From the NCBI GenBank assembly GCA_963711835.1, contig CAVQFQ010000022.1:1-64000 (forward strand): a DNA stretch of 64,000 bases, given 5' to 3'. The notes under the pieces were generated by a model. It was given only the letters and a program-made list of their open reading frames with translations. It had not been told where the DNA came from and made no database searches. The DNA is from an uncultured delta proteobacterium. Lineage in GTDB: Bacteria > Desulfobacterota > RBG-13-43-22. The position numbers were made by a program, and so were the translations under genes. Shown here in pieces: positions 1 through 64,000 of the stretch (position 1 is the stretch's first letter; every line of letters starts with the position of its first letter).

Positions 1-662
1 CGGGTCACGTTGCCCCCGGCGGCGTCGGCATTCTGCCGGACGATCGCGTCGCGCACGTCGGTGACAGGGATCCCGAAGGCGGCCAGCCGGTCCGCCTCCA
101 CCCACACGTTGACCGCGCGCTCCAATCCTCCGACGATCTGCACCTCGCCCACGCCCGCCGACCGCTCGAGGCGAATCTTCACCACCTTGTCCGCCAGCTC
201 GGTCAGTTCGCGAAGGGGCCGGTCGCCGGCCAGGGCCACCGTCAGGACCGGCTGCTGGTCGTTGTCGAACTTCGAAACCAGCGGTGGCGTCGCGTCATTC
301 GGCAGGTCCTTGAGGATGGTGGCGACGCGATCCCGCACGTCCTGCGCCGCCGTGTCGATGTCCCGGTTGAGGTTGAAGGTGACGATCACGACGGAGGCGC
401 CCGGCCCCGAGATCGACCGCAGCTCGTCGATCCCCTCGACGGTGTTGACCACTTCCTCGATGCGTCTGGAGATCCCGGTTTCCACCTCTTCCGCGGAGGC
501 GCCGGGGAGCTGGGTGCGGATCGAGACGGTGGGCAGGTCCACCGAGGGGAACCGGTCGACGCCAAGACGGAGGTAGCTGGTAGCACCCACGACGACCAGC
601 GCCAGGATGAGCATCGCCGCGAAGACGGGGCGGCGGATGCAGATTTCGGCGAGCTTCTGCAA
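1..662 (-). CDS. RND efflux transporter permease (AcrB/CzcA family), 5' part, runs off window
   Basis: Not in the ORF track. Manual translation from TTG at 662 gives MQKLAEICIRRPVFAAMLILALVVVGATSYLRLGVDRFPSVDLPTVSIRTQLPGASAEEVE, the classic RND N-terminus; directly follows an adaptor gene. Confidence 0.92.
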   Translation of the reverse strand, partial: MQKLAEICIRRPVFAAMLILALVVVGATSYLRLGVDRFPSVDLPTVSIRTQLPGASAEEVETGISRRIEEVVNTVEGIDELRSISGPGASVVIVTFNLNRDIDTAAQDVRDRVATILKDLPNDATPPLVSKFDNDQQPVLTVALAGDRPLRELTELADKVVKIRLERSAGVGEVQIVGGLERAVNVWVEADRLAAFGIPVTDVRDAIVRQNADAAGGNVT

Positions 663-669
663 GAAGGTG

Positions 670-1899
670 CTACCGAGTCACAGTGACAGGCGTCCCGCCG
701 ACGAGGTTCCCCGGGGCGGCCACAACCCATTCGCCCGCGGCGACCCCTTCGAGAATCTCCACCCGATCGCCGGAACGGCGGCCGGTCCGGATCCGCTTTT
801 CCACGGCCTTCCCGTCCTTGACGCCGAACACCTTCTCGAGGCCGGCGAAGGTCACTACCGTCGAGGCCGGAACCATGACGGCGGTGCGGTCGGCCTCGAC
901 CACGATCTCGGCGCGCGCGAACGACCCGGGCCGCAGCCTGCGGTCCGGGTTCGCCACCTCGGCCTCGACGATCAAGGTGCGGTTCTGCTCCTGGATGGAC
1001 GGACTCAGGCGGGCCACGCGACCGGCGTGCACCGCGGGGTCCCCCTCGAGCAGGACCCGGACCGCCTGCCCGACCCGCACGGAGGAAGCGTCCCGTTCCG
1101 GCACCGCCACCCGAAGCCGGAGCGGGTGGTTCCGGACCAGGCCGAACACCGGTGCGCCGGCGGCCAGGTACTCGCCCACCGAAGCGCGGCGTTCCCGCAC
1201 GGCTCCGTCGATCGGCGCACTCAGCACCGCGTCGGCCAGCTGCTGCCGGGCCAGGGCGAGGCCCGAGCTCCGCTCGGCAAGCAACTCCTGACGGTTACGG
1301 ATCTCTTCCAGGGCGGCCTGGTAGCGGCTCTCGGCGACCAGCAGCCGGGACTGGGACGCGTCAACCTCGGACCGGGCGATGTAATTCTTTTCCCAGAGCG
1401 GCGCCATGCGATCCCAGTTCAGGCGCGCCTCCTCGAGCACCGCCCGGGCCTCGCGCACCAGCGCGGTCTTCTCGGGATCGACCCTTTCGCCCGAGCCGTC
1501 CCGGGGGAGCCCCAGTCCGGCGCGCACCTGGCGGAGGGCGGCTTCGGCCTGTTCGACGCGAAGTCGAAAATCCGTCGGGTCGAGGCGGGCGAGGACCTGT
1601 CCTTTCCGCACGGGGCTGCCCAGGTCGACGGCGATCTCGCTCACGCGGCCGGCGACCTTGAACCCCGCGACGACCTCTTCGTCGGCGGCGAGCGTCCCGG
1701 TGACGGTCACCGTCCGCGGAAGCGGCCCCACCGCCGCGGCGACGACGCGCACCAGGCGAGGCTCCTGGGCCTTGGCGCGCCCCGCCGCGCGCGCCGACGT
1801 CGTGTCCTTTCCGCAGGCGACGCCGGAAACGGCAAGCAGCGCGGCGCAGAGCAGCGCAAGCGCGGGAAATTTTCTCGAAGTACGACGGTGATCAGGCAT
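670..1899 (-). CDS. RND efflux periplasmic adaptor (membrane fusion protein), lipoprotein-type signal
   Basis: VAGRVSEIAVDLGSPVRKGQVLARLD and LSAPIDGAV lipoyl half-motifs flank a coiled coil; LRPGSFA; GVAC lipobox. Confidence 0.93.
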   Translation of the reverse strand: MPDHRRTSRKFPALALLCAALLAVSGVACGKDTTSARAAGRAKAQEPRLVRVVAAAVGPLPRTVTVTGTLAADEEVVAGFKVAGRVSEIAVDLGSPVRKGQVLARLDPTDFRLRVEQAEAALRQVRAGLGLPRDGSGERVDPEKTALVREARAVLEEARLNWDRMAPLWEKNYIARSEVDASQSRLLVAESRYQAALEEIRNRQELLAERSSGLALARQQLADAVLSAPIDGAVRERRASVGEYLAAGAPVFGLVRNHPLRLRVAVPERDASSVRVGQAVRVLLEGDPAVHAGRVARLSPSIQEQNRTLIVEAEVANPDRRLRPGSFARAEIVVEADRTAVMVPASTVVTFAGLEKVFGVKDGKAVEKRIRTGRRSGDRVEILEGVAAGEWVVAAPGNLVGGTPVTVTR

Positions 1900-2336
1900 C
1901 GTTACAGTTTTGGATAGGACATTGCTTTCAAGGGGTCAAAGTATAGGGGGGCTATTTGCTTGTCAAGGGATATTTTGCATCGAAAAGCAGGGGCTGGCGA
2001 TGCGGTTGGGAAAGGAAGGTGGAGCAGCGGCCGCTCCTTTGAGAGATCAGCTCACCTATTGGTCGAGTCACCCATCAAAGGGGCATTTTTGAGCACAATT
2101 CAGGCAGGTCTCTCCTGCACGCCTCTTTTTCACAATGCGTTATGTTTGGATGTATTCATCCCAGGAGTAATCGGGGTCCCGATAGAGGTGATCGTCATTG
2201 ATTTCGGATTCAAATCCTATATCTTCAGCAAGGCTGACTATTTGCTGATTATAGGAAGCAATTCAGCAGATGATTTCTCCCTTCCTGTTTTTATAACCTA
2301 ATTTCAATAGTTCCGAACATCATTAAAATATCTACT

Positions 2337-2903
2337 TCACCCAGCCACCTTTTTAAGCACCCAGGCCATTCTTTGTCCAAGCGTTTTTACCATCTGAATC
2401 CCTTCTTCATCTTTTTCGACTTCGCCGATATTCCTACCAATCCCGATACCTCGCCCGACAATTATCATCTGTCCAGCAAGAAAAAAGTGATTCATCGAAT
2501 CCAGCGTATGTATACCCCCGGTACGCCGTAAAGCTACCACCGAAGCCCCGACTTTATTTCGATAGATGCCGCCATTAGCTAAAGATACAAATCCAGCCCG
2601 GTCAATCAGGGCTTTCATCTCGGCTGTGACATCAGCAAAATAGACCGGCGACCCCAGGATAATCCCATCGGCATTAACCAGCTTTTCGATGCAGTCATTG
2701 GCAAAGTCGTCGTTGACGGAACATCGCTGATCCTTATTTTCAAAACACTTATAACAGGCGATGCAGCCATGAATTCGCTTGCCGGAGAACTGGACCAATT
2801 CGGTTTCCACCCCTTCTTTCTCAAGTTCACGGAAGACATAGTTAATGAGGATGGAAGTATTCCCATCTTTCCGCGGGCTGCCATTAAAGGCGACAACTTT
2901 CAT
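2337..2903 (-). CDS. Flavodoxin-family / iron-sulfur flavoprotein (Isf-like)
   Basis: NGSPRKDGNT FMN loop, CIACYKC-x6-C cluster motif, GSPVYF. Confidence 0.9.
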   Translation of the reverse strand: MKVVAFNGSPRKDGNTSILINYVFRELEKEGVETELVQFSGKRIHGCIACYKCFENKDQRCSVNDDFANDCIEKLVNADGIILGSPVYFADVTAEMKALIDRAGFVSLANGGIYRNKVGASVVALRRTGGIHTLDSMNHFFLAGQMIIVGRGIGIGRNIGEVEKDEEGIQMVKTLGQRMAWVLKKVAG

Positions 2904-3028
2904 GTTATTTCCTTCCTTTCGGATTTATTAATATTTCAATTGTGTTAGAAATTTATACCCAAGAGATAAGGGAGTCATTATCTTATCACGACTTCAACTA
3001 TTAAAAATAAATTTTTAATGACGCCGAG

Positions 3029-3395
3029 GTGAGTGGCGCAGGGGAGCTTCCCCCCTGCGCTCTCTCAGAACCGGACATGAACCTCTCGACTCATCCGGCT
3101 CCCATCATCCAGCCGTTGGTTTCACTCCCCATTGCCAGTGCGGAAACAGCTCGGATTGCCTATGGGCTATTCGCCCCAGCCAGTATGCCGCCTTGGTCAG
3201 ATGGCGTCTCTTTGTGTCTCATACGGCTTCGCCTTCGTCACAGGTTCCTCCCATTATCTGGTTGACCTCCGAGTCCGGCTGGATAATCCACCCCCTTCGC
3301 TCCAAGCCCATTACGGGCCCTTCATCGCTACTAGGGAGTGGTCCGCCCCTGTGTTCCGCCCGGTTTCTCTCATTCTTGTGGGTCCTCCACTTGAA
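3029..3395 (-). mobile_element. Group II intron remnant (domains V-VI intact, RT/maturase ORF almost wholly deleted)
   Basis: Minus strand reads GAGCCGGATGAGTCGAGAGGTTCATGTCCGGTTC (DV), then GAGAGAGCGCAGGGGGGAAGCTCCCCTGCGCCACTCAC (DVI, 3' end AC). Preceded by maturase tail RRHLTKAAYWLGRIAHRQSELFPHWQWGVKPTAG* and N-terminal stub MTKAKPYET. Confidence 0.88.
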
Positions 3396-3785
3396 TTTCA
3401 GATTTAATAATAAAAAGAATACCTCTCTTTTGGAAAAGGGGGTTAGCTATTTTTCCATTGGAACTCCCTTGGTAAAGAGTTGATTTCCGTTTGAAGTATT
3501 ATAATTTTTTAAAAATGGAAGTTTGAGGATTTCAGGAAGTACTTAGCAACGGCGGTAAAAGAAAAAAATCACCAGACCACCGGGCCGAACGTTGCACTAC
3601 GGGCCGCACAGGAAGCCGGGAACCGAATTAAAGGGGCTGGTTGGGGAACTGACCGGCCTTTTTATTTCCGGGGCCGGGGAAGTGGGGAGAGGCGGCTTAA
3701 TTAAAAAAATGGGGAGAGAATGGGGAGAGAATTTAATGGGCCGGACAAAAAAATGGAGGTCAAAGCCTTAACTATTTGATTTTAT

Positions 3786-3862
3786 TGGTGCCCCCGGCCC
3801 GACTTGAACGGGCGGCCTACAGATTAGGAATCTGCCGCTCTATCCTCCTGAGCTACGGGGGC
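3786..3862 (-). tRNA. tRNA-Arg(CCT)
   Basis: GCCCCCGTAGCTCAGGAGGATAGAGCGGCAGATT-CCT-AATCTGTAGGCCGCCCGTTCAAGTCGGGCCGGGGGCACCA folds as a cloverleaf with encoded CCA. Confidence 0.97.
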
Positions 3863-3945
3863 ATGAATAGTTAATGACTGGGTGTTTAAACTATAAATAA
3901 TTTCGGCTGGCAACGCAACCGGATTGTTTTAGGACACCCGATCGC

Positions 3946-4830
3946 TTAACGGCCGGCGCCCTGTTCCTTCAGATAGCCTATAAATCCCAAAATGCTATTG
4001 TCCATAAAGATCCTCTCCCGCCCTTGATCGGCCGGGCTGAATTCCTTAAAGGAAGCCAGGCGGACATCTTTCTCAAGAAGCAGGTTGGCGGCTACCGGCA
4101 GAGGATCGGCTGCCGGGGATCTCAGGGCCTCGGCCACCACCTCCTTCCAGAGCAGGAGTTGATCGCGGTAGAGGGCCAGCATCTCCCGGCTGTGGGGATG
4201 CCAATCCGAATGGGCATAATAAATCGGTTGGTCCGGCAGGCCCAGCATCTTTTTCACGCTGGCCAGGGCCATTTCCAGAAAAAAGCGGGGCGGGGTTGGA
4301 GGCCGCATATAAGCCGTGCTGTAAAAGGGCAGGTAAATCCCGCCGGCTTCACCGGCGAAAAGCCGGCCCTGATAGGCGAAGGCCAGGTGGTGGGGGGCAT
4401 GACCGGGGGTATCCAGTATTTCCAGGCCCTCCAGGACGAATGCCTCGTGGCCGATCAGGGATCCTTCGGGCACCGGTCCGATCGGGCCGTAGGCCCGGGC
4501 CACCTCCTTCAGGGTCTTGAGACTGCCTTCCCAAAGTTTCCCGGGGTCCACCAGGTGGCGGAGTCCCTGGGCATGGCTCACCACACCGGCCTGAGGGAAA
4601 TGGGTCAGGAGATCGGCTACTCCACCGGCGTGGTCGATATGAATATGGGTCAGCCAGATGTAATCAAGACGGCCGATCCCCAGGTCTTGAAGGCCTTTCA
4701 CCAAATAGGGGATGGAGGCCTTGGGCCCGGGGTCGATAACAATAGCCGGGGGTCCGGGTATGACCCAGGCTCCGAGAAAGCGGTCCAGGCCCGGCAGGGT
4801 TTGCGGCAGATCAAGACGAATGGGGTTCAT
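3946..4830 (-). CDS. MBL-fold metallo-hydrolase
   Basis: THIHIDHAGG, TPGHAPHH motifs; start placed at MNPIRL (ATG 4830), overlapping the upstream stop. Confidence 0.88.
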   Translation of the reverse strand: MNPIRLDLPQTLPGLDRFLGAWVIPGPPAIVIDPGPKASIPYLVKGLQDLGIGRLDYIWLTHIHIDHAGGVADLLTHFPQAGVVSHAQGLRHLVDPGKLWEGSLKTLKEVARAYGPIGPVPEGSLIGHEAFVLEGLEILDTPGHAPHHLAFAYQGRLFAGEAGGIYLPFYSTAYMRPPTPPRFFLEMALASVKKMLGLPDQPIYYAHSDWHPHSREMLALYRDQLLLWKEVVAEALRSPAADPLPVAANLLLEKDVRLASFKEFSPADQGRERIFMDNSILGFIGYLKEQGAGR

Positions 4831-5480
4831 GCGCTTTGTGCTCCTTGATCTGCTGTCAGCAGGCGCCGGCCGGCTAAATTGACCAGGGCCCAAAGGGCAT
4901 CCAGAGGAAGATGGTGCGAAACGGTGCGGTCAAAGGTAATGATGATCTGAGCGGCAAATTCTTCATCCGCGGTATACAGGATATATTCCACCGGGATGCG
5001 GGGAAGGGCCTGAAGTTCGAAGGAAGCCTCTCCCTGACCTGTTTCCCGTCCTCCGAGAGCCAGCCCGGCGCGAAGGAAGGCTTCGGGAGACCGGCCATAT
5101 TCTTTTTCAAGGGGCTCCCTAAACAAGGTATGGGGGCCCTGAAAAAAAAGAAAACCTCCCGGGATTTCCCTTTCCGTCACCTTATCTCCCAGGGTCGGGA
5201 TGGCTTGGGCTTTAAGCAGGTAAAAGAGAAGAACCAGGGTTTCCTGAAAACTGAGCGAGGCCGCCGGATCTTCTTCCCGATAAAGGCGGCTCAAAGCAGG
5301 CCGACAGAAATGGATCCGATTCAGGAAAGGAACCCGATAGCCCTTTTCCTCTGAGAAAGAGACTTGCGCCCGCCGGCAGACCTCCTGGGGGTCCTGCTGT
5401 TGGAGTTCCTCCCAGTATTCGGGGGGAATGGAGGCACCCTTGCGATAAAGGGGGATCTGGTTGGGGTCCAGGGGCGGCAT
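4827..5480 (-). CDS. DUF3786-like protein
   Basis: REIPGGFLFFQGPH and ALPRIPV..ADEEF....ITFDR..HLPLD pattern recalled for DUF3786. Confidence 0.75.
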   Translation of the reverse strand: MPPLDPNQIPLYRKGASIPPEYWEELQQQDPQEVCRRAQVSFSEEKGYRVPFLNRIHFCRPALSRLYREEDPAASLSFQETLVLLFYLLKAQAIPTLGDKVTEREIPGGFLFFQGPHTLFREPLEKEYGRSPEAFLRAGLALGGRETGQGEASFELQALPRIPVEYILYTADEEFAAQIIITFDRTVSHHLPLDALWALVNLAGRRLLTADQGAQSA

Positions 5481-7301
5481 TTAAACTTTTTTAAGGCGGT
5501 TCTTATGATAAAACTCGATATACTTGACGATCTCCCGCTTCATATCCCGTCGCTCGGTTATCTGGTGGATCCCCCGAATCGAAAAAAAATAATCCTGATG
5601 CTTGTAGATCAGGGCCGATAACTGCTGCAGGGAATCGGAGCGCACTAAGGACTCGTCCACCTCGAACCCCCTGGATTTCATGACCCTCGGACCGGTAAAG
5701 ATGACCAAGGCCTTGGGCTCGGCGATAATGACATCGCCCAGGGATGCATAACTGGCAATGGCCCCTCCGGTGCAAGGATCGCCCAGGATGGAGATAAAGG
5801 GCAGTCCCTGACGTTTTAGACGGTGGATGGAGGCAATGGTCTTGACCATTTGCATCAAGGCCAGGATGCCTTCATAGAGCCTGGCCCCGCCGGAACAGCA
5901 AAGGCTGATAAAAGGAAGGTTTTTCTCGATAGCCAGATCAACGGCCCGCCTGAATTTTTCTCCGAAAGCCACCCCCATGGAACCGCCGCTGAAATAGAAT
6001 TCGGAGATGGCCAGCACCACCGGATTCCCATAGATGGAGGCTTCTCCGGTAACCAAGGATTCCTGGAAGTGGGAACGATCCTCTTGTTTGGTTAAAAAGT
6101 CCCGGTAATAGGTGGTCATCACCTGGTCATCCAGGAGACTCTTGACGGTCAGATTCCGATTTAATTCAAAAAAGGTTTCCGGATCAGCCAGACACTGGAT
6201 CCAGCCGCCGGCATCCAGGATATTTCGTCCCCCGCAATGAGGGCAGACCTGAAAGTGCTGCAGGAATTCATCCAATTTGATCAATCGGCCGCAGCCTTCG
6301 GCGGCGGTTTGCCCCCGTTCCTGGCCGCAGCGGATATAATCCTGGTTTAGTTCCAAGGTTTGAGGAGCGGCATAATCATCGGGGACCTGGGTCAGGCTGG
6401 CAAAATTGACCACCTGGATATCCGGCGGAACTTTATAAAAAAACTTTTTAAAGGGCCTTTCGATCAGTTGCCTTAACTCGAACAACTTTCCGTGGTGGCT
6501 GGGCAGGCCATAGGCCAGGGCCCTTTTTTCTCGGCGCTCCAGTAATTTTTTGATCTTGACATGAGACAATTCCCGGATGGATTTTTGTAGATAGGCTTCG
6601 ATCGGCGCGGCGAAGCCTTTGAGATCGGAGATCATATCCGGGACAGGCAAAATCTGGTCGATAACGCCCAGCTTTTTTAGATCGCGCGCTGTGGGTTTGG
6701 AGATAGTCAAGGCTTCCTGAATCCGGGAAGCATCCCGAAAGATAATCGAGGCCATGGATTCCGGTGGCGCGGTGGCATACAGGGCGTCTTCCAGTTGGGC
6801 CCGTCGATCCGTGACCTGGAGGGCCAAGGCCCCGCCGCTTCCCCCTTCGCCGATGACCACCGAGACGGTCCGAATGGGAATGGTCAGGAATTCATGGATA
6901 AGGTGACTGATAAAATAAGCTTGAAAGCGGCGGGCCGAGGTCATGGAAATATCGGCCCCGTAGGTGTCGATCAGGCAGAGGATAAATAAATGCTCCGGAT
7001 CTATGGCCCGGGCCTGCTTCAGGATCCCCATGATCTGGGAGTGTTCATCGGCCGAAAGCATCCCAAGATTTAATTTTTTGGACTGTTCGGGATGGCGGAG
7101 TTTTTCAAGGTTGGGTTTTTCCTGACCGATAACCAGGATCCGTTTTTCGGCATATTTGGCTTCCCCGCAAATAAGGGACTCCCCGGCCGGGGCAAAGGAT
7201 TTAAAATGGGTAAAAACCGTTTTAATGATGTCTGAGGAACGGGGGCGTAAGGGATTTCGAGTCCGGCGCTTAAAAATGTCAACCAGGTCGCTTTTAATCA
7301 T
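5481..7301 (-). CDS. Fused acyl-CoA carboxylase carboxyltransferase (AccA-like N-half + AccD-like C-half)
   Basis: DTYGA and IGEGGSGGALAL (alpha); C-x11-C-x15-CPHC zinc ribbon, FSGGSMG, SGGARLYEGILALMQM, DPCTGG, FTGPRV (beta). Confidence 0.88.
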   Translation of the reverse strand: MIKSDLVDIFKRRTRNPLRPRSSDIIKTVFTHFKSFAPAGESLICGEAKYAEKRILVIGQEKPNLEKLRHPEQSKKLNLGMLSADEHSQIMGILKQARAIDPEHLFILCLIDTYGADISMTSARRFQAYFISHLIHEFLTIPIRTVSVVIGEGGSGGALALQVTDRRAQLEDALYATAPPESMASIIFRDASRIQEALTISKPTARDLKKLGVIDQILPVPDMISDLKGFAAPIEAYLQKSIRELSHVKIKKLLERREKRALAYGLPSHHGKLFELRQLIERPFKKFFYKVPPDIQVVNFASLTQVPDDYAAPQTLELNQDYIRCGQERGQTAAEGCGRLIKLDEFLQHFQVCPHCGGRNILDAGGWIQCLADPETFFELNRNLTVKSLLDDQVMTTYYRDFLTKQEDRSHFQESLVTGEASIYGNPVVLAISEFYFSGGSMGVAFGEKFRRAVDLAIEKNLPFISLCCSGGARLYEGILALMQMVKTIASIHRLKRQGLPFISILGDPCTGGAIASYASLGDVIIAEPKALVIFTGPRVMKSRGFEVDESLVRSDSLQQLSALIYKHQDYFFSIRGIHQITERRDMKREIVKYIEFYHKNRLKKV

Positions 7302-7442
7302 GGTCTTCCATCCATTTCAGGCTTACAAAAGGTCTTTCCGGCCGGGGGATCGGCACCCTCCGTTAAAGATGAGGAAAGGTAGCCTCAAATGAAAGGCAAG
7401 TCAAGAAGAAAGGCACTGCGCCTGAGGCCGTTCAAAATTTTC

Positions 7443-7470
7443 TTGCATGATTTTTTCAATGGAATATAAT
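7443..7470 (+). promoter_or_regulatory. sigma70 promoter of tRNA-His
   Basis: TTGCAT-N16-TATAAT ending 13 nt before the tRNA. Confidence 0.7.
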
Positions 7471-7483
7471 ATAAGGTTAAAAT

Positions 7484-7561
7484 GGTGAGTGTAGCTCAGG
7501 TGGATAGAGCACTGGGTTGTGGCCCCAGTGGTCGAGGGTTCGAGTCCCTTCACTCACCCCA
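7484..7561 (+). tRNA. tRNA-His(GTG)
   Basis: G(-1)GTGAGTG...CTGGGTT-GTG-GCCCCAG...GTTCGAGTC...CACTCAC-C-CCA; His identity elements G-1 and C73 present. Confidence 0.97.
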
Positions 7562-7600
7562 ATTAGTTTCGCATCCCGAGACCGGGATCCTATATTTTTC

Positions 7601-7720
7601 GGGATAGTCCCAAAGTTACGTGATTCTTAAACCGAAGGAGTAGCCTCTTAAAATATTAAATCACCCCGAAGCCCTCTATGAATGGAGTGCTTAAAAATCA
7701 CCTAACGTTGGGACAAACTC
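7601..7720. mobile_element. 120-bp MITE (IS1182/IS5-like ends) with 8-bp target duplication
   Basis: TIRs GGGATAGTCCCAAAGTTACGTGATTCTTAA / TTAAAAATCACCTAACGTTGGGACAAACTC, flanked both sides by TATTTTTC; same ends as 34810-35194. Confidence 0.85.
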
Positions 7721-7744
7721 TATTTTTCGGGGAGGAAAAAACCG

Positions 7745-8395
7745 GTGCTGATCCTGTTCAGGCTTTTTGGTCTCTTGATCCTCTTTGGTCTCGCCGCCTG
7801 TTCCGGAGGGGATACCGATTCCGGAGGCGGCTATTCCGGCGCCGATTACCGTTTCCTATACGAACATAACGCCCAATATCTGGATGGGCATACGATCCGC
7901 TGGGAATCCAATACCATCACGGTCTATACCCGCGGCCTACCCGGGGCGGAAGCGGCCGTCAATCGATGGGCCGGTCCGGTCGGATTTGTTTTTATCAACA
8001 CCCCGCCGGCGGTCGGGATTTCATTTGACTGGACGACCTCAAACAGTTATTGCGGGCTCAGCTACACCGATTATTATACCTCCGGTCGGATCGTCAAGGC
8101 GACTATTTATATCAATGAAAATCAGATCAACTGCCGCGGCGGTCTGGATAATACCCTGGCCCATGAGACCGCGCACGCTCTGGGCTTTTTTAATCCCCAT
8201 ACCTCCGACGGCGGGCTTTTGGATCCCGATGGAGGGAATGGAACGATTACGCCGGCGGTTCGGAATTTTTTCAGCCTCCTTTATTCCCATCCTTATGGCT
8301 GGAATATTAACCCTTACCTTTCGCTTAAAACCAGGATCCTCAGCCCGAAGTACCGTTCGGACGGCGCGGAAAGGATAACCCGGGTCGATTATTGA
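7745..8395 (+). CDS. Lipoprotein, zinc metallopeptidase (metzincin/matrixin-like)
   Basis: LAAC lipobox; HETAHALG zinc motif. Confidence 0.75.
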   Translation: MLILFRLFGLLILFGLAACSGGDTDSGGGYSGADYRFLYEHNAQYLDGHTIRWESNTITVYTRGLPGAEAAVNRWAGPVGFVFINTPPAVGISFDWTTSNSYCGLSYTDYYTSGRIVKATIYINENQINCRGGLDNTLAHETAHALGFFNPHTSDGGLLDPDGGNGTITPAVRNFFSLLYSHPYGWNINPYLSLKTRILSPKYRSDGAERITRVDY

Positions 8396-8820
8396 TGAGA
8401 GCTGTCGTTCTCTTCACCCTTTTGATCCTTTTATCGGGGATGGGTTTTTCCTGTAAAGAAATTCCCAAGAGCTCTCCGGGTATGGTCCGGATGGTGCATG
8501 ATATGCCCTGTCAGGAGTTGGTTCCGAAACTGCTTCAGGTCTTAAAGAAGGAAAACATACCCTGGGAAACGGTTGATCAAAAGGCAGGCCTGATGCATGC
8601 CGGACCTTTCTTAAGCGATCCCCTGGTCGGCGACCCCTATCTGAAGATGGAGGAAAGGGTCCAAGTCGAGGTTAAATGCCTGGATGCCCTGAGTGCCCGG
8701 ATTTCCATCCACTTGCAATTGCGGGGTTTGACCAAATCCAATCAATGGGTCGAGATAAACGACCTCTCCAAAATTGAGGCCTACCAGCAGCGATTCCTGA
8801 ATACTCTGACGGTTCGTTGA
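8392..8820 (+). CDS. Hypothetical lipoprotein
   Basis: Hydrophobic leader ending GFSC; overlaps upstream stop. Confidence 0.65.
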   Translation: MMRAVVLFTLLILLSGMGFSCKEIPKSSPGMVRMVHDMPCQELVPKLLQVLKKENIPWETVDQKAGLMHAGPFLSDPLVGDPYLKMEERVQVEVKCLDALSARISIHLQLRGLTKSNQWVEINDLSKIEAYQQRFLNTLTVR

Positions 8821-8842
8821 ACCCGTTTGCCTTACCCAGGTT

Positions 8843-9496
8843 CTAAGTAATCCAGCGTATCATTTTCTTGATATCCTCCCGACTGGATCGAAAATGATTT
8901 AGAGATGCCTCCGGATCAGGGAAACCGACTGCCAGCCCCAGAACGATTCTTTTGTTTTCCGGGATATTTACTTGTTCCCGGATTTCCTCCTCATAAGCCG
9001 TAATTAATCCGATGGGACAGGTCCCCAGGCCCTTGGCTTCTGCGGCCAAGACCAAATATCCCAGGGCCATCCCGACACAGAGCAACCGGGCTTCGGGAAA
9101 AAGGTCATCCAGACAAATCAGGATCGCCAGCGGGGCATCATAAAAACGGCAACTTCCCTCCAGGATATGGGCCCCCAGAGGAATAGGGCTATCCTGGACC
9201 ACCCGGGTCATATCGGAAAAGAGATCCCGTTGCCGCTGAAGCCAGGGTTCGGGAAGAGCTTGGGAGGTCCCGGGTCCGCAGGAAATCTGTTTTTCACGAT
9301 GGGCCTGCACCAGGCGGTCCGAGAGTCTTTTTTTCTCTTTACCCCCGACGACGATGAATTCCCAGGGTTGAATGTTGATGGCCGAAGGGGCCTTCCCCGC
9401 CCACTCCAGTATTTCCTGGATAAGTTCATTGGAAGGCGCTTGAGGTAAGAAAGCGCGGGTGCTTTTTCTGGTCTTAATGGTTTGAAAAAGATCCAT
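8843..9496 (-). CDS. Nitroreductase family protein
   Basis: TRKSTRAF, APSAINIQPWEF, GLGTCPIG, LAVGFPD; AAGGAG RBS before ATG 9496. Confidence 0.92.
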   Translation of the reverse strand: MDLFQTIKTRKSTRAFLPQAPSNELIQEILEWAGKAPSAINIQPWEFIVVGGKEKKRLSDRLVQAHREKQISCGPGTSQALPEPWLQRQRDLFSDMTRVVQDSPIPLGAHILEGSCRFYDAPLAILICLDDLFPEARLLCVGMALGYLVLAAEAKGLGTCPIGLITAYEEEIREQVNIPENKRIVLGLAVGFPDPEASLNHFRSSREDIKKMIRWIT

Positions 9497-9511
9497 ATCC
9501 GGTCTCCTTTT

Positions 9512-9640
9512 AAAAAGCGGGTCTGGCCCGCCTTCAGGCAACAGATCACTAACGTTCAATAGATGAGGCGAGAGTCCTCAAACGAACCCCGCCCTTAATG
9601 ACTCAGCTTTTGAGCGTTACCAAAAGATCTGGTTGAAATT
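9512..9640 (-). ncRNA. Candidate structured leader RNA / attenuator with intrinsic terminator
   Basis: Nested stems CAACCAGAUC/GAUCUGUUG, UAACGCUCAA/UUGAACGUUA, GGGCGGGG/UCUCGCCU (G-U pairs valid only on the minus strand), then GCGGG-CCAGA-CCCGC-UUUUU right before the RBS; TATACT -10 at 9651-9656. Confidence 0.55.
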
Positions 9641-9803
9641 TTCTGATCCGAGTATAATCAAAATCATCATTGAAAAACAAGCCTAACCAAAGAGATTTAA
9701 AACTTTTTCCCAAGTCTTGAATAAATGGTGGGGGGGGCACCGCCACCTGATATTGGAAAGTTAGAGATAAATTCCCGGAATTATTAACCGTCTCATTGCA
9801 GTA

Positions 9804-10021
9804 TTGACTCGGTGAGGCTACATTTTCTTCCGTCTGAGGCTTTCGGGCTGGTCTTTTCTTCGGACTTATCCACGGGGGATGCTTATTCGGCCCCTCCGCA
9901 TTCTCGCCCGCTAAAAATCAGCGGACGAGCTGCGGCTTCCCCCGTTCATAAGTCCGGAAAAGACAGCGCCCTTTCGCTGGACAACTCCAGAAAAGAAGCC
10001 CGCCTCACCTGCCTGGGTCAA
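9804..10021. repeat. ~218-nt nested imperfect palindrome (REP/MITE-like or ncRNA)
   Basis: GGTGAGGC/GCCTCACC outer stem; CTTTTC..CGGACTTAT/ATAAGTCCG-GAAAAG, ACGGGGGA/TCCCCCGT, CCGCA/TGCGG inner stems. Confidence 0.7.
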
Positions 10022-10083
10022 GGAGTTACTATTATGAGACGGTTAATAAGAGTGATAGAATCTATCTTATGGGGAGGAACTGG

Positions 10084-10662
10084 ATGCGAGCGGCCATTTT
10101 TTTGGATCGGGACGGTGTTATAAATGAGGACCGGAAGGATTATGTGAAGCACTGGTCTGAATTTCGCTTTATCAAAGGTTCCCTTGAGGCCCTGCGGCAG
10201 TTCCAAGAGGCCGGAATTCCGGTGGTGATCATTTCCAATCAGTCGGCGATCAGCCGGGGACTGATTACGAAAGAAAAACTCGAAGTCCTGCATGGGCGCA
10301 TGGTGAAAAGGATTCAAAAAAAAGGGGGCTTCCTCAGCGGCATCTACTATTGCCCTCATCATCCCGATGACGGCTGTACCTGCCGAAAGCCTCGAACCGG
10401 GCTCTTAAAAAGGGCGGCTCAGGAGCTGAATCTGGATCTAACCCGAGGGATCTTTATAGGGGACAGCCTGAAGGATATTCAAGCCGGACAGCGGGCCGGA
10501 TGTCTCACGGTTCTTGTTTTAAGCGGTCAAGGCAAGGAGAGCCTAAAGCAGGTCTTCGCCCTGAAATCCTCCATCAGGCCCCATCTGGTGGTTCCCGATC
10601 TCCAGGCCGCGGTTCCTTTGGCTCTGGCCAGGATTCAAGGCGGAGTTCTGAGAACGGTTTAA
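10084..10662 (+). CDS. gmhB: D,D-heptose 1,7-bisphosphate phosphatase
   Basis: FLDRDGVIN, SNQS, CPHHPDDGCTCRKP, IGD motifs. Confidence 0.9.
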   Translation: MRAAIFLDRDGVINEDRKDYVKHWSEFRFIKGSLEALRQFQEAGIPVVIISNQSAISRGLITKEKLEVLHGRMVKRIQKKGGFLSGIYYCPHHPDDGCTCRKPRTGLLKRAAQELNLDLTRGIFIGDSLKDIQAGQRAGCLTVLVLSGQGKESLKQVFALKSSIRPHLVVPDLQAAVPLALARIQGGVLRTV

Positions 10663-10674
10663 GGCGCTCCTGTT

Positions 10675-12654
10675 TTAGCCTTCCTGGGGCTTTGGGCTTT
10701 GCTCCCATTCTATCTCTTTGACCATCATCCCCAGGTCTCGATCATCCTGACTGAGACCCAACTCCTTCATATTCAGGGTATAGCGCGTTTTAAAATAAAT
10801 AAGCCCGACCGTGCCTTGGGGCCGGACGGCGGGTATCCGCAATTGGACCCACTGCCGGTCGTTTATGCGTATCCGGTATTCTTTCCCCGAAAACCAGATA
10901 AGGACCTCTTGCGGGTTTTTCTCAATGCCGGGCAGGGGGGCGGACAGGAATAGCCGGAAGGCCCGGCCGTCAATCCGGACCGCGGTCACCCCTTTTCTCC
11001 CCAACCATTGGATCCGTTCACCATTGCGAGCGGATTCCCACTGGTAAAAGCCGGCCTGAAAACTTGGACTGATCGGTCGGGCCACGATACCGCGGAGATG
11101 AAAAAGGAAGACCGTCAGAAGAAGGAGCAGGGACAGGATAATCCATTTGGGCCGGAAGCGAATGGCACCCGCCGGATCGCCTGCCAGACCCACCAGGATG
11201 CCGAGCAGGATCCAGAAATAGTTTTCCATGGACCGCAGATCAAAAGTCAAATGGTGAAAGAAGCCCAGGAGCAGCCAGGTCAGGAGCGAAAGCAAGACCA
11301 TGGCCGTGCTTTGTTTCCTTGGCCAGGAAGGATCCCTTCGGATTACCCGCAGGGCCGAAAAGATAATCAGGATCACCAAAACCATCCAGGAGGCCAATCC
11401 AACCAGACCTTGGTCGGCCAGGGTTTGAAGGTAAATGGAATGGGCATCGCCCCGTTTGGAATCCACCAGGTCCCAGAAGGCAGGACCTCCCTGATAGAAA
11501 TCCGGGAAAAAATAAGAAAACTGGCCCAAGCCAACTCCTAAGAGGGGAAAGGCGGTAAACATTTTCCAGGCCGCCTCTACGAGTAAGGGGCGGATATCCG
11601 GAATCCGGTTTAGAAAAAGCAGGCGTTCGATAAATTTATTATCCAGAAAAAGCCAATCCAAGAGGAACAATCCGCCGATGAAAAGAAAGGGGATCAGGAG
11701 ATAGACGAGTACCTTTCCCTGTTTGGGGGCGGAAAGCCGCTCATAACCGACAAAGAGGACTAACTGGGAAAAAAGGACCAGATAGACGGAGCGCTGGGTG
11801 CTGGCAGCCAGGGAGAAAAGGAAGAGGGCCACCAGGCAGGAATAAACGAGAAAGGATAAGCGGGAGGGTTGGCCCCGGAGTTTTAAAAAAAAATAAAAAC
11901 AGAAGGGAAGACTCACTAAAAGGTATTGGGCAAAATATTGGCGGTTAAAGGCAAAGGCCGTAATGGCCTGTTCATGCTGGCCGACCAGGGACAGGCTTAA
12001 AAAATGACTGCCTCGAGGCAGGATATTGAATAATAAGAGAATTCCCGCAAGAGAAACGATCCCGGCCAAAATGACCGCAGCCCGAAAAAGATCTTCCAGA
12101 AATTCCACCCCGCCATCCTCGATAAAATTGAGGACCACATAAAAAAGGGCCAGTCCGCTTACCAGGTTGGTTAGAAGTCGGAAATAATAAAGCGGTTGAT
12201 TGGGGTTTCCAAAGAGCCATTGCAGGAAAGCGTTTTCCGGAGAATTGGCCCAAAGGCCATAAATCAATTCTTTGGAGTTGAGAGGAAGGCTCATCAAGGC
12301 CGAAAGAATTAAAAAAAGAACAGGACCTTTCAAGGGCAGGGCCAATTTTTTCTTTTTTACATAAAAGTGGACGGCCGCCGAGGCTAAAACGCCGTAGACG
12401 AAAATATCCAAGAGGAAGATAAAGGGCTTATTGGAACCTCCGAGAAAAAAAGGAAGAACCAAGACTAAAAAAGAAATCCCGTTCAGAGGATGGAGGGAGG
12501 TCAGTCCGGCAAAAAAAGCGATCCCCAGGAAGGCCGTCCAGAATTCAGAAAGGGAAAACAGCGCTGCTCCTATGGCCAGAATGACGAAAAAGCCCAGGGT
12601 CCAAAGGGGATTGAGACAATGGGAGGTTTTAAAATAAGGGGAATGGAAGACCAT
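10675..12654 (-). CDS. O-antigen ligase / O-oligosaccharyltransferase family membrane protein
   Basis: Many TM segments; STQRS, PLLGVGLGQF, AHSIYLQTLADQGLVG Wzy_C motifs; soluble C-terminal extension. Confidence 0.85.
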   Translation of the reverse strand: MVFHSPYFKTSHCLNPLWTLGFFVILAIGAALFSLSEFWTAFLGIAFFAGLTSLHPLNGISFLVLVLPFFLGGSNKPFIFLLDIFVYGVLASAAVHFYVKKKKLALPLKGPVLFLILSALMSLPLNSKELIYGLWANSPENAFLQWLFGNPNQPLYYFRLLTNLVSGLALFYVVLNFIEDGGVEFLEDLFRAAVILAGIVSLAGILLLFNILPRGSHFLSLSLVGQHEQAITAFAFNRQYFAQYLLVSLPFCFYFFLKLRGQPSRLSFLVYSCLVALFLFSLAASTQRSVYLVLFSQLVLFVGYERLSAPKQGKVLVYLLIPFLFIGGLFLLDWLFLDNKFIERLLFLNRIPDIRPLLVEAAWKMFTAFPLLGVGLGQFSYFFPDFYQGGPAFWDLVDSKRGDAHSIYLQTLADQGLVGLASWMVLVILIIFSALRVIRRDPSWPRKQSTAMVLLSLLTWLLLGFFHHLTFDLRSMENYFWILLGILVGLAGDPAGAIRFRPKWIILSLLLLLTVFLFHLRGIVARPISPSFQAGFYQWESARNGERIQWLGRKGVTAVRIDGRAFRLFLSAPLPGIEKNPQEVLIWFSGKEYRIRINDRQWVQLRIPAVRPQGTVGLIYFKTRYTLNMKELGLSQDDRDLGMMVKEIEWEQSPKPQEG

Positions 12655-12696
12655 GCCTTATTATACACCGGGAGGGATATTTTTAAAAGGATTTCC

Positions 12697-14106
12697 TTAG
12701 GTTGTAGGAGGAGGGCCGGGAAGGGGTGAGGGATCGTTAGGTAATCCCCGGCAAAACTCATTGGACAAAAGGGTTACCAGACGGCTTGTTCCGGGGGGAA
12801 TGTTTATCCGGTTCTGGGACCAACTGATCTGCATTGACCCCAGGGGTCCCTGGTCACCGGTGAGCCTGAAAGCCAAGGTCACCTCTCCGGCGGAAGAAGG
12901 CTCTTGATGATCGAGAGAAACCCAGGTCAGGGGAGGATGGGAGGAATTTTCGGATTGGAAGACCGCCCGGGTGAATTCCAAGTCGGCAAATAATTCTTGG
13001 ACCAGATCCCAGCGTCCCTCCAAGGTCGACACTTTGTCGAAACTGCGGGCGATTTGCCGGGTCCGAAAAGAAATATAACGGACCTGTTGGGAGTTTTGCA
13101 GGCCCTGGCGAACAGCTACCAGCAGGCGGGAAAAGCGGAAGTAGCCCAGGAGGCGGGATCCCAGAATCAAGGCCAGACCTAAAAAAACAACGATAAGGGC
13201 CGCCAGGGAGTTTCGGGTTACCAGAAGGATCCCGGCCAGGGCCACTAAAAAAATATTCACCCCATAGAGTAAAAGTACGGTTGGGCGCTGTGAAAGTCCC
13301 ATTTCAAGCAGCTTATGATGGATATGCTCCCGGTCGGCTTCTTTGATCGGCAGACCTCGAGACCAGCGGCGCAGGACGGCATAAATCATATCGGCCAGGG
13401 GCAGGCCCAGGGTGACGATGGGGATCAAAATGGCAAAGGTGATGGTGCTTTTTTCAGAAGCCCAGAGAGAGAGACCTCCCAGACAAAAGCCCAGCAAGAG
13501 GCTTCCGGAATCCCCCAGGAAGATGGTGGCCGGGTAGAAATTATAACGCAGGAAACCCAAGGCAGCCCCGGCCAAGGCTACGGCGATAAAAGCCACCAGC
13601 GGATGGGCGGTTGCAAAGGTCATGAAAAAAAGGATCATGGCGGCAAAAGTCACTATCCCGGCAGCCAATCCATCTATCCCGTCCGCCAGATTAATGGCAT
13701 TGGTGACGGCCACCAGCCACAAAATGGTGGCCGGGCCGCTCAACCAGGCCAGATTGAGCTGAAATCCGAAAGGATTGGTTACCAGATCGATTTTCAGGCC
13801 GAAGGCAAAGGCTACGGCTCCGGCAATACACTCGACCGCTAATTTGGGGCCGGGGGAAAGCCGGAAGAGGTCATCCCAAATACCAACTCCAAAAACAATC
13901 AGGCATCCCAGGGCCAGACCCAGAAAAGGGAGCCAGGATTCCGAGATGGTTTGGGCCATAAGAGGGGGGGCCACCAAAAAGAGACTGAAGGGCAGCAGGG
14001 TGGCAATAAAAATGGAGACCCCGCCTAAACGAGGGATTTCTCCCTGGTGAATTTTCCGCAGGTTGGGACGGTCCAGGATTCCGAAACGGATTCCAAAGGC
14101 CCGCAC
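12697..14106 (-). CDS. Undecaprenyl-phosphate GlcNAc-1-P transferase (WecA/TagO, MraY family); true 5' end probably ~14169
   Basis: IPRLGG, WDD, NAINLADGIDGLA, IFLGDSGS, DREHIHH. Confidence 0.9.
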   Translation of the reverse strand: MRAFGIRFGILDRPNLRKIHQGEIPRLGGVSIFIATLLPFSLFLVAPPLMAQTISESWLPFLGLALGCLIVFGVGIWDDLFRLSPGPKLAVECIAGAVAFAFGLKIDLVTNPFGFQLNLAWLSGPATILWLVAVTNAINLADGIDGLAAGIVTFAAMILFFMTFATAHPLVAFIAVALAGAALGFLRYNFYPATIFLGDSGSLLLGFCLGGLSLWASEKSTITFAILIPIVTLGLPLADMIYAVLRRWSRGLPIKEADREHIHHKLLEMGLSQRPTVLLLYGVNIFLVALAGILLVTRNSLAALIVVFLGLALILGSRLLGYFRFSRLLVAVRQGLQNSQQVRYISFRTRQIARSFDKVSTLEGRWDLVQELFADLEFTRAVFQSENSSHPPLTWVSLDHQEPSSAGEVTLAFRLTGDQGPLGSMQISWSQNRINIPPGTSRLVTLLSNEFCRGLPNDPSPLPGPPPTT

Positions 14107-14251
14107 CCAGGGGGTCAGGAAGAGGGCCGCCAGCAGAGAAATGGAAAAAAAAAGAAAATAGGTTTTTAGGTCTTCAAAAAGGATTAAGATAACAGCCTCT
14201 TTCCCTCGAGTTAGCGCTCACGTTTTATCCGACGTCGAGCGGGTCTCTTCT

Positions 14252-15013
14252 TTAGACAATAAAAGCCTCCTGGCGCAAACGCCGGTAGACCGGTGAAAGA
14301 AAAAACCGTCCCAGGCTCCTCAGATGTCGGAGTAGATAAAGCGGCCGATGATGGCTGCTCCGGCGGGCCTCATGGAAAATACAAACCTCCGGATCCAGAA
14401 GGACCCGGTAGCCCTTGAGCTTTATGCGGGCGCACAAATCCGCATCCTCAAGGTAAAGAAAATATTTTTCGTCAAATCCCTGCAAAGATTGGTACAGGGG
14501 ACTCGGAAACAGGAGGAAAATACCGGCCAGCCAGTCCACCGACAGGGGTTGGGAGGCCGGGGCATATTCGTTCTTTTCGGAGAAAGGCAGGAGGCGACGG
14601 ATGATTCGACCGGGGGAAGGGAAGCGACGGGCATTGTCGCAAAGACGGTTTTGCAGATCCCTAATGAGAGGGGAAATCACCCCGATGGATTTATCTTCTT
14701 TCAGTTTATCCAAAAGGACGGGGAACGGATTTTGAGCCATCCGGGTATCAGGGTTTAGGATGCAGAAGAAATCCCCGCCGGCCCTGTGAAAGGCCGCATT
14801 ATGATTGGCAGCGAAGCCCCGAGGCCGGGCATTCAATAGGATTACAAAATCAAAGGAATAGTCCTTTTCCGTAAAAGTGAGGGGTTCCGGCTTATTTAAG
14901 GTAAGCAGCACGGTAAGATTCGTGCCTTGACAGTGTTCCTGAATATCCGACAAAAGGCCTTTGACCCATTCCCCCTGAAGATGGCTGACTATGGAGATTA
15001 TGATTGAATTCAA
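14252..15013 (-). CDS. Glycosyltransferase family 2 (WbbL/rhamnosyltransferase-like)
   Basis: GFAANHN, LNPD, GFDEKYFLYLEDADLC. Confidence 0.88.
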   Translation of the reverse strand: MNSIIISIVSHLQGEWVKGLLSDIQEHCQGTNLTVLLTLNKPEPLTFTEKDYSFDFVILLNARPRGFAANHNAAFHRAGGDFFCILNPDTRMAQNPFPVLLDKLKEDKSIGVISPLIRDLQNRLCDNARRFPSPGRIIRRLLPFSEKNEYAPASQPLSVDWLAGIFLLFPSPLYQSLQGFDEKYFLYLEDADLCARIKLKGYRVLLDPEVCIFHEARRSSHHRPLYLLRHLRSLGRFFLSPVYRRLRQEAFIV

Positions 15014-15202
15014 GGAGTCCGCTGGGAATAAAAATATGCTGGCGTTATCACAGCACTTGTATAGCGCTCAGGGGCGGCCCTGTCAAACACTTTCGCGGAT
15101 TATCCCCAGGCAAGCCGAGTCGCTGCCCGGACCGGCGCAGCTTTGGATACAGCCTCTTCCCCACTACGCAGGGGAAGGTACAGCTAACGGGTTATAAAAT
15201 TT

Positions 15203-16225
15203 TTAATGTTGAGAACGGCCTCGAAGAGAATTGGACCAGGCCACCTGATACGGTCTTATCCAGCCATGGTCCAGGATGCGGGAAATTTCGGAAGGATGTA
15301 CCTTTAACAGCTGTTGAATCCGGGTACGCTTTCTTAATACGGCTTTCAGGGCTCGCAGGGCATCGCCTTTGGCTCGCCAAATTACCGGCCCCTGGCCTCG
15401 GGACAAAAACCAGAGGAACGAAAGGCCGTTAGCCAGGATGTGGGCCGGCAGATACCTCCCCAAAAGAGGCCGGGGCATATTTTTCAGAAAAGTCCAAATC
15501 AGATTGCGGTGTCCGTGATAGAGGGCGAAATCGCTGGCCAGTCCGAGGCTGAAGGATCCCAGATGTTCGGCCCGGGCCCGGGGGACATAAAGACAGCGAT
15601 GGCCGGCCAGGCGCAGGCGAAAGGAGAGATCCACATCTTCATGATAACAAAAATAGTCTTCATCAAATCCGCCCAATTCCCTAAAAATGGTTTTAGGGAA
15701 GAGAGCGGCTGCGGCACAGGCACCAAAGACCTCCGAGGCTTCCTGAGGTTCAAGGGTCGCCCGCGCACCGTGTCCGCGACGCCAGGCCAGCCCGCTGATA
15801 TGGTAGACATCCCCCATACCGTCAATCCGATCCGGTTGGAGACCCATCAGCAGGCAAGAAGTGAAAAAACTGAATTCGGGATTTTTCTCGGAAGCGGCCA
15901 GTAGTTCTTCCAGCCATTCAGGAGCGGGAAAGGCGTCATTATTGACTAAGGCCAGCCACTTTCCTTGAGCGATCCGGGCCCCGTGATTATTGGCCAGGGC
16001 GAACCCGCGGTTGGCTGGGAGTTTTTCCAGGTGAATCCCGGGCCATTTTTTCCCCAATAAATCTACCGACCCGTCGCCGGATCCATTATCCACTACGATG
16101 ATCTCAAAATCCTGGAAAGTCTGGGCGGATAAGGAGGTCAGGCACCGATCAAGCACCTTGATCCCATTCCAGTTCACAACGACAACGGAAACGAGGGGGA
16201 CAGGCGCATAGGGACCTTTGGTCAT
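15203..16225 (-). CDS. Glycosyltransferase family 2
   Basis: VVVNWNG, VVDNGSGDGS, NND, GGFDEDYFCYHEDVDLSFR. Confidence 0.9.
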   Translation of the reverse strand: MTKGPYAPVPLVSVVVVNWNGIKVLDRCLTSLSAQTFQDFEIIVVDNGSGDGSVDLLGKKWPGIHLEKLPANRGFALANNHGARIAQGKWLALVNNDAFPAPEWLEELLAASEKNPEFSFFTSCLLMGLQPDRIDGMGDVYHISGLAWRRGHGARATLEPQEASEVFGACAAAALFPKTIFRELGGFDEDYFCYHEDVDLSFRLRLAGHRCLYVPRARAEHLGSFSLGLASDFALYHGHRNLIWTFLKNMPRPLLGRYLPAHILANGLSFLWFLSRGQGPVIWRAKGDALRALKAVLRKRTRIQQLLKVHPSEISRILDHGWIRPYQVAWSNSLRGRSQH

Positions 16226-16256
16226 AGGTTGGGGATTGTAAATCAGGGTTAAAGGG

Positions 16257-18692
16257 TTAGGTCCGGTTCGCTTCTTTCAGCGGACCTTCCTCTTCCTTTT
16301 CCTTTCCGCCCGCCTCCCGGAAGATGGCGTTTAACTCCTTTAATTTGTTTTCTATCAGGAAATTAAGACTGTTTTTAGGATACGAACCGTCCTTTTTCTT
16401 TTTACCCATTTTCTTTCCGGTTAAAATCTCCAGACCCTGCTCCACATGGTTGATCGGAAAGATATGAAACCGGCCTTCCTCTACGGTCTTGACCAGCTCT
16501 TTTTTAAGCATCAGGTCCTTCACGTTGCTTTCCGGGATCAAGACCCCCTGCCGGCCGGTCAACCCCTTGGCTTTGCAGACTTCGAAAAAGCCTTCAATCT
16601 TTTGGTTTACCCCGCCGATCGGCTGGATATCTCCCTTTTGACTGAGCGATCCGGTGACGGCTATCCCCTGGAAGAGGGGTACTTGGGCCAAGGCGGAGAG
16701 AAGGGCCATCAATTCCGCACCCGAGGCGCTGTCTCCATCAACCAGGCCGTAATTCTGTTCGAAGGTCAAACTGGCCGAAAGGCTTAACGGTTTATCCTGG
16801 GCATATTTTCCTTTTAAATAGCCGCTTAAAATCATAACCCCTTTGGTATGGATGTTCCCGCTTAATTTCGCTTCCCGCTCAATATCGATCACCCCCTCTT
16901 TCCCCAGAGAAACATTGGCGGTGATACGGGTAGGACTGCCGAACAGGTAATCGCCTAAGGGATAGACCGAGAGGCCGTTGATTTGGCCTGTTTTATAGCC
17001 TTGGGATTCGATTCGTAACATCCCTAAAGAAATCATTTCTCGGAGTTTCTCCTCATACAAATTGGAGCGAAAGATTTTTTCCTCAATGGCCTTTTCAACG
17101 TGCTGGGCCATGATGGCCAGAGCCTGCTCCTGCTCTGCCCAATAGCAGGCCTCCTGGATCAAGTCATTTATTTCAGCCAGCTTTAAAGAGAGCTTAAAAT
17201 TGCGGCCGGTCAGTTCGGAGCTGTATTCAAGCAGGCGGGCCGCTCCGCTTTTATGGAGCGGCAGCAAATCGCCTTCGCGGCAGCAGCGACCCATATAATG
17301 GAGGTAATCCAGGGGCGGTAAATCCTGCCAGTCCATTTGGTCGTCCAATTGGGCCTTGATTTTGAACATTTTTACGAAATCAGGCTCATAGAAATAGAGC
17401 AATTGATAGAGATAGGGGTCCCCAATCAAAACGATTTTGATCTGTAAGGGAATGGGTTCCGGTTTTAAGGTCTTGGTGCTGATCAGACCCAATTGCTCGC
17501 CCAGGTCCTCGATCAGGATCTGCTTGTTTTTCAAGGATCGTTTGAGGCCTTCCCAGGAAAAATACCAGCGCAACAAATCCAAGGCCTTCATGATCAAATA
17601 GCCGCCGTTGGCCCGGTGCAGGGAACCGGGTCGAATCATGGTAAAATCGGTAAAGAGCGCCCCGAATTGGGCTTTTCGTTCAATAGACCCGAAGAGATTG
17701 GGATGGGTGGGATTTGTTTCATAGATCACCGGGGCCCCCTGGGTTTCGGAATGATCCACCAGAACATTTACCTCGTAGCGGGCAAAGGAGGGTTCCATGG
17801 CCGGGATCGGAAAAGGGCTCTGGGGAACCGGTTTGGCCTTAAATTCATCAATATTCAGGATAATATCATCTTTAATCGCCGTTAAATAGGTTAAGACCTG
17901 AGCAAAGGCATTATATTTTTCCTGCAGTTCCTCAATCAGGTGACCCACGGCATAAAGGGCGATCCGTTTGTCCAATTCCTTCAGTTTTTTCCTGAGGTCT
18001 TTCTCCAGGGTTCGAATTTTCCGAACCACCTGATTCATTTCCACCTGCAGTTGTTCGCTTGTTTCCCGAAGCCGCTTTTTGGTTTCCTCATCCAGGGACC
18101 TCAGGGTCTCCTCATCCATGGGTTGACCCTCTTTGGCCGGCATAATCACCATGCCTACCTGGCTGACATTTAATACAAAGCCTTCTCGAAGAACTCTTTC
18201 TTCCAGAGCGGCCAGGCCTTGCGTTCTTTCCAGGTTGAACTGCTTTAAAATTTCTTCCCGGCGCTGGGCGTAATCTTCGCTTTCAAAGATATCCGGTATC
18301 TCGGTTCGTACTGTGCCGATGAGCTCATCAATATCTTTTTTTAATTCCTTGCCTCGTCCCCGGGGCAAAGCCAGTGCTTTGGGTTGGTCGGGCTGTTTGA
18401 AATTGTTGACATAACACCAGTCCGAAGGCGATTCATTTTTTTGGGCCGCCGCATCAATCAGCGATCGGGTGATATAGGTCATCCCGGTTTTCGAAGGCCC
18501 GGCAACAAAAATATTGTAGTCCAGTCTGCCCGTTATGCCCACACCGAAATCAATCGCCCGGACCGCCCTTTCTTGGGAAATTACTTTAGCCGGGCCGGTC
18601 CCTAATTCAGCGGTCGTTTCAAAACCCAAAGTATCCGGATTACAGGTTCGGCGAAGTTCTTCCGGTTTCAATTCTTTCACAGATGACGGCAT
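16257..18692 (-). CDS. Lon-like protease (LonC/YcbZ type, AAA-like + S16 domain)
   Basis: QERAVRAIDFG, RPGSLHRANGGYL, VDGDSASGAE (catalytic Ser), IGGVNQKIEGFF (Lys). Confidence 0.9.
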   Translation of the reverse strand: MPSSVKELKPEELRRTCNPDTLGFETTAELGTGPAKVISQERAVRAIDFGVGITGRLDYNIFVAGPSKTGMTYITRSLIDAAAQKNESPSDWCYVNNFKQPDQPKALALPRGRGKELKKDIDELIGTVRTEIPDIFESEDYAQRREEILKQFNLERTQGLAALEERVLREGFVLNVSQVGMVIMPAKEGQPMDEETLRSLDEETKKRLRETSEQLQVEMNQVVRKIRTLEKDLRKKLKELDKRIALYAVGHLIEELQEKYNAFAQVLTYLTAIKDDIILNIDEFKAKPVPQSPFPIPAMEPSFARYEVNVLVDHSETQGAPVIYETNPTHPNLFGSIERKAQFGALFTDFTMIRPGSLHRANGGYLIMKALDLLRWYFSWEGLKRSLKNKQILIEDLGEQLGLISTKTLKPEPIPLQIKIVLIGDPYLYQLLYFYEPDFVKMFKIKAQLDDQMDWQDLPPLDYLHYMGRCCREGDLLPLHKSGAARLLEYSSELTGRNFKLSLKLAEINDLIQEACYWAEQEQALAIMAQHVEKAIEEKIFRSNLYEEKLREMISLGMLRIESQGYKTGQINGLSVYPLGDYLFGSPTRITANVSLGKEGVIDIEREAKLSGNIHTKGVMILSGYLKGKYAQDKPLSLSASLTFEQNYGLVDGDSASGAELMALLSALAQVPLFQGIAVTGSLSQKGDIQPIGGVNQKIEGFFEVCKAKGLTGRQGVLIPESNVKDLMLKKELVKTVEEGRFHIFPINHVEQGLEILTGKKMGKKKKDGSYPKNSLNFLIENKLKELNAIFREAGGKEKEEEGPLKEANRT

Positions 18693-18789
18693 ATGACTCC
18701 TCCCTCAGACAGCGTTGGACCTAACTGGTTCCTGTCATAGCACAGGATTCTTTTGCATTTCAAGGGATTCTTAAAAAATAAAATGGGTT

Positions 18790-18978
18790 GTATCAATTTA
18801 GCTTTTTATAAAATTTTCGGCACGGATTTCACGGATGGACACGGCAAGGCAAATTGATTATCCATCAATCACGCCAAAGGCAGGATTGATGGCGGAAGCC
18901 GGTCTCAAGAAAACGGACGCTCGTTTTCTTGAGAACTGAAAGCAAGATCCGTGTTTATCCGTGAAATCCGTGCCAAAA
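18790..18978. repeat. Palindromic element family A, copy 1
   Basis: GGCACGGATTTCACGGAT ... ATCCGTGAAATCCGTGCC termini; leading GTATCAATTTAGCTTTTTATAAAATTTT shared with the 41421 copy. Confidence 0.85.
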
Positions 18979-19120
18979 ACTTTGCTTTTACAAATTTTCA
19001 AACATCTAAAGTGTTACAATGGGTTGCCAGGATCTGTTGAGGTAGGATGGGAAGCAGATAAGGCCGGGTAGGTGAACCCGGATCCGAGCCGGTCTGATAA
19101 AGGGGATTCGAAGCCATAAT

Positions 19121-19155
19121 AAAAAGGGGGATTGGCGAAACCAATCCCCCTTTTT
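19121..19155. terminator. Bidirectional intrinsic terminator
   Basis: AAAAAGGGGGATTGG-CGAAA-CCAATCCCCCTTTTT perfect 15-bp inverted repeat. Confidence 0.9.
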
Positions 19156-19171
19156 ATGCACAAAAAAAGAC

Positions 19172-19441
19172 TTACTTCTTTTCAGCGGGAGCAGCCGGAG
19201 CAGCCGGGGCTTCCTCTTTCTTCGGAGCGGCCTTCTTAACCTTCTTCTTAACAGCTGCCTTCTTCTTGGCAACCGGGGCCTTCTCTTCGGCCTTAGCGGG
19301 CTCGGCTTTCACTTCAGCCGGAGCGGTGGCAGCAGGCTTATCCATTTTCTTTTCAGCGGGTTTCTTTTCATCGGCTGCAAAGGCGACGGAAACCGTCATG
19401 GCAAAAATGGCGGCCAGGGTCCAAACGATAAACTTTTTCAT
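19172..19441 (-). CDS. Small secreted Lys/Ala/Pro-rich protein
   Basis: Signal peptide (AFA-A), low-complexity KAP body, GGAGGT RBS, own promoter and terminator. Confidence 0.85.
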   Translation of the reverse strand: MKKFIVWTLAAIFAMTVSVAFAADEKKPAEKKMDKPAATAPAEVKAEPAKAEEKAPVAKKKAAVKKKVKKAAPKKEEAPAAPAAPAEKK

Positions 19442-19520
19442 AGGATTTCACCTCCTTTTAAAGAAATATGGTATCAAAATGCTTCAAAAGCATATTGAAT
19501 CAAATTTGTAACTTACCAAG

Positions 19521-19538
19521 TAGCAAAAGAGATGCCAA
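19521..19538 (-). promoter_or_regulatory. sigma54 (-24/-12) promoter
   Basis: TTGGCATCTCTTTTGCTA, GG-N10-GC. Confidence 0.8.
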
Positions 19539-19766
19539 GATAATTAATCTAATTATATATGCATGTTAACAATGACTGGTTGGATAAGAAGTCCGATTTT
19601 AAGATATAGTCAATTCCAATTCTTAGAAAATAGGTGCAATGAACTGGTTAGCTCTTCCAAATACTGGAATAAGCCTCGACCTAAAATTAAAGGTTGTCTT
19701 CTCCATATTTTTTCTTTAATTAAAAAAGGATGTTATGAAACTGAAACTTTAAGTGAGGAGGGGATT

Positions 19767-20327
19767 ATGATGGTAATCTGGGGAATCTTGGTTGTCCTTG
19801 GGGCCTTGGCTGTTTTTATAATCGCCATCTATAACAAACTGATCCGTCTTAAAAACACAGTAAAGGCCTCCTGGTCGGATATCGATGTGCAACTCAAAAA
19901 ACGCTATGACTTGGTCCCCAACTTGATTGAAACGGTTAAGGGTTACGCCTCCCACGAAAAAAACATTTTTGAAAAAGTTACGGCAGCCCGGACCGGAGCC
20001 ATGCAGGCCTCCTCGCTTTCCCAAAAAGCCCGCGCCGAAAATACCTTTCAGGAAACCTTGAAGAGCCTGTTCGCTGTTGCCGAGGCCTATCCGGATTTGA
20101 AGGCCAGTACGAATTTTGTTCAATTACAGGGGCAGTTGAACGACTTGGAAGAGACTGTTCAAAACGCCCGGAGGTATTATAACGCCGTGGTCAGGGATTA
20201 TAACATCCTCATAGAATCATTCCCATCCAACCTGGTTGCTTCCTCCTTTAAATTTGTCCAGGAAGAATTTTTCGAACTGGAAGCCGCGGAGGTTGAACGA
20301 CAGCCGGTGAAGGTCAGCTTCCAGTAA
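19767..20327 (+). CDS. lemA: LemA family protein
   Basis: YNKLI, WSDIDVQLKKRYDLVPNL, AVAEAYPDLKA, ARRYYN, FPSNLVA; GAGGAGG RBS. Confidence 0.93.
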   Translation: MMVIWGILVVLGALAVFIIAIYNKLIRLKNTVKASWSDIDVQLKKRYDLVPNLIETVKGYASHEKNIFEKVTAARTGAMQASSLSQKARAENTFQETLKSLFAVAEAYPDLKASTNFVQLQGQLNDLEETVQNARRYYNAVVRDYNILIESFPSNLVASSFKFVQEEFFELEAAEVERQPVKVSFQ

Positions 20328-20793
20328 AGAATCCGCACCCATAGGGTGGGGATTTCTACGCTCGATTTAACCTAAGCAAAAATAGTTTAATTTTCCCTTT
20401 TGACCTCCTCCCCCTCAGATGGGGGAGGATCGAGGTGGGGGTGGATTTTCCAGGGACGATTTTTAGAGGCGGCGGGGGTGGAAGATGGTAGCCTCCGCTG
20501 ATAAGCAGCTTCTCATGCTCTTTTGACAGCCTCTCAGATGGTCCTTCGGCTGCCTGGTGCTTCATACTTCAGCATATCGCCATACCTTTAACTATCTATC
20601 ATTCTTCATGATTCACATTTCCGGGACCAAAAGATTTTTGCTGCCCTGTCTAACGCACCTATTTTTTCAAGCCCTTCAAATTTTGCCTGCCCCCAACAAT
20701 TTTTGTTTCTCAGATATTTCCGGTTGAATGGTAATCTGCTTCCTCATCCTTCTTAACCTGTTAAAAATACATAATAATTTATTTTAATATTTT

Positions 20794-20810
20794 TTGGCAT
20801 TTCTCTTGCA
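20794..20810 (+). promoter_or_regulatory. sigma54 promoter of pilA
   Basis: TTGGCATTTCTCTTGCA, GG-N10-GC, preceded by an AT-rich tract. Confidence 0.85.
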
Positions 20811-20945
20811 CAACAGACTGTCAACAGAAAACAATTCAACCCATCAAAGGGGAGGAGGTGACGGTGAGAAAATTTTTAAGGTCCAGGGTTGTTCCCAATA
20901 CAGAATTACTAAACTATTTTTACAAAAACAAAAAGGAGAAGAAAA

Positions 20946-21341
20946 ATGATTCAGAAACTGATTAAAAAGAGAAATCAAAAAGGGTTCACCCTGGTGGAAC
21001 TCTTAATCGTCATCGCCATTATCGGCATCCTGGCCGCCATCGCCATCCCGCAGTTCAACCAGTATCGTAACCGCGCCCATATGGCTGCCACCCGTTCTGA
21101 TGCTAAAAACGCATATACAGCCGTCCAGGCTTGGATTTCAGACAACGTTGGAACGGCTATACCAGGGGATACGAGTACCAGTGGCTCAGCCTATACGACT
21201 TATACCTCCGCCAGAACCAGCCCGGGAGTTACCGTAACGATTGCAGCGACAACCGGAGATGTGACTGCGACGAATACAGCAGTCACCGGGTCGTATATAG
21301 TTGCCGGAACAGGCCTCATAACGGATACCTTAGCTCCATAG
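20946..21341 (+). CDS. pilA: Type IVa major pilin
   Basis: [26 protein letters not shown] class III signal with E5. Confidence 0.93.
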
Positions 21342-21372
21342 TTTCATCTAATTCAATAACTCTAATCTCTCC

Positions 21373-21462
21373 AAGGGGCTGCCTGGAAAAGCAGCCCTCT
21401 TTTTATCACAAAGTATAAATGCACCCTTAAAAAAAGGTCACTCAAAAAAGTGGCCTTTTTTG
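21373..21462 (+). terminator. Two tandem terminator hairpins after pilA
   Basis: AAGGGGCTGC..GCAGCCCTCTTTT and AAAAAAGGTCAC..GTGGCCTTTTTT. Confidence 0.75.
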
Positions 21463-21627
21463 TTTCAAGTCCTTGGTAAAAATCTGGGTGGCTGTCCGAG
21501 GAAGAAAGGTCCGATTCAGGAATTGGGAGTTCTATTATTTTTTGACACCGGGAAATTATTCAAGGTAAGGTGGTCGGCAAAACGGATTGATGAGAGGAAT
21601 CTTTATCGGTGGATTATTCTGAAGGAC

Positions 21628-21703
21628 TGGTGGGCCGTGGCAGGATCGAACTGCCGACCTACTGATTAAGAGTCAGTTGCTCTACCTGTTGAGCTAACGG
21701 CCC
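21628..21703 (-). tRNA. tRNA-Lys(CTT), copy 1
   Basis: GGGCCGTTAGCTCAACAGGTAGAGCAACTGACT-CTT-AATCAGTAGGTCGGCAGTTCGATCCTGCCACGGCCCACCA. Confidence 0.97.
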
Positions 21704-21758
21704 CCCTGAAAGTATGCCTTCCATATCACACTTTATCCCAAGTGACAAGGGAAAATAG

Positions 21759-21946
21759 TTATTCTTGGGCTGTTTCCTTTAAATCCTTGAGACGATCAAA
21801 GATTCTTTCCATTTTGGTTTTAGGTAGGCCGCCGAAAGCCAGTTCCAGATCCTCATGACTAAAGTGATCCGATAAAAAGCTTCAAACAGCCATACGATTC
21901 TCCCAGCAATTGACAAAATTCCGGCAGGGCAGGGGGGATTGGGCTT
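21759..21946 (-). pseudogene. Orphan 3' fragment of the 24225-24503 gene, with a nonsense codon
   Basis: Aligns to 24225-24412; Trp TGG has become TGA; most other differences are synonymous. Confidence 0.85.
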
Positions 21947-22092
21947 ATGGCTTCCGGGGGGCTGAGGCCAATTTGTTGACTTTAAAAGGGAAGTGGAACG
22001 ATATTAATAGGGGAGCACATCTCAAATGGGGATGCCCAACTCTATTTTTTTGCAGCCATTCGTAAGGCGGATATTGAAAACTAAGGAGATTT

Positions 22093-22332
22093 TTAATTTC
22101 CGGGGGTTTTTACCTGCCGAAATATCCCTCCAAGTGCACGCAAGGCTTTATTAACTGCCGACGCATTTGGAAAAAGACGGACTACATCGGGTTCGAGAAC
22201 CACAACATTCGTCCCTTGTGCGTAACGAGCTGCCGTACCTCCTCTCTCAGCCTTTGAGAAATCATACTCACTACGCATAGTATCCCGATCCGGATTCAAC
22301 CGTGTGGTGTTTTTAGTTTTGGCCTTCTTCAT
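22093..22332 (-). CDS. BrnA-like type II antitoxin
   Basis: MRSEYDFS ... NVVVLEPDV..FP...AVNKALRAL pattern; preceded by a BrnT-like tail. Confidence 0.7.
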   Translation of the reverse strand: MKKAKTKNTTRLNPDRDTMRSEYDFSKAERGGTAARYAQGTNVVVLEPDVVRLFPNASAVNKALRALGGIFRQVKTPGN

Positions 22333-22365
22333 AGGTCCTCCTTTCCTGCCGGGTTGCTACAAATA

Positions 22366-22662
22366 CTAAAAGCTAATATCAAACGGAGGAAAAGGTTCCG
22401 TTCTAATTTTCTGATAGTAATCTTCTTGACCAACGGTACAATCAATCATGCCCTTGAAAATAATTTTTCTCACCCTTAATTGCCGGGCAATCTTTCCTTC
22501 AATATTCGGACTTAAATCATTTCTTTGGTGGGAAACCTTGGTAAGGATCGGGGGAAGATTTGGTAATTGTAATTCATACCAACGATGATCTTCACTATGA
22601 TGTAAGGCTGGCTGAAAGCCAAATTTATTCTGTAATTTAGACTCAACCTCCTTAGGTTTCAA
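22366..22662 (-). CDS. HicA-like putative mRNA interferase toxin
   Basis: KFGF...DHRWY...TKVSH....I..IARQL pattern of the HicA dsRBD-like fold; 98 aa. Confidence 0.6.
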   Translation of the reverse strand: MKPKEVESKLQNKFGFQPALHHSEDHRWYELQLPNLPPILTKVSHQRNDLSPNIEGKIARQLRVRKIIFKGMIDCTVGQEDYYQKIRTEPFPPFDISF

Positions 22663-22676
22663 GATTATCTCAATCT

Positions 22677-23069
22677 TTATTGATTAACTGGCCGAAAGTA
22701 TTCTTGGATTTTTTTAAGAATTGTTGGGGAGAGGCCGCCTTCTTCACGGGACTTTGCTTCGATGAGTTGATAATAATCAATTAGTGCTGTAGTATAATCT
22801 CTTATTGCCTCTGAACTTGTTTTTCCTTCTCCATAAACTAAAAATAGATTATCACTTAGTATATAATATCCATCATCGTCCTGTTCGAGAGTAACCAATA
22901 ATGGCGCGAACACAGCCCATCCCTTTTGTATTATCCAAAGATCAAACTGTAAAGGGGAGCATGAGTAGTCAAAGGTTGGCTTGCTGTATTGTTTGCTATC
23001 AAATGAAAGGTCCCCAAAAAAATACTCATTGCTCGCCGTTCCTTCAGCCGCAACCGCTAAATTGTTCAT
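22677..23069 (-). CDS. HicB-like protein (partial RNase H-fold domain, no obvious DNA-binding domain)
   Basis: LEQDDDGYYI...VYGEGKTSSEAIRDY matches the HicB GxTxxEA motif. Confidence 0.6.
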   Translation of the reverse strand: MNNLAVAAEGTASNEYFFGDLSFDSKQYSKPTFDYSCSPLQFDLWIIQKGWAVFAPLLVTLEQDDDGYYILSDNLFLVYGEGKTSSEAIRDYTTALIDYYQLIEAKSREEGGLSPTILKKIQEYFRPVNQ

Positions 23070-23389
23070 TAATTTTCCTCTTTCCCCTCAACTTTAGAAA
23101 GGAATTTTTCGAGATTCTTTTGCATAGTATTAATAAATACTTTCATACGGTTGGGTGTCACAATAATTTGTGAGAAACACTCGGCTCTTATCGAATCAAT
23201 TTTTTCTAAGGTGGATTTAATTTCATCAGGAAGTCCAAGGATTATTGGTTGCTTTACTTCGAAAAAGCTTATAATAAACTCCTCGTCAGTATGTTGGACT
23301 ACCATGTTTGTAGCGTATTGTCTTTTTAGATCTTCGGGAATGTGCCACTCAATGGGGATTTTGATGTCCTCTTTTTTTTTCACTTCCAT
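23069..23389 (-). CDS. DUF3467-like protein
   Basis: YATNMVVQHTDEEFIISF ... IIVTP..MK.F...MQ.NLEKF; AAGGAG RBS; TAATG overlap with the next gene. Confidence 0.7.
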   Translation of the reverse strand: MEVKKKEDIKIPIEWHIPEDLKRQYATNMVVQHTDEEFIISFFEVKQPIILGLPDEIKSTLEKIDSIRAECFSQIIVTPNRMKVFINTMQKNLEKFLSKVEGKEEN

Positions 23390-23507
23390 AACAATTTCTC
23401 CCTTCGATTAGGGGACGTTACTTTTTGAATAATTTATATTTTAACTAAGCAATATTAGGGCGAATTTATAAAATGGAAGAAAATTTATCATATTTAAATA
23501 AGTTAAA

Positions 23508-23826
23508 TGACCCCCGGCAAAGCCGGGGGCTTATCTTTGTTAGCCCCCCAAGGGGGCCGTTTCATGAGTCCCATGAAGGGGACATACTTCATATTCAGAC
23601 TTGGGAAGGTGGAGACGCCCATCTTTCTTTGTTTGTTCAGGAGTATATTTCTTAACGATTTTTATTCCTGACCAATGGGCATTTCCAGAATATTTAAACT
23701 CTTAAAAGATTTTTGGTTTAATCTCCGAGTGCAAAATTCAGCGATTTATATTGGTGGTTTTTACTATTCTATTGCCTCACACGGTCAAACCTTTCGGAGT
23801 CCCCCGGCAAAGCCGGGGGTTTACCT
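23508..23826 (-). mobile_element. IS200/IS605-family non-autonomous relic
   Basis: Identical CCCCCGGC-AAA-GCCGGGGG hairpins at 23511-23529 and 23801-23819; interior retains a TnpA-like IVKKYTPEQTKKD fragment. Confidence 0.75.
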
Positions 23827-24093
23827 GTTAGAAATTACTATAGTATATCAAATTTTATGTCAATGACTATTTCATGGATTACTCGAATCGCAGGGGGCAG
23901 TTAAATTGCGAATAACTTCGTCAGAGTCCTTGTGCTTAATTGCCAAAACGATCTTGCTTCGAGTTAATTAAAAGTTTCCCCCATTTTTTGAGCCGTTCTT
24001 TATCTTGAGTTTATAAAAGGGTTAGAAACGAAAAACACCAAAAAAATAAAAGCCAACCTAAGTTGGCCATTTATTTGTTTTTATTTATAAATC

Positions 24094-24169
24094 TGGTGGG
24101 CCGTGCCAGGATCGAACTGGCGACCTACTGATTAAGAGTCAGTTGCTCTACCTGTTGAGCTAACGGCCC
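24094..24169 (-). tRNA. tRNA-Lys(CTT), copy 2
   Basis: Identical to copy 1 except for a flipped T-stem pair (GCCAG/CTGGC). Confidence 0.97.
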
Positions 24170-24224
24170 CCCTGAAAGAAAGCCTTCCATACCTTACTTT
24201 TACTGGGGTGAAAAGAAAAAATAG

Positions 24225-24503
24225 TTATTCTTGGGCTGTTTCCTTTAATTCCTTGAGGCGGTCAAAAATTCTTTCAAGCTTGGTTTTGGGTAACCCACCG
24301 AAAGCCAGTTCCAGATCCTCATGACTAAATTGATCCGATAAAAAAGTCCAAACAGCCATACGATTCTCCCAGCAATTGACAAAATTCCGGCAGGGCAGGG
24401 GGGATTGGGCTTGACGGCAGTAGTGGAAGGTCATCATCATCCCCAGGTGAGGGCAATAGATTTCAAGTGGGTCGTATTGTTCAGTCATAATCTTTTTAGC
24501 CAC
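24225..24503 (-). CDS. Small Cys-rich hypothetical protein
   Basis: YCPHLG..YCRQ..PCRN..NCW; synonymous divergence from the duplicate supports coding. Confidence 0.8.
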   Translation of the reverse strand: MAKKIMTEQYDPLEIYCPHLGMMMTFHYCRQAQSPLPCRNFVNCWENRMAVWTFLSDQFSHEDLELAFGGLPKTKLERIFDRLKELKETAQE

Positions 24504-24770
24504 AGACCAAATCAGCCCGGCAAAGCCGCAACCAATGTAGCGAGTTCCCCTTTCCCAGTCCTCCTGGTGGCAAAAGATGCATTTAAAGCCCTTTTAGCCA
24601 CCGACCCACACAGACAAAAGCGGATCCCGCCGGCGGGACTGGCACGAGTTAAGATGCTCTTTAAATCCATAGATCTATGGTGATGCCCGGTTTTTCGTGC
24701 CCGATGGGCCTGACGGTTAGGGTGGCGGCAGGTCGCCGCCACCCTGTCCAGTTTTTGTCTGTGGTAGAAA
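24493..24770. repeat. Palindromic element family B (short copy 24493-24575 plus long copy 24592-24770)
   Basis: TTTTAGCCAC(A/C)GACC ... G(G/T)GG(C/T)A termini; internal GCGGATCCCGCC..GGCGGGACTGGC and TGGCGGCAGGTCGCCGCCA modules shared with 30895-31098. Confidence 0.8.
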
Positions 24771-24780
24771 TATCTTCTGG

Positions 24781-26151
24781 TTAGGCGAATTTCGGTTTGG
24801 GAAAATTTTCCAGGGCTTTTAAGGACTTTTGAATTTCCTCGTCCGGCAATTCATAGTCGCTCAGCTTCCCCTCGAAATAGGCACCATAGGCCGCCATATC
24901 CACCAAGCCATGTCCGCTCCAGTTGACCAGGATGGTCTTGGCTTTGCCTTCCGCCTTGCATTTCTTGGCCTCTCGAATGACCGAGGCTATGGCATGATTG
25001 GTTTCCGGGGCCGGAATATAGCCTTCGGTTCGGGCCCAGGTCACTCCGGCGGCAAAGGTCTCCATCTGGTTGACGGCCAGCGGTTCAATAAGTTTATCCA
25101 GAATCAACTGGGAGACAATAGGGGCCATGCCGTGATAGCGCAGTCCTCCGGCATGAATGGGTTGCGGAATAAAGGTATGACCTAAGCTGTGCATGGGCAG
25201 AAAAGGGGTCATTTGAACGGTATCCCCAAAGTCGTAGACAAAGGGGCCTTTGGTCATAGTCGGACAAGAGGTCGGTTCAACGGCGATAACCTGGACCTGT
25301 TTTCCGGCAATCTTATCACTGATAAAGGGCAGGGCCAGTCCGGAAAAATTACTCCCGCCGCCGGCGCAGCCGATGACGATATCGGGGTAATCCCCTATTT
25401 TTTCAAGCTGCTTCTTGCACTCTAAGCCAATAATGGTTTGATGGAGCATGACATGGTTGAGAACGCTTCCCAGGGAATATTTGGAATTGGGTGTCGTAAC
25501 GGCATCTTCAACAGCCTCGCTGATGGCGATCCCCAAGCTTCCCGGAGAATTGGGGTCCTGTTCCAGGATTTTTCTTCCGGCCTTGGTATCCGGACTGGGA
25601 CTGGGGACGCAGGTCGCTCCCCAGGTATTCATCATCAAACGCCGGTAGGGCTTCTGGTCAAAACTGATTCGAACCATATAGACCTTGACTTCCAATCCGA
25701 AGAGGGCCGCTGCAAAACTGAGGGCGCTGCCCCATTGGCCGGCCCCGGTTTCGGTGGCAATCCGTTTGGTTCCGAAGACCTTGTTATAGTAGGCTTGGGG
25801 GACGGCTGTATTAGGCTTATGGCTTCCGGGCGGGCTGACCCCTTCATTTTTAAAATAGATCTTGGCCGGCGTCTCTAAGAAGGCTTCCAGGGCATAGGCC
25901 CGGACCAGGGGGGTAGGGCGCCAAATGAGGTATTTTTCCAGGACCGGTTCAGGGATATCGATCCAGCGCTGGGGGCTGACCTCCTGTTCAATGAGGTTCA
26001 TGGGAAAGATAGGGGCCAAATCATCGGGGCCGACAGGCTGCCCGGTTCCAGGGTGAAGCGGAGGCTGCATAGGAGTCGGCATATCAGGTAAAATGTTATA
26101 CCATTGACGGGGCATTTCATCTTCACTTAAAATAATTTTTTTTTGAAACAT
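24781..26151 (-). CDS. trpB2: TrpB-like PLP enzyme (tryptophan synthase beta, TrpB2)
   Basis: [36 protein letters not shown]; GGAGG RBS before MFQKK. Confidence 0.95.
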
Positions 26152-26685
26152 GTTTCCTCCTTCTTCGGATGTTTGAAATAGTTCAAGCTGCTTCAAAAAC
26201 TAAAACGATTTCTCACCTCCCTCTGCGGCTGACATCAAACCCTGTAACTTTAACGTGGAGCTGTCCTGAAGAAACAACGTTGTCCACGGCTGTGCCCACC
26301 TGTTTTCTTGGAATTCGGAGACCCCATAAAGAACCCTTCGTCATTCGAAATTCCATGTTCGATATTCGTTTTATTCTTACTTGATAGGCTATGTGCCGGC
26401 TTGAAATAAGTTCGTTTTTTAAAACGTTACCGTAAAAGGATGCGAAACTTTTAACTCTAAAACAGGCCTTAAAGGGGGGGCAACTAACTATTGCCTTATC
26501 CGTTAAAATAGGAGAGAATTTCAAAAGGAATACGCTCAGGGTCTTCAGGCCAAGCCCTATTAATTATGAACTATATATGAGGAGAAATGAACCTGTCAAA
26601 CAAATTTAGGGTCTTCTTGCCTTTGGTTCCCGATTGGGAAGAAAAGAGAGAAGGCCGGAAAGCGATTTGATCCCGGCCCTGACTG

Positions 26686-27219
26686 ATGGAAAAAGAAGCA
26701 GTTGCCCTGAAAGGGATTTTGGATGAATTATGGAGGGATAAAGCCCCCTGGGTAGATCCCCTGATCCCCCAAATCATCGAGGCCTGGAAAACGGTCATTC
26801 CAGAATCGCTGCGATCGGGCCTGTATTTGGAAGGGTATCGTGAGGGGACTCTTTACCTCTTGGTCTCCAATCCCATTGCCGGCCAACAGTTCCAATTCTT
26901 CAAGGAATCCTGCGGTGAACGGATCAACGCCCTTTTAAATCGCCCGCTCGTCAAAAGGTTCCGAATCCGGGCCGGAACCCCCCCGCCGGCCGTTGAAGCG
27001 GGAGAACCCGCTCAGGCATTCTGCCCGCCGGCGCCGCGAAAACTGACGCCTAAAGAAATCAAAAGGATTAGCCGGATTTGTTCCGAAATCAAGAATCCCG
27101 AGGTCCGCCGGCGCGTTCAGTCGGCCCTGGAGAAAAGCTGCTCTTCCCAAGGGGAAAACTTTTTTGAAGCTCCGGACTGTAAACCCCGATCCGCTCGTAA
27201 ACGATTAAAGGGGGAGTGA
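26686..27219 (+). CDS. DUF721 / DciA-like protein
   Basis: W..VI......L.GY.EGTLYLLVSNP....QF.....I...IN pattern. Confidence 0.7.
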   Translation: MEKEAVALKGILDELWRDKAPWVDPLIPQIIEAWKTVIPESLRSGLYLEGYREGTLYLLVSNPIAGQQFQFFKESCGERINALLNRPLVKRFRIRAGTPPPAVEAGEPAQAFCPPAPRKLTPKEIKRISRICSEIKNPEVRRRVQSALEKSCSSQGENFFEAPDCKPRSARKRLKGE

Positions 27220-27904
27220 TCATAAGCTCTTCCCGGCCGCGGAAGGTTGCTTCGAGAAGCACCCATTGGGCCGGCTTTCCCTGAAAAGAATGGACCAGGC
27301 GCATTCTCTTGGGCTCCAGGTGAAACCGACGGGAATGAACCAGAAGGCCGACTAATCTTCGGACCGGATAGATCATAAACAATTTGCCGCCTTCCTTAAG
27401 TCCATGGGCTGTTGCCTGAAAACACTGCTCCAGGGTGGCCAGAATTTCGTGGCGGGCGACGGCTTTTTGGGGGTGGGGATTAATCCGGCCGCTGTTCAAA
27501 GGACGATAGGGCGGATTCATAACTACGGCATCCAGGGTGCCGGCCTGGAAGAAAGAGGGGAGTTGCTTCAAATCGCCCCGGATGATAAAGACGCGACCTT
27601 GAAGGCCGTTGAGCCTGACATTACGGGAAGCCAGATCCGCTAAAGAAGGCTCCCATTCCAAGGCAAAAACGGTTGCCGAAGGGAATTTGCCGGCCAGTAA
27701 AAGGGCCAGGATCCCGCAGCCGGTGCCCAGATCCAGGACCCGGGCCCCTTGGCCTAAATGGGTAAAGGCGGATAAGATCAGGGAATCGAGCGAAAAGCGA
27801 TAGCCTTTTTTTTCTTGAATGATCTGAAAGGACCCCCGTTCCCAGGTGTCCAAGCTTTCGCCCTTTTTAACCGGCTCCGGGCTAATCGATCCGGATGGAA
27901 TCAT
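27089..27904 (-). CDS. tRNA1(Val) A37 N6-methyltransferase (TrmN6/YfiC-like)
   Basis: GYRFSLDS, LDLGTGCG, NPPY, ARHE, EPKRMRLVHS. Confidence 0.88.
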   Translation of the reverse strand: MIPSGSISPEPVKKGESLDTWERGSFQIIQEKKGYRFSLDSLILSAFTHLGQGARVLDLGTGCGILALLLAGKFPSATVFALEWEPSLADLASRNVRLNGLQGRVFIIRGDLKQLPSFFQAGTLDAVVMNPPYRPLNSGRINPHPQKAVARHEILATLEQCFQATAHGLKEGGKLFMIYPVRRLVGLLVHSRRFHLEPKRMRLVHSFQGKPAQWVLLEATFRGREELMITPPLIVYERIGVYSPELQKSFPLGKSSFSPGPTERAGGPRDS

Positions 27905-29237
27905 GGGGATCCAGTAAATTCATTACCAGACCGGTAAGGGTTTTCGGATAGAAGTAGGTGGATTTGCGGGGCATGACCAGCGAGGCCTCGGCAATCCGGC
28001 GGACCTGTTCAATGGGGGTCGGGTTGAGGAGGAAACTCATTTCACACTTCCCGGACTCAACTAACTTCAAAGCCTGCTGGACATCCTTGCAATATTCGAT
28101 GATATTTTCATGATCCAGTTCCTCCCGGCTGAGACCTAAAGCTTTCTGGAAAACGAATCGGCTCAATATCAAGACGTCCAGTTCGCGGAGCAGGGGATGT
28201 AAATCCTGCCCCCAGGGGCCTTCCAGACTTTCCTTCTTTAGGGTCAAGAGATAAAAACAGGGCGAGGAGGCAAGGATAAGTCCAAAGGTCGGGGCTTCCC
28301 CGCCCTTTTGTTTCAACCGGGAAAGCAGGTCCTGACTGCTTTGGGACTTGGTCTCCACGGTAAAAGGGATTTTCTCAATCAAGAAATCCTCCGAGACCTT
28401 TTTTTCGAATTGATCCCGGTCCATATCGACGGCCCTTTTAAAGGCCCGATGGACCGGAAAAATCGTCAATCCCGGATCTGTCATATTGCAGAGGAACATG
28501 AGGGTAAAATTGAAAGGGGAATTGGCGCGCCAGCGGGGATATTTTTTCTTCATCGCCCCTTGGTAGGCCAAGCCGGTTTCGTAGCGGTGATGGCCGTCGG
28601 CAATAAAAACATTTTTGTCTTTGAAAATATGCCGGACTTCCTTTAAGGTGGAAGGGTCGGTTACCCGCCAGACCTGGTGGCGGATCGAATCGGGATCATA
28701 AAAATCCATGAAGGGCTCATGGTCGGCCCGGCTTGAAAGAAGGGAAAGAACGGCGTTCTCCGGGTCGAGATAAAAAGAGAAAATAGGACAGAAATGCATT
28801 TGCGTTTGTTCCAGAAGGTGGTAACGGTCCTGCTTATGGGCCGAAAAGGTCTTTTCGTGCGGCCGCACCTGGCCGGTTTCAAAGGGCTCCAATCCTAATA
28901 ACGAAATAAAACCCGTTCGAATCCGGATCGCTTCTCCGGAAACCCGGTAATGAATTTTATATAGATAGATGGCGGGCTGTTCGTCCTGAACAAAGATCTT
29001 TTTTTCCTGCCAGATCCTCAGGATATGGGCAGCCCGGGTATAGCGATTGTCTTCGGGCGTATCGCTGGGGAAGGTAAGTCCATAATCCAGGCGGATGATG
29101 TTGTAGGGATGTTGGGTGTAATAAGCCGATTGTTGCTGGGGACTGATCACATCGTAAGGCGGGGCTACCAATTGAGACAGGTCGGAAGCCATTTTGGGAT
29201 TATAAAGGACCCCTTTAAAGGGAGCGATAATTGCCAT
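27882..29237 (-). CDS. DUF1015 family protein
   Basis: APPYDVIS, PHEKT, IADGHHRYET, MPRKSTYFYPK. Confidence 0.92.
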   Translation of the reverse strand: MAIIAPFKGVLYNPKMASDLSQLVAPPYDVISPQQQSAYYTQHPYNIIRLDYGLTFPSDTPEDNRYTRAAHILRIWQEKKIFVQDEQPAIYLYKIHYRVSGEAIRIRTGFISLLGLEPFETGQVRPHEKTFSAHKQDRYHLLEQTQMHFCPIFSFYLDPENAVLSLLSSRADHEPFMDFYDPDSIRHQVWRVTDPSTLKEVRHIFKDKNVFIADGHHRYETGLAYQGAMKKKYPRWRANSPFNFTLMFLCNMTDPGLTIFPVHRAFKRAVDMDRDQFEKKVSEDFLIEKIPFTVETKSQSSQDLLSRLKQKGGEAPTFGLILASSPCFYLLTLKKESLEGPWGQDLHPLLRELDVLILSRFVFQKALGLSREELDHENIIEYCKDVQQALKLVESGKCEMSFLLNPTPIEQVRRIAEASLVMPRKSTYFYPKTLTGLVMNLLDPHDSIRID

Positions 29238-29428
29238 TGAGAGTGCCCATCCTTATCCTAAATAAATCAAAACCGGAAAATTTTTATAACATGCTGCCTC
29301 CTCAGGGTAAAGAATTATTTGGTTTTACTGATCCGAAACGGGTGCGGATGATGACTTTTCGGGCACGAGACACCACATCCCGGCCAATTCACGACGGCCG
29401 GATGAATCGTTCAGGAGAGTGACGGCCA

Positions 29429-30853
29429 ATGAAGAAGTCTGAGCTCCATCGGACCATCGGTAAGATAATCCAGACCTATCGTCTTTTTGATCCCGGAGCC
29501 AAGATCCTTATTGGGGTATCCGGAGGTCCTGATTCCATGGCCCTGCTTTCTTTGCTGACGGAATTAAGGCCCGCCTGGAATCTAACTTTGACCGTCTGCT
29601 ACTGCCACCACGGTCTCAGGTCGGCGGCGGATGAGGAAGAGTCTTTTGTAGCGGATTGGGCCGGGCGCTTGGGGTGTGCCTTCGTCAGCCAAAAATTATC
29701 CCTCCCGCTCTTCCTGAAAAAGGGTGGCTGGTCGATTCAGGAAGCGGCCCGGCTTCTCCGCTATCAGGCCTTTCAGCATCAAAAGCAAAACCAGCAGGCC
29801 GACCGGGTGGCCTTAGGCCATACGGCCAATGATCTGGGGGAAGAAGTCCTGATCGGATTGATCCGGGGAGCGGGTTTAGGGGGGCTGGCCGGGATGCCAA
29901 TCCGGCGCGAGGCCTTTGTCCGCCCCTTGCTGAAAACCTACCGTGAGGAAATCCTCCACTACCTGAGCGAAAAAAGCATTCCTTTTAGAGAGGACGCCTC
30001 GAATCGGGATGGCCGTTATCTCCGGGCCCGTATCCGGCATCATCTTCTTCCGGAACTGACCCGCTATTCCCCCAATATAATGGCCCAACTGAATCGGACG
30101 GCCTGGATCCTTCAGGAAGATGAAGCCTTTCTTCAGCAGCGCGTGCACCAAGCGGAAAAAAAGATCGCCGTTTATAGGGGTCCGTCGGTCCGCTTTTTTC
30201 GAGAAAAGCTGGCCGCTCTTCCTCAGGCCATAAGCTCCCGTCTGATTCAGAAAGCCCTTTTACAGCTTAAGGGCAGTCTGAGAAAAATCAGCTCGGTTCA
30301 TCTTCTGGCCATAATTCAGGCCGCCGGAAGCAGCTCCCGGAAAGGGAGACTCCCGTTACCTTTGGGTTGGGAGGCCTGGTGGAATAAGGAGGAAATAGGT
30401 CTTCGACCCGTCACCTCGATTCCCCCGAGGGTCGGTTTGTTTTCTTATCGGCTTGAGCGGCCGGGAAAGATTCTTATTAAGGAGTCCAAGACCCTCCTAA
30501 TCTTTAAAAAAGTCGCAATTCTTCCGGGCCATTCTTTTAGAGATCAAAATCCATCCCGAGCCCGGGTGGACCTTCAGAAACTCTCCTGGCCGCTGCTGAT
30601 TCGCAACCTGGAGCCGGGAGACCGCTTCCAACCCTTAGGCCTGAAAGGCTCAAAAAAGGTCCATCGGTTTTTGATGGACCGGAAGGTTCCCGAGGCCCTT
30701 CGTTCCGCTATTCCCCTGATCCTTTCAGGGGGGCAGGTGGTCTGGGTAGCCGGAATGGCTATAGCCCAGCCTTTTGCCCTCGATCTCGGTTCGCGGGCGG
30801 CCCTGGAAATGGAATGCCGGATAACCGATCCAAATTTAATGGCCGAAAGCTGA
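29429..30853 (+). CDS. tilS: tRNA(Ile)-lysidine synthetase
   Basis: SGGPDS PP-loop, HHGLR, AARLLRY, RPLL, C-terminal GDRFQPLG..KK. Confidence 0.93.
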   Translation: MKKSELHRTIGKIIQTYRLFDPGAKILIGVSGGPDSMALLSLLTELRPAWNLTLTVCYCHHGLRSAADEEESFVADWAGRLGCAFVSQKLSLPLFLKKGGWSIQEAARLLRYQAFQHQKQNQQADRVALGHTANDLGEEVLIGLIRGAGLGGLAGMPIRREAFVRPLLKTYREEILHYLSEKSIPFREDASNRDGRYLRARIRHHLLPELTRYSPNIMAQLNRTAWILQEDEAFLQQRVHQAEKKIAVYRGPSVRFFREKLAALPQAISSRLIQKALLQLKGSLRKISSVHLLAIIQAAGSSSRKGRLPLPLGWEAWWNKEEIGLRPVTSIPPRVGLFSYRLERPGKILIKESKTLLIFKKVAILPGHSFRDQNPSRARVDLQKLSWPLLIRNLEPGDRFQPLGLKGSKKVHRFLMDRKVPEALRSAIPLILSGGQVVWVAGMAIAQPFALDLGSRAALEMECRITDPNLMAES

Positions 30854-30894
30854 ACTATTTGGTATAGTGCCCGGCAAGAGAGATCCAGACCTCT

Positions 30895-31098
30895 TTTTAG
30901 CCACAGACCCACACGGACAAATGCGGATCCCGCCAGCGGCGGGACTGGCGCGAGTAAGATACTTACTATTTTCATAGCTCTTGGCAAGGCACTGTTTTTA
31001 ACGCCCGACCTGCTTGCGCGCTGCGCGCAGGCAAGAGGGCCTGCCGGGAGCATGGCGGCAGGTCGCCGCCATGCTGTCTGTGTGTGTCGGTGGCAAAG
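30895..31098. repeat. Palindromic element family B, copy 3
   Basis: TTTTAGCCACAGACCCACACGGAC ... GTCTGTGTGTGTCGGTGGCAAA. Confidence 0.82.
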
Positions 31099-31154
31099 AT
31101 CTTTTCCGAATTTTTCGGGTTAGGTTACGGGAGAGGGATTCTTACCGTTTAAGC

Positions 31155-32598
31155 ATGAAACTACCCTTATTTTATCGATTGACCATCGGTTATGTAGTTA
31201 TCTTTCTTTTTATGGCCGCCGCCAGTTTTTACGCCATCCAAGTGCTCCTGCAGTTTAATCAGGTGGCGGCTATTCTGGACCAGGATAAAAAAATCAACGA
31301 ATTTCAAGGAAAACTTTCCGACCTGCTTCTTTCGGAAATCCAATTTGAGAAAAAATTTATTCTCATCAAGGACACCTCCCTCCGGGATCAATTTGTCCAG
31401 GCCCAAGAGGATTTCAAAAATAACCTATCTGAGCTGGCTTCCTTGGCCGGGGAAAATAAAGGAAAGCTGATCCTGGAACAAATCACGAGCCGGCATGACC
31501 GTTATGTGGCCCTTTTTTCCGAGGAGGTTGACCTTATCCATACGCGGCGCAGTTATCGGAAAGAAGACTATAATGCAATAAAGGAGGAGATGGTGCAGGG
31601 CATCATTGCCGGGCTGAAGGAATTGGCCGGGCATAGCCAGATTACAACCTACCAGCGGATCAAAGAATTAGGGGAAACGGGGCTGGAGGCCAGCCGGATG
31701 GACTTTATCATCAGTATGGCTTCTCTATTATTTTTAATCCTCTTCACCGTTTTCATGACCCGGAGCATCACCCGACCTTTGTCGGCCTTGACCGAGAAAA
31801 CCAAAAAGATTACCGGAGGGGACTTTAGCGGGGATCTGAAGATCACCTCCCCACCTGAGATCAAGGCCTTTGCCGATGCCTTTAATTCCATGTGCCTTCG
31901 ATTACAGGAAGTGGAAAAAATAAAAAGCGACTTTTTCTCCCTTATGTCTCATGAACTGCGGACTCCTTTGACCTCGATTAAGGAGGGAACCAACCTCTTG
32001 CTGGAAGGGATCGGAGGAGAAGTCAACGAAAAACAAAAAAAACTCCTGTCGATAATCTCCCAGGAGAGCAACCGTCTCATCCGATTGGTCAATTCCCTCT
32101 TGGACCTTTCTAAGATGGAAGCCGGTATGATGAAATATGCCAAGACCGGCACCAACCTGGGCCAGCTTATCCATCAAGCCGTCAAAGAGATTGACCCGCT
32201 TCGGGAATCCAAACAGATTACCTTGGACGTTAACCTGGAGGAACAAGTTCCCCAGATCAAGATCGACCGGGAGAGGATTCTCCAGGGGTTGCGAAATCTT
32301 CTCGGAAACGCCGTCAAGTTTACCCCCCCGGGAGGCCGGGTAACCGTGATTCTTGCAGGCCTTTGAAAAAGGGGTAAAGGTAGCGATTTCCGATACCGGC
32401 CCGGGGATCCCGAAGGATCTCTTACCCGCCATTTTTGAGAAGTTCCAACAGGCCAATCTCACCCAATCCAGCCAGATCAAAGGGACGGGCTTGGGTCTGG
32501 CCATAGTCAAACATATCATCACCAGTCATGGAGGAAGAATTTGGGTAGAAAGCGAACCGGGAAAAGGAAGCACCTTTACCTTTTTCTTGCCCTTTTAA
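31155..32598 (+). CDS. HAMP-domain sensor histidine kinase (GlrK-like), split by a +1 frameshift near 32350
   Basis: SHELRTPLT H-box and NAVKF N-box in the first ORF; DTGPGI and GTGLGL G-boxes continue in the next frame (32353-32598). Confidence 0.88.
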
Positions 32599-33380
32599 TC
32601 GTTCTCCCGGCCTCAGGGTGTGCTACCTTAGAGGAATGGGTCCGGCCGCAGGAGGCCAGGGAGCAACTCGCTGAAAGTCATGATCTGATAAGCCGGGGAG
32701 AGTTTGGGCATTTCTTTAATATCAACGAGAAAATCCTGGCTGAATTCCCCAAAAATCCGCCCGGGGACGAGGCCCTTTTTAATCTGGGACTCCTTTTCGC
32801 CCACCCCGACAACCCCAAAAAAGACTATAAAGTCTCCCGGGATTTTTTTAAATGGATCAGGAGAGATTTTCCCAATAGTCCTTTATCGGGAAAAGCAAGA
32901 ATCTGGGAGGGAACCCTTGGGGACCTTCTTGATCTGAAAAAACAACTTGGGGAGATGAAGGTTAAAACGGAGGCCGGAAGAAAAAAGCTTGAAAACCTGG
33001 AAGCACTTTTATTAAAACAGGAAGAAGCCAAAGCGGAAGTTAGGGCCCTTCGGGAACCGTTTCAACAGGGCTTGGCCCACCTGGCCAATGGAGATTATGA
33101 GGGAGCCATTGAAATAAACCAGAAGGTTTTAGCCCGCTACGGGCAGAAACCGCCCGGGGATGAGGCCCTTCATTATCTGGGTTTGATTTATAGCCATCCG
33201 GGAAATCCCAGAAAAGATTATAAAAAATCCGTCACTTTTTTCAAGAGGCTGATTAAGGAATTCCCTCAAAGCCCTTTCAGCGAAGAGGCTAAGATTTGGC
33301 TGGGAATCCTGGATGTCATTGAAAAAACCAAAGAGATCGATATTGAAATTCAACAAAAAAAGAAGCAATTGAAACGATAG
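32541..33380 (+). CDS. TPR-like lipoprotein with an internally duplicated module (QseG/YfhG-position gene)
   Basis: ASGC lipobox; PPGDEAL..LGL...HP.NP.KDYK occurs twice. Confidence 0.8.
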   Translation: MGRKRTGKRKHLYLFLALLIVLPASGCATLEEWVRPQEAREQLAESHDLISRGEFGHFFNINEKILAEFPKNPPGDEALFNLGLLFAHPDNPKKDYKVSRDFFKWIRRDFPNSPLSGKARIWEGTLGDLLDLKKQLGEMKVKTEAGRKKLENLEALLLKQEEAKAEVRALREPFQQGLAHLANGDYEGAIEINQKVLARYGQKPPGDEALHYLGLIYSHPGNPRKDYKKSVTFFKRLIKEFPQSPFSEEAKIWLGILDVIEKTKEIDIEIQQKKKQLKR

Positions 33381-33388
33381 GCAAGCGC

Positions 33389-34810
33389 ATGCCCTCAGAA
33401 AAAATATTGGTCGTCGATGATGATCTGAATCTCCTGGAACTGATTAAGATGAGACTGGAGTCTGCCGGCTATGAGGTCTTTGCCGCTTCCCGGGAGGAAG
33501 AAGCCCGGCAGGCTGCCCAAGGCCAGAATTTCGACCTGGCGGTCCTGGACCTTCAGTTGGACCATAAGGATGGAATCGCCTTGATGGAAGAGATTCATCT
33601 GCTGACCCCGACCCTGCCGGTGGTCATCCTGACCGCTTATGGGAGTATTGAAAGCGCCGTGGAAGCCATAAAACGGGGGGCCTATACCTACCTGACCAAA
33701 CCCTTTGATCCCCGGCAGATTCTGCTTGAAATCAGAAAGGCCATCGAAACCAGCAAGCTGGCTTCTGAAGTCAAACGGCTTAAAGTCCTTTTGGAGGAAC
33801 GCTATGACTTCAAAAACATCATCGCCAAAGGCAAGGCCATGCAGCAGGTTCTGGAACAGGTTTCCCTTATTGCCCGAACCGATTCTACGGTTTATATCTA
33901 CGGAGAAAGCGGAACCGGAAAGGAATTGATAGCCCGGGCCATTCATTTTGCCAGCCCCCGAAGGGATAAGCCCTTTGTTCCGATCAATTGTGCGGCCATC
34001 CCGGAAACCTTGCTTGAAAGCGAGCTTTTCGGTTATGAAAAAGGGGCCTTCACCGGCGCCGTGAAAAGCTCCAAAGGACTTTTTACCCAGGCCCACGGCG
34101 GGACTATTTTATTGGACGAAATCGGCGATATGCCCCTTTCCATCCAGGCCAAGCTTCTGCGGGTCCTCCAGGAACGTCAATTCAACCCCATTGGAAGCCA
34201 GAGCCCGATTGATGTCGATGTCAGGGTCCTGGTAGCCACCAATAAGGATCTGGAAGAAGAGGTCAGGGCCGGCAAATTCAGAGAAGACCTCTTTTTTCGT
34301 GTTCATGTGATCCCCATCCAGCTGCCCCCTTTGCGGGAACGGAAAGAAGATATTCCCCTTTTGGCAGACCACTTTGTCAAAAAAATCGCCCAGCACATGA
34401 AGAAAAAAATTTCCAGTATCGACCCCCAGGCCATGAAAAAACTTATGATTTACGATTGGCCGGGCAACGTCCGGGAGCTGGAAAACAGCATCGAATATGC
34501 CTGCGCCATGTCCCAACAAAACATACTCACCGAAGATATGATTTTACCTGCCAGGGGACCTCTTTTTGAATCAAAAAAACCAACGAAACGATCTCAAGCA
34601 GGCCTTCCCGCTGAAAACCTAACACCGCTAAAAGAGGCCAGGGGGGTATTTGAAAAAAACTACCTGAACCGGCTTCTGGAAGGTACCTCAGGAAATATCA
34701 CCAAGGCCGCCCAATTAGCCGGCTTATATCGGGCCGACCTGTATAACCTTCTTCGAAAATATGGAATCAGTCCGGGGCGATTTAAAGGCAATGCGGCGGC
34801 CAAATCATAG
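33389..34810 (+). CDS. sigma54-dependent response regulator (NtrC/GlrR family)
   Basis: Receiver domain, GESGTGKE, GAFTGA, WPGNVRELEN, Fis-type HTH. Confidence 0.95.
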   Translation: MPSEKILVVDDDLNLLELIKMRLESAGYEVFAASREEEARQAAQGQNFDLAVLDLQLDHKDGIALMEEIHLLTPTLPVVILTAYGSIESAVEAIKRGAYTYLTKPFDPRQILLEIRKAIETSKLASEVKRLKVLLEERYDFKNIIAKGKAMQQVLEQVSLIARTDSTVYIYGESGTGKELIARAIHFASPRRDKPFVPINCAAIPETLLESELFGYEKGAFTGAVKSSKGLFTQAHGGTILLDEIGDMPLSIQAKLLRVLQERQFNPIGSQSPIDVDVRVLVATNKDLEEEVRAGKFREDLFFRVHVIPIQLPPLRERKEDIPLLADHFVKKIAQHMKKKISSIDPQAMKKLMIYDWPGNVRELENSIEYACAMSQQNILTEDMILPARGPLFESKKPTKRSQAGLPAENLTPLKEARGVFEKNYLNRLLEGTSGNITKAAQLAGLYRADLYNLLRKYGISPGRFKGNAAAKS

Positions 34811-35194
34811 AGTTTGTCCCAAAGTTAGGTGATTTTTAAGCTATCCATACATAAAGGGTTTCGGGGGTCTTGATTTCAAGGATTGTCCGCCAAAACGCCG
34901 TCAGCCTGAACCCGGGCAGGAAGTTTATAATGGGGTTTAGAAACAGGCCAACACCAAGGCTATTTTTCGTCTGGGGTGAATACCCGGCTCCTAACCAACT
35001 TAGAAATTCGGGCCGGGTTCTTCGCATCCAAAACAATGCTCAGTCCCACTCCTGCGGAGTGGATCCCAGTTTGGGGCTACTGATACCCTTTCGGACAACC
35101 TTGAAATCAAGACCCCTGAAACCCTTTGGGGAATTTTAATATTTTAATAGGCTACCCCTTCGGTTTAAGAATCACTTAACTTTGGGACTGTCCC
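34810..35194. mobile_element. 385-bp MITE (IS1182/IS5-like ends), inverted relative to the 7601 copy
   Basis: GAGTTTGTCCCAAAGTTAGGTGATTTTTAA ... TTAAGAATCACTTAACTTTGGGACTGTCCC; TA on both flanks; no transposase ORF. Confidence 0.85.
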
Positions 35195-35482
35195 TAAATG
35201 TTGTTTTGTATGGTAAGGCCTTCAAAGGCCCCTGTTTAAATTGTTCCTTTAAATTAAAAGAGTTATATGAGGTAACCCTTCAGTTCCTGTAGGGAATTCA
35301 TACAGTTCTGGTTGTGTCTCAAAAATAAATTCCATTTAATTCCAGGATGTTATCATCAAGTTTTTGTTTTCCAAGGCCGCTTTTTGTTTGTAAGCAGCCG
35401 ACCGGGGGGCCTGATACCGCCTTATTGTTTGTAACAAATTGATATTTTTAATAATAAAATAATTAGGGGTCCTGTTCAGGTT

Positions 35483-35500
35483 TAGGCATTTTTTTTGCTA
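35483..35500 (+). promoter_or_regulatory. sigma54 promoter with upstream IHF-like site
   Basis: TAGGCATTTTTTTTGCTA (GG-N10-GC); TATCAA-TTTG-TTA on the minus strand at ~35432-35444. Confidence 0.6.
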
Positions 35501-35580
35501 TCTTGAAGGCTGGAAAGAACCAGGAATTCCAGGTGGGCAGGTATGATCATTCTCCAAGCGGCTCAAAAAATTTTATTAAA

Positions 35581-35979
35581 ATGACCGGCCAAGGTTCCAA
35601 ATATTATCAGAACTTCCGCCGGTTAGACTTATCGCAGCCCATCCTCCTATTAGCCCTAATAGGATTCTTCATCCTTTTTTTAACTATTTTTATACCGATC
35701 GATAAGGCCGCTGCAGTTCAAATTACGCTGGCTTGGGATGAAAACCAGGAAGCGGATCTGGCCGGCTATAAACTCTATATCGGCAATGCCCCGCGACACT
35801 ATCAAACCAGCATTAACCTCGGCAGGATAACCCAGTACACCCAAAATTTTGCCGATGGGACGGTTTATTATTTTACCCTGACGGCCTACAATCAGCAGGG
35901 CTATGAAAGCGCTTTTTCCAATGAGGTCAGGTTTCCCGGGTGGGGCTTTCAGGTCTTCCTGCCCATGATTCGGCGCTGA
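35581..35979 (+). CDS. Secreted fibronectin type III domain protein with C-terminal FLPMIRR tail
   Basis: ITLAWD..E.DLAGYKLYIG ... YYFTLTAYN..G.ES.FSNEV FN3 pattern; hydrophobic leader; start uncertain (35503 or 35581). Confidence 0.8.
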   Translation: MTGQGSKYYQNFRRLDLSQPILLLALIGFFILFLTIFIPIDKAAAVQITLAWDENQEADLAGYKLYIGNAPRHYQTSINLGRITQYTQNFADGTVYYFTLTAYNQQGYESAFSNEVRFPGWGFQVFLPMIRR

Positions 35980-35998
35980 AGAGGGTCCGCACTGTTTT

Positions 35999-36217
35999 CT
36001 AAGTCCATTTTTCTTTTTCTTCCTGCTTATCCGCGCTGCTGGATTCCTTCCAGAGCCAAATCACCAGACTGATCAGCCCCATCCAGGCCGATAGACCGGC
36101 AAACAGGGCCATAAAAATTCTAAACTTAAATTCCGTTCCTTTAATCCCCATGGTTATCAGTAAAAAAATCACCATACCCAACAGGATTAGACCCAGTTTT
36201 TTAAGCACCCGCTTCAT
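35999..36217 (-). CDS. Small two-TM membrane protein
   Basis: Two hydrophobic segments; purine-rich RBS before MKRVLKK. Confidence 0.6.
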   Translation of the reverse strand: MKRVLKKLGLILLGMVIFLLITMGIKGTEFKFRIFMALFAGLSAWMGLISLVIWLWKESSSADKQEEKEKWT

Positions 36218-36424
36218 GCCATCCCCTTTCTTCCAAACCAAACCTCGAAGTTGCATAAAAATTGATCGGTAGAGAGTTTTTTATCAATTTTGAACGATAC
36301 CAATCTGTTGCCCTTTCCAAAAGAGGTGGAGAAATTCTGTTTGACAGTTCTGAATATTAAAGCCTATATAGCATATAATTTTAAATGCTGCATCCGATTT
36401 AAAGGTGTTCAGGAAAGGGATGGT

Positions 36425-37069
36425 ATGATTGACCTGGCCAAAGCACGGGAAAAAATGGTCCGGGACCAGTTGGTTCCCCGGGGGATAAAAGATTCCCGCG
36501 TCTTGGCGGCTATGGGAAAAGTTCCCCGACACCTCTTTGTCGAGGAACCTCTCTGGGGGGAGGCCTACAGTGATTACCCCTTGCCGATCGGCGACGGGCA
36601 GACCATATCGCAACCCTATATTGTGGCCTTGATGACCGAGGCCTTAGGGCTTCAGGGCCAAGAAAAAGTTTTGGAGATCGGAACCGGTTCCGGGTATCAG
36701 ACGGCTGTCTTGGCTGAACTCTGTCAAAAGGTTTATTCCGTTGAACGACTCCGTAACCTGGTCCAGCGGGCCAGGAAGGTCCTCGACCAGCTTAATTATT
36801 TTAATGTCTTAATCAAGGTCTTTGACGGAACCCAAGGCTGGCCAGAGGAGGCCCCTTTTGAGACGATTATAGTGACGGCGGCTTCTCCCGGGATCCCGGA
36901 ACCTCTGCTTGAGCAATTGGCCGTCAATGGCCGAATGATCATCCCCGTCGGAGACAAATTTTCCCAGTCCTTAAAAAAAATTATGAGAACGGAAAAAGGC
37001 TTTCGGGAAGAAGATCTGGGCGGGGTCCGATTTGTCAGCCTGATCGGCCGCCATGGCTGGAGCGATTGA
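36425..37069 (+). CDS. pcm: Protein-L-isoaspartate O-methyltransferase
   Basis: VPRHLFV, GQTISQPYIVA, LEIGTGSGYQTA, VRFVSLIG. Confidence 0.95.
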   Translation: MIDLAKAREKMVRDQLVPRGIKDSRVLAAMGKVPRHLFVEEPLWGEAYSDYPLPIGDGQTISQPYIVALMTEALGLQGQEKVLEIGTGSGYQTAVLAELCQKVYSVERLRNLVQRARKVLDQLNYFNVLIKVFDGTQGWPEEAPFETIIVTAASPGIPEPLLEQLAVNGRMIIPVGDKFSQSLKKIMRTEKGFREEDLGGVRFVSLIGRHGWSD

Positions 37070-38378
37070 TTTTCCGAGAGATGCGTTTAACCTGATTCAA
37101 GACTTCCTCCAGGTCGAAGGCCACTATCGACCGATTTCGCATGACTATCCTTCCCCCGACCATGACGGTATGAACATCAGCCCCGGAGGCGCTGTAAACC
37201 AGATTGGAAAAGACATTATAAAGAGGCGTTAAGTGCGGCTTGGCCAGATCAATCAGAATCAGATCGGCCTCTTTGCCTTTTTCCAGGGAACCGATTTTCC
37301 CCCCCTGGCCGATAACCCCGGCTCCATCCAAGGTGGCCATCCGGAACACGGTTCGGGCATCCAAGACCGTCGGGTTTAGATGGTGAACCTTTTCCAGTCG
37401 GGCGGCAGCGGCCATTTCCCCAAAAAGATCCAGGTCATTATTACTGGCACTGCCGTCGGTTCCTAATCCGACCCGGATTCCCTTGGCCTGCAACTCCAGC
37501 ACCGGGGCGATCCCGGAAGCCAGTTTCATATTGCTCTCCGGACAATGGGCCACGGCCGTTCCGGTTTCACTCAGGAGGTCTATTTCCGAGGGGTCCAGGT
37601 GGATGGCGTGGACGGCAACTGTCCGGTCATCCAGAAGGTCGAGCTGATGGAGGTGGCGGACCGGGGTCCTTCCATAGCTTGCCAGTACGGCTGAAACCTC
37701 TTCTCTGGTTTCCGCCAGATGGATATAAAAGGGGAGATTTTTCCGGCGACTGATGGCCTTAACTTTTTTCAGGGTCTCGGGAGAGCAGGTGTAGGCTGAA
37801 TGGCAGAAAAGGCCGGTTTGGATTAGCGGGGAAGCGTTTTGCCAGTCCTCTACGAATCGGACGGCCGACTGGATATTTTGTGAAGGATCAGGGATTCCGG
37901 GAATAGGAAAATCCAAAATACCCGGGCAGAGTAGGGCCCGCATTCCGGATCGTTCCACAGCCTGGGCAACCCGGTCCATAAAGAAGTAGCCGTCGGCAAC
38001 CGTGGTTGTCCCTGACCGGATCATTTCAGCGCAGGCCAGAAGGGTTCCCCAATAGACCGATTCCCGGTCTAAAAAATGGGCTTCGGCCGGAACAATATAT
38101 TTTTCCAGCCAAATTTTCAGGGGTAGATCATCGGCCAAGCCTCGAAAGAGGGTCATGGGGGCATGGCTGTGGGTATTGACCAGACCGGGCAGGACTAAAA
38201 AGCCCTTGGCATCGATAATCTCCTTGACCGGCAGTCTTGCTGTTCCCGGATCATAGGGTCCGACATAGTGAATCAGACCCTCCCGGATGCCGATCATCCC
38301 CCGCTGAATGGGGTCGGGAAATTCAGATGAACCGGTAATTATGAGTCCGTCCTTGATCAGATAGTCCAACATGGGCAT
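37035..38378 (-). CDS. Amidohydrolase, MTA/SAH deaminase-like (paralog 2)
   Basis: [44 protein letters not shown]. Confidence 0.9.
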   Translation of the reverse strand: MPMLDYLIKDGLIITGSSEFPDPIQRGMIGIREGLIHYVGPYDPGTARLPVKEIIDAKGFLVLPGLVNTHSHAPMTLFRGLADDLPLKIWLEKYIVPAEAHFLDRESVYWGTLLACAEMIRSGTTTVADGYFFMDRVAQAVERSGMRALLCPGILDFPIPGIPDPSQNIQSAVRFVEDWQNASPLIQTGLFCHSAYTCSPETLKKVKAISRRKNLPFYIHLAETREEVSAVLASYGRTPVRHLHQLDLLDDRTVAVHAIHLDPSEIDLLSETGTAVAHCPESNMKLASGIAPVLELQAKGIRVGLGTDGSASNNDLDLFGEMAAAARLEKVHHLNPTVLDARTVFRMATLDGAGVIGQGGKIGSLEKGKEADLILIDLAKPHLTPLYNVFSNLVYSASGADVHTVMVGGRIVMRNRSIVAFDLEEVLNQVKRISRKINRSSHGGRSG

Positions 38379-38393
38379 CAGGGAGATGGGCTA

Positions 38394-39737
38394 TTAGGCT
38401 TGGTGGTTATAGCGGAGGATTTCCTGGGCCAGCAGGTTAACCTGCAGTAGAATTGATTTCAGATCCAGGCTCAGTAATTGCCGGTCTTTTACAACCCGTT
38501 GGCCGTTAACAAACACCTGAGTGACATCGGCGCCCCTGGCGGCATAGACCAGCTGAGAGTAGATACTATAGAGGGGTGTTAAATGGGGCTGGTCAAGGTC
38601 CAGAAGGATAAGATCCGCCTTTTTGCCGGGTTCCAGGGAACCGATTTTATCCTCCAGGCCCAGGACCTTGGCGCCCTGGCAGGTGGCCAGACCCAGGACG
38701 GTTCGGGCATCCAGGACCGTAGGATCCAAATGGTGGACCTTGTGAAGTTTGGCCGCGGAATCCATCTCCTGAAAAAGATCCAAGTTGTTGTTGCTGGCGC
38801 AGCCATCGGTCCCCAACCCGACGGTTATTCCCCGCTTAAGCATCTCCACCACCGGGGCCACCCCGGAAGCCAGTTTCATGTTGCTTTCAGGGCAATGGAC
38901 TACCCTGACCCGGGCCTTTTCAAGGAGGTCCAGATCCTTTTCCAAAACCACCACGCAGTGGACCGCAATCAGGTTTGGGGATAATAGGCCCAGGCGGTCC
39001 AGAAACTCAACCGGGGTAGCCTGAAAACGTTCTTGAACGGCTGCCCACTCTGATCGGGTTTCAGCGAGGTGGATCTTCAGGGGAACCTGAAATTCTTCGC
39101 TTAAGGTCAGGGCTGTTCTTAGGAGGTCGGGAGAACAGGTAAAGGGGCTATGGGGTTCGACCGCCACGGAGATCAAAGGGTCGTCTTTAAAATCCTGGAT
39201 AAGCCGGCGGGTATAATCGAAGCCCTTTTCCAGGGGACCGTAATTGGGGGAAGGAAAATCGTACAAGACCTCGCCCACCAAGGCCCGCATTCCGGCTTGG
39301 CGGGCCGCCCGGGCTACCTGGGCCTCAAAGAGATACATATCGCAAAATGAAGTGGTCCCGGAAAGAAGCATTTCAGCACAGGCCAGGAGCGTTCCCCAAT
39401 AGACCCACTCAGCCCTCATCCTTGTTTCAGCCGGGAAAATATGTTTTGTAAGCCAGTCCGTTAAAGGCAGATCATCAGCCAGCCCCCGGAAAAGGGTCAT
39501 AGCGGCATGGGTATGGCTATTGATCAACCCGGGCAGGATCGCCCCCCCCTGGGCGTCGATCACCTCAGCGGCCCTTACTTCCAGGGGAAGGAGGTCTTTT
39601 TCCGGCCCCACAGCCCAAATAGCGTCTTTGTGAATGGCCAAAGCGCCCGGGTGGTAGATCTCCAGGGCTGGATTCATGGTTACCACCAGGCCGTTCTTGA
39701 TAAAAAAATCGATGGAATCGTTCCCGTTTTTTTTCAT
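38394..39737 (-). CDS. mtaD: Amidohydrolase, MTA/SAH deaminase-like (paralog 1)
   Basis: [35 protein letters not shown]. Confidence 0.85.
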
Positions 39738-40993
39738 AAAGTTAGTTTGGAGATAACCCCTTTGACTAAATGCCTCAAGGCGGGTTCGGCTTCCTGGGCG
39801 GTCTTGATAATGGCGGCGATGGAAGCCGGTTCCAGACAGTCGGGCAGATTGACATTGGAGATTACCGAGAGGCCCAGGATCCGAAGACCGGATTGAACCG
39901 CTACGATGGCCTCCATAACGGTCGACATGCCGACAGCCTGGGCCCCCAGGGATCGCAGGAAGCGGGTTTCCGCTGGGGTTTCAAGGCTGGGGCCTTTGAC
40001 GCCCAGATAGACCCCTTTCCGCAAGGGTATCCGTTTTCCCAAGGCCACCTTTTCTGTTAGGGCCTGAAGCTCCCGGTCATAGACCTGAGACATATCCGGA
40101 AACCGAGGCCCCCAATCTTCACGGTGGGGACCTATCAGGGGATTTTCTCCGGTAAAATTGATCTGATCGGTCAGCAGCATGATATCGCCGGGACGGAATA
40201 AGGGATCCAGTCCCCCGGCGGCGTTGGATAGGATGATAACCTTAAGGCCCAAGGCTTTCAGAATCCGGATCGGAAAACCGATCTCCCAGGGAGAATACCC
40301 TTCATAAAGATGGAACCGCCCCTGGAGGGCCAGCACGTTTTTACCGGCCAAGGTTCCCCCGATCAAACGTCCTTGATGGGAAGCCACCGTAGAATGGGGG
40401 AAATCGGGCAGGTCCTGATAGGAAATAATCCGGGCTTGACGGATGTGTTCGGCCAGGCCTCCCAGGCCGGTACCTAAAACCAGTCCGATGCCGGCCTCAA
40501 GAGGAATTTTTTTCCTGATAAGCGATAACGTTGTCTGGAAAGAGTCATCCGCTGGCCTTGAGTTCCTGGTTCCTTTATTGGGCGACAGCCTCTGCTTAAA
40601 ATAGTCTTCTAAAATCAGGGCATGGTCAAAAGCCAGAGGGGAGGGGAGGGCCTTTCGGTCAAAGACCCCGATCGTCAAGGCATCGTCCTGGGCCCGGGCT
40701 GTGCCCTTCCCCCGAGCGATAAAAACGGTGCTGATGGTATGGTGGCGGGGATCTCTTCCGGGATTGGAATAGGTCCGGAATTGGCGCAGGCCGGCCAGCG
40801 CGAGCGAGGTCTCCTCTCGGGCCTCCCTGCCGGCGGCCTGCTCCAAGGATTCACCAACCTCCACAAAGCCACCGGGTAAGGCCCAGCCTAAAGGAGGATT
40901 CTTGCGTTTGATCAGGACGATCTTATCCCCTTCCATTTCAATAATGACATCAACCGTGGGCAGGGGGTTCTTATAAAAACGGGCAGCGGACAT
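39734..40993 (-). CDS. Nudix hydrolase - purine nucleoside phosphorylase fusion
   Basis: Nudix box [22 protein letters not shown] plus RDPRHH; then [37 protein letters not shown] of trimeric PNP. Confidence 0.88.
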
Positions 40994-41380
40994 TAGACCT
41001 CTTTTCTTTTAAGCGCAAACTCAGGACACCTTCCCGGACAAATCTCCATTTTGAGAAGGCACCGGCTATTCACCTGGTGGATACAGGAAGGGTAGCTCAA
41101 TCCCGATTCAATAAAATTCTTGCAGGCGATTCCGGCCATTTCCTTTATATTATGATTGACGATATAGCGTTGAGCAACCCAGCCCTTCCGGTCCTGCAGG
41201 GTCAGGCCGAACCGTTCCAACCGTTTTAACCGCTCCAGTGTCCTGTGCCCGATTCGTTTTCTTTCCAGGATCAGGGTGCATAGTTTCTCTTCCTGAGGCG
41301 GATCTGTTTTCCCTATCAGGCAATGTCCCCGTTTATAATGGAGGCAGTTTTTAGCGGATAGTTTTTTGACCTGGGCCATA
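40993..41380 (-). CDS. Cys-rich hypothetical protein
   Basis: CLHY..GHC, C..F, YPSCIH...RC....CPGRC; start uncertain because a repeat element abuts the 5' end. Confidence 0.65.
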
Positions 41381-41420
41381 TCATACGAAGGGAAATATCC
41401 GTATTCATAGTTCTTGGTTC

Positions 41421-41608
41421 GTATCAATTTAGCTTTTTATAAAATTTTTGGCACGGATTTCACGGATTCCTGATGCTTATTTTCCCTTTGGAAGGACGCA
41501 GGGGAAAAATCATACTGCCCTCGAGGGCCGGAAGGCAAGGGATTGGCCACCTTGCCAATCCCTTCTTAACTTAACCGTGTTTATCCGTGAAATCCGTGCC
41601 AAGAAAAT
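41421..41608. repeat. Palindromic element family A, copy 2
   Basis: Same leader and TIRs as 18790-18978, unrelated interior. Confidence 0.85.
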
Positions 41609-42042
41609 TAGCCTGGTAAGCGTTCGATTGGATCTCCGGGTCGAACCAGCCCTCCTTTCAGGATGCGGGCAAAAATGCCTTCCTTGGGCATGACGCAATC
41701 GCCGGCCAGGCGGTAAATGGCACAGCGATCATGGCAGACTTTTCCGATCTGAGTTACCTCCACAACGGCCTCTGTCCCCAGGCGAAGAAGGGTGCCGACC
41801 GGCAAATCAGGAAGAATAAGTCCCTCGGTGGTGATGTTTTCCGCAAAGGAGCCCGGACGGACCTTCAATCCCAATCGGCGCATTTTTTGGATACTTTCCA
41901 TTGCCAGCAGGCTGACCTGGCGATGCCAGTCGCCGCCGTGGGCATCTCCCTCGAGGCCGAAAGCCTCAACTAAGCGCCCTTCAGGGATGTTTTTCTTTGG
42001 GACCCCCTTCAGGTCGCTGGTGGAAACCGCTATAATTTTCAT
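41608..42042 (-). CDS. MOSC domain protein
   Basis: GLEGDAH, RQVSLL, FAENITT, TQIGKVCH, DCVMPKEGIF. Confidence 0.92.
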   Translation of the reverse strand: MKIIAVSTSDLKGVPKKNIPEGRLVEAFGLEGDAHGGDWHRQVSLLAMESIQKMRRLGLKVRPGSFAENITTEGLILPDLPVGTLLRLGTEAVVEVTQIGKVCHDRCAIYRLAGDCVMPKEGIFARILKGGLVRPGDPIERLPG

Positions 42043-42043
42043 A

Positions 42044-42310
42044 TCAGATTTTTTCACGCCAGAGTTCGAAGACGACTACATTATCCGGATCAGGGCAGGC
42101 TACCTGCAGTCGATCGGGATCCTTGGACCAGGGGAATCCCCCGCCGAATTTCAGGACCGTATAGAAAGGGAAAATGGTATGCTGAACCCACTGGCAGACA
42201 GGGGAACCCAGCTCGTCGAAGGCAAAGACATCTCCGATCTTGTGTCCGTAAGAACAAACCCCTTTCCCCCGAATTTCAATAATTTTACCTTTGACTGTGT
42301 ACTCGGCCAT
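42044..42310 (-). CDS. TIGR04076-like small Cys protein
   Basis: G.C..GHKIGD.F, VC.W, GG.FPW, CPDP.N.VVFEL. Confidence 0.75.
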   Translation of the reverse strand: MAEYTVKGKIIEIRGKGVCSYGHKIGDVFAFDELGSPVCQWVQHTIFPFYTVLKFGGGFPWSKDPDRLQVACPDPDNVVVFELWREKI

Positions 42311-42713
42311 AAAGGGTCCTTTCCCGAACCAAGCGTTAAAAGATCGTAAAATTGTAGGGGTTAAACTTTAATTGTCAAGATATTTTGTCATATTTCTGGG
42401 AGGGGAGGGATTCATTTTTTTATTGCAAAATCTTCCGGGCTGGTTTAGTTTTTATCCTTAATAGGTGTGAGAATTTTACCTGAAACAGAGAGGTTTTTGA
42501 ATTATCCCTTTCCTTCATCCAAAAATGCCCTTTCATGAAACCGGAACAGGGTGCCATCGTCAATAAAATCTTCCCGGTCGGCGCTCAGACAGGGCTCGCG
42601 GCCGTGATTTTCCTTTTACCATCGTTCGTTCCAGTCAACCGCAGCCGCCCGCTTAACCGGGGTATCGGTACGGCTGGCCCAACCCAATAGGCTTTAATTT
42701 TTCGGGTGTTGAA

Positions 42714-43223
42714 ATGGATTCAAGATGTTCCCCCTTCAGAAAAACCAGCCGGATTTCGAAAGATCAGGGCGGATTTTCCATGATCGAACTGATTATGGTT
42801 CTGGTCATCGTCGGGATTCTGGCGGCCGTTACGGTTATTCTGAGCTTAGGAGATAATAGCATTAGGGCCATTGCCGAGGCCAGCGCCCTGAAAAACAATT
42901 TAAGGTTTACCCAATCAAAAGGCATGAGCGATCTTCGTGGAACCATCTGGAGCCTGAATATAACCGCCAACGGCTACAGCATCCAACGAAACGGCGCCGC
43001 CCCCATCCCGGCGGTTAACCTGCCGGGCAGTGATCCGGCCAATCCCGCTGCCTATAGCCTGCCTTCCGGGGTGTCCGTTAGCGGAGGGACCGGGCAGGTT
43101 CGATTCGATTTTCGCGGTCGGCCAATAGATAATCTGGGGAGTCCTTTAAACGCCGATCTCATGATTACGGTCTCTGGGGCCCCGGCCATCACCGTCACCC
43201 GAACCACAGGGTTCATTCCATGA
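42714..43223 (+). CDS. Minor pilin (MshC/FimT/GspH-like)
   Basis: GG/FSMIELIMVLVIVGILA; FDFRGRP near the C-terminus. Confidence 0.85.
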   Translation: MDSRCSPFRKTSRISKDQGGFSMIELIMVLVIVGILAAVTVILSLGDNSIRAIAEASALKNNLRFTQSKGMSDLRGTIWSLNITANGYSIQRNGAAPIPAVNLPGSDPANPAAYSLPSGVSVSGGTGQVRFDFRGRPIDNLGSPLNADLMITVSGAPAITVTRTTGFIP

Positions 43224-43663
43224 TGCCGACGATCAAGAAAAAAAACAGGGGGTTCACTTTTTTGGAGATTTTGATCACGGTTTTATTGATCGGAATGGTG
43301 GTGGCCTGGATGATCCCTAACTTCTGGTCCCAGATCGTTCATCCCACCAGCGGAATTCTGCCCAGCCTCTTGCCGGCTGAAAACCTCAGGGCTGCCGCAG
43401 AATTGCAGGCCATCATGGAAAATATGAATGCCCGCTATCTGGCGATCAGCCCCAAGACCTCCACCGCCTTAGAGACCTTTCAGGGAGATATCAACAGCAA
43501 TACCTATAATTTTGGAACCTACACGGTCCTGGAAAATGCCTTTATCCGCTTCAGCAGCGGAACGGAAGCAGCGGATACCAGCGGGGCGCATACCATTCTC
43601 AAGGTCACCATCACTAATAGCAACGGGGGGACCTTGACCCAGCTTTTTACAGACCAGGATTAA
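43220..43663 (+). CDS. Minor pilin (MshD/PilV-like)
   Basis: RG/FTFLEILITVLLIG. Confidence 0.85.
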   Translation: MMPTIKKKNRGFTFLEILITVLLIGMVVAWMIPNFWSQIVHPTSGILPSLLPAENLRAAAELQAIMENMNARYLAISPKTSTALETFQGDINSNTYNFGTYTVLENAFIRFSSGTEAADTSGAHTILKVTITNSNGGTLTQLFTDQD

Positions 43664-43678
43664 GAATCAGCAACCGGC

Positions 43679-44169
43679 ATGAAACGATTGAGAAGCCGCT
43701 CGGATTCACTTTAATAGAATTAATCGGCTCTATTGTAATTTTGGGCTTGCTGTCCCTCATCGGGACCCTGGGTATAATAAATGTGATCGACGGCTATCGG
43801 TTTGCCGCCAACAATGCCGAGCTGTCTCAGAAGGCCGAGACGGCCCTGATGCGGATGACGATTGAATTAAGCTACCTGGTGACAAACGGCATCCTTTCGG
43901 GAACGGCAACTTCGATTAATTACCGCTCCGATTTTGGTTCCGGTAATGAGGACCACACCCTTTCTCTGTCCGGTTCCCAGATCCAGTTGGACACCATTAC
44001 CTTGACCGACCTGGTGGATGTCAATGGCTTCCAACTGCTATATTACGCATCCGATGGGGTCACCCAGGTCAGCCCGACCAGCGCCAAAATCATCGGGATT
44101 TCCTTGACCCTCAGGGGCGCCAATAATTTAACCCGGGTTTTTAATACCCGGGTAGCCTTACGGAGTTAA
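43679..44169 (+). CDS. Minor pilin (MshO/PilW-like), frameshift near 43685-43700
   Basis: LG/FTLIELIGSIVILG lies in the 43741 frame but the nearest ATG (43679) is out of frame. Confidence 0.75.
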
Positions 44170-44299
44170 TTTATCAGGGCTTGTTAGCGGCAGTGGGGGG
44201 GAAGGGGCTATGTATTGGGATCCTTGTAGATAAATATCATTTTTTCAAATAACCTAACTGTTACAAGTTTTCAATCTGACCATCTTGGAGGTTGACCCA

Positions 44300-45977
44300 A
44301 TGATGTCCCCAAGGACCAGACTCTTCAATACCAAGGGATTCAGTTTCATCTATGTAATCTTCGTTATGATCCTTCTGGGGGGACTGGGGGCGGCGGTGTA
44401 TACCATTACCACCAGTTCCAGTTATACGGCCTTAAGCGAACCCAGCAGGAATCGGGCTTACCAAGTGGCCCTGGCCGGACTAAATTATGTCGGACAACGG
44501 CTTAAGGCCGGCACGGTCTTAACCACCTTAAACGGACAGACCTATACCCTGGGTAAGTAATCGCGGCCAGTTTACTCTAACCGTTACTGCGTCGGGACTC
44601 AATTCCCTGGTAACCTCGGTTGGAACGGTGAACAGTACCGACGGCAATTTACTGGCCAGGGTTCAGTTATCTAAACTGTATCCTCCCTTAGGCCCCCCCA
44701 CGAATCAGGAAGTCCTGAAGACCACTTTTACAAACTTACAGGCCTTCGAACCCAACAGTCTAAAAGATGCTGCCAACCATCGGATGATCCGGATTGGGGA
44801 ATATGTGGCCACCGGCGGTCTTCACTTGTACTGGGCCGCTTTTACCGATTTGGGGACCTATCCCCGCCCTGATGCCGATAACCCCGGCTGCAACATGGGC
44901 TTTCATGTGGGGAAAATGCACGAAAATTTTGTCCAGCAGCTCCGCCATTCCTGGAGAGATTATGGCTATGTCAATTACGACGTCCAGGTCAAGAACGGCT
45001 GGTATAAAGACCTACCGGCGGCCGTTTCCGGGCTCAATTTCCGCTGGCATGAGGTGCCCCTTAACTCCGGCCTCTACGAGGGCTACGGGCTGGCCTTTAT
45101 GCGTTATACCTATGACCAGGCCGGCTGCGGAGCCGGGTATGACTATATTCCCAACAGCATCAAGCCACCGGGGATGGCCAACAGACTGCTGCTGATCCTT
45201 TGGGAACAGCGGGTGGAAGGCGGGGCGGAACACCGGCGCTGGCTGGCCTATGCCGACCTGGGCACCCCGGCCTCGTGGCCCAATCCCCGCTCCGGAAATG
45301 ACCTGAAGGTCGTTGGGGCCCAGGATAATGTAGACGGCCTGTTGAACGATGACTCCATTTTAATCGCCCGGGTCAAGGAAAAATTCGTCCAGGGACAGCG
45401 GATTAACGAAATCTCGGTTTTTTATGGGGACGCTTCTCCCTATTACAATGCTTCCGCCCAGCGGACGCCGGGTTCAGTCTGTACCGATGTCAACCGGAAA
45501 AGGATGGTACCCGAATGGGTCGATTCAAATCTGTTCCCAACCTGGCCGTCCAATAAATTAGGGTTATTTGCCTATACCGATCTCGGGATACCCTACAGCA
45601 TTACTAATTTCTGGTTCCCGGATCCCTCCCGGACCAGCGATCCCACCTATTATGACTTTTTCACCTTACCCAGTTGTTCCTCCAAGATCGGGCCGGAACC
45701 GCCTTCGACTATACCGTTTTTAAATCCGGTGCCCTGGATCATCAATCCCGCTTTTACCGATCCGAACCCCGACCCCTACGTCAATCCCTCCAATCTCAAT
45801 CTGGTAAAAATGCTTTCCGACAAGGCCAGCCTGCGCACCTATAAGTTTATCCTGTCCGATTTTGACGCTCAAGCCCCGGAAGTGGGTCTCCATGGCATGG
45901 GTAATCTGAATGATTCCAACCGGGTAGTGGCCTTTGACGACTGGGCTGTTCAAATCTTGGGACTGTCTGAATTATAA
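44300..45977 (+). CDS. PilX/MshP-like pilin with a large C-terminal domain, +1 frameshift near 44556
   Basis: KG/FSFIYVIFVM (no E5), RAYQVALAGL; reading continues NRGQFTLTVTASG into the 44628 ORF. Confidence 0.75.
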
Positions 45978-45989
45978 GGAGATCTGAAT

Positions 45990-46358
45990 ATGAATCGATT
46001 TCTAAGGGTTTTTTCAATTTTAATCGCGGCCATTTTCCTTTCAACCTCGATCAGCCTGGCCTTTGTCTCCCCGGCGGATTACGAAAAAATCAAAAAGGCC
46101 AAAAAAGACAAGACCGTTCAACTGGAAAAGAAAAAAAAGATCGCCGGACCGGTTAGAGCCGGCCCCTTCCGAGGGTTTCGGGGTGGGTTTTTCCGGCCTC
46201 TCCTCGGCCAGATAACAGCCATTGATTCCAAACACTTGAACCCTTACAATCGCGTGGAATCCTTGACCCCTTTCTCCCAACTTGTTGGGAGAAAAGCCAT
46301 AAGAATTGTCTTGGTTGGAAATTATTTTCAAAGAGCCCAAATTTATATTGAAAAATGA
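45990..46358 (+). CDS. Hypothetical secreted protein (C-terminal half doubtful)
   Basis: AGGAG RBS, signal peptide ending SLA. Confidence 0.45.
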   Translation: MNRFLRVFSILIAAIFLSTSISLAFVSPADYEKIKKAKKDKTVQLEKKKKIAGPVRAGPFRGFRGGFFRPLLGQITAIDSKHLNPYNRVESLTPFSQLVGRKAIRIVLVGNYFQRAQIYIEK

Positions 46359-46444
46359 TTTTAATCCATATATATAGTAAGGTACAAATAAGAAACCACT
46401 ATATAATGTAGTCAAATCTTCTTTCCGCATAGGAATCAGGCTCT

Positions 46445-48223
46445 ATGTCCACCAAAAATGACCTCTGGGTTGGTTTGGATATCGGTACCCAGTCTGTCAA
46501 ATTGGTTGCCTTTGAAAAAAAACGAACCAGGTGGATATTAAAGGATTTTCGGGTTCAAACCTTCCCCCTGGGTGAAGAAGGGGAACCTTCCCGCTATGAA
46601 GATTGGCTGGCAGAAAACCTTCGCAGCTTAGTAGCCCAAATCGGTTTGGGAGGCTGCCGGGTCAGCAATACCCTCTCCGGAACCCAGGTGGCCCTCCGAA
46701 AACTGGTATTTCCCGCCATGCCTCTCGAAGAAATAAAAGAGGCTGCCCGCTGGCAGGGAAAGACGGCCTTCCCTTTCCCCCTCGATGAAGCCATCCTCGA
46801 TGCCTATTCCTTAGGCCCAATCAAAAAAAATGAGGAGGCCAAGCAGGAGGTTTTGGTAGCCGCCGCTCAGCGCAACCTCATCAATCAGAGACTGGCCCTC
46901 CTTCAGGCCTCCAATTTGCGTCCCTCCTGTTTAACCTTGATCCCGATGGGATTAAAGCGGTCTTACCTTTTATCCTCATCCCGGGTAACCGAAGAATCAG
47001 TGGCTCTGCTTGATATTGGCGCCCAGACCACGACCATTGCCATGGTCCAGAAGGATGAGCTGGTCTTCTCCCGGGAGGTGGGACTGGGAGGGATGGATTT
47101 TACTCAAGCCGTTATTGATCTCTCCAGAGATCTGAAACCAGGGTTTCCCCTGGAAGTCCCGGATGCCGAAAAAATAAAATTTCAGCACGGCGTTCAGGTG
47201 ATGCGCTTTCCTCATCCGAGGAAGAGGTCGACAATCAAGGCCTCCCCCTCTGCGGCGCTTCATCGATCTATGTCTCCGGTCCTGGAACGCCTCCTTTTGG
47301 AAATTGACCGGTCTTTCAGTTATTTTAAAACCCAGGTGGAAGAGGCCTCCATTGATCGTATTTTTCTTTCCGGTGGAGGCTCCCTGCTGAAAGGGCTGCC
47401 GGAGGCCATCCGGAAAACGTTTAATCTCCCGGTCGAACAGTACAACCTCTTGAATACCCTGGAGGTGGATACGGGGGTTGATCGAAAACTGCTCGAAGCA
47501 TCCATACCCTTCCTGACTATTGCCATTGGGGTGGCCGTTGAAGAAAGGCCCCTCCTTAATCTGCTTCCCCTGGAAAAGAAAGGCCGTTTTCCTATCCTGG
47601 GGGAGAATCAGAAAAAAATCCTGGCGTTTGGCGCCTTGGGTCTCCTGTTTTTCGGGTATTTAGGCCAGCAATATTTTTCTGCGAGCTCGGAATTAAGGAA
47701 ACTGGAAAAAAAGGTCGCCCTTCGCCAACAGGAAATAAACCGGATGGAAGTCTCCAAAAAAGATCTGGAAAATTTAAAATGGAGGCAGGATCAACTGGAT
47801 CAGCAGTTGACGGCCTACCCGCCGACCATGATTGAAAGGATGCCGGCCCAGGAAGTCCTGCTGGAGATCGGCCACCGGCTTTCCCCCAACATGACCTTGA
47901 CCAGTTTTTCCCTGATTTCCGCCCCAGAGCCGGTTGCGGAAAAAGGCGGCGAACAGAAGGCCCCGGCCAGCCCGAATTCCGTCCAGCCCGGGAAGCCCGG
48001 CTTGGGATTAAAGATCAAGGCCAAACAGGAAAGGCAGCTCCTTTTAAAGGGCATCGTTTTCGGACCTGGAGACCAGATCCTGAAAGCCTTGGACGATTTT
48101 AGCCGCGGCCTGGAACAGGTCTCTTATATTACGCAGGTGCGCCTGGAAGAGATTAAGAAAAATGAATTATTCGGGGCCTTATCAGCCCAGGATTTTCAAA
48201 TGATTATTCGTCTGAATCTCTAA
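46445..48223 (+). CDS. PilM-PilN fusion (MshI-like pilus assembly protein)
   Basis: VGLDIGTQSVK, LLDIGAQTT, LSGGGS actin-like motifs; then LNLLP, TM helix and coiled coil. Confidence 0.85.
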   Translation: MSTKNDLWVGLDIGTQSVKLVAFEKKRTRWILKDFRVQTFPLGEEGEPSRYEDWLAENLRSLVAQIGLGGCRVSNTLSGTQVALRKLVFPAMPLEEIKEAARWQGKTAFPFPLDEAILDAYSLGPIKKNEEAKQEVLVAAAQRNLINQRLALLQASNLRPSCLTLIPMGLKRSYLLSSSRVTEESVALLDIGAQTTTIAMVQKDELVFSREVGLGGMDFTQAVIDLSRDLKPGFPLEVPDAEKIKFQHGVQVMRFPHPRKRSTIKASPSAALHRSMSPVLERLLLEIDRSFSYFKTQVEEASIDRIFLSGGGSLLKGLPEAIRKTFNLPVEQYNLLNTLEVDTGVDRKLLEASIPFLTIAIGVAVEERPLLNLLPLEKKGRFPILGENQKKILAFGALGLLFFGYLGQQYFSASSELRKLEKKVALRQQEINRMEVSKKDLENLKWRQDQLDQQLTAYPPTMIERMPAQEVLLEIGHRLSPNMTLTSFSLISAPEPVAEKGGEQKAPASPNSVQPGKPGLGLKIKAKQERQLLLKGIVFGPGDQILKALDDFSRGLEQVSYITQVRLEEIKKNELFGALSAQDFQMIIRLNL

Positions 48224-48244
48224 CCCCCGGGACTGGAATAAAAA

Positions 48245-48843
48245 ATGGCTATCCAAAAACGGGAAAAAATAATGATCGTCATCGCCGCGGCGGTGGTTCT
48301 CTATTTTGCGGTGGATTTTCTCCTTTTATCTCCCATGCAAAAAGAGATCAAAAGAAGCCGAAACATCTCAATGAGTTGGAAGAAAGACTGTCTTCCATGG
48401 CCACCAGCCTGGTTTCCGGCAAGCAGATTAAGGAAGATATTGTTGAAAAGGAAAGATTTCTGCAAGCCGCCCAAGGCCGGATGGCCGGGCAGGAACAGGT
48501 TCGTTATTTCCTTAATCAGTTGGCCCTGGAATCCAGGCGTTTGAAAATTGAAATTCTTTTTCTCCGCATCGGTCCCGGAATACCTATTATGGATCATAGA
48601 AAAGGAAAGGGAGAGGCGGCTGAAGAAAAAAAAGAAGGTTCCCGAACCTTTAACAAGGTTTCCATAGATGTTGCCCTCCTGGGCACCTATTCGGCCGTGA
48701 AGGAATATTTACGGAGCCTGGAAGCACTTCCCCTTTTTATGGAAATGGAGCAGGTAAACATCGCTGTTCAAAAGGAAGGGAGTCCTTTGGTGCAAATGAA
48801 CATTAGGCCTGGATTTTTAGTTCGCGATGGAGAAAAAACCTGA
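48245..48843 (+). CDS. PilO/MshJ-like protein, -1 frameshift near 48360
   Basis: REKIMI + TM in one frame; GTYSAVKEYLRSLEALP in the next. Confidence 0.78.
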
Positions 48844-48853
48844 GCCCGGTTCT

Positions 48854-49355
48854 ATGAAGCTATTTAAGGGCGTTCTTATCATTGGTCTGCTAATAGCCAG
48901 TGCTCCTTGGTTGGGATAGTTTTGCTCAGTCCTCTCCGGATCAAGAAAGGCGGCCGGTCCGGAGCCAAGGCCCAATAGGGACCGCTCCGAGTCCTTCTCT
49001 GAGCGGCGCTGAAAGAAACCCCTTTGCTTATCCGCCCAAGGTAGCCCAGACCCTCATCCTCCAAAGGAGAGCGGCCGAAAAGGGAATACCGCCGGGAAGC
49101 CCGGATGGATCGTCTCAACCGGTGGTAGCTTTCACCCTGAACGGAATCCTCTGGACTGAAAAAGGGGGAGTGGCTTCCATCAACCAAAAAATCTTTAGAG
49201 AAGGAGAATCCCTGGAGGGCTATAAAATTATTAAAATAGAACGCCAGAAGGTAATCCTGAAAAAAGAGGGGGAAGAAATAAGGCTTCATTTGGCTCAGAG
49301 TCCTCTGGAAGTAAAAACCCACGACCCGCAACCCCTATCCAAGAATAAAAGGTAA
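48854..49355 (+). CDS. PilP/MshK-like protein, +1 frameshift near 48895
   Basis: RNPF, LNGILW...ASINQKIFREGE; signal peptide starts at out-of-frame ATG 48854. Confidence 0.72.
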
Positions 49356-49362
49356 GAGGGAT

Positions 49363-50980
49363 ATGACTATGGAAAAAAGGATAATTTCCTGCACAATGAC
49401 CGTAATACTGGTGGGGCTTCTCGGCTTGGCCGGATGTGTCAAGAGTAAAGTGGCCAGATTTCCGGAACCCAGCCCGGTGGCCAAGCCGGTTCTTCCGCCG
49501 GAAACGCGCTCCTCGCTTCCCTCGGAACTCCCCCTTACCCAGGTTGCCCCCAAACCATCTGAAATCAAAGAATCTTTCACTAAGGAGCGTCTTTATTCCC
49601 TATCCTATCGAGAGGCGGAGGTTCGGGATGTGCTTCTGGCTTTTTCAAAGGAAAGTGATTTAAATATTATTTTTGACCCTGATGTCATGGGCAAGGTAAC
49701 CGTGGACCTCAAGAAAGTCACTTTATCCCGGGCCTTGGATTCCCTGTTGCGCCCTTTGAATATTGATTATAAGCGTGAAGGGCGCTTCATTTATGTATTT
49801 AAACCCAAAATAGAAACCCGGATCTACGGCCTCAATTATTTGACGGTTGTTCGAAAGGGTGAATCCGCCGTTTCAGGGACCGGAGGGTCTACCGGTTCGA
49901 CTACGACCGTTTCCGGCGGCACCTCATCTTCTCAGGGCGGAGCGGCGGTTTTGAGCCGGGTGGAATCCAAAGATACGGCCGACCTCTGGATCGATATCGA
50001 AGGGAAGGATGAAAAAGGCGGGATCCGTCCTTTGCTATCGAAAGAAGGAAGGATGGCCGTTAACAAGCTCTCCTCTTCACTTATTGTTACCGATTACCCG
50101 GATAATCAGCGAAGTATCGAGAAGTTTCTGCAGCGGATCGAGCGGGTCATCCATCGCCAGGTTTTGATCGAAGCCAAAGTCCTGGAGGTAAGTCTGAATG
50201 ATCAGTTCCAGTTAGGGGTGGATTGGCGTTTTTTACCCCAAATGACGAACATGGGTTTTGGTTGGACAGGCCGTCAGGGCCTCTCCGGCACTGCCGGGAC
50301 CATTCCATCCGTTTGGAGTATGCCCGGAGCCACTAGCGGATTACAATTGGGTCTTACGACCCTGACCTTCGACAGTATGATCGATGCCTTGTCGCAGCAG
50401 GGCAGGGTGGATATCGTTGCCACACCCCGGGTCTCGACTCTAAACAATCAAAAAGCCATCATGAAGGCGGCGACAGAAGATGTTTACTTTGAAGTCAATA
50501 TCACCACCAGCGCCACGGGAAATATCATTACCGCCAATCCCCGTTATATCACGATCGGCGTGGTCCTGGATGTCACCCCCCAGATTGACGGTGACGGCAA
50601 CATCATCATGGATATCCAACCCACGGTAACGGAGGAGTTGGGGCGCCGGGCCTTTGATATTTCTCAAGGGGTTAAGCAGGAGGCGCCGATTGTAGCGGTC
50701 AGGCAGGCTCAAACCGTAGCCCGGGTCCGGGACGGCCAAACCATTGTCATTGCCGGTCTAATCCGGGAGAGGAAAAAAGGCTGCCCAAACCGGTGTCCCA
50801 GGTCTGATGGAGATTCCCCTCCTGGGTTGGATATTCCGAAATACCCAGGAAACCAAAGAAAAATCCGAGTTGGTCATTTTAATTACTCCCAAAATTCTCA
50901 ACGAAAGGGAGATCGTCGATTTTGTCCAGGATGATTTAAAACGAGCCCGGGGGGTTCAAAACGAAAAAAAGCTTGATTAG
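49363..50980 (+). CDS. Secretin (MshL/PilQ-like lipoprotein), +1 frameshift in an A-run near 50775
   Basis: LAGC lipobox, QVLIEAKVLEV, GVDW; after the shift GVPGLMEIPLLGWIFR..KSELVILITPKI to TAG 50980. Confidence 0.9.
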
Positions 50981-50989
50981 ATCCGGCTG

Positions 50990-51949
50990 ATGGTTACCGA
51001 CCCTATTTACCATATTTTTTTCGGATTAACAGAAAAACCGTTCAATTTGACGCCGGATCCCAAGTTTTTATTTCTGACCGATAAACACCAGGAGGCCCTG
51101 GATCACCTGATTTTTGGATTAGAGCAAAAATCAGGCTTTATCCTGCTCTGGGGAGAAGTCGGTGCCGGAAAAACTACGGTCTGCCGGACCTTGCTGGAAA
51201 AACTGGATGATCGTTATATTACCGCCCTGATCCTGCATCCTTTTCTGGCCGAAGAAAATCTCCTGGCCACTATTCTCAAAGACTTGAATCAGACTCCCGG
51301 CGGCGCCACTAAAAGAGAACTGTTGGAGGAATTAAACCAGTTCATTTTGGCCCGGAGGCTGGAAGGGAAAACAATCGTCTTGCTCTTCGACGAGTCTCAA
51401 AATTTAAGCCCCGAGGCCCTGGAACAGATACGCATCCTGTCCAATCTGGAAACGGACAAGGACAAACTCCTGCAAATCATCCTGATCGGGCAGAAAGAAT
51501 TAGAGAACAAGCTTAATCGTCCTGAGCTTAGACAGCTTAACCAGCGCATCGGGGTCCGATATTATCTCCCTCCATTAAACAAGCAGGAAACCGGACGCTA
51601 CCTTAGCCACCGTCTGTCTGTCGCCGGAAACGACGGCTCGATCCGCTTTTCCCCCAGAGCTGTGGACGAAATCTATACCTATTCCAAAGGGATTCCGCGA
51701 CTGATTAACTTGGCGGCCGACCGGGCTTTGATAGCCGGGTTTACCCGAGAGACCAGGGCTGTCAACCGATCCTTAGCCCGAATGGGTATCCGAAGTCTGG
51801 ACTCCCGGGATTCTGTCGGCGGTTTCCATCGCTTCTGGAAACCCATTAACCTCTTGACCCTTTTCATTATTTTTGCCTTCATGTTCGGGAGTATCGTTCT
51901 TTTTTGGCTGGGAATTCAATTTGCGAAACGGGGAACCCCAAACCTATAA
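50990..51949 (+). CDS. ExeA/MshM family AAA ATPase
   Basis: FGLTEKPFNLTPDP, GEVGAGKTT, FDESQNL, LRQLNQRI, GIPRLIN. Confidence 0.92.
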   Translation: MVTDPIYHIFFGLTEKPFNLTPDPKFLFLTDKHQEALDHLIFGLEQKSGFILLWGEVGAGKTTVCRTLLEKLDDRYITALILHPFLAEENLLATILKDLNQTPGGATKRELLEELNQFILARRLEGKTIVLLFDESQNLSPEALEQIRILSNLETDKDKLLQIILIGQKELENKLNRPELRQLNQRIGVRYYLPPLNKQETGRYLSHRLSVAGNDGSIRFSPRAVDEIYTYSKGIPRLINLAADRALIAGFTRETRAVNRSLARMGIRSLDSRDSVGGFHRFWKPINLLTLFIIFAFMFGSIVLFWLGIQFAKRGTPNL

Positions 51950-51991
51950 AATAACCCTGGCAATTCCTGCCGCTTCAACACGGGAGTGATT

Positions 51992-53240
51992 ATGAGCCTT
52001 ATTAGAGATTCCTTGAAAAAAGTTCAGGAAAAGGAAGGGCAGGGGGGTTCTTCTGCCGAGGCCCCTTCAGCCGAAGTTCAGGGAAAACCGCCCCGGAAAT
52101 ATTCTCCCTCCATCATTATCCTGGTCCTGATAGGCCTGGCGCTGGTGGGATTGACCTATTTCATGTTGGTCCGTCCCGGACCGATCCCTATAAAAAAACC
52201 GCAAAGCCCGGTGATGGATTCGCCGTTAATTGCCCAAGCCCCGGCCAAGCCCACCAGCTCCCGCTACCCCGGCGAATCAGGCCGCCGGCCCGGCCATTTC
52301 AGCTCCGGCCTCCCCTTTACCAGAGCTAAAAGAACCCCGGGCAACAGGATCCCCTTCATCCGGCCGCCCCGGGGCAGCCCCGCTCAAATCAATGGCTTCT
52401 CTGGAGCAGAGCCAGGATGGATCGGCTGTAAAGAAACAACGGCAGGAAACTCTTCCGGGAATTAAGCGGGATCCTTCCGGGACAGGACTGAAGTCAAGTA
52501 AAGCCCCCCTTATGGAGGAAGAAATCCTGACAGCCAAGGAGGAGGCCTCCAATAAACCGGCCAAACAAGCCCTTTCCAAGGAAATGAAAAAGGCCCGGCC
52601 GAAAGAAAAGGGCCCGGCCGTGGTCCCTCAAGAAGCGATAATATCCTATGATTCCAATTTATATGCCGCCTACTCCAAGGCCTATGCCCACCAGCAAGCC
52701 GGGCGCCTGGACCAGGCTATGGAGCTCTACCGGGACATACTTCATGAGGACCCCAATAATCCCTATGTCTTGAATAATCTCGCACTCCTTCATCAACAGC
52801 GCGGTGAAATTAAACAAGCCATTCCTCTTTACGAAAGAGCTTACGAGGCCGATCCTAAATTTACCCAGCCGATTAACAACCTGGCCGTTATCTTTTATCG
52901 GTTAGGCGAATACGACCAATCCCAGCGGTGGTTGGAAAGAAGTCTCCAGGTCCGGCCGGATAGTTCCGGGGTCTTGTTGAACCTGGCTTTGATTTATAAG
53001 AAGAAAGGACGCAAAGAAGAAGCCCGCCAGCTTCTTAAAAAAGCCCTGTCTTCGGATCCGCAGCACCCCGAACTATATTACAATCTGGCTCGTCTGGAAG
53101 AGGAATCCGGAAATTTAGCCGAGGCCTTGAAAAATTATCAGCTCTTTATCCGCAGTCGGAACGATCCCCAGGACAAACTTTCGCAAGAGGTTTCCAGGTA
53201 TATAGAAAAGTGGCCGGGTTTTCCGGTACCAACCAAGTGA
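51992..53240 (+). CDS. MshN-like TPR protein, +1 frameshift near 52250
   Basis: MSLIRDSLKK + TM + Pro-rich linker, continuing into the TPR repeats of the 52230 ORF. Confidence 0.78.
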
Positions 53241-53315
53241 ACCTCGAGTTGGAGTAATCCCATTTTTTAAAAAAATGATAAGGAGTAGCGGCCTGGTGAG
53301 CATAAATTTAATTTT

Positions 53316-53343
53316 AGTTTACATAATATATCTTATCAGACAT
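53316..53343 (-). other. dif site (XerC/XerD recombination site)
   Basis: ATGTCTGATAA-GATATA-TTATGTAAACT: 11-6-11 layout, XerD arm 9/11 identical to E. coli TTATGTTAAAT; intergenic between convergent genes. Confidence 0.85.
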
Positions 53344-53404
53344 ATGGATGATATCCAAAAATGTTGAGGGTTCAAGGGAATTCTCGACACCTTGATCCTT
53401 CCTC

Positions 53405-54091
53405 TCAACTAACCTGAAAAGTATTATCGAGAAAACGAGTTAAACTCTCCAGATCTAAAAAAACCCGATGGGCCTGGGATAATTTTTCTTCAGGCAGGGT
53501 TGAAGCAATGGCAAAACAGGTCAGGCCGGCGGAAAGGGCGGATTGAATTCCGGCCGGGGCGTTTTCAATGACCAGGGTATCAAAAGAGTTCTGACCGGTT
53601 TCCTCCAAGGCTTGTAAATAGGGGTCCGGAAAGGGTTTGAAACGACGGGCCTTATCCGCCGATACAATGGACTTAAAAACCCCCAGGGCCTCTTCACCCC
53701 ATATTTTTGTAACCAAATTCATTCTGGAGCTGGTTACCAGGCCCAGGATTATCCCTGCTCGGGTCAATTTTTCCAATAAGGAATAGGTTCCCGGGAAAAA
53801 TTCTACCCGAGCCAGGTAGTTTTTCTCAAAAAGCCGGTTTTGTTTTTTGTAGACCTCTTCAATTTGGCCGTCCGTGATTGTTTGGCCGCAGGTAGTAAAA
53901 AGGTTTTTTATGATCTCCTGATCCATGGCCCCTTCATGTTCATAAATAAATTCATCTGATACAACTATATTAAATGTTTCAAGTAGTTCTTTCCATGACC
54001 TCATGTGAAACTTCATACTGTCAACCAAAACTCCATCCATATCAAATAAAATTGTTTTCCAATTTTTTTCCCTTGAGATTTTTGAGTTCAT
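53405..54091 (-). CDS. HAD family phosphatase (beta-phosphoglucomutase-like)
   Basis: FDMDGVLVDS, VTSS, KPFPDPY, IENAPAGI. Confidence 0.9.
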   Translation of the reverse strand: MNSKISREKNWKTILFDMDGVLVDSMKFHMRSWKELLETFNIVVSDEFIYEHEGAMDQEIIKNLFTTCGQTITDGQIEEVYKKQNRLFEKNYLARVEFFPGTYSLLEKLTRAGIILGLVTSSRMNLVTKIWGEEALGVFKSIVSADKARRFKPFPDPYLQALEETGQNSFDTLVIENAPAGIQSALSAGLTCFAIASTLPEEKLSQAHRVFLDLESLTRFLDNTFQVS

Positions 54092-54288
54092 AGTCCTGGT
54101 TATAAAAGAACCGCCTTTCTTTTTCAAGTTTAAACGATAATGGTTTGACACCCTACCCTCTTTCAGATAAAAAAATAGGTAGCGTCCATCCGGAAGCAGT
54201 CAGCGATCAGCCAGCCAATAGGCGGAAGCGGTCCGCTGCGGCGGACAGAATTATTTAAATAAGGATAGGCTCATTAAAGGAAAATAAG

Positions 54289-55782
54289 ATGGAACTGGAT
54301 CGGTTTCCGAAGCGGATTCAACCGTACATATTGCCTAAAGCCGATGGGGTCATGGAATACCGTTGCCTGGCTTGCGGCACCCCCCACCCCATTGATAGCC
54401 TTCTCTATACCTGCCCGGACTGCGGCGGTGTCCTGCTTATTGAGGATCTCGGGGAAGGGCAACGCTCCCGGCGTTCGGGAAACCTTTGGCGGGAAATTTT
54501 CGATTACCGCCGCATGAGCACCCTGCCCTCTCTTAAGGGAATTTTTTGTTTCCATGAATTTATTGCGCCGATCATTCCCCTTGACGACATTCTTTACCTG
54601 GGCGAAGGCCATACCCCGTTGATTGAGGCCAATCGCAGGCTTCGAAAAGAGATCGGTCTGCCTTTTTTCTTTAAAAATGAAGGCCAGAACCCAAGCGCTT
54701 CTTTCAAGGATCGCGGGATGGCCTGTGCTCTGAGTTTCCTGCAATTCTTGATTCGGAAAAAAAAGTTGCCGGGGGTCCTCTCTGTTTGCGCCTCTACCGG
54801 AGATACCTCAGCCTCGGCTGCCCTCTATGCTTCTTATCTGGGAGGGGTGGTCCGCTCGGCCGTCCTGCTCCCCAAGGGAAAAGTCACCCCGCAACAGCTT
54901 TCCCAACCCCTGGGCAGCGGGGCAACGGTTCTGGAGATTCCGGGGGTTTTTGATGACTGCATGAAAGTGGTCGAATACCTCTCCGACCATTATCCGGTGG
55001 CCCTGCTTAATTCCAAGAACGCCTGGCGCATCTTAGGCCAGGAATCCTTTTCCTTTGAAATAGCCCAGGCCCTGGATTACGATCTGGATGATACCGCGAT
55101 CATGGTTCCCATAGGCAATGCCGGAAATATCACCGCCATTATGGCCGGGTTTTTAAAGCTCTATCGTTATCGGCTGATTTCGACCCTCCCCAAGATCATC
55201 GGGGTGCAATCCAGGCACGCCAACCCTGTTTACCGTTATTACTTGGAACCCCGTCCGGAAAAACGGGTTTTTAGGCCGGTAGCGGTGAAACCCAGCGTGG
55301 CCCAGGCGGCTATGATCGGGAATCCGGTTTCCATGCCCCGGGTCATCGAGCTGGTCAAGCGCTATAATCACATTAATGACCGGCAAAAAATATTCGTCGT
55401 TGAGGTGACCGAACAGGCGATCATGGATCATATGCTTTTGGCCAACCGTAACGGCCACATCGCCTGTACTCAGGGCGGCGAAAGCCTGGCCGGATTGGTT
55501 AAAGCCCTTTCAGAGAAGAAGATCAGGCCGAAGGAAAGGGCGCTCCTGGATGCCACGGCCCATTCCCTAAAATTTGCCGGTTTCCAGGATATGTACTTTG
55601 GCAATACCTTCCCGCTTGGTTATGGTATCCGGCCTAAAAAGAAATTACAAAACCATCCCGTTTCCATAGCGGGGAGCAGAGGAGACAAAGTCCCCTCAGG
55701 AAAACCGGTTCCGTCTCCCAAAAACTACCAGGCTTTCATTGAAAGAACAGCTCAAAAGGTCGCCGAGATCCTGGGTATGTAG
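54289..55782 (+). CDS. thrC: Threonine synthase
   Basis: GEGHTPL, NPSASFKDRGM, CASTGDTSAS, VPIGNAGN; N-terminal CxxC/CPxC. Confidence 0.93.
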   Translation: MELDRFPKRIQPYILPKADGVMEYRCLACGTPHPIDSLLYTCPDCGGVLLIEDLGEGQRSRRSGNLWREIFDYRRMSTLPSLKGIFCFHEFIAPIIPLDDILYLGEGHTPLIEANRRLRKEIGLPFFFKNEGQNPSASFKDRGMACALSFLQFLIRKKKLPGVLSVCASTGDTSASAALYASYLGGVVRSAVLLPKGKVTPQQLSQPLGSGATVLEIPGVFDDCMKVVEYLSDHYPVALLNSKNAWRILGQESFSFEIAQALDYDLDDTAIMVPIGNAGNITAIMAGFLKLYRYRLISTLPKIIGVQSRHANPVYRYYLEPRPEKRVFRPVAVKPSVAQAAMIGNPVSMPRVIELVKRYNHINDRQKIFVVEVTEQAIMDHMLLANRNGHIACTQGGESLAGLVKALSEKKIRPKERALLDATAHSLKFAGFQDMYFGNTFPLGYGIRPKKKLQNHPVSIAGSRGDKVPSGKPVPSPKNYQAFIERTAQKVAEILGM

Positions 55783-55860
55783 CCTTCAAGGAAACGGGCT
55801 GTCTGTTATTGCGGAACCTCTTTTCTTAAAGGAAAAGAATACATTTTTATAAAAATAAAT

Positions 55861-56334
55861 ATGATTAAATTACAATTAATTATAGTAGGAAAACTAAAGG
55901 AAAACTTTATTATTTCAGGGGTGCAGGAATACTTGAAGCGCATCAATCGCTACGCCGAACTTACGATAGTACCTGTCAAGGAGGAGCGGATAACCAAAGG
56001 GGTCGCTGAAGCCCGGATAAAAGAAAAGGAAGGGGAAAGGATTCTTAAAAAAATTCCTGAAAACGGATTTTGGGTAGCCCTGGATCGCATGGGCCGGGAA
56101 CTGGATTCCCGGCAGCATTTTGATTTTTTAAAGGGCCACCAGGAAAAAGGGACTAAAAAAATGGCCTACATTATTGGAGGTCCCTTAGGTCTTTCAGGGG
56201 AAGTCCTGACTCGAGCCCCTATGGTTTTATCCCTCTCCCGCATGACCCTGAACCACGAAATGAGCTCCCTGGTCCTGTTGGAACAGTTATACCGATATCT
56301 GAATTTCGCCGCCGGTGAAAAATATCATAAATAA
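55861..56334 (+). CDS. rlmH: 23S rRNA pseudouridine1915 N3-methyltransferase
   Basis: VGKLKE, IGGPLGL, SLSRMTLNH, EQLYR, YHK terminus. Confidence 0.95.
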   Translation: MIKLQLIIVGKLKENFIISGVQEYLKRINRYAELTIVPVKEERITKGVAEARIKEKEGERILKKIPENGFWVALDRMGRELDSRQHFDFLKGHQEKGTKKMAYIIGGPLGLSGEVLTRAPMVLSLSRMTLNHEMSSLVLLEQLYRYLNFAAGEKYHK

Positions 56335-56380
56335 TAAGATTAGATTTTTAATGGTACACTTAGATTTTACTGTCTAATTA

Positions 56381-56605
56381 TTAAACAGATTCAACGCTGA
56401 CCACCTCGGGCAGCTGTTGTTTAAGAAACTTTTCAATTCCCATTTTTAGGGTCATTTGGGACATGGGACAGCTCCCGCAGGCTCCTTTCAGACGTACTTT
56501 GACGATACCCTGCTCGGAAACCTCCACTAATTCCACATCCCCGCCGTCGGCCTGGAGTTGCGGCCTTATTTTATTTAGGACCTCTTGAATCTTTTCTTTT
56601 TCCAT
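56381..56605 (-). CDS. NifU/Nfu family Fe-S carrier
   Basis: [24 protein letters not shown]. Confidence 0.95.
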
Positions 56606-56731
56606 CTTCGGCCTCCACTTATTTTCCTGCTAATTAATACCCTATTAGTTGAATGCCTATCATAACCATCCTATTTAAAGATGTCCAGAACTACCTCCGA
56701 AACTTCTTGAGACCTTGTTGTTTTTAATAAA

Positions 56732-56896
56732 TCAACCCATTTCAGGCCGGCCCACGTCGCGTTTAGTCCCCTCCCGTCTGCTCTTGTCCCCGAAGAGATG
56801 GCCAGTCAGCTTGGTTATGAGCCAGGCCAGGAGTAAGCCGAACCCGATCAAGATCAGAAAGGAGAAAATTAAAAGCAGAATTAGTGAAGATCCCAT
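56732..56896 (-). CDS. 54-aa single-TM small protein (below ORF-track cutoff)
   Basis: MGSSLILLLIFSFLILIGFGLLLAWLITKLTGHLFGDKSRREGTKRDVGRPEMG; GAGGG RBS inside the end of ttcA. Confidence 0.55.
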   Translation of the reverse strand: MGSSLILLLIFSFLILIGFGLLLAWLITKLTGHLFGDKSRREGTKRDVGRPEMG

Positions 56897-57672
56897 TTTT
56901 TCCCTCGGTCACGTTTATTTTTTTCATCGAGCCCGGCAGGCAACAAGTAGTCCAATCGGACATTACTTAAGGCCCGAAAGATGTTGCCTTTAATTTTTCG
57001 GTTGCCTGCATACAGGGTCTTTAAAAGGGTTTTGACCTCCTGGCGTGAGGAACGCTGGGCACTGGGACAGGGATTGATGACTTCCGGCAGGCCCTGCCGT
57101 TCGGCAAAGGCCTTGATGGTTTTTTCCTCCAAAAGGGCCAAGGGGCGGATGACCGTCAGTTCTCCTTTAAAAAGGGGCTGTTTGGGGAGCATGGTGGCCA
57201 ATTCTCCGCTAAAAAACATATTCAGGAAGAGGGTTTCGATAATGTCATCCTTGTTGTGGCCTAAAGCGATCTTGCTGAATCCCAAGGGTTTGGACAATTC
57301 GAAAAGGCGTTTTCGCCTCAGCCAGGAGCATAAAAAACAGGGATTCTCCTTATTCTCCGGTCCATGGGCCCGGACTCCGTAGTCGGTCTTTTCAAAATAA
57401 TAGGCTACCTCCCGGGTCTCACAAAACTCTTGAATGAGGTCGGGGCGGTTTCCGGCAAAGCCCATATCGAGATGGATGGCGATCAGCTCATAGTGGATCG
57501 GAATCCGTTTTAAGCGGTCTTTGAGCAGAGATAGAAGAGAAAAACTGTCCTTGCCGCCTGAAAGAGCCACTGCGATTCGGTCCTGGTGTTCAATCAGGCC
57601 ATAACGGCTAATGGCCCTGCCCATCAAACGCTGCATCTTTTTCTCCGGCCCTGTTGGAGAGCGGGTGGTCAT
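56881..57672 (-). CDS. ttcA: tRNA 2-thiocytidine biosynthesis protein
   Basis: SGGKDS, PCFLCSWLRR, GHNKDD, IRPL. Confidence 0.85.
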   Translation of the reverse strand: MTTRSPTGPEKKMQRLMGRAISRYGLIEHQDRIAVALSGGKDSFSLLSLLKDRLKRIPIHYELIAIHLDMGFAGNRPDLIQEFCETREVAYYFEKTDYGVRAHGPENKENPCFLCSWLRRKRLFELSKPLGFSKIALGHNKDDIIETLFLNMFFSGELATMLPKQPLFKGELTVIRPLALLEEKTIKAFAERQGLPEVINPCPSAQRSSRQEVKTLLKTLYAGNRKIKGNIFRALSNVRLDYLLPAGLDEKNKRDRGKKWDLH

Positions 57673-57923
57673 GGTCTCCTATTCTTTCAGCGGGGTTGGT
57701 TGGATTCCCATTTTCATGGGATTGGCTTCAAAGAGGCCTCCATAGCTTGACCGCTTAGGATAGACTACCAAAAAAGATCAGGTCCGGCAATCCGAATGAA
57801 GGGTGATTTAATCTGCCCGTAGTCGGCCCCATCTTTTTCGAGAAGGACTTGAAATCGGGAACAAAGAGCCCTATTATTTACTATTAAGGCTGAACCGTTG
57901 CTGAAAACAAAAGGAGATGGGAT

Positions 57924-58835
57924 GTGAACCGACGAAACTTTCTGAAGGAAATGGCTCGCTATACGGCCGGCCTGACACTGATGCCGCCTCTTTTCTCTAT
58001 CCTCCCCCAAGCCCGGGGCGAAAGCCCCCCTCCCCTGCTTGCGGTTGGTGAAGGAAACGACTATGCCGCCCTGGTCTCCAAGGTCTTGGGGCCCTGGGGC
58101 GGGATGAAGGCCTTTGTGAAAAAGGGAGACCGGGTGGTGGTCAAACCGAACATAGGCTGGGACCGGACTCCGGAACAGGGTGCCAATACCCATCCGGAAA
58201 TCGTCAAAACCGTAATGAAGCTGGCCTTGGAGGCCGGTGCTTCCCAGGTTCTGGCCTTTGACCGACCCGTAAATGAGGAGCGCCGTTGTTATGTAAACAG
58301 CGGGATTAAAGCGGCGGTGGAATCCCTAAACGATCGCCGGGCCCAGTGCCTTTTTATGGATTCGCGCAAGTTCGTTCCGGTGCGTATCGCCCGGGGGAAG
58401 TCCATCTCGGAGTGGGAATTTTATAGGGATGCCTTAGAGGCCGATGCCTATATCAATCTGCCAGTGGCCAAACAGCACAGCTCCTCCGGGCTGACCTTGG
58501 GGCTAAAAAATATTATGGGTGTCATCGGAGGCTCCCGGGGGAAGATCCATTTCAACCTGGGGCAGCGGATTGCCGATCTAAACACCGTCCTCAAACCCAA
58601 ACTGACCCTGATGGATGCCACCCGGATTTTGCTCCGGAACGGTCCTCAGGGCGGAGACCTCAAGGACGTCAAGGTCCTTAACACCCTGCTGGCCTCGACC
58701 GATACGGTGGCGGTGGATGCCTATGCCACGACTTTTTTCGGTTTGAAACCCGAAGAAGTGGAATCGACCAAAGCGGCCTATCAGTTCGGTTTGGGAGAAA
58801 TGGACCTAAAGAAAATCAAGATCGTAAGGGTTTGA
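57924..58835 (+). CDS. Tat-exported DUF362 protein
   Basis: NRRNFLK Tat motif; VVVKPNIGW, ANTHP, INLPVAK.H, LKNIMG. Confidence 0.9.
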   Translation: MNRRNFLKEMARYTAGLTLMPPLFSILPQARGESPPPLLAVGEGNDYAALVSKVLGPWGGMKAFVKKGDRVVVKPNIGWDRTPEQGANTHPEIVKTVMKLALEAGASQVLAFDRPVNEERRCYVNSGIKAAVESLNDRRAQCLFMDSRKFVPVRIARGKSISEWEFYRDALEADAYINLPVAKQHSSSGLTLGLKNIMGVIGGSRGKIHFNLGQRIADLNTVLKPKLTLMDATRILLRNGPQGGDLKDVKVLNTLLASTDTVAVDAYATTFFGLKPEEVESTKAAYQFGLGEMDLKKIKIVRV

Positions 58836-58845
58836 TATTCAACCC

Positions 58846-60384
58846 ATGCCGCCCAAAAGAAAATTTCCCCCCTATTACTGGAGAAGGATATCCCAGGCTG
58901 TTTTCCTGATCCTATTCCTGGTCCTTTTTCGTTTGACCGATTACTCGGGCCAGGACGAGATTCCCCTGGCTGTCAACATCTTTTTCCGCCTCGATCCCCT
59001 GGTGGCGGCCTCAGCCATCTTGGCCGGGAAGGCCGTCATCACCCTGGTTCTCTGGTCTTTGATTGTCGTCGGCCTGACCTTGATCTTAGGGCGCTTTTTC
59101 TGCGGCTGGTTTTGTCCTTTGGGAACGCTCCTTGACCTTTCTCATCGTCTTTTGCCTCCCCGCAAAAAATCAGTCAGCAGCGAGTGGCGGAAAGGGAAAT
59201 ATTTTCTTCTGGGATTTATTCTTATTTCGGCCCTGTTCGGACTTCCAGTAGTCGGTTATTTCGATCCTTTTTCCCTGCTCGTCCGGGGATTGACGCTGGC
59301 CGTAGACCCTTTTTTCAATTGGACGGTGACCGCGCCTTTTGATCTGATCTATCAAATCGGCCCAAAAACCATGACCGCGGTAAGTGAACCGATCTACGAT
59401 TCCCTGAAAAGATTCCTCCTGCCCTATACACAAAAAACCTTCCTCTGGACCCTTTTGTCTCTCGCGATTCTCTTATCCATCTTTGCCCTGGAAAAACTGG
59501 AAAGACGCTTCTGGTGCCGCAACCTCTGTCCTTTAGGGGGCCTCTTGGCCCTGCTCTCACGGATAACCCTGCTTCGGGGTCATATTTTAGCAACCTGCAA
59601 GGGCTGTCAGGTCTGCACCCAAATCTGCCGAATGGGGGCCATTGATGACGAGAGAAGAATCGCCCCCGATGACTGCAATTTGTGCCTGGATTGCTTAGAC
59701 AAGTGCCCAACCAGCATCATTTCCTTTAATTTTAAAAGGCCGGAAGAAAAAATGGCGCCCCTGGGTATATCCAGAAGGTCTTTCGTGGGAATGCTTTCCT
59801 CCGGGATACTCCTGCCCGCTTTCTTCCGCATCAGGGGCGAAGGAAAGACCCCTGATCCTTTTCTGATTCGTCCGCCGGGCGCCTTGAAAGAAAAGGATTT
59901 TTTGAATCGCTGCGTCCGCTGCGGCGAGTGCATGAAGGTCTGCATCAACAATGCCCTTCATCCCGCGCTGCTCGAGTCGGGGCTGGAAGGCATGTTTTCG
60001 CCGCGCCTGGTACCTCGAATCGGCTATTGCGAATTCAACTGCACCCTCTGCGGCCAGGTCTGCCCGACCGGGGCCATCCGCAGGTTGGCCTTACAGGAAA
60101 AGCAACGGACCGTCATCGGGATCGCCTATTTTGACAAGAACCATTGCCTCCCTTATGCCAAGGGAATCCCCTGCATCGTCTGCGAAGAACACTGCCCCAC
60201 CCCGGACAAGGCCATTAAATTTCATGAGGTGATGACCACGAATCCCGAAGGCCAATTGGTGAAAATCAAACAACCCTATCTGGTCGATAAGCTTTGCATC
60301 GGCTGCGGCATCTGCGAAAACCGCTGTCCTTTGGAAGGGAAAAAAGGAGTGGTGGTTGAAGGGAAAAGTCCTGTTGTGGTCTAA
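58846..60384 (+). CDS. Membrane polyferredoxin (NapH/MauN + NapG/MauM-like fusion)
   Basis: GRFFCGWFCPLG, RFWCRNLCPLG, RPPGA, several CxxCxxCxxxC(P) motifs. Confidence 0.9.
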   Translation: MPPKRKFPPYYWRRISQAVFLILFLVLFRLTDYSGQDEIPLAVNIFFRLDPLVAASAILAGKAVITLVLWSLIVVGLTLILGRFFCGWFCPLGTLLDLSHRLLPPRKKSVSSEWRKGKYFLLGFILISALFGLPVVGYFDPFSLLVRGLTLAVDPFFNWTVTAPFDLIYQIGPKTMTAVSEPIYDSLKRFLLPYTQKTFLWTLLSLAILLSIFALEKLERRFWCRNLCPLGGLLALLSRITLLRGHILATCKGCQVCTQICRMGAIDDERRIAPDDCNLCLDCLDKCPTSIISFNFKRPEEKMAPLGISRRSFVGMLSSGILLPAFFRIRGEGKTPDPFLIRPPGALKEKDFLNRCVRCGECMKVCINNALHPALLESGLEGMFSPRLVPRIGYCEFNCTLCGQVCPTGAIRRLALQEKQRTVIGIAYFDKNHCLPYAKGIPCIVCEEHCPTPDKAIKFHEVMTTNPEGQLVKIKQPYLVDKLCIGCGICENRCPLEGKKGVVVEGKSPVVV

Positions 60385-60400
60385 GGGGTGATTTGAAACT

Positions 60401-61687
60401 TTAGTTTTTTAAAATTATCGGTAGATATAAGGATCTTACATTGGGACCGGTAAGAAATACGCCGTAAACCTCTCCACCAGAAAAATCGGCATTTTTCCAA
60501 TCAAGAACCCCAAAATATCGAAAACCGTCATAGAGAAAGAAGGGACCGACAGGGATTTTGTTGTTCTGGGTTTCGGCAATGGTTAACCAGTCGGTACCAA
60601 GGGGATTAAAGCTCAGGTCAAAAAATCTCACTTTGGACCTTACCGGGGAAGTAAACGGAGGTCCCCACCCTTGAGAAAGGGTTGCCTGGTAACTCTGACC
60701 GTCAAAGGCACTAACCCAGCAGCCTAAAAGCGTTTGCCCGTCGTAAAGCGTGATTTCGTCCGTGCTCACCCCCCCTGCTTCCGTCACAGTCCTGACGAAA
60801 TGGCGGACACTGTCTTCTAGTGTTTTATCTGAAAGACTGACCACATATTCACTGTTATTATACAAAACCGGGATGGGGTAATTTCCCGGAGTAGTTGTTG
60901 TCGTCAGGTCATTGAAGATTGGAAAATTAGAGTCAACCTTTGTCCCCGATTGGTGGTCGATGCGCTGTCCGTAAGTGCTATTGTCGTACGGGGCGACTGC
61001 CTGGTACTTTTTCCAGGCCACGAGGCAGTTGGATCCACCGCAGGCCACCCCAGCCCCTATGCCTTGGGCTTCAGTCACCAGGATTTCACTGAAGAGCAAT
61101 TCACCCGTTTTGGAGACAAACCGGGCATAAATATGCCACCCTGAAGAACGGGTATCGCTCCAGACCACGAGATAGTTAGTTCCATCAAAGACAACCCAAC
61201 GCGAATCGCTTCCCTGGTTGCCTGCCGCCTCGCATATGGGAAAAGAAACCCCCACTGGCGTTCCTAAGGCAGTGATAAACTGGCCGTACAAGTTAGAACG
61301 GTCCCCAGGGTTTTCAAAGTCTTCCCAGACCAGAAGATAATTTGTCCCGTCAAAGGCCACGGCGGGAAGACCTCCATTCCGCCCCAGGCTGATGCGATCA
61401 CCAATCGGATCGCCAGAGCGGGAAACAAGTTGGGCGGTAACCCAATAAGGATTTGTCCCATCTCCTTGTATCCCCACCAGGTAATTAGTCCCATCAAAGG
61501 CCGCGCTTAGAGAGGTTTGGGCTTGGGCGCCAACGGCAATGGGAAAGGTATAGAGGGATTGCAATCTCTGCGTTCGAGCCTCAGGGGGGACTTGAGCCTG
61601 GGAATTGCCAAGCCCCGATATAAGCAGAATTGTAAAAACACAACAAAGAAGTTTCATCCCCATCATCTCTTTCCTCTTTTTTCGCAT
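60401..61687 (-). CDS. Secreted beta-propeller-like repeat protein with C-terminal YLPIILK tail
   Basis: Signal peptide; seven xFDGxxYLVxW-type repeats. Confidence 0.8.
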   Translation of the reverse strand: MRKKRKEMMGMKLLCCVFTILLISGLGNSQAQVPPEARTQRLQSLYTFPIAVGAQAQTSLSAAFDGTNYLVGIQGDGTNPYWVTAQLVSRSGDPIGDRISLGRNGGLPAVAFDGTNYLLVWEDFENPGDRSNLYGQFITALGTPVGVSFPICEAAGNQGSDSRWVVFDGTNYLVVWSDTRSSGWHIYARFVSKTGELLFSEILVTEAQGIGAGVACGGSNCLVAWKKYQAVAPYDNSTYGQRIDHQSGTKVDSNFPIFNDLTTTTTPGNYPIPVLYNNSEYVVSLSDKTLEDSVRHFVRTVTEAGGVSTDEITLYDGQTLLGCWVSAFDGQSYQATLSQGWGPPFTSPVRSKVRFFDLSFNPLGTDWLTIAETQNNKIPVGPFFLYDGFRYFGVLDWKNADFSGGEVYGVFLTGPNVRSLYLPIILKN

Positions 61688-61864
61688 TCCTGTTAATAAC
61701 TATAATACCAAGGAGGATTATAGCCTTTATTTTTGAGTTATTGCAAAGATTATTGGCGAATGAACCTGCCCTCAGTCCGCGCGGTAGTAAGGAAAAACTG
61801 GATTCCGCATCAGGTGCGGAATGACCAAAAAAGGTGAGCCCCTATCAAGCGAGGGATTCTCAAG

Positions 61865-62560
61865 CTAAGGGGTGGCAAAAGAGGCCTTTAATTCGGCGTC
61901 GGAGGGCCGGATATAATGGGGGCGAATGTCATCCAAAGGAGTCGGACCCTCTGATTTCAGGCGCTGATAGGCCAGGGTTCCCAGGATGAATGGGGAGATA
62001 CTATGAAAGGGTATGGCAGGAAGGATGGCCCTCCCACCCAAGGTTTGTTGAAAAAAATCCCGGTATAACAAGGCCCCGTTGCCCACCAGGATTACCGGCT
62101 CCTTGATTGATTCAACCACCTGCTGGGGTTTATTATTCCTCGCCTGCCCCAGGGAAACCCTTTTCCCCTCTTCATCCAACCGGTAAAAGGCATAAAAGAC
62201 TTCCTTCTTTCGGGCATCAATCAAGGGACAGATCATAAGGGGACTGCAAGGTAGGCCCGCGGCCAGGACCTCCAGGGTGGAAAGGCCAACTACGGGTTTC
62301 CCGGTGGCCAAGGCCAGGCCCTTGACGGTAGCCAGGCCGATACGAAGTCCCGTGAAGCTGCCCGGACCGACTGTGACCGCCCAGAGATCCACGTCGGTGA
62401 TCTTACAGTCCGTCTGTTCCAGAAGAAAGAGGATAGCCTTCCAGAGGAGATGAGTGTGGGTTTTTACGGTCCGGAACTGGCACTGGGCCAGGAGCAGCTC
62501 GTCTTCAAGCAGGGCCACCCCCCCGGTTTCGGTTGCGGTATCCAGGGCCAGGATCTTCAT
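61865..62560 (-). CDS. tsaB: tRNA threonylcarbamoyladenosine biosynthesis protein
   Basis: ILALDTAT, GPGSFTGLRIG, DARKKEVF, PHYIRPSDAE. Confidence 0.95.
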   Translation of the reverse strand: MKILALDTATETGGVALLEDELLLAQCQFRTVKTHTHLLWKAILFLLEQTDCKITDVDLWAVTVGPGSFTGLRIGLATVKGLALATGKPVVGLSTLEVLAAGLPCSPLMICPLIDARKKEVFYAFYRLDEEGKRVSLGQARNNKPQQVVESIKEPVILVGNGALLYRDFFQQTLGGRAILPAIPFHSISPFILGTLAYQRLKSEGPTPLDDIRPHYIRPSDAELKASFATP

Positions 62561-63699
62561 TGCTGGATGATGCGAAGAATATCATTATAGAAGACGAAGA
62601 CCATCAGTAAAATCAAAATCGCCATCCCGATTTGCTGAGCCAATTCCCTTTTTTTCAGGCTCAGAGGCCTTCTCATAACCCCTTCAATACCGAAAAACAG
62701 GAGGTGTCCTCCGTCCAGGATCGGTATGGGCAGCAGATTGAGGATGCCCAGATTAATGCTTAACAGGGCGGCAAAGAAAAGGAGGTTTGTCCAGCCTTCC
62801 TGGGCCTGCTGGCCGGCCAATTGGGCGATCAGGATGGGCCCGCCCAGGGTATCCAAGGGCACTTTTTGCTGGATAAGTTTAACCACGCTCAGCACGGTCA
62901 TCTTGGAGATGGTCCAGGTCTGGACCACCGCATCCCTCAGGGCCTCCAGGGGGCCTTGCGCCCGGGTAATAAATTTCCCTGAAGGGCTGATACCGATAAT
63001 CGTTTCCCGGACCTCCTCCCCAAAGATGTTTTTAACCGGGCTGCTGATCGGGGTCACTTCGGTCCGGTAGCGTTGCTTCCCCCGTTCAAAAATAACCGGA
63101 ATGGCCCGGTTTGGATTTTGCTTAATCACTTCGGGCAATTCTTTCCAGTTCCGGATGGTCCGGCCAGCCACCTGGACTATGGTGTCACCCGAGCGCAGCC
63201 CGGCTTTATAGGCCGGATAATTGGGTTTCACTTCGCCGATCTCATTGGTCAGAATCATTTGTCCCAGCAACAGGAAGACCCAAAAGAAGACCAGGACGGC
63301 AAAGAGAAAATTTGAAAAAGGACCGCAAAAGACGATCAGCATCCTCTTCCAGAGGGCCTTATGGGAAAAGGAGACCTGCTGATCCTCAGCGGTTAGGTCT
63401 TCATCCGGACCCTCGCCGGTCATCTTGACATAACCCCCCAAGGGAATGGCTGAAACCCGGTAATCCGTTTCACCCACCTTCAATCCCAGCAATCGGGGAC
63501 CGAAGCCGAAAGAAAAAGTCACTACCCGAACTCCAAAGGCTTTAGCAGCCAGGAAATGCCCCAATTCGTGAAAAAAGATCAACAGCCCCAGAACAATAAC
63601 GAACGGGATCACTTTATAAAGAAATCCTAAGAGCCAGGGAGAGAGTTCCAGGGCCGCCAAGAGGTTCAACTGAACTAAGGGGAAGGCAATAAAATTCAT
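62557..63699 (-). CDS. rseP: RIP metalloprotease
   Basis: HELGH, IPLGGYVKM, PDZ domain, NLLPIPILDGGH. Confidence 0.95.
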   Translation of the reverse strand: MNFIAFPLVQLNLLAALELSPWLLGFLYKVIPFVIVLGLLIFFHELGHFLAAKAFGVRVVTFSFGFGPRLLGLKVGETDYRVSAIPLGGYVKMTGEGPDEDLTAEDQQVSFSHKALWKRMLIVFCGPFSNFLFAVLVFFWVFLLLGQMILTNEIGEVKPNYPAYKAGLRSGDTIVQVAGRTIRNWKELPEVIKQNPNRAIPVIFERGKQRYRTEVTPISSPVKNIFGEEVRETIIGISPSGKFITRAQGPLEALRDAVVQTWTISKMTVLSVVKLIQQKVPLDTLGGPILIAQLAGQQAQEGWTNLLFFAALLSINLGILNLLPIPILDGGHLLFFGIEGVMRRPLSLKKRELAQQIGMAILILLMVFVFYNDILRIIQQ

Positions 63700-63718
63700 A
63701 GCGTGTTTTCCTTAAGGA

Positions 63719-64000
63719 TTAATGGTGATGTTTTCTTATCCAGCTCTTGGCCTGCCTGCGGGCCCAGTGATCGACCGCTAAAATATCCTCTATGTTCCGG
63801 GGTCTTATTTTTATGTGTCCGGAGAGGGTCTCCTGGATTACCACCGGAATTTCCTGATAGTCCAAGCGGCCTTCCAAAAAAGCCGATACCGCTATCTCAT
63901 TAGCGGCGTTCAAGACCGCCGGCAGGCTTCCGCCGGCCTTCCCGGCTTCCAGAGCCAGCTTCAAACAAGGGAATTTGTTCAAGTCGGGCTGATAAAAGGT
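63719..64000 (-). CDS. dxr: 1-deoxy-D-xylulose-5-phosphate reductoisomerase, 3' part
   Basis: FPCLKLA, VLNAANEIAVSAFL, DHWAR; dxr-rseP synteny. Confidence 0.93.
   Translation of the reverse strand, partial: TFYQPDLNKFPCLKLALEAGKAGGSLPAVLNAANEIAVSAFLEGRLDYQEIPVVIQETLSGHIKIRPRNIEDILAVDHWARRQAKSWIRKHHH

Follow-up and report, generated by a model that had tools for sequence, protein, structure and literature searches.

What does a protein of the DUF3467 family contribute when its gene directly precedes what looks like a HicB–HicA toxin–antitoxin (TA) pair? The question is raised by a three-gene cassette within a 64,000-nucleotide stretch of DNA from an uncultured delta proteobacterium (contig CAVQFQ010000022.1), hereafter the window, for which the initial annotation had proposed that DUF3467 may act as a chaperone or sensor for a HicBA pair. 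The nearest precedent is provided by toxin–antitoxin–chaperone (TAC) systems, in which the antitoxin carries a variable, disordered tail that is bound by a SecB-like protein, itself titrated by phage proteins, as described in the available portions of the reports on M. tuberculosis HigBA1-SecB(TA), Methylomonas HicAB-TAC, E. coli HigBAC, MqsRAC and CmdTAC (PMC5105189, 10.1101/2024.02.24.581848, PMC9519451, PMC3581621). In the literature searched, with subscription papers and Table S1 of Gerdes outside its scope, we found no link of DUF3467 to TA systems and no function for the family; PF11950, CV0863 and 2X8N returned nothing relevant, and the supplements of PMC10440598 and PMC13069673 contain no mention of DUF3467 together with TA systems.

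A compact cassette in a tRNA-linked islet

The three genes occupy ~1 kb of the minus strand. The DUF3467 gene (23,069–23,389; 106 aa), encoding the candidate helper, comes first, and its stop codon overlaps the start codon of the HicB-like putative antitoxin gene (22,677–23,069; 130 aa) within the sequence TAATG, whereas 14 bp separate the latter from the gene for the HicA-fold putative RNase toxin (22,366–22,662; 98 aa), which has a TTG start and a weak Shine-Dalgarno sequence. At 36.8% GC, the cassette lies below the window as a whole (50.9%) and the genome (52.8%), so that both the tight linkage and the AT-richness noted initially are borne out. The AT-rich leader preceding the DUF3467 gene (23,390–23,499, minus strand) contains a GGGAG Shine-Dalgarno-like element and is presumed to include the promoter; a consensus promoter scan listed no site there, and its overall yield was at background level (8 versus 5.8 ± 2.3). 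PADLOC and NCBIfam scans of the cassette gave no meaningful match.

Relative to the homologous locus L022, the differences at first, second and third codon positions number 16, 14 and 43 in the HicA-fold gene and 26, 17 and 59 in the DUF3467 gene, and this concentration at third positions indicates that the open reading frames of the cassette are real genes. The TTG start of the HicA-fold gene is also present in L022 and L023. A contig from an independent run covers 22,525–23,499 with 13 differences, eight synonymous and five non-synonymous, a number too small to interpret, and a contig from an RNA run, which does not imply transcription, covers 22,239–22,647.

The islet recognised in the initial annotation as tRNA-linked comprises 2.2 kb flanked by a pair of 300-nt direct repeats that are 90% identical and that each bear one of the duplicated tRNA-Lys(CTT) units. 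The left repeat (21,627–21,926) contains tRNA-Lys(CTT) at 21,628–21,703 and a broken 3′ copy of a 92-aa gene, and the right repeat (24,093–24,392) contains the second tRNA-Lys(CTT) at 24,094–24,169 and the 3′ portion of the 92-aa gene, which is intact here (24,225–24,503); the 92-aa gene followed by tRNA-Lys is found in nine of 11 loci of relatives. A reciprocal G/C swap between the two tRNA copies, by which the stem pair would be kept, suggests that both are still functional and that the duplicate is old or derives from a related strain. No integrase was present among the open reading frames of the islet. A type IV pilin gene (N-methyl motif) at 20,946–21,341 converges on the left tRNA-Lys copy.

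Upstream of the cassette lies a MITE-like non-coding repeat of ~335 bp with terminal hairpins (23,500–23,832), six further copies of which occur in the genome at 96–100% identity. Its two hairpins are identical, and we take them to be IS200/IS605-type ends. The empty site, joining 23,499 to 23,832, is found in contigs of two runs from two other studies, one of these contigs being that which covers 22,525–23,499, and the repeat is a recent insertion outside the system. A second multi-copy intergenic repeat, at 24,600–24,780, has many matches of 73–93% across the genome. On the other side of the cassette, a 79-aa open reading frame (22,093–22,332, minus strand) with no Pfam match, presumably BrnA-like, shares 45% identity with a paralogue on contig C6 of the genome, and a short C-terminal remnant that overlaps its start (~22,313–22,375), presumably BrnT-like, was recognised in frame by comparison with the C6 locus. 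The junction (22,093–22,375) recurs in contigs of other strains. As judged from the sequence, this overlap makes it likely that the cassette cut an older BrnT/BrnA-like pair. The 79-aa frame was ruled out as a fourth component, with no match in the other loci.

The third gene encodes a HicA-fold protein

The 98-aa protein lies below the Pfam cut-off (HicA_toxin, E = 0.07). Among 119 homologues found, 116 were aligned and used for modelling, and 69 of these match PF07927 at E ≤ 0.1. The resulting model (pLDDT 93.1) consists of a helix, three strands and a helix, followed by two extra C-terminal helices (residues 66–74 and 79–88). Its best five VIA structural matches are all HicA proteins (1whz, Z = 8.2; 5yrz, 6.5; 6g26, 6.5; 4p78, 6.0; 6hpb, 4.1), the first four of which rise above the rows of unrelated proteins (Z ≤ 3.8). 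His26 is invariant in all 116 homologues and is equated, by position and motif rather than by superposition, with the catalytic histidine of studied HicAs (His23, His24 or His28), the role of which is described in the available text of PMC11594946; the preceding Gly-Ser is Ser-x-Asp here. According to the model the protein has the HicA fold and, with a histidine at the catalytic position, the HicA-like label of the initial annotation is upheld; it is likely an RNase that would be toxic.

A HicB-like protein with a variable N-terminal tail

The scores that identify the 130-aa protein as HicB are weak. It falls below the Pfam cut-off (PF12910, E = 0.0013, residues 62–101 only), matches structure 3k6q at E = 0.25, and is aligned by hhalign to two canonical HicBs at E = 0.004 (probability 8%) and E = 0.18, while its nearest named families in the atlas are PF12910, DUF1902 and HicB. 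The C-terminal part of PF12910 is matched by 29 of 40 homologues at E ≤ 0.1, and a PF15919 search did not include the cassette locus among the matches listed. The conserved core, namely the C-terminal ~85 residues with a YGxG motif, resembles HicB-type cores weakly. It is the constant position of the gene before hicA that makes an antitoxin role likely.

The core is preceded by 41 residues (codons 1–41, 22,947–23,069, minus strand), in keeping with the extension of ~45 aa first estimated. This tail, a candidate helper-binding or degradation tag, is Ser/Thr-rich and unconserved, with a mean top-residue frequency of 0.22 compared with 0.50 in the core. Profile scans of the protein and its homologues detected no HTH, RHH or Phd/YefM N-terminal domain, which agrees with the earlier remark that the protein has no recognisable DNA-binding domain.

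The antitoxin-first order had been singled out as the reverse of the usual one; the order itself is present, but the available text of Gerdes (10.1101/2023.12.08.570793) describes hicBA lacking a DNA-binding domain as the most frequent of the bicistronic arrangements, and it is therefore not the unusual part of the cassette. By the class descriptions in that text, the cassette fits none of the 14 classes of Gerdes. Class 8 shares with it a ~95-aa HicA with two extra C-terminal helices, the hicBA order and the lack of a DNA-binding domain, and the profile of this HicA retrieves the class-8-like loci L011 and L013 with their 353-aa partners (hhalign probability 96%), but the class 8 HicB is described as having 331–356 aa and three domains, compared with 130 aa here. 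The idea that class 8 HicB is a DUF3467–HicB fusion was rejected, as the long HicB of L011 has no DUF3467 similarity. Classes 2 and 5, as described there, also place the antitoxin first, class 2 without a DNA-binding domain, and it is the C-terminal portion of PF12910 that the core of the HicB-like protein resembles. In contrast to the cassette, however, class 2 HicBs are given 63–103 codons, class 5 HicBs an N-terminal Phd/YefM DNA-binding domain, where here the N-terminus is unconserved and the PF12910 match spans residues 62–101 only, and neither class is given a third gene. The main text of Gerdes makes no mention of SecB, a chaperone, or a third or tripartite component.

The DUF3467 protein is small and acidic

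The 106-aa protein scores 35.3 bits against PF11950 (gathering cut-off 25), its sole match in a Pfam scan at E ≤ 1, where SecB did not appear, and its first matches in the atlas are all DUF3467. The monomer model (pLDDT 87.8) comprises a three-strand sheet, an inserted helix and a long C-terminal helix, with residues 1–27 devoid of secondary structure. Its structural matches to COMM domains (Z = 5.0–5.2), Pur-alpha (Z = 4.7), PC4 (Z = 4.0–4.1) and T5 PC4 (Z = 3.1) are weak, with rmsd of 2.5–4.4 over ~60 residues for the best of them (Z = 4–5.2) and scores at the level of a merely common arrangement. The small sheet and C-terminal helix are common to the model and to COMM, Pur-alpha and PC4 (Whirly-like) domains as described in the accessible part of PMC13392464, whereas DUF3467 lacks an HN domain and its acidic charge is unlike that of Pur and PC4. 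SecB is absent from the best 50 matches of every fold search with the model, as is 2x8n (CV0863), a sequence match of DUF3467 (E = 0.018), from its best 50 fold matches. PHROGs gave one weak, unexplained virion-protein match (E = 0.002), and the plasmid and phage collections gave none. Fused forms were absent from a search covering 297–2000 aa, in which a DUF–HicB fusion of ~240 aa would be missed.

The Pur-alpha and PC4 neighbours, together with a HicB-like protein that has no DNA-binding domain, could point to a PC4/Pur-like nucleic-acid binder that serves as the missing autorepressor or senses phage ssDNA or RNA. We consider such a role unlikely, given that these Z-scores are weak and that COMM domains, which score highest, seem to be devoid of nucleic-acid-binding surfaces according to the portion of PMC13392464 available. 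In addition, the cassette protein is acidic (net charge −3, pI 5.4), as are the HicBA-linked copies in general (median net charge −6, pI 4.9; one of 35 above pI 8), and this acidity suits peptide binding better than nucleic-acid binding. A nucleic-acid binder would also leave the co-variation of the antitoxin tail unexplained, and DUF3467 is found with antitoxins that already have an HTH domain (see below).

The trio is conserved and the tail co-varies with DUF3467

Loci were retrieved with the HicA alignment, so that DUF3467 was not a selection criterion. In 45 metagenome loci, DUF3467 is present in 29, absent from eight and undecidable in four, and in the other four the contig ends too near upstream. 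Wherever the contig extends far enough upstream, in 41 loci, the HicB-like gene adjoins hicA, and in 29 of the 37 informative loci it is preceded by DUF3467. A GTDB pattern scan gave DUF3467 in three of six loci; HMM matches in the host phylum (n = 13) comprise four with DUF3467, six without and three with no HicB-like match, and those in a second phylum (n = 12) five, three and four, respectively. The positive loci in these tallies include L061, where the fragment is cut off, and L146 and L151, where scores are weak. After dereplication across all searches, DUF3467 is present in 32 of 44 loci and absent from 12. The neighbourhood of DUF3467 with HicB and HicA is thus conserved; a lack of such conservation would, according to the initial annotation, have refuted its proposal. 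Named hosts of the trio include Thermotogota, Chloroflexota and Planctomycetota, and in most loci the DUF3467 stop lies within −4 to +5 nt of the HicB-like start. The flanks of 33 loci contain no shared fourth gene; about six of these loci adjoin restriction, PIN, RES or NYN genes, too few to point to a defence role.

The analysis of tails started from 77 rows, of which 19 were left out (11 for want of a HicB-like match, four as undecidable, and four as class 8, partial or dubious); the remaining 58 were dereplicated to 44, with the start of L063 set by hand. Across these loci, which include non-independent kin and for which start codons had to be inferred, the tail has a median length of 46 aa where DUF3467 is present (n = 32) and of 30.5 aa where it is absent (n = 12; p = 0.006, or p = 0.036 when DUF-less loci are given the longest possible start). 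By clade, the difference has p = 0.025 in the remote clade and does not reach significance when the close clade is taken by itself (p = 0.21). Tails beside DUF3467 are richer in Ser+Thr (0.23 versus 0.14, p = 0.0006) and poorer in Asp+Glu (0.07 versus 0.14–0.15), such that the extension is variable, of low complexity and tied to the presence of DUF3467. Loci without DUF3467 occur in separate parts of the tree (10 changes, of which at least five are forced) and arose repeatedly, and in nine of 11 hand-picked tree contrasts the tail is shorter without DUF3467 (sign test, p = 0.033).

Repeated independent loss, a tail of unconserved sequence and the housekeeping or secretion contexts of most DUF3467 copies would also fit a small mobile cassette on which DUF3467 is just a passenger, or serves as a translational leader, and the antitoxin tail is a neutral linker. 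We regard this as quite unlikely, since gene order and coupling persist across HicA homologues that score a mere 23–45 bits on the profile, the TA-linked DUF3467 proteins form their own clade, and DUF3467 occupies this slot beside other families of TA pairs as well.

Four DUF-less loci (L006, L007, L038 and L048) keep tails of 40–81 aa, which counts against a TAC-like role of DUF3467, and two of these exceptions have another gene abutting upstream, for a ClpP-like protease (L038/L055) or an uncharacterised protein (L048). Cassettes of two genomes (G304 and G305) retain ~40-aa tails without DUF3467, with a stand-alone DUF3467 gene elsewhere in the genome. The ClpP-like, SDH-type protease (PF01972, E = 5e-18; L055, 414–1,607; L038, 1–714) fills the upstream slot before a tail of 81 aa, and the locus is possibly a protease-gated variant of the hicBA pair. 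By extension, DUF3467 could bind the same tail not to help the antitoxin fold but to set its turnover, as an adaptor for a protease or a shield against one. Such a function seems improbable to us, as the protease occurs in one dereplicated locus only and a constitutive degradation adaptor that is made first would be expected to poison its own host unless gated.

DUF3467 is reused beside other toxin–antitoxin pairs

PF11950 is matched in 78 of 301 host-phylum genomes (89 matches, 60 strong and 29 weak). None of the 46 strong matches examined by neighbour translations is directly TA-linked; their neighbours, labelled by eye, are nifU-mfd-like, polyprenyl-synthase-like, hemB-like or type I secretion-like genes. 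Seven of the 29 weak matches are TA-linked, namely this locus, L015 and the loci L097, L101, L111, L110 and L118 described below. Both the location of most DUF3467 genes away from TA pairs and their dispensability in 12 of 44 loci count against the TAC-like reading. In the host genome (89% complete) the TA-linked gene is the sole PF11950 match, and a canonical stand-alone DUF3467 occurs in six of nine sampled genomes of the host family. Elsewhere, divergent DUF3467 genes lie beside Tox-PAAR-like (PF13665) and DUF3540 genes (L117, L121) or beside repeat-rich or secretion-like genes (L080, L083, L089, L092–L094), sometimes in tandem or fused to longer proteins.

Beyond HicBA, L097, L101 and L111 each encode a putative toxin, of which that of L101 alone has a Pfam match (Gp49), an HTH_3 antitoxin with a long C-terminal tail, and DUF3467. 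A search with the L097 and L111 antitoxins found L160, whose DUF3467 scores 61.7 bits and nests in the HicBA-linked clade (SH-aLRT 96, in a 98-column tree with long branches). The antitoxins of these four loci carry C-terminal tails of 47–85 aa, a layout as in TAC, and the tail faces the DUF3467 side in both gene orders, HicBA and toxin–HTH. No SecB was found beside an L097/L111-type pair (four matches in 401 genomes). L161 (2,037–2,318) has the same toxin–HTH pair as L097, L111 and L160 but an unrelated 93-aa third gene, which counts against the TAC-like reading; its product, with no Pfam or PHROG match, is a possible third class of helper. IS1-like transposase genes adjoin L101, L111, L151 and L161, by a PF03400 match for L151 and by resemblance for the others. 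The third gene of L157, on a Thiothrix plasmid, appears DUF3467-like by eye, matched no profile and was left uncounted.

L110 and L118 combine DUF3467 with a short antitoxin-like protein and a RelE-like protein (PHROG E = 0.004 for L118). Their antitoxin-like proteins, of ~83–87 aa, have no evident tail, a further point against the TAC-like reading and one that would suit a structural third subunit or co-antitoxin, whereby DUF3467 binds HicA, perhaps at the extra helices, or dimerises HicAB instead of a DNA-binding domain. The two conserved extra helices of the toxin are compatible with such a subunit, as are the obligate dimers that the COMM/PC4-type fold class forms in the sources as available. 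Yet the same extra helices are present in class 8 systems without DUF3467, and one DUF3467 clade serves unrelated toxins, which leaves this arrangement decidedly unlikely.

Discussion

The cassette resembles TAC systems in being a three-gene unit whose antitoxin has a variable, low-complexity extension, and whose small third protein is reused across toxin families and has stand-alone relatives in the same genomes (here G301 and G303). It differs in its third gene, DUF3467, for which no match to SecB was obtained, in the helper–antitoxin–toxin order, and in a tail that is N-terminal rather than C-terminal as in the ChAD, although C-terminal tails do occur in the DUF3467-linked HTH loci. ChAD tails are themselves variable and function when grafted N-terminally onto reporters, according to the available part of PMC5105189. 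As described in the accessible TAC literature, the ChAD of HigA has aromatic anchors and TAC HicBs carry an RHH domain, whereas this HicB-like protein has no such domain and aromatics are no more frequent in its tail than in its core (FWY 0.08 versus 0.11), the latter counting against the TAC-like reading. PF02556 has no match in the host genome at its 89% completeness. With neither the SecB family nor a C-terminal tail found in the cassette, it is at most an analogue of TAC and not a member.

The cassette is a genuine and conserved tripartite variant, apparently undescribed in the literature searched, although Table S1 of Gerdes could include some of the loci. The original proposal of DUF3467 as chaperone or sensor gains from the conserved unit, the co-variation of the tail and the reuse of the third gene, and loses from the absence of DUF3467 in 12 of 44 loci and from the missing SecB match. 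Gene linkage, the HicA fold with its histidine, tail co-variation, the acidity of DUF3467 and its reuse with other pairs lead us to favour tentatively, at a little under an even chance, a TAC-like module in which a non-SecB helper, DUF3467, would stabilise the antitoxin through putative binding to its tail.

In such a module, the HicA-fold toxin would be masked by the core of the HicB-like antitoxin, and DUF3467, probably dimeric as its modelled COMM/PC4-like fold suggests, would bind the floppy N-terminal tail and keep the antitoxin folded and stable. Made first and coupled in translation to the antitoxin, DUF3467 would be in place to receive the emerging tail. Should it then be occupied by a phage protein or by misfolded proteins, the antitoxin would aggregate or be degraded; the freed HicA would stop translation and cause abortive infection or stasis. 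Phage defence by the cassette is in this respect an extrapolation from TAC, where a surplus of MqsC is reported to suppress defence.

The wider proposal, that DUF3467 represents a second, SecB-independent class of TA chaperone that also senses phage, has a COMM/PC4-like fold and was recruited repeatedly to HicBA, HigBA-type and RelBE-type pairs, is possible but more doubtful than the module itself. The TAC chaperones described so far, in the literature as available, resemble SecB and serve as exchangeable sensors of phage. If the proposal is true, a different small fold as helper would widen the set of defence sensors, the control of some antitoxins without a DNA-binding domain would be explained, and chaperone addiction would have evolved convergently. 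The 1-kb cassette, which can be tested directly in E. coli, would in that case also offer an easy growth-based assay of DUF3467, a family that is widespread and has no function in the literature searched. The proposal, if true, would moreover give a first function to a family whose members also stand alone and beside secretion genes.
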